A stretch of DNA of 63,769 nucleotides, counting the filler, from Folioceros fuciformis (lineage: Eukaryota), in NCBI GenBank assembly GCA_049999805.1. It is 6 parts of 6 records of this genome, joined end to end, with 100 filler letters (N's around TTAATTAATTAA, not from the genome) between each part and the next. Parts side by side here need not be neighbours in the genome. Positions count along the whole stretch, not along the records: positions 1 to 31,229 come from JBNGIO010001855.1; 5 more parts are not named here. One strand, 5' to 3'. Below the pieces are notes generated by a model. That model saw only the letters and a list, made by a program, of their open reading frames with translations, was not told the origin of the DNA and did not search any database. Below are positions 1-63,769 of the stretch, one piece after another (the first letter of the stretch is position 1; each line of letters opens with the position of its first letter). The position numbers were made by a program, and so were the translations under genes.

Positions 1-128
1 TCGTTCTCGCCTCCCCCGCCCTGCTCCAAGGCCATCTCCCGGGAGGCCGTGAAGCGGGCGAGCACTGCAGACCAAAACTCCTCTTTCACGGCCCCCCAGA
101 TAAAATGAATCAATCGATCGCCTTCTGA

Positions 129-137
129 AAACCCTAA
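129..137 (+). promoter_or_regulatory. Telo-box (AAACCCTAA) upstream of SSADH
   Basis: Exact AAACCCTAA about 340 bp upstream of the proposed SSADH start. Function is not shown. Confidence 0.35.
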
Positions 138-471
138 CGCGTCATTTCTGTTGCAACGCGGCCGATGAGACGATGGCGTCCAATCCGAGAGGGAGACGGA
201 GGATCCGGAAGCGAGGGGGGAAGAGCAAGGCACCGGCACAAGCAGAGGCACGGGAAACGGGCCTGCGGGCCCGTGATGGCAGCCAAGCGCGCCAGGAGAG
301 ACCGCTGTTGAAAGCTCCTGGAAGACGACGCTGGAGTGGAAAGCGGCTGCCAGTGTTGTGGTCGGACGCTGAGCTTGGTGTCACTAGCCCATTCGCCGCC
401 CCCGATTTCGTTTCCTTTTCGTTTTTGTGACTCTGGTGCGGGTTTATTAAGGAGATGAAAATGCGCGTGGC

Positions 472-3400
472 ATGGGCGTGACGCGGCTTCGACGTCGTGC
501 ATTGTTCGAGAGATGCAGCTGTGGAGGTGGCAGTTGCGGACATGTGCAAGTGTCACAGGGCTGGTCTGGTCTGAGTCGTGTGCGCGGGTTGCATCTCGTC
601 GGGCGCCTTGCCGGATCGCCGACGCCTGTGGGCTGCGAACGGTGGGTGGTTGTGGGTGTACGGAATTTGGGGGAGGTGTGAGTGGGTTCTTGCGTTTGAT
701 GTGGTTGCGAGAGTAGAATTGGCGTGGTGTGCTGCTGGGATTACAGATTTTCGAGCAGGGATGGGGCGGAACTGAAGTCGGGGAGGTCGAATTGGGATTG
801 GATTGTGACAGTGTCGACAGTCACGAGTGGCTGACGAGGTTGCTGCTGGCGTGCAGATGGGGTCGAGTACGGGGTCTCGGGCGGAGGATGTTGTCAGGCA
901 GTTGCTGCAATTGAAGCTGTTGCGGTCGCAGGGGTTGGTCGGAGGGAAGTGGGTCGGCGCTGTCGATGGTCGGAGTTTGGCGGTATTTGAATGCTGCTTT
1001 GCTTGCGGGGAATTCATCTAGCTGGGTGCAGACGGGTATTGAAGTTCTTGGCCTGGACTGGACTGTGTCCCGGTGTTGTGCTCTTGCCCGAACAGGTGCA
1101 TAACCCAGCCACAGGGGAACACATTGTGGACGTGCCTTACATGGGTAGGCAGGAGGCGGATGCTGCTATCGATGCAGCTCATGGTGCTCTGCATGGTCCG
1201 TATGCCCAGCTGTAGATGCGGGTGAAGCGCGTAGGTTTCGCAATTCTTTATTTCTTGGTTGACTGTCTGGGTGTAGATTGGAGCCGAAGGACAGCGGCAG
1301 AACGCAGCAAGCTTCTGCGGAATTGGTGAGGCACTAGAGTGTGCGAAGTCTTTGTATACAGGCTTTAGAGAGTGAGTGAGTTTGCATGGAAAGCAGTCTG
1401 CAGGGGACTCTTCCCAGTGCGGTTGGTTTTTGTCTGGATGCTTGTGGTATTGCATTGTACATGGATCGTAAAGTTTGGTCGGTTCCGTGAATTGAAGGTA
1501 CAATTCGTTGATGGAGCAGCATGTCAACCTCGCGCAGCTGATCACCCTTGAGCAAGGAAAGCCACTTAAGGAAGCGTTGGGAGAGGTTCGCAAATGCGAT
1601 TGCTGCTGTGCTTTGGCTTACGGGTGCTCGGCGTAGCCACTAAACTGTCACGACCAGGTGGCCTACGGAGCTAGCTTTGTGGAATTCTTTGCGGAAGAGG
1701 CCAAGCGCATATATGGTGACATCATACCGGCACCTTCAGCTGACAAACGGATCTTGGTGCTTAAGCAGGTACAGATCTTGTAGCTGTCTCACTACCCAGA
1801 ATTAGAATCTGATCATGCTGTAGCCTTGATTTAATGCAGCAGCTTGAGAGCAACACTTAATTCTGCCGACCTGTGCAGCCTATTGGGGTTGTAGGGGCCA
1901 TCACGCCTTGGAACTTCCCCTTAGCAATGATCACCCGTAAGGTGTGTGGATGTGATATTTTTCTTTCGAACTTTTGATGGTGATGCACTATTTGGCCTCG
2001 CACTGCTTCCCGTGAACTGATTAGTTACGTTTATATTCCTAATTGATGTTTCGGAATCACATCGCAGGTTGCCCCTGCTCTTGCTGCTGGTTGTACAGTC
2101 GTTGTCAAGCCAGCCGAGCTCACTCCCTTAACAGCATTGGCTGTGGCAGCACTAGCCATTGATGCAGGCATACCGCCAGTACTGTCTCTACATCCTTCTC
2201 TCCTCATTGCATATTGCACCCCTTGTATAAGAGCCATCTGTAGGTCTAGTTACCTTGGTCTTTCAGTCCTCCAATCTTTCTTCAATGAACAGCTGATATT
2301 AGTTGCAACGACCTCTGTGGATGCAGGGCGTGGTTAATGTAGTAATGGGGGATGCTGTTGAAATAGGATCTGCACTGTTGCAGAGTACTAAGGTTGGTTG
2401 ACACATCAGCTGCTCACCCAACTTTCTCTCAAAATTTGCTGTGTTGTCAGAGTCCATGTATAGATTTCGTAGAACTGATGTGGTCCTCATTTAGGGTATA
2501 ATATTGCTCGCAGGTTCGTAAGATTTCTTTCACGGGGTCAACTGCTGTTGGGAAACACCTAATGGCTGGAGCCGCTGCAACTGTGAAGAAGGTGGGCACT
2601 TGTCTACCCTGTTGCGTACTAAAACACCTCTGTAGCCTCATTGCAACAGGATGCTGGATGAATCTCTCAGGTGTCTCTAGAGTTGGGTGGGAATGCACCT
2701 TGTATTGTTTTCAACGATGCCAACATTGATGTCGCAGTGAAGGGTGCTGTAAGTTGATCATTGTTCAACCAAAAATCTTTTCACATTAGTGGCATCTCTT
2801 ACTTGCGGCAGAGTTGAGCTCATACGTTGAATCTCTTATACTTTCTGTTGTGACAGTTGGCAGCCAAATATCGAAATTCAGGTCAAACGTGTGTTTGTGT
2901 CAACAGAATTCTCGTGCAGGATGGTATGAGCTCCTGTTATCCATCTTCATGCCCTTTCGGAACAGGATGGTGTATGTTTTAAGGAAGTAGGTAGGCAAAG
3001 AAAGTGCTGACCGCAACACTTTGATGATTGTTGGCTGTCCACTATTTGAATCTTGTGTAGTTTCCAACATATCCTAACGTACTGAGTCCCAGAAATCCTG
3101 ACCTTGCTCGTTGTGTCATGCTGAACGAGATAGGCATCTACTCAAGATTTGCAGAAGCTTTTGTAAAGGCTGTGGCGACACTGCAAGTTGGCAACGGTCT
3201 GGAAGATGGAGTTAGTCAGGTGAGTAGCTCTGTACTTAGCCATGTGTGGGCCACTTCTGGCTTTGTAAGTCTGGCAGAATTCAGTCAGATGCCATATGTT
3301 CATGGGAACGTGTCTGATGTGTGCGGTGTGGTTGTGTGGAAGATGCATTAACAGGGTCCTTTGATAAATGAGGCAGCTGTCGTGAAGGTGAAATTCTGAA

Positions 3401-4428
3401 CATTCTACAGCCACTTGCCCTGATACACTATCGTCTGGAACCATCTTTGGTTGAGGTTCTCATCTTTTTTGAATGCTCCTGGTGCTTTCAGGTTGAGAAA
3501 CATCTGACAGATGCTGTATCTAAGGTAAACCCTCCTCTACCGACAAAGGTGTTGAATGACAGCTCTTTGGTTCACAAGCGTGGGTTGCAGTTTTAAGTTG
3601 GTAGCCCACGGTTCTGTATGAACGGCTTTTTACACTTGCGCAGGGAGCTAAAGTGTTAGCTGGTGGGAAACGGCACGGGCTAGGATACACATTCTATGAG
3701 CCAACAGTTCTTGGAGATGCCACTGACGATATGCTTATATCCAGGTTCATAGTTTTTCTCTTCTATGCGGACATTTGAAAGCGGTTCGGAAAATCGAAGA
3801 TACAATCGCCTCCGTTTCTTTCTTCATACGTCCTACACATGCACTTGCAGGGAGGAGGTCTTTGGGCCAGTGGCACCACTTATTCGATTTAAAACTGATG
3901 ATGAGGGCATCCGGATGGCAAACGACACAGAATTCGGTACATGTGTTTTTGGTTTTCCTCGGTTCAGCCTCACCCTAGATCCCAAGTGCTCTGACTCTTG
4001 ATTTGTTTCTACAGGCTTGGCATCTTACATCTTCACCGAGAACATTTCCAGAGCCTGGCGGGTTGCAGAAGCTCTGGAATACGGGATGGTCGGTTTGAAT
4101 GACGGGATCATATCCAATGAGGTGTCTATCGCGGAATGCCGAAGCTGATTTCAGTCGTTATTATTGCGCATACATGATCACATGACACTTCCCTTTTGGC
4201 TTTTCCAGGTTGCTCCGTTCGGAGGTGTTAAAGAATCCGGCATTGGCAGAGAAGGTTCGAAATACGGGATCGATGAGTACCTCGAGGTGTCCCCTCGCTC
4301 ACGTCGCAGTGGCGGAAGTGTAGATATTAGCTTTTGGTTCGGTTGCATTCTGCGAGAGACTGAATGGTTGCGTGGTTGGTTGTCAATCGCAGGTGAAATA
4401 CTTGTGCCTTGGTAACATGAAGGCCTAG
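472..4428 (+). CDS. SSADH: Succinate-semialdehyde dehydrogenase (ALDH5 family), multi-exon, probably mitochondrial
   Basis: Spliced exons give ALDH5 motifs: [62 protein letters not shown] (catalytic Cys), [34 protein letters not shown], ending [11 protein letters not shown] (TAG 4426-4428). Exon 1 (472-549, Arg-rich transit-like peptide spliced to 857) is tentative. Confidence 0.93.
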
Positions 4429-5051
4429 GATCGACATAGGCTTCGGATGCTTGCTAGTCTCTGTGGAGCAAGATTTTAGCAGGCACTTTCTCGGTGCACT
4501 GCTGTTCTTCGAGGTTGCTCCTTTGCTAGATTGTGTGAAATCTGTGGAAACTCGTGAAGCAGCGTCAGAGGACAGACATGTCGAGTTCAGCTTTCGTTAG
4601 CTCCATCGGAGTCGTGATCTAAATGTCCTACACTGCCTCTCCCCGGCAGCAGCTGTAAAGTGATCTGTATTATGCAAAGGGTCGTTTCTACGCGTTCTGT
4701 TCTCTCGTTCGTAGTCCCCTCGGGCGCAAGTGTGATTACGGGCTTACGTCATTAAGCGATTGGTTAAAAGAACAGGCGAAAAAATAGAAACTTACCGGAC
4801 ACGAGTCAGGTGTTCATCAATAGGCTGGTAGAAGCCGAATTATCTAGGCTCGAGTTTAACCGTCGTGCTTATTTGCAGCAGAAAGGCGTAAGTGGACAGG
4901 AGCCCGTCTGTACACAAAACTAGTCCCAGGCGTTATTAGGGCTCGGCTTGGCCGACGCTCTTCCTTTTCTCGCCGTTCTAGTGCGGCTAGCTCTCATTGG
5001 CAGCGCAGGCTTGTTTTTGTGTTGCGGCCTTCGTTTCGACAGTTTTCAGCC

Positions 5052-8000
5052 ATGTCGTCCCGATTCTGGACTCACGAGGTATGTTAGGGTCACAGCAGAG
5101 CTCCCTCTCATGTTTTGTTCCTGAATGGAAGGCCCTGTATGGAGGACAGTGTGGAGCTGCGCTCTGTTTGTGGCCTGGGGTTTAGGTGTGTGCGGTGGAA
5201 TTAGGTCTTGTACATAGGAGGGTTTATAACGGGGGATTGGTGGACGCTCATTTTCAGCGTTTCACGGATGTCACCCTGATCTGCTGTCCGTGTGGGCTTG
5301 GATCTGAGGACAGAAGTGGGATGGCTTGCCCTTCTGAATTTCCAAGCTTGGCTTCATTTCGCTGGTTTGACTTGTCTCTGGATGTGAGGTGCTACAGAGC
5401 GATGACAGTGAAGGTGAAGAGGAGGAGAGCGAGGTCGAGGAGGAGGTTGGACCCGGTGGCGATGGAGGCCAGGGGCCAGCTTCCAAGTACATCCAAGGTT
5501 TCGAGGGTGACAGTGAGGATTCGGAGGACCTGCGGAGAGTTGTTCGATCTACCAAGGATAAAAGGTTCGACGAAATGGCCACCACGGTTGAGCAGATGAA
5601 GAATCACATGAAGATCAACGACTGGGTCAGTTTGCAGGAGAGCTTCGAGAAGCTCAACAAGCAGCTGGAGAAGGTGCTTCGGATAACGGAAACGGACATT
5701 GTGCCCCGCCTCTACATCAAGGCTCTTGTACTGTTGGAAGACTTTCTCTTGCAGGCGTTGGCGAATAAAGATGCTAAGAAGAAAATGAGTGCCAGTAACT
5801 CCAAGGCTCTCAACTACATGAAGCAGAAGCTGAAGAAAAACAACAAGCTGTATGAGGTTCAGATTGCTAATTTGAGGGCCAACCCGGAATCTGAAGATGA
5901 GCAGGAGCAAGATGATGAGGATGAGGACGAGGACCTGGAGAACTATAGTGAGGAGGAACCTGCTCAGATTGCTGGTGGATTGGATTCTGAGGAGGAGGGG
6001 GAAGATGCAGACGAGGATGGTGAGTGGGAAAAACAGAAAGGGAAGAAGGAAAGGCTGAATGATAAGAGGTTCAACAAGGATCCTAGTGAGATCACATGGG
6101 ATATGGTGGATAAGAAGCTCAAGGAGATCATTGCTGCTCGAGGTAGGAAAGGAACTGACAGGGCTGAACAAGTTGAGCAGCTTGCCTACCTTTCACGAGT
6201 GGCTAAAACGCCTGCGCAAAAGCTTGAGGTGATGGTGCACGTTGTCTCAGCGCAGTTTGATGTGAACCCGAGCCTCAATACGCACATGCCCATTTCGGTC
6301 TGGAAAAAGTGTGTTCAGAATGTGCTGGTCATTCTGGATATTCTTCATCAGTACCGGAACATCACCATGGATGAGGCTCCCGAGCTTGAAGCAGAGAACG
6401 ACACACAGAAGGCTGCGGATTACGATGGTCCCATCCACGTTTGGGGGAATGTTGTAGCATTTCTGGAGCGCATCGATGATGAGCTTTTCAAGAGCTTGCA
6501 GTGTATAGATCCACATACGAAGGAGTACGTGGAAAGGCTGAGAGATGAACCTCTGTTTATGGTGCTTGCCCAGAATGTGCAAGCATATGTTGAGCACATT
6601 GGTGACTTGAAAGCAGCTTCAAGGGTTGCTCTAAGGCGGGTTGAGCATATTTATTACAAGCCGCAGGAGATCTACGAGGCAATGAGAAAGCTTGCTGAGG
6701 CCCAAGACCACGTGGACACTGCAGCCACTGACATTGAAGTGGCCGATGGCGAGGAAGAGGATGAAGGGGTAGCTCCCTCTGGAGAAGCAAGGGTAGCTGG
6801 AGATTCCAAGCCAGCAGCTGAGTCACGAGGTCCGACGTCTTTTGTACCCACTCCAGAACTTGTCTCGCGAAGACCAGTCTTCCCTGAAAACAGTAGAACT
6901 ATCATGGATCAGCTGCTTGGAATAATATACAAGCATGGGGAAGAGCGCACTAAAGCTAGGGCCATGCTGTGTGACATATACCACCATGCGATTTCAGAGG
7001 AGTTCCACACTTCTAGAGATTTGCTGTTGATGAGCCATCTCCAGGACAGCGTGCAGCAGATGGACATTTCTACTCAGATTCTCTTCAATCGTGCCATGGC
7101 GCAGCTGGGCCTCTGTGCTTTTCGCACCTCGCTGATAAACGATGCGCACAGCTGTCTTTCGGAGCTATATGCTGGTGGCCGGGTCAAAGAATTGTTGGCA
7201 CAGGGTGTTTCGCAAAGCAGATATCACGAGAAGAACCCAGAGCAGGTAGACAGCGTAACCTATCATGTGTTTGTGGATGTTTGAGTATATTGTAGCGTTA
7301 TGCTCTCATGAATCTGATTAAAAATGTTCTGTGCTGAACTTTTATATACTCAGGAGAAGCTTGAGCGCAGGAGGCAGATGCCCTTCCACATGCACATCAA
7401 CCTGGAACTACTGGAAGCTGTTCACCTCATCTGCGCCATGCTTCTTGAAGTTCCCAACATGGCTGCCAATGCTCACGACGTGAAGAGAAAGGTTCTCAGC
7501 AAGCCGTTCCGGCGTCTGTTGGACATAAATGAAAGGCAGACATTTACAGGCCCGCCTGAGAATGTGAGGGACCATGTCATGGCAGCTACAAGGGCTTTGG
7601 CGAAGGGGAATTGGCAAAAGGCAGTCGAGGTTGTGGATTGTTTGGATGTCTGGAAGATGCTTCCCAAGCGCGAGTTCGTCCTTAACATGTTGAAGAGCAA
7701 GATCCAAGAGGAAGGACTGCGGACTTACTTGTTCACATTCTGTCCGTGCTACGATTCACTCAGCTTGGAGCAGTTGACAACCATCTTTGACCTCCCTGAG
7801 CCTCTGGTTCACAGTGTTATCAGCAAGATGATGATTGCAGAGGAGCTGCATGCCAGCTGGGATCAGCCTACAAAAACAATTGTGACCCACAATGTGGAGC
7901 CTACCAGGCTTCAAGCTTTGGCTGCACAGTTCGCGGAGAAGCTTACAGTTCTTGTGGACAGCAATGAGAGAGCATTTGATGCTCGCACAGGGGGAGGTGG

Positions 8001-8454
8001 TGACAATTTGGGAGGCAGGAGAAAGGAGGGGGCCCAAGGAGATTATGCTGGTGCCACCTCTGGCAGGCGTGGAGGAGAGTTTTCTGGAGGAGGTCAAGGC
8101 AGACGTCCGGGAGAGTTTTCAGGCGGCGCATTTGGGGATAGGGGAGGATCTGCAGGAGGGGCAGGAGGACGTGGAAACTATGGTGGAGGAAGAGCTGGTG
8201 GAAACCAAAACCGCTCCCAATCTGGAACAGGTGCGGCAGGGGGCTTTTACAGGGATCAGCGTAACTCACAGCAAGGTGCTCGGGGTGTGAGCAACTTTTC
8301 ATCAGGATATCAGAGCACGCGGTATCAGGATGCTTACAGTAGTCTGGGTAGATACCAGAGTGCACCCGTGTCCTCAGCTGCTGCAGCCAGAGGAGCCACA
8401 GCGGATGCCGGTGGCCGCATGGTGAGCCTGACGAGGACAGGGAGTCGATTCTGA
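5052..8454 (+). CDS. eIF3c: Eukaryotic translation initiation factor 3 subunit C
   Basis: Exons 5052-5078 (MSSRFWTHE), ~5398-7245 and 7354-8454. Motifs [31 protein letters not shown] and a PCI domain ending ASWDQPT, followed by a Gly/Arg-rich tail. Confidence 0.96.
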
Positions 8455-9257
8455 GAACTATTTGACCCCATGTTTACTTTGACATACTGCTGAAACTTAG
8501 TGACGGCACTAAGTCTTACCGTATCGTCCGGCAGGTAATTGAGATTTGGTTTAGGTACGATCCTGGGGCCCTTTTGAATGCGTGTGTTCCTGTGTTTAGT
8601 CAGTCCTGGGCAATTTGTGAGGCTCCTGACTGGTAGAAATGAGATGGTGGCCCCTTTTTTTGATTCTGGGGCCATGGAATACGGATAGCCTTTCGAGTGA
8701 CAAGGACGTGGGATGAAGAGGACGTTTTTCTAGTTCCCTCAGCCCCGATCTCGAGCGCATGTCAACCGCATGTTGCACGCACCGTCTCCAGTAGCAATCG
8801 ATTTCGCTTCTAATTGAAATGGGACAGATTTTTATTTCAGCAGGGTTTATCTGGGATGTATGATACCTGGGCGTACGGTGTAACTTTGAAAGCTCTTCAT
8901 TTAGAAGGGCTTTCCCCTTGGTGCTACATCTTGCCAATGGGCGAGGTAGCGGGATGAGAGGCAAGCTTGTTCACGACTGGTAATTATGGGATTATAATAA
9001 GGTTACCATGAAGAGGTGCTGTAAAGACGAGATGTAAATATCACCATGAACCGTGATGCGAGGAACGGGATGTCAGGAAATAGAGTTCAACCGGTCAAAT
9101 ATGTACAGGTAAAATATTAATATTGATAGCATAAAATATTAAATTCTTTCACAACCCGTGTTTTGTTTTAAACCCCACGGTGGAAGGGCCGGTGCTTTTA
9201 ATGTGGTTCAGTAATAAGTAGGCACGGCGAACGGGTTCACGCAATGCAACTACATAC

Positions 9258-9276
9258 GTATGTATGTATGTATGTA
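9258..9276. repeat. (GTAT)n microsatellite
   Basis: gtatgtatgtatgtatgta is directly visible. Confidence 0.7.
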
Positions 9277-9436
9277 CATACCTACCTATTCCGACTCTTG
9301 CTCTTACTGTGCCTGTACGGCGGTCTTTCTTATGGGAGTCGCTGTATACGGTGTTGTTTCTACGGTCCCTGAGACATAGGATAGTGAGGAGGCTTGAGCT
9401 CCATGCGGATCTTGAGGGAATAGGTGGGCAGGCAGG

Positions 9437-11856
9437 ATGGGGAGTGCGGGTGTGGAGGATGATGCAGCTTTGAGTGATTTTGAGGATCTGGAGGCGGCTC
9501 CAGCGGTGGTTGCTGTGTCCAACAATGTCGGGGTTGCAGAAAGTCTCAGGGTACTGCGGGCAGAGATTGAGGCAGAAAAGCAGGCTCGCGCTGCAGCGGA
9601 ATCTGAGCGGAATGAGATTCGCGCAAAATTTGACAGGCTCAAGGTGAACGCGCAAGATATGGCAAGACATCGGGACGAAGCCATGCGCCATCGGGATGAA
9701 GGTCTGCGGGCCAATACCGAGCTGACTCGGCAGCTCGAGGAGGCACTGAGGCAGAAGGAGGAGTTGCAGAAGCAGAGGGATGATACTCACAAGCTGCGAG
9801 AATCGGCGAGGTCTGAGATAGAGGTGACGGCACGCCTCCTGGTGAGCATGGCAGAGAAAATTACCGGGTCGGTTAGCGGGATGAAGAAATTTCCCGGGAA
9901 GCTGCCCAGGCCTTCCGATGCCAAGTACACTGGTGTTGCGGCCATTGCCTTCGGGTTCAGCAAGAGGATGGAAGAGGTGGTGGAAGAGGTCGTGAGGCAA
10001 CGGGATGCTATGGCCAAGGCGAGAGATGAGTTGCAGCAGCAGGTTGAGGAGTTGACCAGACAGCGTGATGCCGCTGCTCAAGTGAGGGATCGGGTGAACG
10101 AGCAGCTGGAGCAGCAGAATTACAGCAATGCTATCGAGCTTTCGCAATTAGAAGCATCTGCAAGTGAGCTTAGACTGGAGTGTGAGCGGAGTCGTCAAGA
10201 AATTGAGAGGTTGAAACAAGTTGCAGCCGAGAAGAACGAGGTGGAGCGGAACCTCAAACTAGAGACTCAGCGGAAAGACAGGCTCCTCACACAGCAGACT
10301 TCTGTAGTAGCCGCTGTTGGTAAAAGCCTGCTTGACACTGCGCGTTTCATGCAAATTGATGCCGAGACCTTGCCTCGCCTTCCAGTTGCGGGTGGAGAGG
10401 ACATTGGCCCTGAAATTTTGCAGGAGCAGGCAGAGGGGTTCATAAAACTTGTGGATATGATTTGCACCTGCTGGAAATTGGAAGATGAGTCATTGCAGAA
10501 AATTAAGGCGGACGCAGAGATCGTCAAGCAAAACTTGTTGGAGGAAAAATTTGAGGTAGCGGAAAAGCTCAAAACTGTACTAGAAGAGAAGGAGAACACT
10601 TTGAAAACCCTCTCTGAACTGAGAATGACACTCATGCAACGACAACTGTCGTTAGATGGACCACAAAATGACGGCACGGAAGATGCATTGTTGGATGCTT
10701 TTGACCGGGGCGAGGGCAACATGCAATTCCAGGTTTGACGAAAATCTGCATCTAGTCTGTTCACGGCACGATGCCTGGTAGGTGGTTTCCTTCTGCCTCA
10801 CAGCTCTTGACGTGTTGGTGACGCTGTTCTGCTGACATAGGTTATAGCTCTTCAGAGCGAAGTTAAGGAACTAAGGGAGGGAAAGGTCAACACGGATAGC
10901 ATTCTCCTTAAAACGAGGTCTGCATGTTGCCAGTCCCTGACCTTTCCCCTTCTTGTGTGCGATTCCGTAAGGTTGTGCGGCCTGTCGAGTTCTTGTGTCT
11001 TGAGAGTGTTAGACCTTAAGGTAAGCTCGTTGGTACTCAATATTTTTTCAGGGCTGAACTCCAGGACTTGAAGAAATCAGCTGCGGAGAGGACAGCACGT
11101 ATTATCCAGCTCGAGAAACGAGAAGCAGATCTTCACTACCAGGTTTCTCTCCTGATTCATGCCAGGTTTTAGTGTTAGGTGTTTCAACTGTCTAGAAACT
11201 CTTGGCAAGGTGCTTTCAAGCTGCACATTGCGCTGTCTGGCTATGCTAAGCAGGTCTGGTAAGGTGTGCAGGTAAAAGCGCTTAAAGAGCACCTCACTGC
11301 AGCAGACGAAGAAGTACTACGTTGGAAAGAGGCAGCCCAAGAAGAAGCTGCAGCCGGAGCTGCTGTTGCTGAAGAGGAAGAGAGATTGAATACCGAGGTT
11401 TGCTCTCGTGGTTCACCTATTGATTAATACTCCGCATGTTTCGCTCTGGTTTTAAGTACGTACTGCAATGCCCTGATTGGCTTCTGGCTGATAACCTGTC
11501 GGCAGGTAGGGGCCCTCAACCAGCAGCTGTCGGAGCTCAGGACGACTCTGTCAGAAACAGCTAACAAGCTCAGATCCAAGGAGGAAATGGCAGCTGCTGC
11601 TATACTTGCTCGCACCACAGCTGAGAGAGCATTGCGCGTTGCAGATGAAAGGGCTGCAGAACTGCGGGAGAGGATGGATGAAATGGCGAGACAATTCGAA
11701 GAGTCTGATCGCAGAGAGGACACGTTGGGTAGTATATGTGCGACATTTACAGGATGTTTTGACGTGTGCTGGCCTTGGTTACGCGGGAGAGGAAGACCCC
11801 AAGAAGCTGTACATGGCTCGGCCGAGATGGAGCAGCTGATGGAGCCTCTCGTGTAA
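9437..11856 (+). CDS. Long coiled-coil protein (resembles the plant At1g24560/At3g49055 type)
   Basis: Exons approximately 9437-10732, 10841-10918, 11052-11142, 11273-11397 and 11506-11856. N-terminal DAALSDFE, internal LPRPSDAKYTGVAAIAFG, heptad repeats, KEEMAAAAILARTTAERALRVADERAAELRER and terminal CWPW...EMEQLMEPLV. Confidence 0.8.
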
Positions 11857-12255
11857 GAGGCTCTCTTATTTGTAAATGGTGGGCACTCCTGATGATTCAA
11901 TGTATCAATTCCTCAAATTATGGACCCTTTTATCGCTGAAGGATTTCACTGAAGTTCCGCCTCCAGAGACTTGAATCTTACTTTTCGTGGTTTGTGTGAG
12001 GTCGCAATCAGGTTTACAGTTGCTACTGCACTACTATACTGTCTCCGCTCTATGAGCAGAGCTCAACCCCAGCCTTCATGCTGCACGTCCTACTTATCCT
12101 TTGTACCTAATTATCCATATCTACCTCGTTATCCAGTCTTTCTAAGTCACAACAAGCTTTGAATGTGAGTGAGCGCGTTTGGTGCTTTAGCATAGTATGG
12201 GAGGAGAAAGAGGAACTAGGTACTCTGAGAGGCTAATCGTGTAGCTTGTCCGACG

Positions 12256-12949
12256 ATGGAGGTGCTGTTGCCCAGCTCGGCTGTTGCTGCGCCCATGTGC
12301 AGCACGACCGGTGGCGTGCGGAACTCGGTGCGGTGGCTTGCGCGGCGGCAGCCTCACCAGGTCAACTGCGTCCATGGCACGAGGGAGTCCTGCCCGGACG
12401 TTGAGCGGCCTCGAGTGAGCCGACGAGATGCAGCTGCGTCTTTGTTGCTGGGAATGATGGCATTCGGCGCGCCTGCGCCTGCCGGGGCAAAAGACGAAAC
12501 TGAAAGCCCAGCCACGCCCAAGAACGAGCTCATTGAGAGTAGGGATTTGAAATGACCATGGATGAGTCACTGTCTGGAGTCCAGATTTGTCAATGTTTTG
12601 GACCCAATCCACGATGGTGCTTGCAGGACTCCTTGAGAGGACGAGAGCGAACAAGGCGAAATATGATAAAGAGGTGAGTTAGTAGGATCTTTCGGTTTGG
12701 GAAATTTCAGGCTCTCCACTATTTTCTCAATGAATTTCCTGCAGCGCCTGGAGAGCTACAACAAACGCAATTTCAAGGACTACTTCGAGTTTGTGGAGGT
12801 ACCTTTTCTCGGCTGTTTTTTGGTTTCGATTTCTTTTCGCATCACCAGCATTCAAGGGGCTTCGGACGTTGCAGGGAAGCATCAGGAACAAGCAAGAAAT
12901 GACCGAGGCAGAGAAAGGCATAATTGAATGGTTGAAGAAAAACAGGTGA
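12256..12949 (+). CDS. Small plastid/thylakoid protein, PsaN-related (At1g49975-like)
   Basis: Transit peptide with SRR plus a hydrophobic stretch (Tat-like). Spliced mature part ELIERLLERTRANKAKYDKERLESYNKRNFKDYFEFVEGSIRNKQEMTEAEKGIIEWLKKNR* over 4 exons. Confidence 0.8.
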
Positions 12950-13469
12950 GATAATAAGATGCAGAGCCAAGGAGCTTAGGCTCGGCTTTCGTAGCTTCCG
13001 CTTCACAGTGACTGAAGGGAAAGTGTCAAGGCCACCTGAACACTGTAAGCCGTCAATGGCGTCTGGACTATTGGGAATAAGTAAATTGAATTAATGCCTG
13101 TCGCGGTGTCTAAATTCCAAAAAATGCGTACTGCTTAAATAGTAATAAAGTGATTGCGCCTCCTTCGAATTTGCGTCACCTGCGCTGCACGCGGGCGAAT
13201 AGTTAAACCTCTGAAGGCAGTCACACAACTGAAGAGAGTTATGGACGTCAAAGTCGTTGAGCGAAGGGAAACTGCCGTTCTCAAAGAGAAGAGACACACC
13301 TGTTCCGAGATCCTAGTTTCCTTCAACCCCTTCTGCTGGTCCTGGTAGGAATCCCCCACGAATGTGCCTACGCCTTCCTAAACACGACAATATGGAACAC
13401 TGAAGCGTAAGGAAAATTCTTGGGCCCTTCCTGGCTTTAGTGAATGAGGACATACCAGTGACTTGCGAA

Positions 13470-15514
13470 TCACCACCAGAACCCACACGTTATCAAAGCT
13501 AGAAATGCCAGCATTGTCAACGTCGCTCTCTCGATACCACTTGCACCACCTGTAACACAAATTCATGAGAAACTTCAACTGACAAAAAAAACGTTCAAAA
13601 GGCAGAAGTACAGAGATTGTAATTGATCCTTCAGATGAGATGAGTTGCGTGGCTTCACTGGAGATGTAGTCCAGATCGGAGGCCTGGAGAATATTAGCAT
13701 TTAGCTGTTGAATGCTGCTCGACACGTTTGCAGATAAACCCAGGTACTCCTTTGTGAGCTGGTCCACGACGGCTATTCCCTCAGCGCTGCAAACAAAATC
13801 TCTACTATTAGTTTCAATAGAGTTACTATGAGATTCTCGCAGAGAGTGTGGACCTAAGCATCCTTTTGGAACTTAGAATACCTCGCAGATAAAAGAATAT
13901 CGTTGGAGTTGTTCCCGCTGAAAAGTGCTACAATCCAATTTCTGGCATTGAACGACAAGGTGTGCACAATAGAAATCTTTTTCGCTACCGAGATGGAGTT
14001 AGGCACCATGATTGTGTTTGCTGCCACTGAGCCTAACCTGGAGAAGAGAGGTTGTAAGTCAAGGACGAATTGGCTTCGCAAAGTTCGTATCTGTAAGGAC
14101 CACGGCCACAACATTGGAGCCCTATTTTCCTGATGGAAGACAAGCCTTACGTGCAAGTTGAACGATCATCATTGATTGGTCTACACCCGCCCGTTGGACA
14201 TAAATACCTGAAATGCAAATTTGTGAGCGGCCACTACTATTCTCCCTACCCACGGATCACAGCCTAAAGACAGCTCTCGACCTAGGAACTACGAAACGAG
14301 CAACAGACATGAGCAGTCTTCGTGTCTGGAAACCTCAAGTGACGGCAGTGCAGTAAGATAGCTTACATGAAGTCCGATAAAGGCTTAACGGACCACTGTT
14401 GAGCAAGAAAGCCGTCTTTTGCGAACAGTTGTGCAGTGCCCGACCTCAAGAAAGCAATGTCTCCTTTCCCTTCCACCAGACATCGGAAAGCACCCTTGTA
14501 TCCGGCATATTCGCTACTCGAATCACACGTCACACCAGCAGCACCACTGCTGTTGCAGGCAGAGCAAATTCCTCGACCATTGTCAGAAGGTGCACAACTC
14601 TGAGAAAAAAAATTCGTAATGACCTTCTGATCGTTGAGCGGAAAGTTCGCAGGTATATTTCCCATCCGCGCGCTGAGCAGGAAGTTCACCGCATAGTTCC
14701 AACTGGCCGCAGACTGATAGCTAGCATGGCAGGACTTCAAGCCACGGAAATCTTTGATGCTCAGTGTGGGCTTCTTATCACACATTTGACTGTTAACGAC
14801 CATGAGAGCATCATACGACTGCTGGTGGTAGCAATATTCCTCGGCCATAAGGGACTTCATGGAATAGTTCATGAGTGCAATGTAAGCCAAGCCTGCATCC
14901 AACGAAACCAGATCTGCTTCTCCGCTACGTATGGCATCCAAACAAGCTATCTTGCTGTCTCTTCGAACACTGAGAAGACGCAGCGGCGCCTGTCAGAGCG
15001 GCCATTATCTACTGCAGCAATCCGCGCAAACACGGGGTGAGTGTGGCGAGGATCGTACCAGCTCCATTTCGACCGGTCCTCAGGAGATAAGAGGGACACA
15101 AGGTTGGTGCAGATCGCTGCTTCTTCAGGAAGTGCACACCAGGTGATAGTCTGCGGCTCCCCATCATCATCTGACGGTGCCCCCGAGGGAGGCTCCTGCG
15201 GCGGAAACCCTTCTGGATCTCCAGCTTCAGGTTCTGGAGACGGCGTCAACGCAGGAGGAGCAGGAGGGGAACCCGGATCGGGAAGCGGAGAAGGCGACGG
15301 ACTTGGTTCGAACTGGGCTACCACCGCATCTGCATGAAAGAAGCAAAAATTGGCGCATTGATCAAGCTATGACATCGCAGCCTGATCCCAAAGTTGAGCG
15401 AGCTCGGAAATGTGAATGCAAGAGCTCAAACTATACTGCCTGCTTACCTCGACGTATCAGATTAACAAACACAAGAGACAGCAACAGGACGGCATGCCCC
15501 GTCCTCGTCGCCAT
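13470..15514 (-). CDS. Transferrin-like protein: single lobe, signal peptide, Pro-rich linker, probable GPI signal (453 aa in my model)
   Basis: Exons 15514-15448, 15329-15059, 14969-14367, 14207-14151, 14037-13882, 13786-13659 and 13549-13470 total 1362 nt in frame, all introns GT-AG. Transferrin motifs in order: ITWCA, WSCVRRDSKIACLDAIRSGEADLVSLDAG, SYDALMVV, RGLKSCH, FFSQSCAP, EYAGYKGAFRCLVEGKGDIAF, YLCPTG, CTLGSVAANTIMV. The last splice junction is the least certain. Confidence 0.88.
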
Positions 15515-16142
15515 AACTCGACGGAGCTCGCACCTTCGAGCCTAGAAGGCGAGTCCGCACAGGAAGGGGCCCCGATGCCCCAACTTCGAACGCCCCGCGA
15601 CCAACGTTTTCCTCAGGGCCCAAAAGTTCGTGAACTTCCTCGAAAATCTTAGGAAAAAAAAAAACACTTTAGTTACAGAGCCACGGCTTGGGATAGGCGC
15701 CGCGCTGGTCCCACAAATGTCAATGTATTCATGTCTCGATCGTCTAATGGACCCTGCTGTCTAAGCTCCCACCGAGCGGGCTTTCTGTCACATCTAGTAA
15801 GCACTTCGCAGTTCTGGAGTAGTTCCTCACCTCCCGGCGATCTTCCACACCACGGAATGCAAGGCCTCTGCATTCTGCAAAGACACGTTATTTCTTGGAG
15901 AGAAGTTTGAATCTTCTCAGATGATGAATGGGCGGCACCTGCTGAGCTAGGCACCAACGGAAGAAGCTTGGCGTAGCTGGACGGCCGTTTCCTGGAATGT
16001 GAAATCGGAGTCACAGCTTACGATCTTGTTTTCATCACGTTTGCTGTGATCGTGGACCCCGCAGGTATGGGACACCGGGTTTCGTTGCCTCAGCTGCAAA
16101 GCTTCTGATGCAAGCTTCCCTAACTTGTGTCTCCACTACCAC

Positions 16143-19053
16143 TTAATCGGTTGCTACTTTCTTCGCCTGCACAAACAACGGAATGACTGACCACTTAGCA
16201 AAAAACAGTGTTCCACCCCAAGGACCCAACGGTTTCCTTGTACGTGCAGGGATCCCAGGAATATGCTCAAACAAAACCTTGGCTAGGTATTGCTTGTGCA
16301 GCTTCAATCCTTTCTTGCAAGTTGCCTTCGCATCCACGTGTCCCGTCGCATCATTTAGGAGCTACACAGAAGAAAAAGATGTGGATCGGCATAAATGACT
16401 GAGCATACGGCTTGTTGAGCTGCACAGTTCCCTTTGCTTTGTTATGCAGTCAGCAGGCGCTGCCAGTTTCTTGACAGTTGATAGGCACAAATTGTGGGCA
16501 AAATGTTTTCCAAAACGATACAAGGAGTGGAGTATCACCAGCGGCGGAAAAAACTCACCTTCAAAACGCCATCGATGCCTTCCGTCTCCTTTAGTTGTCT
16601 TCGCTTTGTTTCGAAGATTGCTGCTGCACAAAAGATTGCCAATGGCATGTCGCCTTCCAGTTTGGGGGCATACTTTGCAATCTGTTTCTCAAACTTCCCT
16701 GCTACAACAGCTGATCTGCTATGCGTCCTGCTTCCAAAGCTCTCCAGGCCAACGTTCTCTGCAAAGCTCTCTTCGCCGTACAATGCCATGAGCTCCGAGT
16801 TATATTCCATTGCCCAAATCATCTGAAGCAGGCGAGGAGACACTGAGATAAGGGCACCAGTTGGTGACAGACCCACGAGGAAAGATGCGACTTGTTGCAA
16901 GATACACATGGCTTAGCGGATTAAGCAAGCAAAACGGTGGGTCTGAGTTTTTGAGAATGACCTCCCACAAATAAATGGCATCTGCAAATGACAACTCTCG
17001 TCGAAAGAGAACCATGACCATCCTCAATGCAAACAAGTAGTCGCCACCACCGATTGCATCTGCACGCGTCCAACGCCATCAGCATTTTCCATGGCCCCCC
17101 ACCATTTCAAACATCGTGCTCCCACAAAAGTGTCAGGTCCAGTGCTCACCGAGGTGTCCATGCAGCTTGGGATCTGTCAGCCCAATGATGGCTCCAAGTT
17201 TCGCCAGCTGCTTTTGCACACCAACTGATGAACTCGTTGCCTTGAAATTGTCCCTCTGCAGGAGATGCAATCGTAAAAAGAGCACGATACATTTTGGAAG
17301 TGGACGTCATGGCTGCACTTATTTCATGAATGATAAACTTGGCAATAACACACACCACTCTTCGCATCAAGCGTTCGAAGCACCAAAATGCATCAGCCTC
17401 GTTGGCCAAAAGCATTGCCATAGGTGAACAAAAATCGCTCATTCCTGGAACGCAACACAAGATGATGCCAAAAACAACACTGGGTGTTACTAGACTGTCA
17501 CATACAATAACCTTTTCTCCTCCTAAAGCATGTTGAGGCGCACCTCATAAGAGCAAATTCCCTTGCAACAAACAATATTTACCTTGACAGTAGCCAATCT
17601 CTGGATCCAACCAGGCATAAACAGCCAAAATGTCACTCAGCTTTGCCTGATTCTTGAGATCCTCGTAGAACTCCAGCATGCGATCTGTCCGTACTACGTC
17701 CAGCCCTGCACGGATCTCAACAGTCATTCTCCAAGCTAGATTGGTTCGCACCATGACAGCTGGAATGTTAACAGCTTCAGAGTAAAGGAGTAGCAAAATA
17801 GACCATTCCACTGCAACCATCTCTTACCTATCTGGTGAAGGAGAGTTTTCCACTGGCTCACTTTCTCCAGGAGGTCAACGTCATTGGCTGGGGAGCCCAA
17901 GGACTCTGTTCCGAGGAAGAAAAAGGTTGAGCTGAGGAACCCATTTGAAAACTCAAAGCAGGCCAGGATGAACGGCAGTGAAGCCACGCCGTAATGCACT
18001 CAGGATTTATTCCTCCTGAATTTGCTCGTCTCACCTTCTTCAGAGGGAGGCGCGGACAAATCGACCCCTCCCTCAGTCCGTGGCACAGTGACAACTACAC
18101 CACTGCCTACAGCGGAATCCAAAGCCTGGCACTCCGCTTTCAACTTGGCATATTGTGCTCTGCATCGCAAATGTGATGCACACGCCTTCAGAGACACACC
18201 AGCTCACGTTGAGGACTGCAGCAGACCTCACAGCAGAGCAAACCTTCACACAAACTAGAAAGGTCACTACTTCCAGACAGATGTTGTCAACTAAATGCAG
18301 AACCTCAATTCTTGAAAAATGACTAGTTCTAGGTGACAGGGAAGACAGGGGCCGACAGAAATTCCCTCTACCCCGAACGGCCTGCCCTCTACCCCAAGAC
18401 TGAAAAACTTTCCAACCTGCGAGACAATCGAAGAATGGCACGCTCTTCCCCCGTACTCGAAGGAGAAAAGCATCCTAGCAGGAACTCCCACACCTCTCCT
18501 CTGATATCTGGATGCACGCCCTGGACAGATCCCAAAAGCAAATCTAAGTTCCCTCATCGGCGCGCACTGCAGCAGCGGCGGCATGAGCAAGTGCCGAATC
18601 CAAGAACCCACCCCTCGCTGCACCCGCTTCAGAACCTTCCTCATGTCCAATTGCCCCTCCCCGTTAAACGCTGCACGCCAGTACCTGGGACTGAGCGTCT
18701 TCCCAGGCTGCCAAGAACCCACCACCACCAACAAACCGCCCACCAGTGTCAGTCCAACAAGGACGCCAAAATGTACCATTCCCGACCACTACACAGACAC
18801 CCACGAACGCAATGCTGCCCCGACTGCGCCATCCACCGCAGCTCCCCAGCCACCCCGATTGGGGTGCACACAGACAGCATCAGATCTCGCAATTTGGCCC
18901 ACCCAACACCCAGGTCGGACAGAAAGAGGCACCCACCTTGAGCCTAAACCGACTGCGAGTGGTGTCCACAGCGTCGGTGCGGAGCGGGTAGAAGTGATCC
19001 GGATCGTCCGCCAATTCCCGACGGAACACGGTCTTGAAATTCCCGAGAGGCAT
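16143..19053 (-). CDS. Rab-GTPase activating protein (TBC domain; Gyp7/TBC1D15-like)
   Basis: Starts MPLGNFK...HFYPLR, then PGKTLSPRYWRAAF, GGVHP..RGEVWEFLLGC, IGLDVVRTDR (Arg finger), IGYCQGMSD (Gln finger) and FRRELSFADAIYLWE, ending AKKVATD*. Confidence 0.92.
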
Positions 19054-20371
19054 GGCGAATCGGAGGCGGAGGCTGAGAGTGCAAGGAGGAGGACGAGAAC
19101 GGAGCGCGAGGGATAGCGGGAGCGGGCTGTCGGAGCTGGTGCATGATGCCTTCGCCGAGGATGCCTGTTTTTGGTGCCTCAGGTCCGCCTCCGTCCCGGG
19201 GGCGTCGTTCAGCTCGGAGGAAGGTGGTCCCCGTTGACGCCACACCAAGCCCAGGCCCGGACCCAGACCCAGGCCCAGGCCCACAGTCTTCCACTTACCA
19301 CCACACTCCGTTTTTGGTGCTTCCACTGACATCGCTGAGCTAATAAACGTGCCTACAATCCAGATTTGACAAATTCCCACCTTCCCATTTTACTGGTCTA
19401 CAGCAGGCTTGGCCACCTGCTCTGCGTCCTGACTCCTCGCTCCTGTCCCAAGTCCCGGAACCCCGTCCCTGCTCCCCTACCACCTCATGTAACTCAACTT
19501 CGTTACCTTGATCTTAGCTATTAAACCTCGTCGACACAGCATGGAGGATATGCTCGGACGCTTTGCCCATACGGTCGAACTGTCCCATGCCCTCTTCCTC
19601 TCCATCTGTTGCCCGTCTTCCCCCCCACACTTTTGTCTCTTCACGTCCGGCGTCGCTTTCCTACCGCCATCCCGGGTTTCTTTTTTCGACACGGCTAGAC
19701 CACACCAGGCCTACCTAGCATCTTATGACTCGATATTCATATGCATAATACTCTTGAAATCCCCTACGTAAAATCTCGGTCATGGCTTGAACGAGACTCG
19801 AAGCTATGGCGATCTATCACGGATAGTTCACGTGCCTGGGTGACCGCAAAATCGCTGGACCTCATTGACGATCTCCCAGTAATGTTTGCGGCTCAAGTCA
19901 CCTCGGTCCAGCCCATATACTCGCAGGCATAAGCATCCACCCAAAGCCATTACCTTAATTTCTGTCCAACTTGCGAAGATGCCAGGGCTGTGCCGGATGC
20001 AGCTCGTGCAAGAGCTTTAAGTACTTTATGATCCTCCTTCACCCGGTGCAGTTGTAGCCCAACCTTTGCAATATTCCCCTCGTCACGTTAAATCTTACTT
20101 GGACACTTCGGATCGTCCTAACGCAAGCGCAGTTTTGTGCATGGCTTAATCTCGGTATGACTGTCTACTTCCCTAAAAATTTGGCTGAGGAGGAAGGTTA
20201 TGGCAGCCGTGAAAGAAACTCGAGATCTATCATATAGTTGAAGAAGGAACACTCTCGCGTCAGTCATAGTTCCCGGCGTGAGAGCAAAAAGATCCGATTG
20301 CGGAGGGGTTGGATCTGTGACGTGCGCAGCTGAAATCCTTCCATCCGTTTGTCTGTCCACGGGCTTCTTGA

Positions 20372-22964
20372 ATGAAAGCTTTCCTCACACCTGAGCCCAA
20401 TGTTGCGATTTGCCGCAACGAGCGTTGGCCTGGCCACCGGATTGCTTCTGGGAGCGGGAAGTTCCCTCGTCTCAGACTACAGGCATGGTGTGTACCATGA
20501 TTTTTCTGGTGCTCATCTCTGATGTCAAATTGCTGCACACAGTGATCAGTACGATATGGCTTCAGGAGATGCGCCTTCGGAGAAATTTAAAGATTGGAAG
20601 GTTTCGGATATTGAGCTGGAGGATGCACTCGATCAACAGCAAGAAGGTGAAGTTTTCAAGCTCGCGCAAGTTTTCGCTGGGGGTTTCCCCTTGCAAACTA
20701 AGACCCGGCAAGGTACGTGCGACGCTCATTTCCCCTGTATCGAAAGATGGTCTCTCTAGAAGGAGCAGAAGCCAAGGAGTCTCGGCGGGTCTTAATCTGA
20801 GGTCTTTACAGCGTATTTGCAGAGAAGCCAACGGAGAACATCGGTTCTCCTCGGCGACGAGGCAGTGAACTTTGTGTCACACCACTGGGGTCTAGACCAA
20901 CTTCCTTTAGTTCAGGCGACATTTGCACAAGCCTCAGAGGAATCCAAGTGTGCAACTTGTTTAACCAGAGATACCATTCCTGACGCTGCTGCCCGGGCTG
21001 CACCTGCTGTTGTGCACCTTGAAGTGGTCATTGGTAAGAGGAGGCGGGAATACTGTCAATCAGTACTCTGGCAATGAGAATGTAAAATTCAGGCTTTTTT
21101 TGTTCTGCTGCTGTGGTTTGCTTCTACAAAACCGGATTGTTTGCAGGAAGTTCGGGTTATGTCATGAAAATGAACGGATCTGGTAGCATCATAAGTCCAG
21201 ACGGCGCTATTCTCACGAATTATCACGTCATTGCTCCTCTGCTGACGACTAAACGCCAATCCAAGGTATGAGTTTGAGGTTTGAGCATTCTGTGAATTGT
21301 AAGTCAGACTGTTCGACATCTGGTGTGATGATCGACCAATAAAGTAGCTGATTGCTGATGTGTAGTTCGTTTTCCCGAATGGCCCCATCAACGACATGGC
21401 TTACGGAAATGAATCTGTCGGTGAGCGGCACGTAGCAATGTTGTGAATGACTTGTCTGTCACACTTTGGCCTTAGGTTATACATTTGCTAACATGGTGCC
21501 GATTTGTCATGGTGATGAGCACAGGTCGTTTGCCGTTGGAAACCATTGTTGTCCTTGTTGTTGCCTAGTTGTGAGGAAGTGATGACAGTTCTTTGTGTGT
21601 TCTCATGAATTCAGGAAAATTGTTTGTGACTTTGCAAGATGGACGGAGACTTGAAGGAGTGGTTGTAAACTACGATGTATCATCAGATGTTGCAGTTGTT
21701 AAGGTCAGCTCCAGCACTCCTTTGCCTACTATTGCGTTCGGCTCATCTGGGGCCCTCAGGCCTGGTGATATGGTCATTGCGCTAGGGAGTCCTAATTCTT
21801 TCCAGAATTCAGTAACAGCGGGCATCATCGGGTATGTATTCGTAAGTGTGGAAGTTCACTTTGTCACTAGGAAGCAACTGCAACCCACTGATGGTTAGGA
21901 AAGCTGTCTAGAGAAGCACGTCATGTAATTAGCTGGTTGTCTACGTCTTGAAGGTCTTACTTGCTTTCTATGGCTGTGGTGCCCAGTAATGTGGCCCGGA
22001 CAAGCTCAGAACTCGGTCTTGTGGGTAGACCTTACACAGATTTTATCCAGATAAATGTGAAAATCACTCAGGTAAAGTCTGGTCTTCGGTTAGAGCTGCA
22101 GGGTATCAATGCATCTCCCAACATGAACTACTGAAAGGTTTTTTTTTTTGTTTCTGTAAGGGTAGCTCTGGAGGACCTTTAGTTAATCTTGATGGGGAGA
22201 TGATAGGCATGAACACTTTCAAGGAGGCTGGAACCGATTTTGGTTTTGCAATTCCAGTTGACGCAGTATTTAAAGTTCTGCAGCAATTGAAGACTCATGG
22301 GTTTGCCTGCCTTCTTTTCCACTTTGTTGGTTGAAGCTGCAGTTTTATGGTTTTTGAGGAAGACCGACTCGCACTATTCTTTTGATTTCAAGTTGCGGTC
22401 TCTGAATTTTGCATTTTGTTCGCAGGCGTGTTATACGGCCTTGGCTTGGAGTGTCTACGTTGGATATTACGGCCTCCAACATACACTATTACAAACTCAC
22501 ATTTCCCCATGTAGTAGAAGGTGTTTTGGTGACAGAGGTAACAGCAGATCTTGGAATGTGTGAAATCAAATGATATGGCTTAGATCTGAAAGCTACTAGT
22601 GACATTTTGCCTTGCAGGTTAAGCAGGGCTCTCCGGGACACAGAGCTGGTATAATGCCAGGCGATGTAATAGTCAGGCTCGACGGACAACCCATCAGCTC
22701 ACATGCTGCGGTTTAATTTCTTTTCCTGGTTCCCAATTTTTTATTTCGCAATCGACATGCCCATGTAGGTGAACGTAACCGGCGGACTCGTTGTTTTGTG
22801 ATTTCGTATAGATCGGCGAAGTCCTAAGTGACAAAATTGGGGTGGCTTTGTCGATGGTGGTTTTGCGGCCAGACAAGACTGTGGTGACAAAGGAGGTGAT
22901 CCCGGTGGAGAACCCATACGTGCCTAGTCTATTTCAAGGATCGTTTCCATTAAGCGGGGCATGA
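20372..22964 (+). CDS. Deg/HtrA serine protease with PDZ domain (DEG14-like)
   Basis: RDTIPDAAARAAPAVV, GSGSIISPDGAILTNYHV (His), SDVAVVKV (Asp), ALGSPNSFQNSVTAGII and QGSSGGPLVNLDGEMIG (Ser), then PDZ RPWLGV...GSPGHRAGIMPGDVIV. Stop TGA 22962-22964. The N-terminal exon is less certain. Confidence 0.88.
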
Positions 22965-23000
22965 TCCCTCCAGTCGACACAGTAGACGTAGGGCAATTCA

Positions 23001-23857
23001 TTATTTCCCTTTGCGCAGAGCTTCAAAGAAAGCATCCTTCTCCGCTTGTGACATTCCTGTAAGCGCACAATCTCCTACCCCCCATTCTGCCCCACGGGCA
23101 CAGTACTTGTCCCGTATCTCCTTTCTATGCCTGCGCAAGAGAACTCGTAAGCTTATCTGCAAGGGACAGTCGTAGAATGCGACCCAAACTTGGAAATGAT
23201 ACGAACAATTCTGCGTTCTCCTTTGATTTCCTCAGAAGTTCTTGAACCAGTGGGGAGGACTTGAATTGTGCATCCCTCTCCTCATACCTCTTCTTGTTGG
23301 AATCTGCGGATGAGAGCTGATTATCAGGAATGGCATGTCGACTAGCCCTCATTAAGGTGATGTAGCTGAACAAGAAAATGCACCTTGAATTTGCTTCACA
23401 ATCTCTGGGGCCGAAGGTAATGAGGGCAAATCAAAGGAGCCGACCCCGGGGATTCCAGAGAGCATACCAGCTTCAGCTGCAATTCAGTACAAGAGCGTTA
23501 CTCTAGAGCAAGAAGGCATGTCATCAAAACGCTTCCATCAGACCTCAAAAGCTCGTGAAAGAGGACACCCTGTGGATGCAGATTGGGAGGAACTGTCACC
23601 TGTCATACACACGGGGCTGCACAGTGGGTACCTGAATCTAAGCAGGAGGTGAAGACGGTGCAGGCGGCAAGAGGCAGCAGCAAAGCAAAGCTCGCCTTCC
23701 GCCGAATGTGGGATCGCCAGTCCTCTACGCTGGTCCGCACCCGCACCGCAGATGGCAGCTCCGGAGCAGGCCCATGGGCAGCGGCTTGCTCTCCACATCG
23801 GATGCTCCTCGGGGCCACCGGACCCCAGGACGTGCAGCAGGTTAGTGCAGCCGCCAT
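23001..23857 (-). CDS. Small conserved plastid-type protein of unknown function (KYCxRGAEWGVGDC motif)
   Basis: Four exons. Transit-like N-terminus with RRK and a hydrophobic AxA-type signal, then SNKKRYEERDAQFKSSPLVQELLRKSKENAELHRKEIRDKYCARGAEWGVGDCALTGMSQAEKDAFFEALRKGK*. Confidence 0.75.
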
Positions 23858-24304
23858 CTTGAGTCAAGTTGGATGTGTTCCTGCCCGCGAAGTCTCCCTC
23901 TGTCACCATAATCCCTGCCTTTTAACAGGTCCGAGTATTGGCTCCCTAATGCGGTCGCAAGAAACTGGTTCCGGCGCCGCATGAAAGCAACGTCCGAGTC
24001 CCAACGAGTCCCACGTCCGGACAATGAGCACACCAGCAGCTCACTATTTTTCCTTGCGACGCTCCGTGATGCACAGGAAGGCAGCAGCAAGCGATGCGGG
24101 GCTGGTCGCATCAAGCGTGGAGGATTCTGGTGGGTGGTAATCGCATATCAGCTCGCTTTCGTGCGCGCTAGCTTTTCCTTCGCCTTGCTGGTGGACATCA
24201 GCTTGGCATTTGGAGCCTGCTGGCACTGCAGGGAAGGAGAACGTTCTGGTTCAGGGACGGGAACTGGATTGAATGCGTTCGCCTCAGATACCGATCCAGC
24301 ACAT

Positions 24305-25357
24305 ATGAGGACGGGCAGTATCTGCAGCAGCAGACTGGATTGCCGATGTCAGCCCCGAAGGTTTCTGCTGCGGGCTCTGTTGTGTGCGCTGGCCCTTGCT
24401 GCGATGCCTCTGCTTGTGGTGCTCTACGAGGGCTGTTGTGTAGCGGGTGAGGCAGCAATGGCGTGTACCCTCTGGAGCTTCAAAGCAGCAGGTGGTGAAC
24501 ACGCATCAGGAAGGCCGCATGAGCAGCTCTTTTCCGAGAAAGTGCTCGAACGGCAACAGGGAAGAACGTGGCCGAGCAAGTGCTGGAGAAGTAGAGTGGA
24601 AGATGCCTTTCATCATTGTCCGGTGAGCGATGAGAAGGCTTCTGCCATGCGGAATGCCGAGCCCTTAATTGTGGAAGAGCCTCTGAAGCCATGGATCACC
24701 CTTAAGAAGAACATCCAGAATGTTGTCTACCTCCCCACACTTCAGGATCTCACTCGCTACACCAGGCATGTGTATGTCGACATAGGGGCCAGGAATTATG
24801 GGTCTAGCATAGGCAGCTGGTTCAAGAAGGTGTACCCGAAGCAAGGTCAGGCGTTCCAGATCTTCGCCATAGAGGCAGACAGGAAGTTCCGGAGAGGGTA
24901 TGCTGGCCATTCTGATGTGCACTTCCTTCCGTATGCAGCATGGACTAGAAACGAGACTCTGTTCTTTGGGACCGAAAAGGATGAACGCGGGGGTATGGGC
25001 CGGATTCAAAGCAATATCCGGGAGGTGGGAAAGCGGACTATCTCAAGCTCTCAAGGGGAAAACTACATTAGAGTGAAAGGACTGGACATAGCAGACTGGT
25101 TGCACCAGAGCGTGTCAAGAGATGACTTTTTGGTAGTGAAGATGGACGTGGAGGGTGCAGAGTTCGACCTCCTCCCCAAGCTGTTTGACACAGGGACCAT
25201 CTGCCTCATCGACGAGCTCTTCCTGGAATGCCACTACAATCGCTGGCAAAGGTGCTGTCCTGAGCGGACCACCAAGTTCAACAAGACTTACCAAGATTGC
25301 TTAGCTCTGTTCCAAGCTTTGCGCCGCAATGGTGTCCTTGTCCACCAATGGTGGTAG
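24305..25357 (+). CDS. Membrane-anchored SAM-dependent methyltransferase (FkbM-like C-terminal domain, At5g01710-type)
   Basis: Intronless. N-terminal TM helix, AEPLIVEEPLKPWITLK, VYVDIGARNYGSSIGSWF, VVKMDVEGAEFDLLP, LIDELFLECHYNRWQRCCP and terminal GVLVHQWW*. The ORF is open from 23981; ATG 24305 is preferred. Confidence 0.88.
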   Translation: MRTGSICSSRLDCRCQPRRFLLRALLCALALAAMPLLVVLYEGCCVAGEAAMACTLWSFKAAGGEHASGRPHEQLFSEKVLERQQGRTWPSKCWRSRVEDAFHHCPVSDEKASAMRNAEPLIVEEPLKPWITLKKNIQNVVYLPTLQDLTRYTRHVYVDIGARNYGSSIGSWFKKVYPKQGQAFQIFAIEADRKFRRGYAGHSDVHFLPYAAWTRNETLFFGTEKDERGGMGRIQSNIREVGKRTISSSQGENYIRVKGLDIADWLHQSVSRDDFLVVKMDVEGAEFDLLPKLFDTGTICLIDELFLECHYNRWQRCCPERTTKFNKTYQDCLALFQALRRNGVLVHQWW

Positions 25358-25960
25358 GTCGGTGGGTGATACAATGCAGTACATCACCCGGGTTGGCTGC
25401 TGCAACGGAAGCCTCTTTGGAGGAGAACACAGAAAGTCTCACGGCCCCGTTTATCGGACATGACCTCAACGCAATAGCTGATGTCCTCCTCCTCCCCATC
25501 CAGATGTTAAACATCATCTCCTCCCCGTTGTGACTGGAATCAGCAAAAGACCCGGAAGTGGTAGGGGCATGATGAACAAGGCCTTAGAGGAGGGGGGGCG
25601 TTAGGCATTCTTTGCGTAGATGCCTGTGATGAATGCACCAAATCAACTTGACAATATGTCTGCCAGATGAACAAAGTACTTCCCCAACTGCTCCCACAGA
25701 CCTCTCATATGTCCTCTTCCTACTGCCCTTCGTCCCCCGTAGGAACAAGCCGTAAACCAACTGTTCAGTGTCTGTACTGGGACCCCGGATGCATTCCTTC
25801 ACAACCACGCACGGCCACAGCACCAAACAAAAACCGCCCAGATCGGATATGTGTGTACATCCACCAGGTGTCTTTACCCTTACGCAGATCGAATAGACCC
25901 AATTAGCTTTATATACCTATACACATGATGAAAGACGAAAAAAGCTCGGAGGCAATAAAT

Positions 25961-26707
25961 TCACGCCCTGAAAAGCGCCGTTCCGATTCGGGAAAACCCC
26001 GCCTCATGGGAGCTCGACGAGATACCTGATCCTAAACGCTGAAAATCGGTGCACACCGCAGGCTTGGGCTTGGGACCTTGGTAAGCTTCGCAAACGAATC
26101 TGGCCACGTCCAAGTACTCGTCAAGCAGAGGTGTCCCGTTCACCAGCACCCAGGGCACATAGCGGTGAGGCGGATTCAAGCTGTCCGTCTCCTGCGCACA
26201 TTGCAGCTCCAACTGCGCTCCCAAAGGTCCCAGAAAGCACTCTACCAGAGGACGAAGGTCCAGACCGGACGGCTCCACGCAGCTGGTCCACTGCTCGTAG
26301 GCCACCGCGCCGTCCAGAGCCTCCAAGCAGAAGACGAAGGGAAACCACTGGAACACGTCCGGCCACAGGCTGATGGCGCAGGTCTGGATCACGTTCAAGC
26401 GACACTCGTCCTCCCCGTGCTGGCAGATCATGGAGCCATCATCGTAGATATGCGCGTTGCCGTAAGGGATGATCCGCAGATCCACGACGTCTATGAGGCC
26501 GTTCTCGAAGAATTTGCTCAGGTAGTTCACGATGAAGTTTCTGCAGTAAGGGCAGAGGGACTCCGAATACATCTCCACCAAAACCTTGCCGTCTCCTCCC
26601 GAGCTGTGTAGGACCGAGGCTTCAGAAACCGCGGACGCCAGTTGCGCAGTAGCAAGAAGGAGGAATAGCAGAATCTGGCGGGATTCGACCCGCACCGCCA
26701 TCGCCAT
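25961..26707 (-). CDS. GILT: Gamma-interferon-inducible lysosomal thiol reductase-like protein, intronless
   Basis: Signal peptide, YSESLCPYC (CxxC), PYGNA, CQHGEDECRLN signature and YVPWVLVNG. Confidence 0.93.
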   Translation of the reverse strand: MAMAVRVESRQILLFLLLATAQLASAVSEASVLHSSGGDGKVLVEMYSESLCPYCRNFIVNYLSKFFENGLIDVVDLRIIPYGNAHIYDDGSMICQHGEDECRLNVIQTCAISLWPDVFQWFPFVFCLEALDGAVAYEQWTSCVEPSGLDLRPLVECFLGPLGAQLELQCAQETDSLNPPHRYVPWVLVNGTPLLDEYLDVARFVCEAYQGPKPKPAVCTDFQRLGSGISSSSHEAGFSRIGTALFRA

Positions 26708-29015
26708 CAGAGCTGGCGAATGTGACGGACGGACGGCTGGTAACTCTGGGCCCCGTCTGGTTATCATGTACACTTGGAGGACAGAGTTGTGCAAGCTGAA
26801 GTCCAAATTGGACGAATGAGGATGTACACAGAGGAACGCAGACCTACCACAAAGAAGGTGGAGGAACGACGGGGGTGAAGGGCCGTGAAAGAGCTAGAGG
26901 AAAACCGTAGCATGTAAAACTTTGCACATTTAAATGAGTGTTGCATTTCGTAATAATAAACTTTGGAGCTGATGGAAACTAACATGAAATTCACAAGAGT
27001 AGAGCTTGAAAGACGGGAACTAAGGTGAGGATTCTTCACTCCAAGATAAGTGGATCTAAGGTGGGGATTCTTCGCTGAGGTGCGTTTTGTCCGGATGGGT
27101 CTTTCAAAAGTAGAATCCTTGCACATTCTTGGGGTTTATGTAGAACAGCTTACGTCCATCTTAGATGTTATTTTACACAGATTTTTAGGAATTATGCCCA
27201 TAGCTCCATGTGTCTAAAGAGCAAAGGGATGAAAACATGCCGTCCTACAAGGGAGAATACTTATGGCTTTATGGCTTTAGTACTTGCACAACCCTCCACA
27301 GATCATGGAATCAACTACTCAAACCTATCCCTCTCTCTGAAAAAATAGGTCAACTCTAATTGAAACCCCATTGCACAAAGGATACGAACGCTCCCTCTGC
27401 GGAAGAAAAAACAAGCCCTAGAGAACGTGACATCTTGAGCTGCATCATGGGTACCAATGTGATGCCCCCCAATGGGACAATGTGCTATATGGTACTCTCT
27501 GTCGACAATGGCAATCCCACAACTATATGTAGAGAGAGAAAAAGCTAAGGGGTGGACCAAACATAATCGGAATATCATCACGACGGCGAAAGTTGCTAGT
27601 GCAATTTGAAACGCTTAGATGTAACGTCCAGCCAAGAGCCAACTCCTTTACCTTAACAAGAGCAAATATAGGCCTGAGAAAGTCTAGGGATGGATGAGTC
27701 CAAGAGAAGAGCTATTAGTGTCTGGCCATATGCTTTTCAAAGGGCGAGGCTTGAAGACCCCTCAACCCTTCTCTAGAAAAAGGAGGTCAAAGGGCTGAGG
27801 TCTCACAAGCCTCAAAAGGTGAAGGATCCCTCACTTGCCTATGAGACATATGTAAGGAAAACAACTCTTCTTAACACCTAAGATATAATATTCAAAAAGA
27901 GGACAATCCTTGAGCAAAAAATGAGAGGACAAAATTGCAGCCTTCCTCGATATACTTTGCCCAACTTCGAAGGCATCTAGTAAGGAAGCCTACTTCTGGA
28001 CCATATCACCAACGGCACACTCGAAGGGTGCCATGACATATGATATTCCCAGGCACTTCGTAACCTGATTGCCAAACTTTCTAAGACTTGAAAAAAATTA
28101 GAGAAGGTGCAACAATTCTAATAAGGTAACTTGGTTGTCGTGCAAAGCAAGATGAAAGAATACAAAATGCAATATGAGGGTCATTGATCTTCAAGATTTT
28201 TTTTTTTTGCCTTTGAGCAGTCTCGCAGAGCTCCATATTATTATGTTTTAGTAATGCCACAAGCTACCTGTGCTCTGCTGATGACTAGTAGTGTATATCG
28301 AGTCTTCTGGTCTATTGTACTACATACATGTATGTGCCGTTTTATACCATGTGTTGTATATGAGAATGAACGGATAATATTTTCGTGTGTATACCATGGC
28401 ATATACAAAATAGGAAGTATATAATGGTTTATACATGAACATAGTATATCGTCCATGTCATGTTGTACCACTAAGCATGGCACTCATGCATGGTTCATAA
28501 GTTAACAATACTCACACAATGCCACATTACACACATGCTCTATTACACAATTTTTGTCATTTCGATCTCATTAATTTTTTATTTGGAAGTGCTCTTTTTT
28601 ACTAAGGGTAGAAATACTTTTTTTTTACTAAAAGTTCATTTCCGATTATGCACATGTAACATATTTCTTCATCTCTTTTGACTCATTTTCATTTTGTAAA
28701 AATGAGGATAGCAAAGTTCTCATGTTGCTTATGTTCATCGTCATTATAAATTCTTCTTGCCACATTAATCTAATTAATAATATCTAGTTTTAGCTCAAAT
28801 AAATGTTAGTTTTTCTTAATATATTTTCTTGATATAACTCATAGTGTTATATATATTCTTGATACTTGAAGTGAAAATTGGTTCAATACAAGGTTCAAGG
28901 ATAGGTGGTCAATCAGGTGCTCTTTTTGCCGCAAATTGAGAAATGGTAAGAACCTATATCTTCACCTATGTGCTAAACAAACAAAGTGTTTGTCAAATTT
29001 GGGTTTTGGGTTCAT

Positions 29016-29105
29016 CACTTGAAATTCCATACTATATCTTTGTTTACATTCTATACACAACACTTGAAATTCCATACTATATCTTTGTTTACATTCTATA
29101 CACAA
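29016..29105. repeat. Perfect 45-bp tandem duplication
   Basis: cacttgaaattccatactatatctttgtttacattctatacacaa at 29016-29060 and 29061-29105. Confidence 0.95.
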
Positions 29106-31107
29106 TATTTCTAAGGTAATGGCCCTAATGGTACATTTGAGTTTCTTTATAGAAGAGGAGAACAATTGTCATTTAGAAGTCATTAGTGGGGTGAAAGCAT
29201 TCAGCAAGTTTTCAATTCAAAGCTTTGAATGCACACATTTCTTTGGTAATAATCTATTATCATTGCAGTGATTGTGTGAGAATATTCTAAGAAACTAGCA
29301 CAATTTGGCTCAATCAAATTCTCAACCTTACCCTATGCTGCTAAGGAACCAACTATGTTGCCAAATCTCATCATCATGTCGAAGTTGTTTTTATTTTATT
29401 TTTCCTATTTTGTGCTATTTCGAAGTTTTCTAGTCGGACAATAAATAAATAAATGGGTTTCAAATTGCTTACGCCATGTCCTAAATCCATGTCGGATTTT
29501 CGTTAGAGCAAGGACCCTAGAGCATCTTTGGATACTTGGGTGGAGGCATGAGAGGATTAATATATGCATTTGCAATTAATACAAGTGTTGTTGGACATTA
29601 TTCTAATTACACCATGTAAGAACAATGGTCAATGGAGTGTAACAACTGAGGAGTAATGGGAGTGTAACTTAGTGAAGCAACATAAACTCTACTTTGCTGC
29701 AGACTATTTAGAATGGGTAGGTAGATTGTTGGAAGAATACACCCCATATATGTGAGTGCTTTGGACCTCAACCACCTCTTCGTACTGTCATTTCTATTAC
29801 ACTTTTCTACCGCCTTCTTAGTGCCTTGCATTCCAGTCTTCAACCATCTACAAGTCCTCATGCTCCTTCTCCATCATTTTCTTCCCCAATGTTTCTCTCC
29901 TTTGGTGGTGTTAGACCAACAGTAGTTAAGAACATAGCAACAACAGCCGCCATCACCAACATAGCAACAACAGCCAACAACGTGATGGCGGCGACAAAAT
30001 TCATGGTGATTTGTCAATGATGAGGCTAGCAACCCTTGAAAGCTCATGGAGGCTAACATTTAGGCGCACACCTACGCCAACTTCACTGACTAAAGGGTGG
30101 GGAGGACTCGGTGGAGTAGTGGAACTTGGGCATTTTCTAGGCCTTTTGGATTATTAAGACTACGGCTCCAATCCAATAGTTTGCATGAAATTTTGCTGGC
30201 TTGCATGGAGGGGACGATGTGCTCCAGGAAAAACTAGAACAACCCCATGCTTTGAACAATGCAAATGATGAGAGAAGTCTATGAGTGAGAGTAAAAGGAG
30301 AAGCAATGGCACTACCTAGGTGCCCACCATGTTAAGAAGCTTGATTAAGGAGGCAAAGAAGGCTCTTCTTTCCCAAGGAGCATTACAAACCTCAACTAGT
30401 TGATTAATGCATACCATCGCAAGCCTTCGATTTCAGTCAACAGCTAAACTGCCTCCAAATTTGATTAGTGGCTAAATTGATTGTGCATTGGACAATAGTT
30501 AATAAGTGGTTTAAAAGAAGCACCACTTGGTAAATGATGTCTCCCTTCTACTTTGCAAACTAGTCCAGGGTAACCCATTCGGCTCGGGCAAAGTAATTGC
30601 CTAATGAATGAAAAAGGAGGTGAAAGGGCTTGGGCATGAGAATCACCTGCCATTGGGGCTAGCTCGATTTAGGTATCTTGTGTGTGGACATTTAAATGCC
30701 TTCGGTAGGAGAAGCACTTGCCATTGGCGTTGGCTCAATTTGGCTATCATATGTGTGGACATTTAAATGCTTGATTGCTATAAAATTAGATGGAAAAAAA
30801 ATCCTAAATTTTTTTTTTTTTTCCCAAAAGCAATAGGATTGAAGAGGATTAGCATAAGCCATGGTGTATAAAGCTACCACCAATATCTAATATATAATAA
30901 TTTGGAGTTAAAAGGGGTTAAGAATAGTCAACTTCATGTAACCCATAACTTATTTTCTGTTACTGAAAAAGAAATGGAAAGTCCAATCTTCTCCAAAGAT
31001 TGGAGGAACAACCTAAGCAAGGTTAAAGGCCAAAAGGAGTATTGGCCCCATTGAACATCATTGCTCCTAAAAGGAGCACTAGCGCCTTCAAACATTGTTC
31101 TTAAAAA

Positions 31108-31202
31108 CTACCTACTGCTCCTAAAATGTTAAGATATAGAATAACTTGTGCTTGGCTACCTACTACTCCTAAAATGTTAAGATATAGAATAACTTGTGCT
31201 TG
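31108..31202. repeat. Tandem duplication with 48-bp period (1 mismatch)
   Basis: ctacctact(g/a)ctcctaaaatgttaagatatagaataacttgtgcttg, two copies. Confidence 0.9.
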
Positions 31203-31229
31203 TTGTTGTTCTAAAGTTAGCGTTGGTCT

Positions 31230-31329
31230 NNNNNNNNNNNNNNNNNNNNNNNNNNNNNNNNNNNNNNNNNNNNTTAATTAATTAANNNNNNNNNNNNNNN
31301 NNNNNNNNNNNNNNNNNNNNNNNNNNNNN
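31230..31329. other. Artificial contig-join linker
   Basis: N44-TTAATTAATTAA-N44, with stops in all six frames. Confidence 0.97.
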
Positions 31330-31666
31330 GAGGGAGGACTGTCCTGTTTTAGGCCCATCCAAGTAGCTTGCGTGTCACAGCAATACCAAGCTCTCTTCGA
31401 TTCTTTAAAAGCCTCGGACGTCGCAGGTCTTCGAATACAAGCTGGACACGAGCAACATGCTCCAAAAATCGTCCACCTGTCGAATCCGTTTACAGGCGCT
31501 CAAACAACGAAAACTATAATTCTTGAGTTAGAATATAAAGGAACAGCCCAATCAGACATGTTCTTCTTAAAATAACTTTGGCAGCGAGGTACCAAAAGGC
31601 GCTGCTTGCATTTGCTTCGTGCTCTCTCTAAGTTACAGGATGCCGGTTGCTGAGACAGCAACAATG

Positions 31667-34600
31667 CTAATTTGCAAGTTTTGCGGGGGCAGTACAAAGA
31701 TACTGAAGGAGGTAGTTGTTAGCGGAGCAAGCCGTACCCAAGTCCTCGTGCAACCTTGCCAGCGCTTTTTGCAGGCTCCTCAAGGAGGGTAAAAGCTTGG
31801 TGTTGCGTAACTGGATGCTCCTGCCGTGGGCCAGGCACAACTCCTGCGTTTCCGTGTCACAGACAGGAAGACGTGATTAGGCACGGCAGCAGAGGGGACC
31901 AGGCCTCGCCAAGCTGAGCTGCTCTTTCGAGCAAATGCAAGGAGCTAGGTGAGAGGAACCAACCTGACTCCAGCGTAATATAAACTCCAAATGTGGTGAT
32001 CTCTCCAGGTGTTCTGCTAACGTAGTGAACATAGTTGCAAGATAGGCGTGGGGTATGGACTTCACAACTGAAGATAGATCCGCAAGTTGTACTGACTCAA
32101 TACACGTCCAGATGAGACCGGGTTCGTTCAACCGGAGAGCAAGTCTTAGTGCTCTTCCACTTTCCTTGCCTTCCAAAGCTGCCTTGATGGCCTGCATGGA
32201 AAGTTTACCAAGTCAGTTTGCGGTGGGTTGACCATCAACAAGGCACAGCGACCTCTTCCAGCAAATCGCAATACCTCCGGTGTCACATCTATATCAAGGT
32301 CACTGGGATCAAATATATAATTGTCATCCATGGAATACACAATCAGCCCCTCAGTAGTTGCTGCTGTCCATGACCTCCCAGTTGGACTCAATTTGATGCT
32401 TTTCACTCGTGCTATAGGCCTTCCATGGTTTAAATCCGTGCCTGGCAGGCCATAACTCTGAGTCCCTCGAGTATGGAAACTGATTCCGCCCTCCCTATCA
32501 CTGTCATAGTCATCGATCAAGTCAATTGGCCCAGCACTCGTCATTCTCTTGGAATTCAATACATCTAGTACTCCATCTAAGGAGTAATTGTGTGTTATTT
32601 GAAACCTTTGAAGCAGGACCTGCACATCAACAGTACTTCAGTGTCTCCAGCCTGATGATGCCCTGCAGACATTTGATAGTGCACTGAACCACGATTCAAC
32701 CCACACCAAAATGATCAACGGGGATAAAGGGACAGACCTTGTCTTTCACATCATACATACAGATATACTTGCTGGTACCTCCAGCCAAAATATAAGCTCC
32801 ATCAGCAGAATAACATAATGTCGTGAAGCATTTCCCAGAGGTCGTGTTGGCCGCAGTTCTCCGATCTCCCATAAGTCTCCCCCCAGCCACATCACGCCGT
32901 CCTACAATGCTGCCAGTTTGCAACCCTTCTACGGGGTCCCAGAAATCTATTGCCCCGTTCAGAGTAGTGGCAGCAATTTCCTTTCCATCCGGTCGATATG
33001 CTACAGCCAGCACCTCATGAGTGTGCACAAATTTCTCCACCCCACTCTTGTCTTTAGAGACATCCCATAGTCGAATCGTTTTGTCCCATGAGGCAGATGC
33101 TAGCAATTTCTGCACAGGAATTGACACACAGCCATACAGCATAAGACCATAAACCCAAGGTTTTCAATGCTGCAATGAGGAGCACTCTTCTGCTGAACAA
33201 CAAGCGTGACCTACATGGACGAGCTTATTCATAGCATGAAAAGCACGTACAATAACAATTCCATGTCTCTACAGCCAAGGGCCGGGCATGACGGATTACT
33301 TGTGTGGGAGAAAACGCAAGCCCAGGTACTGGACCTTCATGACCGCTGAGAACATCTAGTATTCTCCCAGTCTTCATTGACCATATAAAGATCTGCAAGG
33401 AAATGAACTTGAGCTCTAAACTTGCTGTTTGAATTTATCCAAGGCATAATAGTTGCAAGGAATATGAAAATTCCCTAAACCCTGCAGCCTGTCAAAAGAA
33501 GATGGACGCCAGTACAAGAAAAATGAGGAGAAGACTGGCAACAGCACCTGAAAAGACTCCACGGTGCCAGCACAAATCATCTCCCCACTTGGATCGGTAG
33601 CTAATGAGGAGAACTGAGTGGGAGTTGGTGTAGTAAACGTTCGAAAGTTCCTGTACCTAACAAGATCCCAGGCACGAACTGTGCCGTCCATTGAAGCACT
33701 CACAACCACATTATTCCCGGGTAGAAATAAAACATCTGTAATCGCATTCGTGTGCTCAGTGAATGTTACGAAGCAGGATCCAGAAGAAGGATTCCAGATC
33801 TGCGGCCAAAAGAACAGAGGAAAACAAAATCAGATCACCCACATTTCAATGTCCTGCCCTCGTACATGAATTGCTCAGACCATCCACATCCCAACAGCTG
33901 TAGGCTCCACAAGTACAAACCTTCAGCTTATTGTCGTCTGCACCAGAGGCAAGAAACTGCGAATCTGGAGAGTAGCTCACACAGTTCACATCATAGTAGT
34001 GCCCCTGCTGCTTCCAAACATACGTTTCAGAGCGCCACTCCCATACCAACAGCTGTCCCAACTTTGCAGATCCAAAACCCAGCCAGTTTCCCGTAGTATT
34101 AAATACTGCTGCTGTGATTTTCTGCTGAGATATTGAAAGTACGTGAATGCAGTTGAAATCTGGCATCTCGTACAGTCCAAAAATACCTGTGGAGAAGCAA
34201 GCAACCAGGAGATTCAACCCTTCATGATAGGAACAAGCCGTCACTTTGGCAGATTGCATGAAGAAATCCTTCTTCAACAGCTCCCACCGTCCTCCCTTCA
34301 AGGACAGAGAAGGCGCTTTCGTACGCCCATCACTTTCCACAAAGGGCACGACTGCAGTGCTCAGGCTTGCTACGGCCGTCTCCTCTGAACCGTTCCCTTT
34401 CTCCCCACGTTCATCGAGACCCGAGGCGGGAGTTTCAAGCGCCTCCCCCTTCTGCCTCTTCCTCCTGCTTCCCTCCAAAATACGGTCGACCGATCCATTC
34501 GGTGCATCCGTCCCTTGGGACAGATGATACCTCCAGCTAAACACCGCCCCATCTCGGGAAACCGTGTAGAAATTCAGCCACTCGCCTACTCCTGGTGCGG

Positions 34601-35192
34601 ACCCCTTCCCCCCAAAAAAAACCCCCACCAAACCATCACGGTGCCCGGACAAGCTGACTGGGGGCAAATGCTCCTCCTTGCTCACAAAGAAAAGCCGAGC
34701 TATGTGATCCCTAGACCCTGCAATGATCCACTGCCCATCAGAGCTCCAATCCAAGCAGGTGACGGTGTCGTGGGAATAGGCTAATGTCCGGAGCAGCGCA
34801 AAAGGAGCAAACTCCTTCCGAAACCCGGGAGTGCGCCAAATCTGCACCAAACTGCCAACTCCCACGGCGAAACGAGTGCCGTCCGGGCTGAACTTCAAAG
34901 CCGACACGGGGCCCTTGAAGGAGAAGTGATGCAGCACAACCCGCCTGGGTAAGTTCACAAGCAGAGACCTTCCTTCGTCATCGATCGAAAGCAGCAAAGT
35001 TCCGTCAGGAGACACAGCGATTCTCACAATATTCCTGGCATTCTCGAAGGGAAGCGTGATAGTCTCAGATTTTTCCAGATCCGTTAGGGACACCCTGTTG
35101 CCAACTGGAGAAAGAAGCTTCGTGTTGTCCAGCAGCAACAGGTTACCGCCTCTGTAGGGGGCTCCCAGCAAATTCACAAACTTGAAGTTCAT
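31667..35192 (-). CDS. PWP2: Periodic tryptophan protein 2 (WD40, SSU processome UTP-B)
   Basis: Starts MNFKFVNLLGAPYRGGN, then GQLLVWEWRSETYVWKQQGH, SMDGTVRAWDLVRYRNFRTF, LQRFQITHNYSLDG and a Utp12-type C-terminus (ALRLNEP...SPHLEF), ending APAKLAN*. Confidence 0.96.
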
Positions 35193-35264
35193 CGCTTCCA
35201 GACCCGGAGTCTCAGACTCCGTGTACAATTAACAGATAGATGTAGACGGTAGACTCTTGGTATC

Positions 35265-35311
35265 AGGGTTTATTTAAACATCTTAGGGCTTTGGTTTGGG
35301 TTCAGGGTTTA
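35265..35311 (-). promoter_or_regulatory. Telo-box-like motifs (AAACCCTGA twice, AGCCCTAA) upstream of PWP2
   Basis: Near-consensus motifs 70-120 bp upstream of the ATG. Telo-boxes are typical of plant ribosome-biogenesis genes. Confidence 0.4.
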
Positions 35312-35380
35312 TATGTATACAGATGTTACGAGATAGAAAACACCACAGCAAGTTTGCACACTTTTCCATAGGAAGCGCAA

Positions 35381-35440
35381 TCGGTTTGATATACCAGCAA
35401 GCTTGAACTCTCGGTTTGATATACCAGCAAGCTTGAACTC
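35381..35440. repeat. Perfect 30-bp tandem duplication
   Basis: tcggtttgatataccagcaagcttgaactc, two copies. A 15-bp duplication (gcaaaataatggtaa) follows at ~35527-35559. Confidence 0.95.
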
Positions 35441-36057
35441 CTTACTTAAGGATGGAACGTTGAAATACCAATGCTGAGAGTGAGGTACAAGCTCAAAACT
35501 TTGAAGATAGAAGATCTAAACTCTTGGCAAAATAATGGTAAGCAAAATAATGGTAAGCACCTACAACAGCTTTCAACACAGCTTCATCAAAAATCTGCTT
35601 TGTTAGGCACCTCCAACAACATTCAGTGAAGCTTATTAGAAAATCTGTTTCCTACTCCTCCTTAGGTTAGAAATCAACTAGATAAGATGACCAAGTTGCA
35701 TGATGACTGTGGACAACACCAAGATAGTGGATCAATTCCACAATCTTAGCAATTTACCTTGCAAAGTGCTAATAAATCAGTCTATGAAAATGACAGCCAG
35801 ACAAGACAAGTAGGATCTATCATTGAACTACTCCACAACTATGCTTGTGAGGATATCCACTAAGCATACGTATGTCACACCTAGTGTCTGTGTCTGGTAA
35901 CAACCAAGTTTGGAATGAAATTCTCTTCAGAAATATCCATTGCGTGCATGGGGCACGAAAGACCGTGGTAAACTTAATTATATACGTATGTACTAAGTCC
36001 AAAAAGTTCCTCGTCTAATTCGGACACTCCAATCTCACGCTCCCCGGACCACGGCGT

Positions 36058-36066
36058 AAACCCTAG
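36058..36066 (+). promoter_or_regulatory. Telo-box (AAACCCTAG) upstream of ISD11
   Basis: About 80 bp upstream of ATG 36147. Confidence 0.4.
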
Positions 36067-36146
36067 AGCGGGGTGGCGGTTGGTCGTGTCACCCTGCGCT
36101 CGCGAGTGGTTTTGAGTGTGGTTTTGTCTGGAACGCGGAGGTCAGT

Positions 36147-36407
36147 ATGTCTTCGCCGCCAGCGTTGTATCGAGCTCTGTTGCGGGAGGCGAGCAAATTC
36201 TCCAACTATAACGTGCGGGAGTACATAAAGAGGAGGAGTCGGGAGGGATTCGTGGCGAATAGGCATCTACAGGATGAGAAGCAGCTGGAACAGGCCGTTC
36301 AGTTCGGCAAGCAACAGCTGGAGATTGCGAAGCGGCAAGCTGTCATCTACAACCTTTACGCTTCCCGAGTGAAGAGTATCATGGACCTGGACGTTGCCAC
36401 TGCATGA
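36147..36407 (+). CDS. ISD11: LYR-motif protein ISD11/LYRM4 (partner of mitochondrial cysteine desulfurase)
   Basis: 86 aa with LYRALLREASKFSNYNVREYIKRRSREGF...KRQAVIYNLY. Confidence 0.9.
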   Translation: MSSPPALYRALLREASKFSNYNVREYIKRRSREGFVANRHLQDEKQLEQAVQFGKQQLEIAKRQAVIYNLYASRVKSIMDLDVATA

Positions 36408-36969
36408 TTTGATGGTGGCTCATCCTGGTATGCTGTGATCGTGTGCATTTCCGATTGGGTTTTGAATAAATTGCCGCCTGTGTTTCTCAGCTCCGCAATC
36501 TTGCCGAGATTATTACAGCTTGCTGTCGCGGGATGCCGGTCAGGAGCGCTTTGGCCAAGTTTGATGTAGTGGATCTGTTGTAATGCTATCAAGCTTTTGT
36601 ACAAGTATATAATAAAGGCCATTCTCGGATTGTCGTTTGGTTAGGGGAGAGGTGGAACCGAGGGAATCCTGTGCCCATCGAATCGCGGATCCACTCACGG
36701 GACAAGCGGCAGCAACGGCAAAACGAAGCAAGGACGCCAACCAAGCCATGTGACTGCAGCAGCAACAATAGGAAGACGAGATGAATCGAGGTTCAAGTCT
36801 TGAGACGTTTATCGCCTGTTGGTAAGAATATGGAGCATTGCAGGAAACGGGCCGTATTTGGATGCACCTTCTTGGAGTTTCATAGAAAGTGTACACGAGG
36901 AGTTGTTATTGTATGTAACGCATGTAACATCCTTATCCGAGTTTATAAGTGTGAAGAGAATGGGGGGTT

Positions 36970-39820
36970 TCAAAGGCTCTCAATGCAGTTTGGAGGAGTA
37001 GAAGGAATTTGACCGGAAATCGAACGGTCTGTTACTGACAGACCGAATCTTTTCTTTTGCATTGTCAGATTTGTCTGGATGTGACGACAGCTTATAACTG
37101 TTTGCTTGCCTTGGGAAGAAGGCTCCAGCAACCTTGTATTTATACCTGCAATCTCTGGCTGCTTCTCTTTCTTGAATCCAACCAAAAAGCTATGCACCAA
37201 TCCATCAATGTCTGTCCACCAGGTCTGTCCTGGCTGCTTCCACGCCTTGCTCCCCATTCTCCTCGCCTGCATCTGCTGAGCCTGCTCCCACAATTGCGCA
37301 TCCGTATTTATAATCGATATCAGCACATATGGTGCGGAATGTTTCGTGTCTATCTTCACCGCTTCATTGAAAGCGTAGCGTCCCATCTCCACGTTGTTCC
37401 ACTTTCGACAAGCATTCAGAAGAGCGTCCCAACTGAAGCATTAGGCCGTACGGGCATGCCCTTCACGAAAGCTAGTGACTCATCCAGTAGGCCTGCACGA
37501 CCGAGGAGATCCACCATGCAAGGGTAGTGCTCCACTGAGGGAGTGATGTCGTAGTACATCCACATAACCTCGAAATACTCGCGCACTATGCTCACCATGC
37601 AAGGGTAGTGCTCCACTGAGGGAGTGATGTCGTAGTACATCCACATAACCTCGAAATACTCGCGCACTATGCTCACCAGACCCGCATGACTACACACAGT
37701 CAGTACAGAAAGGAATGTACCAGCTTCTACCATTTGGTGAAACAACTGAAGCACGGTTTCACTATCCCCTTGACGGGTGTAGCCTGCAATCAACGCGTTC
37801 CACGTGACGACATCTTTCTCGAGCAACGCCTCAAAAACCTGCAGCGAGTCGACCATGCTCCCCGACTTGCCATACATGTTTATCAAACTGTTGCCGACTA
37901 CTACCTCACCTTGAAGCCCTTGTTCTTTGATCTGGGTATGAAGCTGCCTTCCCAGATGCAAAGCTGCCACATTTGCACATGCCTCCAGGAGGCACACAAA
38001 TGTCACAAAATCAGGCGTCACGACCCCATGGTCTTGCATGACCTTGTAGAGCCGAAGGGCCTCCTCACCCATGCGCTGCTGAGAATACCCTGCTATCATG
38101 GCATTCCATGTAACCACGTTCTTTTGTCCAAGGCCATCAAACACGGCCTCAGCATCCTCCAGGCTACAGCACTTGGCATACATGTTTACCAGACTGCTGG
38201 ATACAAACACATCAGCTTCAAGTCCTCGTTCTCTAATTTGAGCATGAATCTGCCTCCCCTGCTCCAAAGGCGGAATCCCCACACTTGCACATGCCTGGAG
38301 GAGGCAAACGAGTGTGGTAGAATCGCGTACTGCCATGCCATTTTCTTGCATATCTCTGTGGAGGCTAAGGGCGTCCTGTCCCATGCCCCTCTGGGAGTAC
38401 CCTGCTATCAGAGCACCCCACGTCCCCTCATCTTTTCGACCAAGTCCGTCAAACATTTGTCGACCTTCTTTTAAGCTGCCAAACTTTGCATACCCAGAAA
38501 TCATAGCATTCCATGCCGCTAAGTTCTTCTGACCACCAAGACCGTCATACTCTTCGAGCGTCTTCCAAGCTGACACACTTGGCATACATGTTGACAAGGC
38601 TACAACCTACAGCAACATCGACTATGAGTCCTTGCTCCCCGATCTGTGAATGCAACTGTTTCCCCTTCTCCAAAGCTGGGGTGCCCAGACTTGTGCACAC
38701 CAGTAAGAGAGAGAGAAACGTCACAGAATCGGGCACAGCTATGCCTTCGTCTTGCATAGCATCCTAAAGCTGCAGAGCTTGCCGACCCATCCCCTGCTGA
38801 GCATATCCTGCGGTGAGAGCTGTCCAAGTTACCACATCTTTTTCACCAAGTCCATCAAATACTCTCCGAGCATCTTCCAGGCTCCCGCATTTCACATACA
38901 TATTCACCAAGCTATTGGCGACAATTGCATGACCTTCCAACCTTCCTCCTCTAATCCGTGCATGCACTTGCTTCCCTTCCTCCAAAGCTGTGGCCCCAAC
39001 ACTTGCACAAGCCTGCAAGAGGCACACCCAAGTCACAGAATCCGGCAAAGCCCCACCTTCCTGTTCCTGCATGGTGCTGTACACACAGGGCTTCCCGCCC
39101 CATGCCCTGCTGCGAATAACCCGCGATCATAGCATTCCAAGTCACTACATCCTTCACAACAAGCCCGTCAAACACCCTCCGAGCCTCTTCCAAGCTGCCA
39201 CACTTACCATACATGTCCACCAAGCAGTTCCAAACATTCGAATGCACCTCAACCCCACTCGCCAACACATCGGCATGCACTGTCCTCCCAGCCTTCAAAT
39301 CCACCCCCCTCCCACAAGCCTGCAGGGCTGCCACAAAAACATGCCCATCTGTCTTCACACCCGACAGTCGAATCCGCCGATATAACTCCACAGCCTCCCT
39401 TACCTCCCCGTGCTGGACAAGTGCAGACATCATAGAAGACCACATAAACACGCTTGGCCTCCCAACCATAGAAAACACATCCATAGCCTCCTGCAGCCAC
39501 CCTCGGGCAGCGTACATCCGCAATACATGGTTGCACAGGAACGCATCCGTCTCATACCCTACCGCCACAGCCAAAGCATGCACCCTCCGGCCCAGGATCA
39601 AATTCTTCTTTGCCCCACAATATCTCAACACACAATAGAACAAATCCTGCCCACCACAACCTCCACGCACAAGCACCCCCAGGCCTTCAACAGCCTCCTC
39701 CAGCAGTCCCTCCAGACACAATTTCCTCAGTCTCAGCCGTCACACTTCCAGCGTCCAGAAGGACGCGCTGCCCCCACAGCCTTCCCGATGGCATCTTGCT
39801 TTATTGATCTCCGCCGGCAT
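36970..39820 (-). pseudogene. Decayed PLS-class PPR RNA-editing factor with E/E+ region and WW-type PG box; DYW domain lost
   Basis: P-L-S repeats (LVNMYAKCGSLEDARRVFD, DVVTWNAMIAGY) are spread over several frames. In-frame stops at ~39740 and ~38764, frameshifts near 39085, 38547 and 37416, a short deletion near 37720 and an 81-bp duplication. KAWKQPGQTWWTDIDGLVHSF lies near 37200-37250. No HxE...CxxC motif was found downstream. Confidence 0.88.
37512..37678. repeat. Perfect 81-bp (27-codon) tandem duplication inside the PPR pseudogene
   Basis: Copies at 37512-37592 and 37593-37673, translating to VSIVREYFEVMWMYYDITPSVEHYPCM twice. Confidence 0.95.
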
Positions 39821-39922
39821 TTCGGGCCAGCAAATGCGATCGAAATAATGGAACAAGAGAAAACAGGAGGCGCTGAACCCACCTCCAAAACCCTAAAATG
39901 CATAATCCTAGACGACAATTTG

Positions 39923-41173
39923 CTACACTCTGCTACCTTCCTCCCGTGACATCTCTTTCACCTCCTTCCCGAAGAACCGCTGGCACCGCCCGACCAGCGG
40001 CTGAAGCTGCGCGACCTTGTCATAGAGCCCGAGCAGGCCGCCCGTGTGCCAAAAGAGCACGTTCCGCCCCTTCCACACCTCGGGCTCCCGCGCCATGTCC
40101 CGCAGCAGCGCGATGAGCGCCTTCCCGCTGTAAACAGGATCCAGGATCACACCAGTGGCCTCCGCCACGGACTTCACAGCCTCCAGTTCCTCCCGCGTGC
40201 TCACAGCGTACCCCAGCCCCTTGGCGTCCACCACTCTCACCACGTCCCGGGCCTTGAGCTCGGATCCCAGCCCGGAGATGAGGCCCTGCACATAGTCATA
40301 GAAATAGTCCGGGGAGTCACAGACGGCATAGGCGTGCACCTTGGCCTGCAAGCTCCCGAGGCGGCATCCCACGGCGGCCCCGGCCGTGGTGCCCCCACTC
40401 CCGCATGCCATCACCACGTCGTGGAAGCTCGACACCCCGGGGACTTCTCCATGTTCCAGCTGCGCCTCCAGCTCCCGCACCGCCTCCAGGTACCCCCAGG
40501 ACCCCAGGGAGTTGGACCCCCCGACCGGAACCAGGTACGGCTTCCTCCCCTCCGCTCTGAGTCTGGCCGCCAGCCGCTCCCCCAGCGCGACGCTGCCGTG
40601 GGCCTGGTACTCCTCCTTGGAAACCAGTTTCAGATTCGCCCCTACCAGACGCTCCACAAGCAGGTTACCCTGCAGCCCGGGGTCCTGCTCCAGCAACGCC
40701 TGGCTGGTCCGGAGGATGAGGTAGCTGTCAAGGCCCAGATAGCGGGCCGCCACGGCCGTGGCGCGGCAATGGTTGCTCTGGATTCCGCCAATGGTGATGA
40801 CGCAATCCGCACCCTGGGCCTTGGCATCCGCCAACAGGAACTCCAGCTTCCGGACCTTGTTGCCGCTCAGCTGGAGGCCGGTGAGGTCGTCGCGCTTGAT
40901 CCAGACCTGAGTGCCCTCGGGGAGCGAAGGCAGATCCCAGCGGTGCACAGGGGTCGGGAGATGGCCTAGTCCTGTCCAGTGCGACGGCAGGGGATGCAGC
41001 CCTTCCGCCCAGCTGGGAGGGCTGTAGGGCGCTGTCTCCAGCATCCCCGGTCTCCGGCCGCTGCTGTCCTTCATGCTCGGCGCGGCCATTGATGCCGCCC
41101 CTCCTCCCGCTGCGCCTGCTGCCCTGACCGAGCAATGAAGAAGCCCTCCGCAGCCGCCTGCGGCCCTCAGCAT
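39923..41173 (-). CDS. DCD: D-cysteine desulfhydrase (PLP, ACC-deaminase family), intronless
   Basis: IKRDDLTGLQLSGNKVRKLEFL (PLP Lys), GGIQSNHCRATA, ACGSGGT, DPVYSGKA and HTGG (Ser/Thr pair of desulfhydrases, where ACC deaminases have Glu/Leu). N-terminal transit-like peptide. Confidence 0.94.
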   Translation of the reverse strand: MLRAAGGCGGLLHCSVRAAGAAGGGAASMAAPSMKDSSGRRPGMLETAPYSPPSWAEGLHPLPSHWTGLGHLPTPVHRWDLPSLPEGTQVWIKRDDLTGLQLSGNKVRKLEFLLADAKAQGADCVITIGGIQSNHCRATAVAARYLGLDSYLILRTSQALLEQDPGLQGNLLVERLVGANLKLVSKEEYQAHGSVALGERLAARLRAEGRKPYLVPVGGSNSLGSWGYLEAVRELEAQLEHGEVPGVSSFHDVVMACGSGGTTAGAAVGCRLGSLQAKVHAYAVCDSPDYFYDYVQGLISGLGSELKARDVVRVVDAKGLGYAVSTREELEAVKSVAEATGVILDPVYSGKALIALLRDMAREPEVWKGRNVLFWHTGGLLGLYDKVAQLQPLVGRCQRFFGKEVKEMSREEGSRV

Positions 41174-41447
41174 GCCGCAGATTTCCTGGAGGATTCACGC
41201 GAATGGAGTTCTCGATGGAGCTTAACGCAACTGGGACTTCCTTGACCTGGTTGGTTGCAGTCCTCACGAAGAGACTTTGTCCCTGATGAAATCACCGATG
41301 CATGGCATGCTGTCAGCTCAAGAAAACGCGAATCATGCATACTCTCGACAGTAAGGTGAGGGACATACCTCCAGGCTGCCCGTCTCTAAGGATTTCCTAC
41401 TCGGGATTCCGAGCGGCTGTTGCCGAACCGCACACGACGGGACCAGG

Positions 41448-44400
41448 CTACCCCGCCGGAGCGTGTAAGCTGCTGTTGAAGTCCTGCAACTCCTTCGTCA
41501 CCGCATCTTTGTTCATTCTCTGAGCCTGCACGGTACAAGGCGCGAGGTGCGTGTGACTGGGGAGCTGGATTGACAAACCATTCCGGCCAGCCGCATGATT
41601 GTGGGCAATCACGAATACCTGTAAGATGAGCTGCTCCACGAAGTTCGATTTGTCCACAGGAAAATCTGAGATCGAAAGAAGCTCGAAAAGCTGCACAGAT
41701 GGCATTACAGGAAGCGTGTCACACAACTCTGCAAGCAGAAGCGCAAGTGACGGGGGTATGGTGACGGAAGAAGTGAGCAGTGGGATATACTGTCGGAGAA
41801 TTAAGACACGCACCTTTTGGGTGTCGCCCGCCTTTGTTCGTCCCAGGACTCGTATCACGTCCACGAGAAACGCTGCAACTTCCCCTTGATCCTTCACTGT
41901 ACTCTGAGGACTAACAACAACCCGTCTTCTTTTCCGAAATCGCATTGCGTCATCCACAGTCAAAGCTGGACCTGCTGGGGTGGAGCCAGGGCTGTCCTCT
42001 TCCAAACCACCTCCAGGCCTCTGTGGCTGACCAGAGGTGGCGAGAGAGCCTTGCCTAGCTTCTGCATTTGCTATGATATTTCTGATATCCTCCAGGGGCT
42101 CCGGAGGCGTGGCCTCATTCCCATTCATTGCAATTCGAGTATGGTCAATCCTCGCTTCTCTTGGGAATGATATACCTGGTGCCTCAGACATTCTTACGTC
42201 GACAGCCTGACCTTTAGGCTTTGAAGAGTCTGCAGAAATAGCAGACTTGTCAACCTCAGTGAGAAGTGCTTGAGAATCAGACGGGGGCCTTGTGTGGGAG
42301 ACAACTTCGGTGTTGACCGACGCACCTTCAGATGTACTATCACCGGGAGAAGCCATACCCGTAGCAGTCGATGCACCAGATGTGGCTGGAGACTCTGCCT
42401 TTCTCCGACGTCTTAAATTACGGAATGGAGGTCGACCTGTACCATCTAGCCATGCCTCATCTGCACCATCCTTGTCTTGCCGGTAGGGGTTGCCAAACAT
42501 GGACCGCTTATTTCTGTCTTGATCTTCGGCCTTCAGAGCAATCATAACGTAATCAGGATTCCAAACAGTGCAGCAAAGGTTTGCCAAACTAAAATACGTA
42601 GCAACGGTTGTATAGCAATGCAAGAAAACAAAAACCATGCTGCATTAAGCAGTCCCTTACAAATGGATTCCTTGGTGATTGTGATTGACTCTTCATCATT
42701 GCCTCGTTGAAATCTCCCATCTGCCGCGGGTCCAAGATAAGTTGAAAATAAAACCGGGTGGAGTTAAATTCTTTCACTCCTCGGAAGTTTCAAAAATCAG
42801 AAACAAGCAGTCAAAGAAACACTACCTTCTCTATCGGCAGAGTATGGCGGGCATCATCTTCTTCCTGGGCCACAAGCCGAGCTGCAAGGAGGGTCATGGG
42901 TGAGCCTTTTCCCTTGACACCGTCTTTCCCCACCTTGCGACCCTGCATTGCATCCAAAGCCATAGCCACTCGCAATGGGAAGAACCGCAACTGTCTGCAA
43001 ACAGAGAAGGCCACCTCTTTTAGATGCAGGTGGCAATAGAATCTCTACCAAAGAACGAGAACAGTTCCTCTGGACTGTGCACATCTAAGAAGTTCCATCA
43101 CATCGGTCCCGGTAACATGCATGACCATGTGCCATAGAGATAAGCATGAAATGACGCCAAAAAGAAACAGCCGTTATCCTAGTGCCTCCAGAAAACGAAA
43201 CAATCCACGGGAGCGAATAGGAGAACCTTATGAGCTTATCTCGAGGCACATCAAAGGGATTCTTGAACAACGGTGATTCTTTCATAGGTCCTGTGCTTCC
43301 CCCTGTTAGATCATTGCCTGCCAGAAAGGTGGCATAACCTCAGACTGGATCACAAAGCACAATGACATCATATGACGACCAACCCTTGCACCGCACCTGC
43401 TAAAGGCGATCCACCGCTCAAAGAGGGTCCTGCGGGAATCAGCCCCTCTCCACCTTTGCGAACTTGAAAGTGATCTCCATGACCAATACCACAAATTGTA
43501 GATACACTGCCCCAACTGCTGGTTGTAGAGTTGCTTGTTGCACCTGCAAAGTTGGCCCCGCTGTTGAAGCCTGGAGGAGCTTCTGCATTTGGTGAAGCAG
43601 ATGAATTAGCCTGAAGTGGACGCCGCCCTCGAGGACCTGGCTTTAAGGCATTGGGACCTATGTTCTGCTGATCATTCTGCATCAGAGCCACGATAAAGGT
43701 GGAGATGTAGCAACAACAGGAGAGGCAGGCTCCATTGAATCGACAGATGAGACAAACAGCCAGTTGAGAAAAACAGCCAAACAGCAACAAAGCATCCAGC
43801 ACCCTATGCAGAAGATTACCAGAATACGAGACATTTCAACACTCAGTTCCTCACATGCCTGAGCTTTGAGTCGTTCTAATTGCGTTCCAATAGAATTGTA
43901 GAATACATTATCCATCGAGTCAGGAACAAAATGCGATTGGATACCCAAACGCTTCAAGGCTTTTCTAAGAGGATTTCCATAATACGGAGGGATGCTTTGA
44001 CAGTATCTTTCCATTTCTTGACGCCATTGAGGAAGGGGAGTATGCTTGGCCGATCCAGCAGGCATTTTCCCAACTTGATCTAGGAGCTGCCACAGAACCT
44101 GCAACGAATCCAGGTCCAAAACACAGAATGCTCAGTGGATCCTCTAGCTCATACTAAGCCTTTCTTCCCTATCTTGCCACCAAACTGTGGAGTAAAAAGG
44201 AGGGCAGAGCTCACAGGGTAGTTGTAGGGTAGAACAATCAGCGTAAGGATGCTGCCCTGCCGATTGAGTCGGAGATATCTGCATTATATCATGACCACAG
44301 AGGAAAGCCTCCACATCAAACAATCCCCTGGTTCAAAAACGGCAGCATTTCCTCCCAGCAAGGACTGTACATCCTCACCCGAAAGGATCTCCGTAGCTGT

Positions 44401-46436
44401 TTGGGCCTTTGCTATTTCGTATAAATACTTGCCAACATACACCTGGTGGTGCCTTCAGGAGAAAGCCGACAATTGGGTTTGCTTCAATCTGTACCACACT
44501 AGGAAACTCAGTCTTCAGAGGCTGTGCTGGTACAGAGTCAGCACCTAATCCTTCATGAGCATAAAGTCAACCCGTCTCACACATTTGGAAGGCACTAAGC
44601 ACAAAGTTCAAGATCTGGCTCCAAAGCTCCATTCATTCATCACGAGTACCTCATATTTGTCATAGATGAAGTTGGCTGGAATGTAAGGATCGGCATCGAT
44701 TGCTTTGTAGGAAATAACCGGTTGTGACTCTCGAGGTGGAAGGCAAGGATGTCCAGCATCCCATAAGTAAGGCTCCGGAATTGGCCAGTGCCCTTGGCCT
44801 CCTGCCTGACCTCCTCGTATAAACATCATTTTTCGCTGGCAAGCATTATGGACCTACGCCATCAGAAACAAACAGCATTCTCATACTATTTGCCACTGGT
44901 TTGTGGTCTTGAATCTATGACACCATGGAAGCTCCAAATCTGAATTCAATCGTGAAAAACTAGCATCATTTCCTCGCAAAGGCACTGGGCGTACCATGGG
45001 CAGAAGATGCAAAATTGGTTCGAAGGAGACAATCACACAAGGCGGCAACCGGCTAGCAGTGAGCTCTGTGTGATGTATGAGGGCCTTCAAGCTTGTAGCG
45101 ACAAAGCACTTACCTCTGCAAGACTCGCAAGGAAACCAGTTAGACCCTGGGGACAAAGAACTGGTCACAGAGACCTGCAGACACACATTTCACCAAACTC
45201 ACCCTGTGAACTCACAAAAGGCTGATATGTTGCTATCCATAGCGACAGCAGACACGGAGCCTGATATTGGTGCATTTTGAGGAATAGGACCACTCCTCTC
45301 CAACACCGCTGCACTGACTGAAGGTATCCTATATCAAGATGCCGTGACCCATTAGACCAGAGTTCAGATGTCACGTCGGTGCACCAATGACTATATACAT
45401 ACTGAAATAGCAAGCAGCAATTAGCACTACAGAGCAATGAAAATACACCTTAGTACTGTCGCGAAAACGCGTTGATCCCAACGAAAAGGCTGCATAGACA
45501 GATCTGCACCCACTGGCACTGGGCCACTAGGCAAGAGCGTCTGAGCAACACCTGACTACATTGCAAGGAGAAACAAACATCAGGTGCGAATCAGGTCACA
45601 CGACAAAGACAAGAACCGTGAATCGAAAAAAAAGCCATGAGGACCTCGTACCAGGGTAGTCAGTTCGGTGCCATCTGTCAAGAGCATTATCGTAGTCGGG
45701 TCTACTGAACAGGGATTTCGCCCTTGACCTACACCACACGGCAACAAAGCTAATTCATCGACTTCCCTTTCAAACTCCGGCAGCAGCACCCTTACCCGAC
45801 ACAGCATACATACCAAACTTATCAATGTCTGCGGCCAGTCGCTGCAGATGAAGAAAAGCAAAGATCCTTTGCATAGAAGCGCCAATGTTGGTGAGATCAC
45901 GAGCCTTGACACTTTTCAGGGCCCGCAAGAAGTGCGTGTAGGGGAACTTGTCTAGAACCTGGCAAACCAGCATGGGCCACACCAATTCAGCTGCAGGCAA
46001 TTGAGGTCAAGCAGGCACCTGAATCCCACGAGCTCCGCACCTTAATAACATCAGGACCCTCCTCGCATGTAACCAGCATGTACCTGCCACGTCAAGCCAC
46101 GGCAGAGCTGTTCAGACAAACTTCCACATTCCCGCTTCCCCGAAACAGAAACCCTGACCAAAATCCCTCTCCCAAGCACGCCACAGCTACCTGTCACTTC
46201 GATTGGCAGTATCCCGCAAGCGAACCTGTAACACAAACCGAGCGCGCGTGTGAGCCACACCGTCCAAACTCCGGAGGAGTCATGCCCCTGCACCCATTTT
46301 TGCCATTCACGCATGCACCCAAAATCACCTTGAGGAACTGCTCGACCGCGCTTTTGGCCGAGTCGAGCAGCGTGAGGCCATTGGCGCAGCGCTGGTTCAT
46401 CGACGCGCTGGTGTCCAGCAGAAACACGATCAACAT
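41448..46436 (-). CDS. INTS6: Integrator complex subunit 6 homolog (VWA + INTS6 core + C-terminal helical domain), many exons
   Basis: MLIVFLLDTSASMNQR...LLDSAKSAVEQFLKVRLRDTANRSDRYMLVT, DKFGQGRNP...IMLLTDG, PFRWDQR, GHWPIPE, DKYE, PYNYP, IPPYY, HTLPIEKMGDF, MFGNPY...ADEA, and C-terminal helices ending AQRMNKDAVTKELQDF. Confidence 0.9.
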
Positions 46437-46520
46437 GATGAAGTGTCCGCCGGAGTCCGTTGCTCCCTTCAAGACCACCACTGGCTAAGCCAAGACGCCA
46501 TGAGTGCAGGCTCGTTCAGG

Positions 46521-46620
46521 NNNNNNNNNNNNNNNNNNNNNNNNNNNNNNNNNNNNNNNNNNNNTTAATTAATTAANNNNNNNNNNNNNNNNNNNNNNNN
46601 NNNNNNNNNNNNNNNNNNNN
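46521..46620. other. Artificial contig-join linker
   Basis: N44-TTAATTAATTAA-N44. Confidence 0.97.
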
Positions 46621-47006
46621 ACTGTACTTCATAATTTCGAATTGGCGCGAAGCGGCGTCTCCACAACCCTGTCGGCGTGGTTAGTACCGAAGTACTACGA
46701 AACCGCCGACTGGAGCTCGAAACCCGTGCCGACTCCGGCTCTCACACGTGTGAGGGAAAGCGTGAGGGCCCACCGGAAGGGGAAGCTAGTGATGGGGTCC
46801 ACGCACATCACAGGAGTGTGTGTTCCGATACGACATGCTGGATGTGGTGCCACAGTTGGAAAAGGCAAAGCGAGGTAGCGGGCGGGAGAGGAGAAGGCCA
46901 CGAAAGGGAGGTTTGTTGTTGTTGCTCTGCCTTGTCGTTTGTTATGTAGAACTCGGGCTGGCCGGAGAGGAGAAGCAAGCGCGGCAGCAGCAGCAGGAGC
47001 TGCGCG

Positions 47007-50000
47007 ATGTCGCGAGCGCATTGCCCCTACTGCGGGGCCACGGACGGGGGCCGGTGCGTGCCTGCCGGGAACGGGAGATTCACGACCGAGTGCCGCGCGT
47101 GCGGGCGGGTGACGGAGGAGCGGCTGACGGAGGTGGAAGAGCTGTTTGTGGAGCGAGCTCGGGAAGCTCCCCTGTGCATCGTCACTCCTGACTTCACCGA
47201 GGAGAAGTACCGGGCGCCGGCGCTGGAGGAGGACCCTTACGAGAGGATAGGATTCATCACGGCTTTCAGCACCTGGTCCTTGGATCTGGCCCCGCTCTAC
47301 GCCGTCACCAGCTCCAGTTTCTCGGGCCAATTGGCGGAGCTGGAGCGGGTGCTGTCGGATTTCCTCTACACGCCCGGGGGCGGGGGGCCGGGGGGTGGCA
47401 CATGCGCGCCAACGCCCGCCGGGGTGAGCGTCAACATGGTGGAGGCTCTGCGCGCGTACTATCAGATTGTGGATGTGACCTCTGTGTTGGGCCTGGAGAA
47501 GGATAGTTCCGACCATGCCGTCCAGCTCTTTAGGGATTGTTCCTCCACCACTTACTTGAGGAACCGGAACATCGAGGCCTTGGCCACGGCAGCGCTGGTG
47601 CAGGCCAGTCGGGAGGCGCAGGAGCCTCGCACGCTGCAGGTGCGAGGGGTTGTTGCTGAATTGCGGGCCTTCTGGTTGTGCGTCCACTCGCTCGCTCTGT
47701 TTGGTGAGAGTGGTGCAGGCACAGATTCTGGCCCCGTTGCTTGTGCGTGTGTGTAGGTTAGGGTTGTTATGGTTGCCTCATTGCTGCTTCTTTGTGCAGG
47801 AGATATCTGCAGCGGCTAACATACCGCAGAAGGAAATTGGACGGCATATGAAGGTCTTGTCAGATGCTTTGAAGCTGAGCCAGCCTGTCAACAGCAATTC
47901 CATATCGGTGCATATGCCACGATTCTGTGGCATTTTGCAGCTCACCAGGCCCGCACAGGTAATTCTCGACAGAAGAGAAGATGAAGCTGGGAAGGGGCCT
48001 GAAGCTCACCTGTTACAGATGCATGCTAAAGAGTCACTGTATATGGTTTTTCGTGGCACTGCTTTATTTGGTCAATGCCACTCAAAGAGATTATGTCAAG
48101 ATGACGTACGAGAATATGCGTGGATGCGGATTTTGGATTGTTTCCCTGACTCCCAATACGTTTACTCGCAGGAACTCGCAACGCACATCGGAGAGGTCGT
48201 GATCAACAAAAGTTTTTGCACCCGAAGAAATCCAATAAGCATCTCAGCTGCAGCCATCTATTTGGCTTGTCAGCTGGAAGACAAGCGCAAAACTCAGACT
48301 GAAATCTGCAAAGCGACTGGGCTGACGGAGGTTCGTTTTTCCCTGACACGCTGTCCGGGGTGAAGACTATAGGTGGTAGCATTTCTTTGTCCTCCAACCA
48401 ACTAATACTTTACATGGTCCATAATCCAGGTGACTCTACGCAAGGTGTACAAGGAGCTTATGGAGAATCTGGAGGACCTTTTGCCACCAGGCTACACACC
48501 AGCTGTCCCACCAGAGAAGGCATTTCCAGTGAGTGCTGCTGCTTTGGGCCGTGTCTGTGCAATTAGAGCTGCTGCTAATGCGCTTGGAGAGCATTCGGCA
48601 TCAACCAGCACCTATTCCTCTGGTGCAAACCTGATGAGCAATGCAACGTCTGGATTGGGAGGCACGGAGTGTAATGTTGGGGGGAGCATGGCTCTTTTGT
48701 CGCACCCGGCAAATCACGTGCGATCAGCATCCATGGCGACTGCAGGAAATATGTCTGGTGCAGGAGCTGGCGTGGTTCGAGTTTGTGGTCCCTCTGCCAT
48801 GGAGAGGAATCCTATGCATTTATTTGCAATGCCTGTATCGGCGTCTGTTCCGGGAAATGCAGGAGGTGGTGCTGATTCCCTGGACCAGCCAAGGCTTACC
48901 GATGCTGTAGTTAAAGAGTTGGCTGAGCGGGAGAAGGAGAGAGCTGAATCAGAACACGCACATGCGTTTGGAGGTCTCAAGATAATGCCTCCTGGCAAAC
49001 TCAATCTTAGCACAGCTGCTCCATCTGGCGCCCTTCCGTTCCGGCCTCCCTTCAACCACTATGCCAGCATAGACCCTAGGATACTGGAGATGTTCCCTGT
49101 GCCTGGCCCTTACGGCCTAGTGGGTATGCGCCCAGAAGATGCTACTCTGGGACGTAGCTTTGTGGACAAAGGGCGGGATGATAATGCAGCTCATATTGGA
49201 GTTGCATCTAAAGGAGCTCCGCAGTTTTTGAATCTGCTTCCAAGCATGGGTGATCAGGGAAACATTTGTGCTTTACCCCAAGGAGTGCAATTGAAACTTG
49301 CTCAGGTGATAAATGCTCGATCACTGGAAGCACCTGGTCGAGAAAGAGACCAGCAGCAGATCATGAGCTTTGACAGGGACACTGTTATGCTGGACTGTAA
49401 TGTAGACAGGGAAAGTAAGAGGGAAAGGTCGGATGCGGCCGCTTCCTCCAACACTGCAGCGGCACTTGCAGCAGCTGTTCGAGCATCAGCCCCGCCGAAC
49501 TTCCATGGAGGGTTTTGGCCAGCTCATAATCCTTCGTTTGGAGATTTCGGATCTAGAGTGCATGGCGCTCAATCAATCCATCAAGGGATGGATAAGCAGA
49601 TTGCTGCACCCACCGTCGGGGACAGAGTTGGTCAAGCATCTGGAAATCAAGTGAGCCAGAGTGTGCCGAATGGGTATCCTGTCAGCCATATGGGTTCCGA
49701 AGCATTTAAACAGTCTTCCAGTGTGGGGACCGATAAAGTCATTTTGGCTGAAGCCAGTGTACCTGCAGGTCATCCAAGTAGTCAGACAATTGTCAACATT
49801 CCAGCCGCTTCTGAGCCTTCTAGCCAACAGAAAGTGGTACCCTCTGTTTCACCTCCTGGTGTACGAGGGGAAGAGGTTGTTGATGGAGTTGGGGGGCCTA
49901 GCAAAGGAGACGGGGGGATTGGATTACAGAGCAATGTGCGTGAAGAGGAGAGTTCCTCATGTCCAGCTGAGTTTTCAGTGACAAATCCTCTTGATACAAG

Positions 50001-50292
50001 CTCTATGGCCTCCAAGGAAGCGAATGCTGTTGCGTGCACTAACAGCAGGGATATGGTTGACGGTGCCACTTCTGTGACAGTGTCAACTGAGCCCTTGCCC
50101 CTCAGTACAGATAGCATGGTTTCTGGAGAAGCTGAGACTGTAACTACATTGACTCCTGCCTCTGAGGAGAAAGGGGGTCATAGTGTGGACCAAAATCCTG
50201 CCACTGTTGCGGATGTTCCTGGATTCCAATCCAAACCAGAGAGCGACTCTTGCCCTCCTGCCTCCACATCCGTCAACGGAGGTTCCTCTTGA
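47007..50292 (+). CDS. PBRP1: Plant-specific TFIIB-related protein 1
   Basis: Exons approximately 47007-47639, 47800-47958, 48172-48330 and 48430-50292. Zn ribbon CPYC...ECRACGRV, GFITAFSTWSL, FSGQLAELER and cyclin repeats (NKSFCTRRNPISISAAAIYLACQLEDKRKTQ, VTLRKVYKELMEN). Confidence 0.93.
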
Positions 50293-50970
50293 CTTTTTTG
50301 ACCTTGGCCTGCTTGTGATGAACCTTGTCAGCATCAGAGTGCTTTACCTGTGAGGTAGGCAGGTGCTTGGGGACAAGCAGTTGTTTGAAGGTCTATTCCC
50401 ATCTCGGGGTGTATGCTTGGAGATTTTGTCAGGGCTTGCAAGCTCTTTGGTAAAGCTTATGCTTATGCGGTCAGATAATTTGGAGGAACGGGAGGGAGAT
50501 TTGGTGTACGTGGTGTTACGCATTTGCGGAGGATCCAAAGTTGAAGCCAAGAGGTGATTTTGAGAATCTCTTTTACCTGTAAAACTTAAGTTGTAGTCCG
50601 AGTTGTGAAGCAATGAGTCAAGCTGATCCTGACCAAGTCTCGTTCGTTTGGGAAATGCAGGTAGACGGTGGGAAGTGAGTTTTGGTGTGGGGATGCTTTG
50701 ACGAAGAGTGGCTCACCCATGCAGGTTGTGCAAGTAAAACATTTTTTCCGCTTAGCAGCATATATATGTATCAGGGTCGAACTTGACGGACTTGATGGTG
50801 GGTCTTCATAGGAGGGTTTCCCAAGAACGTACATGCCAACTGTATGCGCAAAGGAGGCGTGTTGGCAAATGATAAGTGGAACTGACAACCACTGCCGCCA
50901 GGTGTAGGGTCTGCGACTTTGAGGTTGGTGCCAGCCAGCTAGGCTATTGGGGCTCAGCTCCTCCCAGTGT

Positions 50971-51300
50971 TCAGTATTTCAACGCTCGTTCAAATATTGA
51001 GCTGGGGGATGACGTATTGGATGTGAGAGCAATCCGTTCTCTGTACTGCCTGGCCACCCACATGGAGAAGGCCAGCATGCGCGCAACTTCCCTGCCAACC
51101 AGAACGTTCTTGTGTACACCTGTGGGCAGGGGAATTTTGCCAGATGCCAGAGTCACGGGCTTTCCTCCAGACCTCTGTTATCTCACAGTGTCGCATTCTG
51201 TAACAAGTGTCCCCCGTCAGTCTGCCGTTGGACAACGCTGTGCAGGTGGCGATAAGGTGCGTAATGGACTCGACCACCGGTTCGTCACAGCAGGTGCCAG
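50971..51300 (-). mobile_element. Probable 3' relic of a LINE ORF2 (zf-RVT-like region)
   Basis: Minus strand GTCCDEPVVESITHLIATC matches the C..C....ES..HL...C knuckle pattern. In a shifted frame it is followed by LAFSMWVARQ (W..R-type motif). Short and degenerate. Confidence 0.45.
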
Positions 51301-51370
51301 AGTCCTTTTTTTAGTAGAATACCATGCATTATGAAAACCTGTATCTGTGATATGAGTTACCTGTCTTTTT

Positions 51371-51884
51371 CTAAAAGGCGTATGTCTCGTAGCGTAGATA
51401 GCAAGCGGTGTGGGAGAGGTGTGCGCCTATCGCATGGTAGCATCTGTCCCAGATCTCGTCTCCGAGAAGTCTGCATATTATTTCTTAGTGCGTATTAGAG
51501 CACTGAAAACCAGCGTGAATTACGTGATCGAGACCTTGACCAGTTCTCCTCCGTAAACATGGGATTCTTAGAGTTCTTTTACTTACTTCAAACATTCGTC
51601 ACACTCTTGTTCCGGATCACAGCACCAAGGCACTTCCCCTCCACAAAGATCTCGGAGTCATGGGGTCCGCCCTGGATGCTCTTAAACGGGTTGCCATTGT
51701 AGCGGGGTGCCTGGATTAAGACCTCGCCGATCCCTGTCTGAAGGGGCCCGTGAAATCCTCCAGGGGCGTATTCATACTTACAAGTTGCAATGGACAGAGA
51801 CTCATCCATAGACATCACTTGTGATAAGAGAGAAACGACCATCAACGCCAAGAGCACCGCTGAACATGAATGGAAATGCAACAT
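51371..51884 (-). pseudogene. Ginkbilobin-2-like single-DUF26 secreted cysteine-rich protein with one frameshift
   Basis: Signal peptide MLHFHSCSAVLLALMVVSLLSQVMS, then ...IFVEGKC, a frameshift at ~51618, then DPEQECDECLK. GTAAGT..TGCAG intron at 51586-51471. Exon 2 reads LLGDEIWDRCYHAIGAHLSHTACYLRYETYAF*. All six DUF26 cysteines are recoverable. Confidence 0.82.
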
Positions 51885-52789
51885 CCCGTCTGCTTCGTTG
51901 TTCCAGGATGCAAAAAAATGAAAGAGGAAGGGGAAGGATTGCTGGTGCAATCACCGCAACGCAAGATGCCAATGCCCGTTTGACACGGAGCAGGGAGAGG
52001 GAGAGGGAGTCTCTAAGGTCTCCAGAAGAGATAGGGAAGGGCTGGGAGGCACTGCGCTGGTTGCGAGAAACGAAGCGGTGCGTGAGGGCCAAGAAATTGA
52101 ATGGGGAACGTGGAGGGCAAGCAAAGGCTCGTACTTGGGGCCAATGCAGATGGCGTGCATGCTACCGACAGCGGAAGTCGGGCACCGCCAGTTTGGCGGA
52201 GTGCAACTGACAGTGAGGGCAGGTGGAAGCGGAACAGGTCTAGGGAGCACCGGCCGACGGTGGTCGGCGCCTGCCCTAAAACGGCCAGGCAGAATGCAGC
52301 GGTAGCGAGACGTTGCCTCCCGTTTGTTGAAACCCGTGGGCTCAAACGGAACCCCACGCTCCCAGCTTGCCCTAAGAGGAAAGAAGGGACACATTCTAGG
52401 TCATTTCTTCGCGGCTCATTGTCGTCCGATTGAGGATCGGACGGTGTAGCCGCGCCAGCCTAGCCCTCGGCCGCCTCCTTGACAAGGTTAAGAGGTGGAC
52501 GATCGACTCAGTTGCTCCTTCGACGCTCGCCCTCCTCACGAGCAGCTCGCCTGCCCTGCCGCCTTGCGCCTTCCTCTGCCTCCGGCCTGCGTCTTGAGGT
52601 CTCCTTGCCGCTCCCGTCTTCCCCGCTGCCTGGTGCTTCTCTTGTGCTTGCGCCTCTGTAGTGCTCTTCTGGCTGAGCGCCATTGTGTGTCAGTGCCGCC
52701 GCCTGGCTGCTGCTGGTGTAGAGTGTGGTGTGTGCTGGGGTTTGCTCGTGGAAGGGTTTGTAGATCTGCTCTTCGGCGCGTCTTTCTAA

Positions 52790-54365
<1,576 letters not shown>

Positions 54366-55160
54366 CTTGAGACTTCCCTTATGCTTCCGTTCGCAGAGCG
54401 TGCCCCTGGCACCACAGTTTTGCTTCTTGTTTGTTCTTTGCATGTTCGGATGTTGTTGGCCCGTCAAAGGCAAACTTGGGTGCTCGACAGACGGTGGCGG
54501 GGCTTATTAGCATCGGAATTGCGTTTGCCTTTCGTTATGCGTTATGTATGGCCTGGCTTGTGTTGATCCACAGAGTGGTAGAAGTGGATGTCTTCAGAGG
54601 ATCTCTGATTAGCATTTCATTGTCGGAGACTTGGTTTCACAGTAATTGAACAAGCAGCCTTACGAAGTTTTGACTACTCGTAGGTTAGGGTCGGAAGTTT
54701 GTAATCCAGAATTTTTCGCTGAGCGTGTGGGCCTTGGGTAAGGGTATTCACCGGAGGCCAGTCTGAGCTACGCTATTGTGAGACTGTTGACAATGTAACC
54801 TTTAGTTGTTATCGGTCCTGGCGAAGTCGTACGCAAAGGTTACATGTCTACTTGTGAAGACCACTGATAGTGGCTGGTGACCGACCGTGTGTCACCACGA
54901 GTATGCACCTCCGTCCTCCCGCAGCATCTGCGCACGTTCCAGGATGTGGAGCGTAGTCCTTCCCTTTCTTTCTGCCTTTATCTCAGCCTCGAAAGTGGGT
55001 GCATGTCAAGCAAGTTGTGTGGTAGAAAAGATGGCCATGGTGGACTCGTTCTGCGCCAACATGGCGACACAGCTTAACTCAGTTCGGCTCGCAATCGTTG
55101 CTCCCAACGGACAATGGCAGAATAAAGCGTGGATTGGAGGACAGATGCTGGAAAATGTTT

Positions 55161-57260
55161 TCATTCTCTCGTGCACGATTCGAGAGAGAAAGAGCGAAGA
55201 GGTACAGTAAGTGGACTAGATCCGCAGCTATGGCCACGCCTCCTCAAGCTCTCCAGGATGGCTGTGGCAGCAACAACGCTGGGTCTAATCCCCGGTCTCC
55301 TCTCCGACGAAGCTAGCATGGGCAGCACGCGGTCAGCAGCTTCCCTCTGCGTCTCCCTGAAGCCATCACACGTGAGTGCTTGCCTGCACACAAGGAGCAA
55401 CGAGTAAGCAGCAGCCTGGTGACGTCAGGAGCCATGCTTATGGTGCGTGACTTGTCACCAGGGCCAGGGGAGACCTGGCCATTCCACACACCTACCTTAG
55501 AAAGTAGACGAGGTTTTCCGGGGAGCAGCGGGAGAAGAGAGCTTCTGGCAGGACAGCCGTGTCCAACATGACATTGGGCACAGACATGTAGCGGAGCTTT
55601 GTTCGAGCCAGAATCACCTGCTCCGTGATCACATTGCTGCGGTAGGCAACCACCGCGGGCAGCCGTGCCATCTGCATTTGGAGTACTGCTGTTCCGGATG
55701 TGCACAATGCCGCACTGCTGGCCTGGTCACCACACGGGGATGGGAGCAGAGGAGTGAGCGAGGGCGAGGTACGGCATACAGGGTGATGGATGGGGAGGTG
55801 CACCATCCACATCCACGCACACGGTGAGGCACTTACAGCGAATGAATTGTACTTCTGGGATTGGGAGGCTCCCGGGAGTAGAATTGTCGGGACGTCCCAC
55901 CCCCTCACCATATCCTGCACTGTTCTTGTCACCTGGTCGCTGGGCACGGTTGGGATGACGGCTCTCACGTTTGGCATGCTCTTCTTCAACAAGCCAAGAG
56001 TCCTTTGGAAGATGGGAAGCATTCGCTTCACTTCCTGCAGTCGGCTGCCCGGGAGTACGCTGATCAAAGTCGCATCTGCCATCACAAGCGAATGAATTAT
56101 TCCGCACGACATGACAGGCAGGCAGGTACCGAGGGCGGGGCAGATACCTTGCGTGCGCCAGGAGCAGAGACATGGACGAAAACTCACCTGAAGGCAGGCC
56201 GTGTTCTTCCCGAAAGGCGGCACCATCGCCCCGGATGAACCACTTCTCCAGGTCCAGGTCCAGGTCCGAATCACCCTCCCTCTGCATTGCCTTGCATCGT
56301 CAGAATTTCAACGCCTCCGCGCTGAATAACCAGCACGGCAGCAAAAGAACAGCATCACACAACATTGCTGCTCTCCGTCGGAAACGCCGTGGGGCATGCA
56401 ATGAACGCTGTGAACGGAGACTGGAAACAGAAGAAAGGTACCAGTGGTTCCATACAGCTGAGTTATGATCGAAGGCATCCTCAAGAACCGGATGGCCCAC
56501 GAACGTGGCGTCCACTCCATGAGCTTTACAAACCTCGTTCTCGAACGGCAGTACGCAGAGCACATGGTCCACAAACGAACCCAACTTCCCCAACTTCTCC
56601 TCCCCTCCCTTCCAGGCCCAGAACGAAGGTGCGACATAATGCACAGCCAGCGGCCGGTCACGCCCCGCTTTCACACACGCATCTGGGAACCATCACCACC
56701 ACCACCACCACGGAATTCACCAGTCTCTGTCACGAGAAGCAAGACCCACCCAATCACCGCACCCCAATCCCACCTCTGATGGCCTCCAGGAGGCGGAAAC
56801 AGAAACCCTTGGAGTCGATGGTGACCACGACGTGAGGCTGGAAGTCCTGAGCTGCCTTCACAGTCTGCTTCAACCGTCTCTGCGACACAAGCACACCGTC
56901 ACATGCCTTGCCGCACCCAGTGAAGCCACTCCGCCCCAGCTACAAAACCGTGCACGCACCCGCAGAGTGAACAAATGCGGCACAAGCTCCAGAATTCCCA
57001 TCACGCTCAGGTCCTCCATGTCGAACTCGGAGTCCAGTCCTTCCCTTCTCATGACCTCCCTGCACCCGCGCAAACTCACCCGCCAAGCCCGTCACGATTG
57101 GCCCGACACCACCCCACCGGCCTGGGGGACCGGCAGCGCACGCGCCAGCAGTGGGACTGAAGTCATACATTCATCACGCCCGCTGCCCCGGTTCGCACAT
57201 ACCCGCCCACTCCGGCAAACTTGACGCGCTTGGGAGACACTGTGTTGAGCGCAGCCATGA
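55161..57260 (-). CDS. LpxB: Lipid-A-disaccharide synthase (plant type), 5' end cut by the contig gap
   Basis: VKFAGVGG, EDLSVMGILELVPHL, PHVVVTIDSKGF, HYVAPSFWAWKGG, CVLPFE, FVGHP, SVLPGSRLQEV, CTSGTA and SVPNVMLD...PEAL. Confidence 0.93.
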
Positions 57261-57360
57261 NNNNNNNNNNNNNNNNNNNNNNNNNNNNNNNNNNNNNNNN
57301 NNNNTTAATTAATTAANNNNNNNNNNNNNNNNNNNNNNNNNNNNNNNNNNNNNNNNNNNN
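57261..57360. other. Artificial contig-join linker
   Basis: N44-TTAATTAATTAA-N44. Confidence 0.97.
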
Positions 57361-57552
57361 CTGTAGTGGTGGGCCGGGGTCGTCCCGTTCCGTCCCGTCC
57401 CGTCCTTGTGCCAACTTCTGATCCCCGCTGCCTGGCCGCTCGGTGGTCGGTTCTTGCTTGTAGGGGGGTGAGGGTTAAACCGGGGACGGGGCCCCAAGGG
57501 AGGGAGAGCGGTCGCAAGTCCCGAGGACCGGTCGCCCGTGCTTAAGCGGGCA

Positions 57553-57680
57553 TGGGAAAAAGTAAAAGGGAGAAGGGAAAAATAAAAAAACAAAGGAAAG
57601 GGAAAGAGAAAGAGAACGAGAAAGAGAACGAGAAAGAGAAAGGGAAAGGGAAAGGGCCTTCAAGGGGAAGAAGCGAAGGG
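57553..57680 (+). repeat. Polypurine (GA-rich) low-complexity tract
   Basis: gggaaagagaaagagaacgagaaagagaacgagaaagagaaagggaaagggaaaggg and purine-rich flanks. Confidence 0.8.
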
Positions 57681-57953
57681 AGCGTGGCAGGCCCCGAAGC
57701 CTTTCGTCGCCCACACAGCGCAGAGGCACACTGTGCTCCGCTGGGGCTGCTGTCCTGCTGTCATTGGTCTGTCAAGCAGCAACCCCCTTTTCCCACCTTA
57801 CGCACCTGCCATTTTCTATGCTTTTCATGGGGAAAGCGATGGCCTGCGGGTCTGGTGTTGTGGTGTATGCCACCTCCATGGTTTGCTTTGCGTTTGCGTT
57901 GCTGCCAAACTAGTGTGCTCCATCCACCTCGTTAGGTAGTACTACACGCTTTG

Positions 57954-58660
57954 TGTTGGATTGGATGGAACACGCGTTCCGGCTTCACCCAACACCCAAG
58001 GTAATCTTCTCCAACCATCCTTCCCAAATGAGAGAAGTTTACTACGCCCTAGTAAGGTAACACTTTATGGCACTCCAACCAACCCACAAACACACTCTTG
58101 TCATACCACTACCTCTCTTACTTACTTAGATGTCTTTGATAGCAGCACTTGCACTCACGGGCCAATGAGTGAGTGAGTGGTAAGCAAAGTGTTTGAACTG
58201 GAATCTTGGTCCAACTCTACTTCAATGAATCATACCCTTTCCCTTTATAATGCAAGGGAGGAAAGATGGTGGGAAGAAGAGGGAAGGCTTGAATTGATCA
58301 ATCACTTTCATCAAGTAGAGCACACTTCAACAAAAATGTACTACATCTTTACAACTTGAGTATGAGCATGAGTTGATTTTCACTTCCCAAATCAAACACA
58401 TTGTCATGCAAACATGCAAATGTGGTACTTGACGAGGAACATAATGTGGGTATCCAGCTACACACTCGGATCCTAGGTCAAGTGTGGACGTTTTATGGGT
58501 GGTAGGTATTTGTTGGTGTATGTACTACTATGATCACATGCACAAATGTACGATTCTTCAATTTTTGACTATGCACAATCTTGAGTACTCGTGAGTGGAC
58601 AACAACTTCGTGTCCTATGCTTTTGAGGCTTGCTTCATCCTTGTGTGAGTCCTTCTAGCA
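57954..58660. mobile_element. Possible LTR or LTR relic
   Basis: Begins TGTTGGA and ends TCTAGCA (imperfect inverted termini), is non-coding and has LTR-like composition. No target-site duplication was found. Confidence 0.25.
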
Positions 58661-59413
58661 TGTGCATGACAACCTAATTGGATTGTCACGGTCCGTTGAT
58701 GTTTTGTATGCGGGTTCCTTTGTTTGATATCTATGCAAGTGGATATTGAACTTAGATAGGTCCATGTTCACTAGACATGGGAGAAAGGGAGCCCATGTTT
58801 TGTAATCCAGATTTGTATGTTTGTGGTTATTCATCATTGAAGGTGCACATGTTTCCCTCGAGCTCCTTGCAGCAGCAGCAATCACATAGGTGAGATGCAT
58901 TCGTGTCATTTCTTGTACTTAGTAGGTATGCACATGGGGAAGTGGGTTAGAAGACTAGTGTGACTTGAGACCTCCTTTTATAAAGTGTACGTAAATTTGA
59001 GCTTGAAACATGGTTGTTCTAAGGAGGAAAAAGTAGGGTCCACTTGAAGTGCTCATATAAGGGAGTGGAACGTGAATGCAAAACCACCCAGGACTCCTCC
59101 TTCTGCCAGGTGGCCTGGCCTGATGGATCTGACATGAAGCATTGCAATGAAACTATACCTGGCAAGTGATACTTCTAAAATAAGACATGACATGCATTCA
59201 ACTGGCATTTGTTTACTCCATTCAACTCCCATTTATTTACTTCATTGATCTCCCATTTGTTTACTCTGGTCTGTGTACTATGGTGCGGGTGCATGCAATA
59301 CAAGCTGGGGGTGACAACCTATGCAAGCCAGGCAAGCGTGGCCAGGAGGTACAGCAAACAAGTGATAATAAAGAGAAGGGGATCCTATGCTACGCTCCAG
59401 CGATGACCAGGGC

Positions 59414-59513
59414 NNNNNNNNNNNNNNNNNNNNNNNNNNNNNNNNNNNNNNNNNNNNTTAATTAATTAANNNNNNNNNNNNNNNNNNNNNNNNNNNNNNN
59501 NNNNNNNNNNNNN
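59414..59513. other. Artificial contig-join linker
   Basis: N44-TTAATTAATTAA-N44. Confidence 0.97.
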
Positions 59514-61739
59514 GTGATAGGCTTCCGACCCGGAGGCAAGTCCGCTAACTCCCATGTGTTGTTCTTGATCAGTGAATTATACTCATCAGCAATTGATAGC
59601 TTCCAATGCTCACCATCAGGTCCTTCCAAGGCCTCACGATATGTCCGAGGATCGGGCCTAACTTCTGGTATGGAAATAGCTGAAACATTTGCTGAAGATT
59701 GCCTAAAGTCTACAGACTGATATGGCTGTTCTAACCACTGATCACGAGTGCGACGCTCTCTCATTGGATATCTTGAACCTGGATCTGCTGTTGAAGCAGG
59801 CTGGACAACAGAATCATAATGACCAGCAACCTCATCGTCAATAGAAGCATGAGAAGAAGTGGACTGAGCATCATCTTGTCCATCTGGAGCAGGTACATAA
59901 CCTCCCACGGGAGATGCAGGAGGCGGAGACGTAGGCAATGGAGCACTCTCCAAAACGCCATCTGTTTGTGGAAAATCCACCTGAACCGGAGCACAATCAT
60001 CCTCCAACACATCTCCTGAAAGGTCTAATGAATCCGAAGAAAGGGTGGTGGAAGAAGCAGGTTGTGGAGAAGTTATCTCATTAAAAGTAACACTCCTAGC
60101 CAAGGTCACTTTAGAAGTGTGAGAATCAAACAACTTATAAGCTTTGGATTCTTCTCAGTAGCCAAGGAAAATGAGAGGCTTAGACCGTGCATCTAACTTC
60201 CCCCTCTTGGCTTCAGGAATGAATGCAAAAGTAGGGGACCCAAAGACACGGAGATGAAGAAGGCTAGGCTTGCGACCCCAAAAAGCTTCATATGGAGTAT
60301 GACCTGGAAGAGCAGAAGTTACAATCCTATTCAAAATATAGGTGGCTGCAACGATCGCTTCAGCCCAGAACGATTTGGGAAGTCCTGCCCAAGCTAACAT
60401 ACTTCTCGTCATCCCCATCAAGGTTTGATTCTTCCTCTCTGCTACTCCATTTTGTTGTTGAGTATAAGCAACTGACAACTGGCGAATAATCCCATATTGG
60501 TGAAAGAGCTCATCAAACCTATGTCCAGTAAATTCTCCACCATTATCCGTGCGAAAACACTTAACTAAATGCCTTGTTTGTCTTTGAACCATAAGAATCC
60601 AAGAGGAAATATGCTCAAAAACATCAATCTTCAACTGCAAAGGAAAAGTCCATGTATAGCGTGAAAAATCATCGATAAGAGAGAGATAATATTCAGACCC
60701 ACCAAGTGATTTCATTGGAAGCTTTCCCGCTAAATCAGCATGTATCAACTCCAAAACTGCTTTAGCTCAAGTAGCCAAGTGATTCTTAAAGGGAAGCTCC
60801 TTCTGCTTTGACAAAATACACGCACTGCAGGATGCAAGGTGCTTGAAGCAAGGAGGCAGTTTCTCACGATAGCAGTTTGAGTGAGACATCAAATTAAGCT
60901 TAGCCTTATTAACATGACCTAAGCGTGCATGCCACAAACTAGCTTGAAGAGAAGAAGAAGGTACTAAAGCTTGGGCACTTAGCGAAGAAGGAGCAGATGA
61001 GTCTAGCTGGTACAAATCATCAACCAAAGTGGCTTTAGCAACATAATCCCATGGCAAATGTAATCTATAAATGTAACACTGCCTATGCTCAAAGCTAAAG
61101 CCAAAATCACCAACAGAAGTGATTGCTCTAACAGAGAGAAGATTTTTGCTCATGTAGGGAACATACAGTACATCAAAGAGCTGCAAACTAGTGCCATCTA
61201 GCAGAGGTATGCTAGCATGACCACTACCCTCCACTTCCAGTCCTCTAGAATCACCCACATAAACAATATGAAAAGGTGATTGATAGCTGAACTTAGAAAA
61301 CAACTTCCTGTTGTTGCAAATATGTGAAGTAGATCCGGAATCCACAAACCACATAGATGAATTCTCCTTGCTTGAGGTGAGACACACAGTCAACACAGAA
61401 CTGCTGCTTTTATGTTGCTGTTGTCCAGAAGGTGCTCCCTTGGTACTCACATGTGCCGTCGGACGAGCCTCCTTCTTAGGTTCACCTGCCTTTTTCTTCC
61501 TACAATCTCGCTCCCAATGCCCAAGAATTTGACACCAATTGCAGTTACCCTGGCGCTTAACAGGAAGAGAAGAAGATGGGACAAATGAGCTTCCCCCTTT
61601 CTTACTCTTATTGAACTGTCCTAGTCCTTTCCTTTTGCAACGTACAACTCCTTCCCTCCCCGGAGGCGAGACGAAGGTCCTGACTTATGGCAACTCTGTT
61701 CCTCTTGCAGGAGAGCCCCAATCAAGTCATTTAACGTTA
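59514..61739 (-). mobile_element. Ty1/copia gag-pol internal fragment, inactivated
   Basis: Domain order: gag end (TLNDLIGALLQEE), Zn knuckle CNWCQILGHWERDC, protease WFVDSGSTSH, LWHARLGH..CSAC, integrase (IHADL, IDDFSRYTW, RTDNGGEF, QQNGVAERKN), GKLDARS, then RT start (PRTYREAL...NNTWELADLPPGRKPI). Frameshift at ~61630 and in-frame TGA at 60767 and 60155. Confidence 0.96.
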
Positions 61740-61839
61740 NNNNNNNNNNNNNNNNNNNNNNNNNNNNNNNNNNNNNNNNNNNNTTAATTAATTAANNNNN
61801 NNNNNNNNNNNNNNNNNNNNNNNNNNNNNNNNNNNNNNN
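61740..61839. other. Artificial contig-join linker
   Basis: N44-TTAATTAATTAA-N44. Confidence 0.97.
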
Positions 61840-63769
61840 GGCCATCCATGATTACCCCCTGCTAACCATCCGTCCTTCCCCCCAATGCGGACTCTCCCCA
61901 GCCAGCCGCTAGGCGGCTGCCCGACTTCGAGATCCAACCTTGCCATGACGATCCAACCAACCCGCTTGGATCTGGGCCACTTGATTCGCCCCGGTCTTGA
62001 CGCTGGCACCCGCCCGCCTACCTCAGATCCCTCCCGGCTGCTTGTATCCACCCTGGCCTGCCTACCTTCCATTCTCTTGCCCGCATGTCGGCCACCCTCC
62101 TGCCTACCAGCCGCCAGCCTTCTTGGCCTGTCATGCCTCGATTCAGCCAGGTCGCTGTCTGGCCAGGGTCCAACCAGTCGACCTGGCTACCCGGATCCAC
62201 CCAGACCAGCCACAAGCAGCTGGGCCGCTGCTAGCCTCCGAATCCGGCCCGTTAGCCCGTTGAATCCCCCAGCCACCGGCCCTGCTAGCCACTACTGGCT
62301 GTCTGATGCCTGCCTGCAGCTGCCATCGCCAGCCAACCTACCTGATCTCCAGCAGCCAGGCCTGGCCTGGATCTCGCTCTGGCTGGCCGCCTACCGGTCT
62401 AGGCTTCTCAGCTGCCAACTCCAGCCAGGCCGCCTACCTGCTGCTGCCTGAGATCTGGCCAGGCCGTTGCCTAAATTCCCTCAGCCCGTCCACTAGTCAG
62501 CCAGGTCGCCTACCTCCCGGATCCACCTAGCTAGTCGGCCTGCTGGATCTAGCCTGTAAGGCCGTACCCAGCCCGCCACCAGCCAGTAGCTGCGGCCAGC
62601 CGCCTCGACAGCCAGCTCCCTGCTAGCCTGTCGCCAGCCTGAGCCTCCCTTGCTGGCCAGCACGGCCTAAATTAGCCCAAGGCCCGTCTAGCTACGATCC
62701 AACGCTGCCTCAAGCTGTCTAGCCTTGCCTCTCTAGCTGCAGCCAGGCCGGCCCTCTATCTATCTGTCTTGGCAGCCAGGCCTGCCTTCCCCGGCCAGGT
62801 GGCTACCTGGCTGCCTGGCTGGATCCGCCTACCAGCAAGGCCACACACCGCCCTCCTGGCCAACTCGCTTAGGCCACCCACCTGCTTGGCCTGCTTGCGT
62901 TGGGCTGGACTAGCCCCAGCCAGCCCAGCCAGCCTGCATGGCTTCGAGATCTGGCCCTGTCCGGCCTGCCGGTTCCGTCTACCAGCCTGCAGATCCTCCC
63001 TGGCCAGGATTCCCCTCAGCCCGCCGGCCTGCTCCTGCTGCTGGTCGGGCGCTGCCCGCGCCGCAAGGGTGCCTGCCCGCTCTCCTGGATCTAGCCAAGC
63101 AGCCCTCTCACGGGACCGCTTGTTGTAGCCCCTAGCTAGCCCCCTCGCGATCCTGGCCAGCCAGCCTTGGCTGCCTGGATCTCGACGCCGTGCCTGCTAG
63201 GTCACCCACCCGCCAGCTACCAGGTTGCCTGCCTGCAGCCAGGCTAGGGTGCCTCCCCGTAGCCGGGTGTCCGTGCTGTTTGCCCAGCCCTTGCAACCCC
63301 TACTCTCCGTAGCCGGGCCGCTGCTGGCCCGGTCCTCCTCTAGGCACCGGCCTGGCTTAGATCCACCCCGGCCTCCCGCCTGCCAAGCCTGACCACATCC
63401 CGAATCCGGCTGCCGCTACCAATCTGGTTCGGCACCCTCCCACTTGGATGTCGACTCGCCAGCCGCTTGGCTGCATGGCTCTGGCACTACCACAGCCCGC
63501 CGAAGTGCCCTGCCCCTGACTGCGATCCAGCCCGCTTTCCTCGCCTACAGCTTGGCCGACTGGCCAGAGGCCACTAAACGACCTCTAGCCTCCAGATCCA
63601 ACCAGGCAGCCAACCTGCTCGACCTGGCTGCCCGCTGGATTCAACCGCTGGTCGGGGCTGCCGCTTGCAGCAGCTGCCTGCCTGCATCCAAGCAGCCTAG
63701 CCCACCGACTACCTAGTCTGCCAGTTCGGATCCGTCGCCAAGCCGCCCCGCTGATCCACCTAGGACTGT
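61840..63769. repeat. C-rich cryptic (non-periodic) repeat block
   Basis: Mosaic of GCCAGCC, CCTGGCC, GCCTACC and (G/A)GATCC/GATCT words with a strong C>G skew and no recognisable protein. Confidence 0.75.

Follow-up and report, generated by a model that had tools for sequence, protein, structure and literature searches.

The transferrin-like gene of Folioceros fuciformis analysed here is real, spliced and expressed. Its product is, on balance, probably a lipid-anchored, glycosylated surface protein of streptophytes, in which a transferrin fold with a remodelled site would close on a ligand other than iron-carbonate. The gene lies on the minus strand, at 15514-13470, of the window (the whole 63,769-nucleotide stretch of DNA that was analysed, along which all coordinates are counted) and has seven coding exons.

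Gene structure, transcript and locus

The spliced coding sequence of the gene model comprises 1362 nt and specifies a protein of 453 aa, and each of the six coding introns has GT..AG ends. The limits of the model, position 15514 at the end formed by the start codon and position 13470 at the last base of the stop codon, match exactly those given in a first-pass annotation of the same DNA. An in-frame stop lies just upstream of the start in coding exon 1, as seen in the list of open reading frames. The features of the gene, in transcript order, are as follows:

From about 15831, minus strand: upstream non-coding exon
15648..15830, minus strand: 5'UTR intron (183 nt, GT..AG)
Up to about 15647, minus strand: 5'UTR part of exon 1
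15448..15514, minus strand: coding exon 1; opens with the start codon (15514-15512) and encodes the greater part of the putative, hydrophobic secretory leader
15059..15329, minus strand: coding exon 2; end of the leader, 57-aa region rich in Pro, Ser, Glu and Asp, and start of the lobe (WCA motif, C87, C96)
14367..14969, minus strand: coding exon 3; encodes the lobe core (200 aa), with site residues D137 (Asp63), Y165 (Tyr95), A195 (Thr120), Y197, S199 (Arg124) and Y270 (Tyr188)
14151..14207, minus strand: coding exon 4 (57 nt); Cys-rich loop of the hinge region
13882..14037, minus strand: coding exon 5; second crossing strand, with N340 (codon 14018-14016), the counterpart of the ligand His249
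13659..13786, minus strand: coding exon 6; helices at the C-terminal end of the lobe; donor at 13659 (AG/GTGAAG)
13470..13549, minus strand: coding part of exon 7; run of small residues, polar spacer, 16 hydrophobic residues and stop codon TGA (13472-13470)
13185..13455, minus strand: 3'UTR segment with two introns, from a contig joint and a loose end (GT..AG checked)
13455-13378, minus strand: first 3'UTR intron (78 nt, GT..AG), with its joint in the X1 contig
13377-13300, minus strand: exon between the two 3'UTR introns (78 nt)
13299-13185, minus strand: second 3'UTR intron (115 nt, GT..AG), which fits the loose end of the contig

A 7718-nt contig from run X1 aligns in 8 pieces with 0 differing letters (100% identity) and joins the coding exons at exactly the six modelled places. 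The joints between exons 1 and 2 (15448/15329) and between exons 6 and 7 (13549/13659) are present in the contig, and the joints on either side of exon 4 (14207/14367 and 14037/14151) agree within the cut shift stated by the aligner. The absence of introns from the contig argues for its origin in cDNA; the evidence comprises one contig, from one run, in one study, and the RNA label of the run is a guess. Of the four runs aligned, X2 and X7 gave no matching piece at the locus, and the sole match of X3 was 47 bases long (15604-15650) and had 4 mismatches. The limits of the 5'UTR intron were placed by hand: the contig has a loose end at 15649 and resumes with letters from 15833 onward, and limits of 15833-15650 were rejected for want of GT..AG ends. 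A second gene model, with the exon 6 donor at 13612, was also rejected: its frame breaks, and the contig uses the donor at 13659. We conclude that the transcript has seven coding exons and at least 10 exons in total. The first-pass annotation had proposed a seven-exon model, with a spliced transcript as the check, and the model is borne out by a contig that bridges all six coding introns. Neighbouring genes encode eIF3c, a coiled-coil protein, an FkbM-type methyltransferase/DUF7870 protein and GILT; none of these neighbours is iron-related, and there is no second copy of the gene within the window.

The transferrin lobe, its relatives and its altered site

In the Pfam profile search, which the first-pass annotation had suggested, coding exon 3 alone matches PF00405 (Transferrin) with E=1.6e-32 and 113.5 bits (cut-off 20.3), over profile positions 32-209 of 328; coding exon 2 alone has no Pfam match. 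The match confirms the earlier reading of the product as a one-lobe protein of the transferrin family. Exon 3 also matches 94 distinct PDB sequences of the family at E<=1e-10, with lactoferrin (2.3e-45) and human melanotransferrin (1e-43; 6xr0) at the top; the matches include non-iron members of solved structure, namely inhibitor of carbonic anhydrase and saxiphilin. Aligned with a primate transferrin N-lobe, the window protein is identical at 94 of 316 columns and has Cys in 12 of the 16 cysteine columns, together with extra, plant-specific Cys residues. The nearest member is a transcript product of another hornwort, Nothoceros aenigmaticus (P0001; 63.5% identity over 356 aa), and the fold was tested on this orthologue in place of the window protein. 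The structure predicted from 68 sequences has a mean pLDDT of 84.5, with the lobe above 90 (an earlier prediction from 11 sequences, with a pLDDT of 43.2, was unusable), and compares with the 329-residue human N-lobe at a target-normalised TM of 0.81; a search of the ESM Atlas returned animal transferrin clusters only. The model indicates a complete lobe, in which two subdomains close around a hinge to form a binding module of the periplasmic-binding-protein type II fold. The AlphaFold model is nearer to closed, iron-loaded structures (TM 0.62-0.65) than to open, apo structures (TM 0.46-0.49), which we count against our best explanation; models of the AlphaFold type often come out closed.

The window protein is new, its exact sequence being absent from the protein collection searched, and the family to which it belongs is already annotated, from algae to crops. 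Homologues are spread over hornworts, liverworts (Marchantia among them), ferns, gymnosperms, many angiosperms and streptophyte algae; annotated angiosperm members include Glycine, Medicago, Citrus, Juglans, Ricinus and Papaver, the seed-plant annotations read "serotransferrin-like", "lactotransferrin" or "Transferrin family", and none of the named members seen is from Brassicaceae or grasses. The first-pass annotation had placed the protein in non-seed plants, a limit that these annotations remove; its description of land-plant homologues as patchily distributed and functionally uncharacterised agrees with what we find. In the literature searched, we found no paper on the function of the plant family, no experiment on binding, localisation or glycosylation for any member and no mention of the Marchantia gene identifiers; the family was reportedly surveyed in print (Bai et al. 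2016, Comp Biochem Physiol D 17:1-8).

In three trees the embryophyte proteins form one clade (SH-aLRT 99-100), which is sister to Mesotaenium, has Coleochaete and Chara outside it and branches in a manner that mirrors plant phylogeny; the window protein is sister to Nothoceros (SH-aLRT 97-100). This is the phylogeny of algal, land-plant and animal lobes that had been suggested as a check; its embryophyte clade spans seed plants too. In one tree the plant stem joined arachnid N-lobes, a placement that was flagged as a long-branch meeting and was gone once those rows were left out. Horizontal transfer from animals to plants was considered, since melanotransferrins are the best animal matches, and was rejected: in no tree does the plant clade fall inside an animal group, and it mirrors the phylogeny of plants and streptophyte algae.

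We take the canonical iron site to consist, in human N-lobe numbering, of the ligands Asp63, Tyr95, Tyr188 and His249 and the anion residues Thr120 and Arg124. These positions were located via P0072 in the alignment and tabulated for 43 plant proteins: the window protein and 42 homologues of at least 380 aa (3 fragments of 45 were dropped). The window protein keeps three of the six positions (Asp137, Tyr165 and Tyr270) and has Asn340 for His249, Ala195 for Thr120 and Ser199 for Arg124. Its ligand set therefore reads Asp, Tyr, Tyr, Asn, which departs from the four ligands of strict iron-binding transferrins, and its positions for the synergistic anion read Ala, Ser. The same substitutions run through the family: the His249 position is Asn in 43 of 43 proteins, Thr is found at the Thr120 position in 0 of 43 and Arg or Lys at the Arg124 position in 0 of 43 (Thr in 39 of 43), and the Leu122 position is Tyr in 41 of 43. 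Streptophyte algae and further representatives likewise have Asn (6/6) and lack both Thr and Arg/Lys. Animal lobes in the same alignment have Thr (16/16), Arg/Lys (14/16) and His (14/16), and lobes of the chlorophyte Bryopsis have Thr (6/7), Lys/Arg (7/7) and His (6/7). Because His is replaced by Asn in every plant protein tabulated and the anion Thr and Arg are missing, we consider classical Fe3+/carbonate binding by the window protein unlikely, and the iron-capture role offered by the first-pass annotation is not supported by these residues.

The three positions kept in the window protein vary among its relatives. The Tyr188 position is Tyr in 11, His in 22, Asp in 6, Glu in 3 and Phe in 1 of the 43 proteins, with Pro or Phe confined to single members; His is the state in most angiosperms, and Tyr, as in the window protein, is the bryophyte and fern-type state. 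The Tyr95 position is Tyr in 37 and Phe in 6, and the Asp63 position is Asp in 21 and Glu in 22. Three observations here count against our best explanation. Positions 63 (Asp/Glu) and 188 (His/Tyr/Asp/Glu, 42/43) vary almost only among metal-ligating residues, a pattern expected if a metal site survives. The window protein retains the ligands that hold Fe3+ most strongly, namely Asp and the two Tyr. Human N-lobe mutants at these positions, listed in PDB titles as H249Q, H249E, R124A and D63E, still bind iron, more weakly.

Leader, proline-rich region and C-terminal tail

The protein starts with a hydrophobic stretch at residues 8-20 (10-residue hydropathy peak of 3.16 at residue 8), and V-x-A stands directly before Gln28. 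This stretch is a putative signal peptide, called by hydropathy only, and would correspond to the secretory leader of the first-pass annotation; a hydrophobic N-terminal leader is present in 39 of 43 family members. From Q28 to the WCA motif there are 57 aa, 20 of which are Pro, with 5 SP, 2 AP and 1 TP dipeptides, and a wider stretch of 66 aa is 55% Pro+Ser+Ala+Thr. The Pro/Ser-rich peptide described earlier is thus present, and it has the composition of chimeric arabinogalactan-protein-like glycoproteins (an abundance of Pro, Ala, Ser and Thr, interspersed with SP, AP and TP dipeptides); its 6 Glu and 5 Asp make it acidic as well, an atypical trait for glycoproteins of this kind. The equivalent region has a pLDDT below 50 in the model of the hornwort orthologue.

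At the C-terminus, small residues (S427-G432) and a spacer (433-437) precede a hydrophobic stretch (L438-W453) that continues up to the last residue: that is, the small site, polar spacer and hydrophobic end of a GPI signal, with no charged cytoplasmic tail, as scored by our own rule of hydropathy and composition, not by a trained predictor. The "short tail" of the first-pass annotation therefore exists, but as a hydrophobic, GPI-type signal. Of the 43 family members, 30 have a comparable tail, 3 are borderline and 10 lack it, which counts against our best explanation; the tail-less homologues could reflect truncated gene models, or the tail might be lacking in part of the family. The Pro-rich region is at the free N-terminal, membrane-distal end, and the earlier picture of a protein tethered by its stalk gives way to one in which the GPI-type signal is the plausible tether. 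A leader, a Pro-rich glycomodule, a globular domain and a GPI-type tail, in combination, constitute the architecture of plant chimeric arabinogalactan proteins.

Candidate ligands and comparison with known systems

According to the explanation that we prefer, the protein would enter the secretory pathway, its N-terminal arabinogalactan-protein-like region would probably be O-glycosylated, and a GPI anchor would probably be added at the C-terminal signal, which would place the protein on the outer face of the plasma membrane, three steps read from the sequence. The classical Fe3+/carbonate site would have been remodelled before land plants arose, through replacement of the His ligand by Asn and loss of the anion-binding Thr and Arg, and would have been held remodelled since. 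Because the remodelled site is kept, the lobe would most likely close on something different from classical iron plus carbonate; either Asp/Glu and Tyr would hold another metal or a small molecule, or the ligand would be a partner protein. The site of action would be the wall-membrane interface, as for other plant GPI-anchored chimeric glycoproteins.

Asp137, Tyr165 and Tyr270, and the near-restriction of positions 63 and 188 to metal-ligating residues, would also suit a surface-tethered Fe3+ binder that uses a modified site, comprising Asp, two Tyr and perhaps Tyr197 without classical carbonate, for apoplastic capture of iron for uptake, sensing or withholding from microbes. There are precedents for such a protein: animal melanotransferrin is GPI-anchored (PMC2199996), and membrane-bound transferrins of Dunaliella act in iron uptake and are strongly induced by low iron (10.1101/2023.02.09.527888). 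According to the latter source, the Dunaliella domains that lack these site residues are those that lack iron-responsive expression. Set against Fe3+ binding, too, are the family-wide Asn for His and absence of Thr120 and Arg124, the locus neighbours, and the His, Asp or Glu at Tyr188 in most angiosperm members and Phe at Tyr95 in 6 of 43, variation that leaves no tyrosinate pair conserved across the family. We regard Fe3+ binding as doubtful, if still a serious candidate.

Quite improbable, in our judgement, is a lobe that binds no small ligand, in a structural or signalling glycoprotein of the wall and membrane whose fold serves as a scaffold or protein-binding surface. Animal transferrin relatives that do not bind iron work in this way, non-iron members of the family have known structures, the domain architecture is that of chimeric arabinogalactan proteins, and the Tyr188 position is variable to the point of including Phe and Pro. 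However, the cleft motif is near-invariant (Asn in 43/43, Tyr at Leu122 in 41/43, Thr at Arg124 in 39/43), which points to a site still under selection. That the gene is an artefact or a decaying gene without a product is suggested by the single contig from one run with a guessed RNA label and by the presence of an exon-exon joint over 55 nt downstream of the stop, a feature that marks a message for decay in many eukaryotes. We consider this extremely improbable in view of the open frame over seven exons, the consensus splice sites, the removal of all introns in the X1 contig, the identity of 63.5% to the hornwort transcript product and the conservation of cysteines and motifs.

A bolder proposal, which we advance as unlikely, is that the family comprises lipid-anchored receptors of streptophytes, ranging from Coleochaete and Chara up to crop plants, with a transferrin fold whose pocket, over half a billion years ago, was converted into a carbonate-independent site (Asp/Glu, Tyr, His/Tyr and the invariant Asn) that binds a metal ion or a wall- or soil-derived small molecule and reports it at the plasma membrane. 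Under this proposal the family would have gone unstudied because no named member was seen from Brassicaceae or grasses. If the proposal is true, the sister lineage, which survives in certain ferns and algae and retains the full iron site, and the clade of the window protein form a before-and-after pair for the conversion of an iron carrier.

Reduction-based and phytosiderophore uptake form the basis of iron biology in land plants, and conservation of a surface relative of transferrin in this setting suggests that there might be a third route. Our results temper that suggestion: the gene is real and ancient, and the classical iron-carbonate residues appear to have been lost before plants came on land. 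The altered pocket appears to have been kept under selection since, and the gene is a well-defined, testable orphan, with an orthologue in the tractable liverwort Marchantia and a fern and algal sister lineage usable for comparison.

Among known systems, the closest are the "transferrin-like domain-containing" proteins of land plants (P0001, and Marchantia polymorpha Mp6g17580 / MARPO_0145s0028, P0141), which have the hydrophobic leader, Pro-rich region, single lobe and hydrophobic tail of the window protein and share its remodelled site (Asn for His, neither Thr120 nor Arg124). Animal melanotransferrin has the same fold, is among the best animal matches (37% identity over exon 3 for the caecilian protein) and is GPI-anchored at the cell surface (PMC2199996), where the window protein is predicted to be lipid-anchored. 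In contrast to the window protein, melanotransferrin is bilobal, and the melanotransferrins aligned (Latimeria, caecilian and starfish) have the full ligand set in both lobes; in the trees melanotransferrin lies outside the plant clade and never groups with it, which indicates that it is neither orthologue nor donor. The transferrins of Dunaliella (TTf/TFN), Bryopsis and Caulerpa resemble the window family in being green-lineage, membrane-attached cell-surface proteins with a transferrin fold. Unlike the window protein, these transferrins carry a predicted transmembrane helix and between 1 and 10 lobes (10.1101/2023.02.09.527888), the lobes of Bryopsis and Caulerpa mostly retain Thr, Lys/Arg and His, and, in a set without Dunaliella sequences, chlorophyte transferrins lie opposite the streptophyte clade in the tree. 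A second streptophyte lineage, comprising P0233 of the fern Adiantum nelumboides and P0252 with Spirogloea, is sister to the clade of the window protein (SH-aLRT 96) and shares with it the hydrophobic leader, the Pro-rich region, the single lobe and the hydrophobic tail; in P0233 and P0252 the canonical site is intact at each of its six positions (Asp, Tyr, Thr, Arg, Tyr, His), whereas in the window protein it is not.

Gene model, transcript and genomic surroundings

Reading of the sequence, with splicing assigned by eye, defines a transferrin-like gene of seven coding exons on the minus strand, with GT..AG at every intron and a 1362-nt coding sequence for a 453-aa protein (the window protein). 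The ends given by the first-pass annotation are exact: 15514 opens the start codon and 13470 closes the stop codon.

15830-15648, minus: 5'UTR intron, GT..AG; fits a loose end of the X1 contig; boundary set by hand
15514-15448, minus: coding exon 1
15329-15059, minus: coding exon 2
14969-14367, minus: coding exon 3
14207-14151, minus: coding exon 4
14037-13882, minus: coding exon 5
13786-13659, minus: coding exon 6
13549-13470, minus: coding exon 7
13455-13378, minus: 3'UTR intron 1, GT..AG; 3' of the stop codon, skipped in the X1 contig
13299-13185, minus: 3'UTR intron 2, GT..AG; fits a loose end of the X1 contig

Public sequencing run X1 contains 57% of the words sampled from the stretch, approximately the exonic share. 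A single 7718-nt X1 contig matches the window in eight pieces with 0 differing letters and lacks all six coding introns, exactly as modelled; because the introns are missing we take this contig as cDNA, X1 being classed as RNA by automatic guess only and the evidence coming from one run of one study. An alternative exon 6 donor at 13612 breaks the frame; the contig uses donor 13659, which gives a hydrophobic C-terminus.

The transcript has two introns 3' of the stop codon, with the second junction ~92 nt past the stop; in many eukaryotes, a junction so placed targets an mRNA to nonsense-mediated decay. Since the 7.7-kb contig extends ~4.3 kb past 13300, it may be fused with an adjacent transcript. 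No match came from runs X2 and X7, and run X3 gave a 47-base piece only: 5'UTR positions 15604-15650 correspond, with 4 differences, to the end of a 2022-nt X3 contig from another organism. The same small share (0.06-0.07) occurs in 19 runs from three coded organisms, and the 15604-15650 match may reflect an element that is conserved or repeated.

No second copy of the gene was found within the window. None of its neighbours there, a coiled-coil protein gene and the three genes listed here, is iron-related.

5371-8451, plus: eIF3 subunit C (PF05470, E=6.8e-203, plus PCI)
23912-25354, plus: FkbM-type methyltransferase with DUF7870
25964-26893, minus: GILT thiol reductase

Far from the gene, positions 31230-61839 hold ten 44-N runs as five pairs (31230, 46521, 57261, 59414 and 61740).

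Fold, distribution and descent

The 200 aa of exon 3 by themselves match the Pfam Transferrin profile (PF00405) with E=1.6e-32, and in a PDB search match 94 distinct transferrin-family sequences at E<=1e-10, led by camel lactoferrin (2.3e-45) and human melanotransferrin (1e-43). Alignment of the window protein with a primate serotransferrin N-lobe gives 94 identities across 316 columns, and 12 of the 16 cysteine columns of that lobe are also Cys in the window protein. The nearest relative is P0001, a transcript product of the hornwort Nothoceros aenigmaticus (63.5% identity, 356 aa), which we modelled as a stand-in for the window protein. Built from 11 sequences, the model was unusable (pLDDT 43); 68 sequences brought pLDDT to 84.5, above 90 in the lobe and below 50 in both the Pro-rich region and the pre-tail segment. 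Foldseek comparison with the 329-residue human N-lobe gives TM 0.81. Because domain matches, alignment and fold agree, we conclude that the window protein contains one complete transferrin lobe, as the first-pass annotation had it.

With exon 3 as the query, 26 longer proteins matched at E<=1e-5 among 1000 candidates, and a profile from 11 plant members gave 94 matches at E<=1e-20 among 8000 candidates. The named members are liverworts (Calypogeia, Riccia), ferns (Ceratopteris, Adiantum, Psilotum, Pteridium), gymnosperms (Ginkgo, Cryptomeria, Taxus), early-branching angiosperms (Magnolia, Aristolochia and, as fragments only, Acorus) and eudicots (Papaver, Macleaya, Nelumbo, Protea, Macadamia, Telopea, Tetracentron, Juglans, Glycine, Medicago, Acer, Xanthoceras, Citrus, Pistacia, Melia, Ricinus, Camellia, Malania, Diplodiscus). 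When 1.84 billion representatives were searched exhaustively with a profile, 1100 matched at E<=0.001, 205 of them at E<=1e-30; the 20 whose names were looked up include Marchantia polymorpha Mp6g17580 / MARPO_0145s0028, the streptophyte algae Mesotaenium, Coleochaete, Chara and Spirogloea, the chlorophytes Bryopsis (seven lobes) and Caulerpa (four lobes), and a second fern protein, Adiantum nelumboides P0233. Mosses, lycophytes, grasses, Brassicaceae and Solanaceae were not seen among named members, which does not prove them to lack the family. The family is patchy, as the first-pass annotation had it, yet, since gymnosperm, angiosperm and streptophyte-algal members are named, it is far from confined to non-seed plants, the range proposed there. 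Many genomes already have annotated members, and the window protein adds a new one to a known family, surveyed earlier by Bai et al. 2016, as cited in PMC8401529 and PMC9343624. No functional study of the plant family was found in the literature searched, in line with its description as uncharacterised; some of the points made here on residues and distribution may have been published before.

We built three quick, unrooted maximum-likelihood trees with the window protein and 23 (trees 1 and 2) or 14 (tree 3) of 42 full-length plant homologues. In tree 1, the 24 plant rows group as a single clade (SH-aLRT 99), with the window protein sister to Nothoceros (99); two arachnid N-lobes joined the plant stem, which we flag as a meeting of long branches. 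With arachnids left out (tree 2), plants (100) stand opposite all deuterostome lobes and outside melanotransferrins. With algae added (tree 3), embryophytes (99) are sister to Mesotaenium plus one further relative (93), Coleochaete and Chara branch outside that group (100), the next sister group is Spirogloea, P0231, fern P0233 and P0252 (96), and animal and chlorophyte lobes lie on the opposite side from streptophytes. Within plants, the order is bryophytes, ferns, gymnosperms, magnoliids, eudicots. Because this order follows plant phylogeny, with streptophyte algae adjoining embryophytes, the family is, as judged from these trees, one of vertical descent from streptophyte algae. Since plants are nested in no animal group of these trees, recent transfer from animals is rejected.

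Binding site and topology

Site positions, in human N-lobe numbering, were located in primate protein P0072; we take Asp63, Tyr95, Tyr188 and His249 to be iron ligands and Thr120 and Arg124 to hold carbonate.

Residues at site positions in the window protein, in plants (43: the window protein and 42 homologues of at least 380 aa, 3 fragments of 45 left out) and in 16 animal lobes of the same alignment
Asp63: window Asp137; plants Asp 21, Glu 22; animals Asp 16
Tyr95: window Tyr165; plants Tyr 37, Phe 6; animals Tyr 16
Thr120: window Ala195; plants Gly 28, Ala 8, Pro 6, Ser 1, Thr 0; animals Thr 16
Arg124: window Ser199; plants Thr 39, Ser 2, Phe 1, Ile 1, Arg/Lys 0; animals Arg/Lys 14
Tyr188: window Tyr270; plants His 22, Tyr 11, Asp 6, Glu 3, Phe 1; animals Tyr 14
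His249: window Asn340; plants Asn 43; animals His 14

Every plant member tabulated lacks half of the iron and anion set, which leaves the proposed iron-capture mechanism weak. Mesotaenium, Coleochaete, Marchantia and three other representatives have Asn at His249 (6/6), with Thr 0 at Thr120 and Arg/Lys 0 at Arg124; because these lineages share it, the altered site is an old derived state. Since the His, Thr and Arg/Lys positions are altered across the family, a classical iron-carbonate mechanism is unlikely for the window protein. A Dunaliella preprint (10.1101/2023.02.09.527888) classes transferrin domains by iron and anion residues and describes diverged domains without iron-responsive expression; by that yardstick, the window lobe is 'diverged'.

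The window protein begins with a hydrophobic leader, as do 39 of the 43 family members. Its Pro-rich region (57 aa, 20 Pro, 8 SP/AP/TP dipeptides) resembles an arabinogalactan-protein glycomodule but is more acidic than is usual for one. Sitting at the free N-terminus of the mature protein, it cannot be the stalk tying lobe to cell that had been proposed; the predicted tether is C-terminal. There, small residues S427-G432 are followed by five polar residues and then by 16 hydrophobic ones that reach the last residue, without a charged tail. We infer GPI anchoring from this signature of an attachment signal. By a simple rule, such a tail is present in 30/43 members and borderline in 3 others; the remaining 10 have different ends, several resembling truncated gene models.

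What stands of the first-pass proposal is an uncharacterised transferrin relative predicted to lie at the cell surface; the proposed range and tether do not stand. We lean towards reading the window protein as a GPI-anchored, glycosylated, hinge-closing candidate binding protein for a ligand other than the classical iron-carbonate pair. Retention of Asp and both Tyr speaks for non-classical iron binding, which we regard as a live but less probable alternative, given the altered His, Thr and Arg/Lys positions. A ligand-free scaffold is possible, at a lower probability again: Asn in 43/43 plant proteins, Tyr at the Leu122 position in 41/43 and Thr at Arg124 in 39/43 point to a cleft that remains under selection.

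Other green-lineage transferrins

Siphonous green algae carry giant transferrins, P0134 (Bryopsis sp., seven lobes) and P0138 (Caulerpa lentillifera, four), that recall the multi-lobe Dunaliella proteins. In contrast to the window lobe, these mostly keep the canonical residues: Thr 6/7, Lys/Arg 7/7 and His 6/7 in Bryopsis, and Thr 4/4, Lys/Arg 3/4 and His 2/4 in Caulerpa. P0233 and P0252 are a second streptophyte lineage, sister to the window's clade (SH-aLRT 96). Like the window protein, they have a leader, a Pro-rich region, one lobe and a hydrophobic tail; unlike it, they have six of six canonical iron and anion residues, and could represent a true iron-binding plant transferrin, or contamination.
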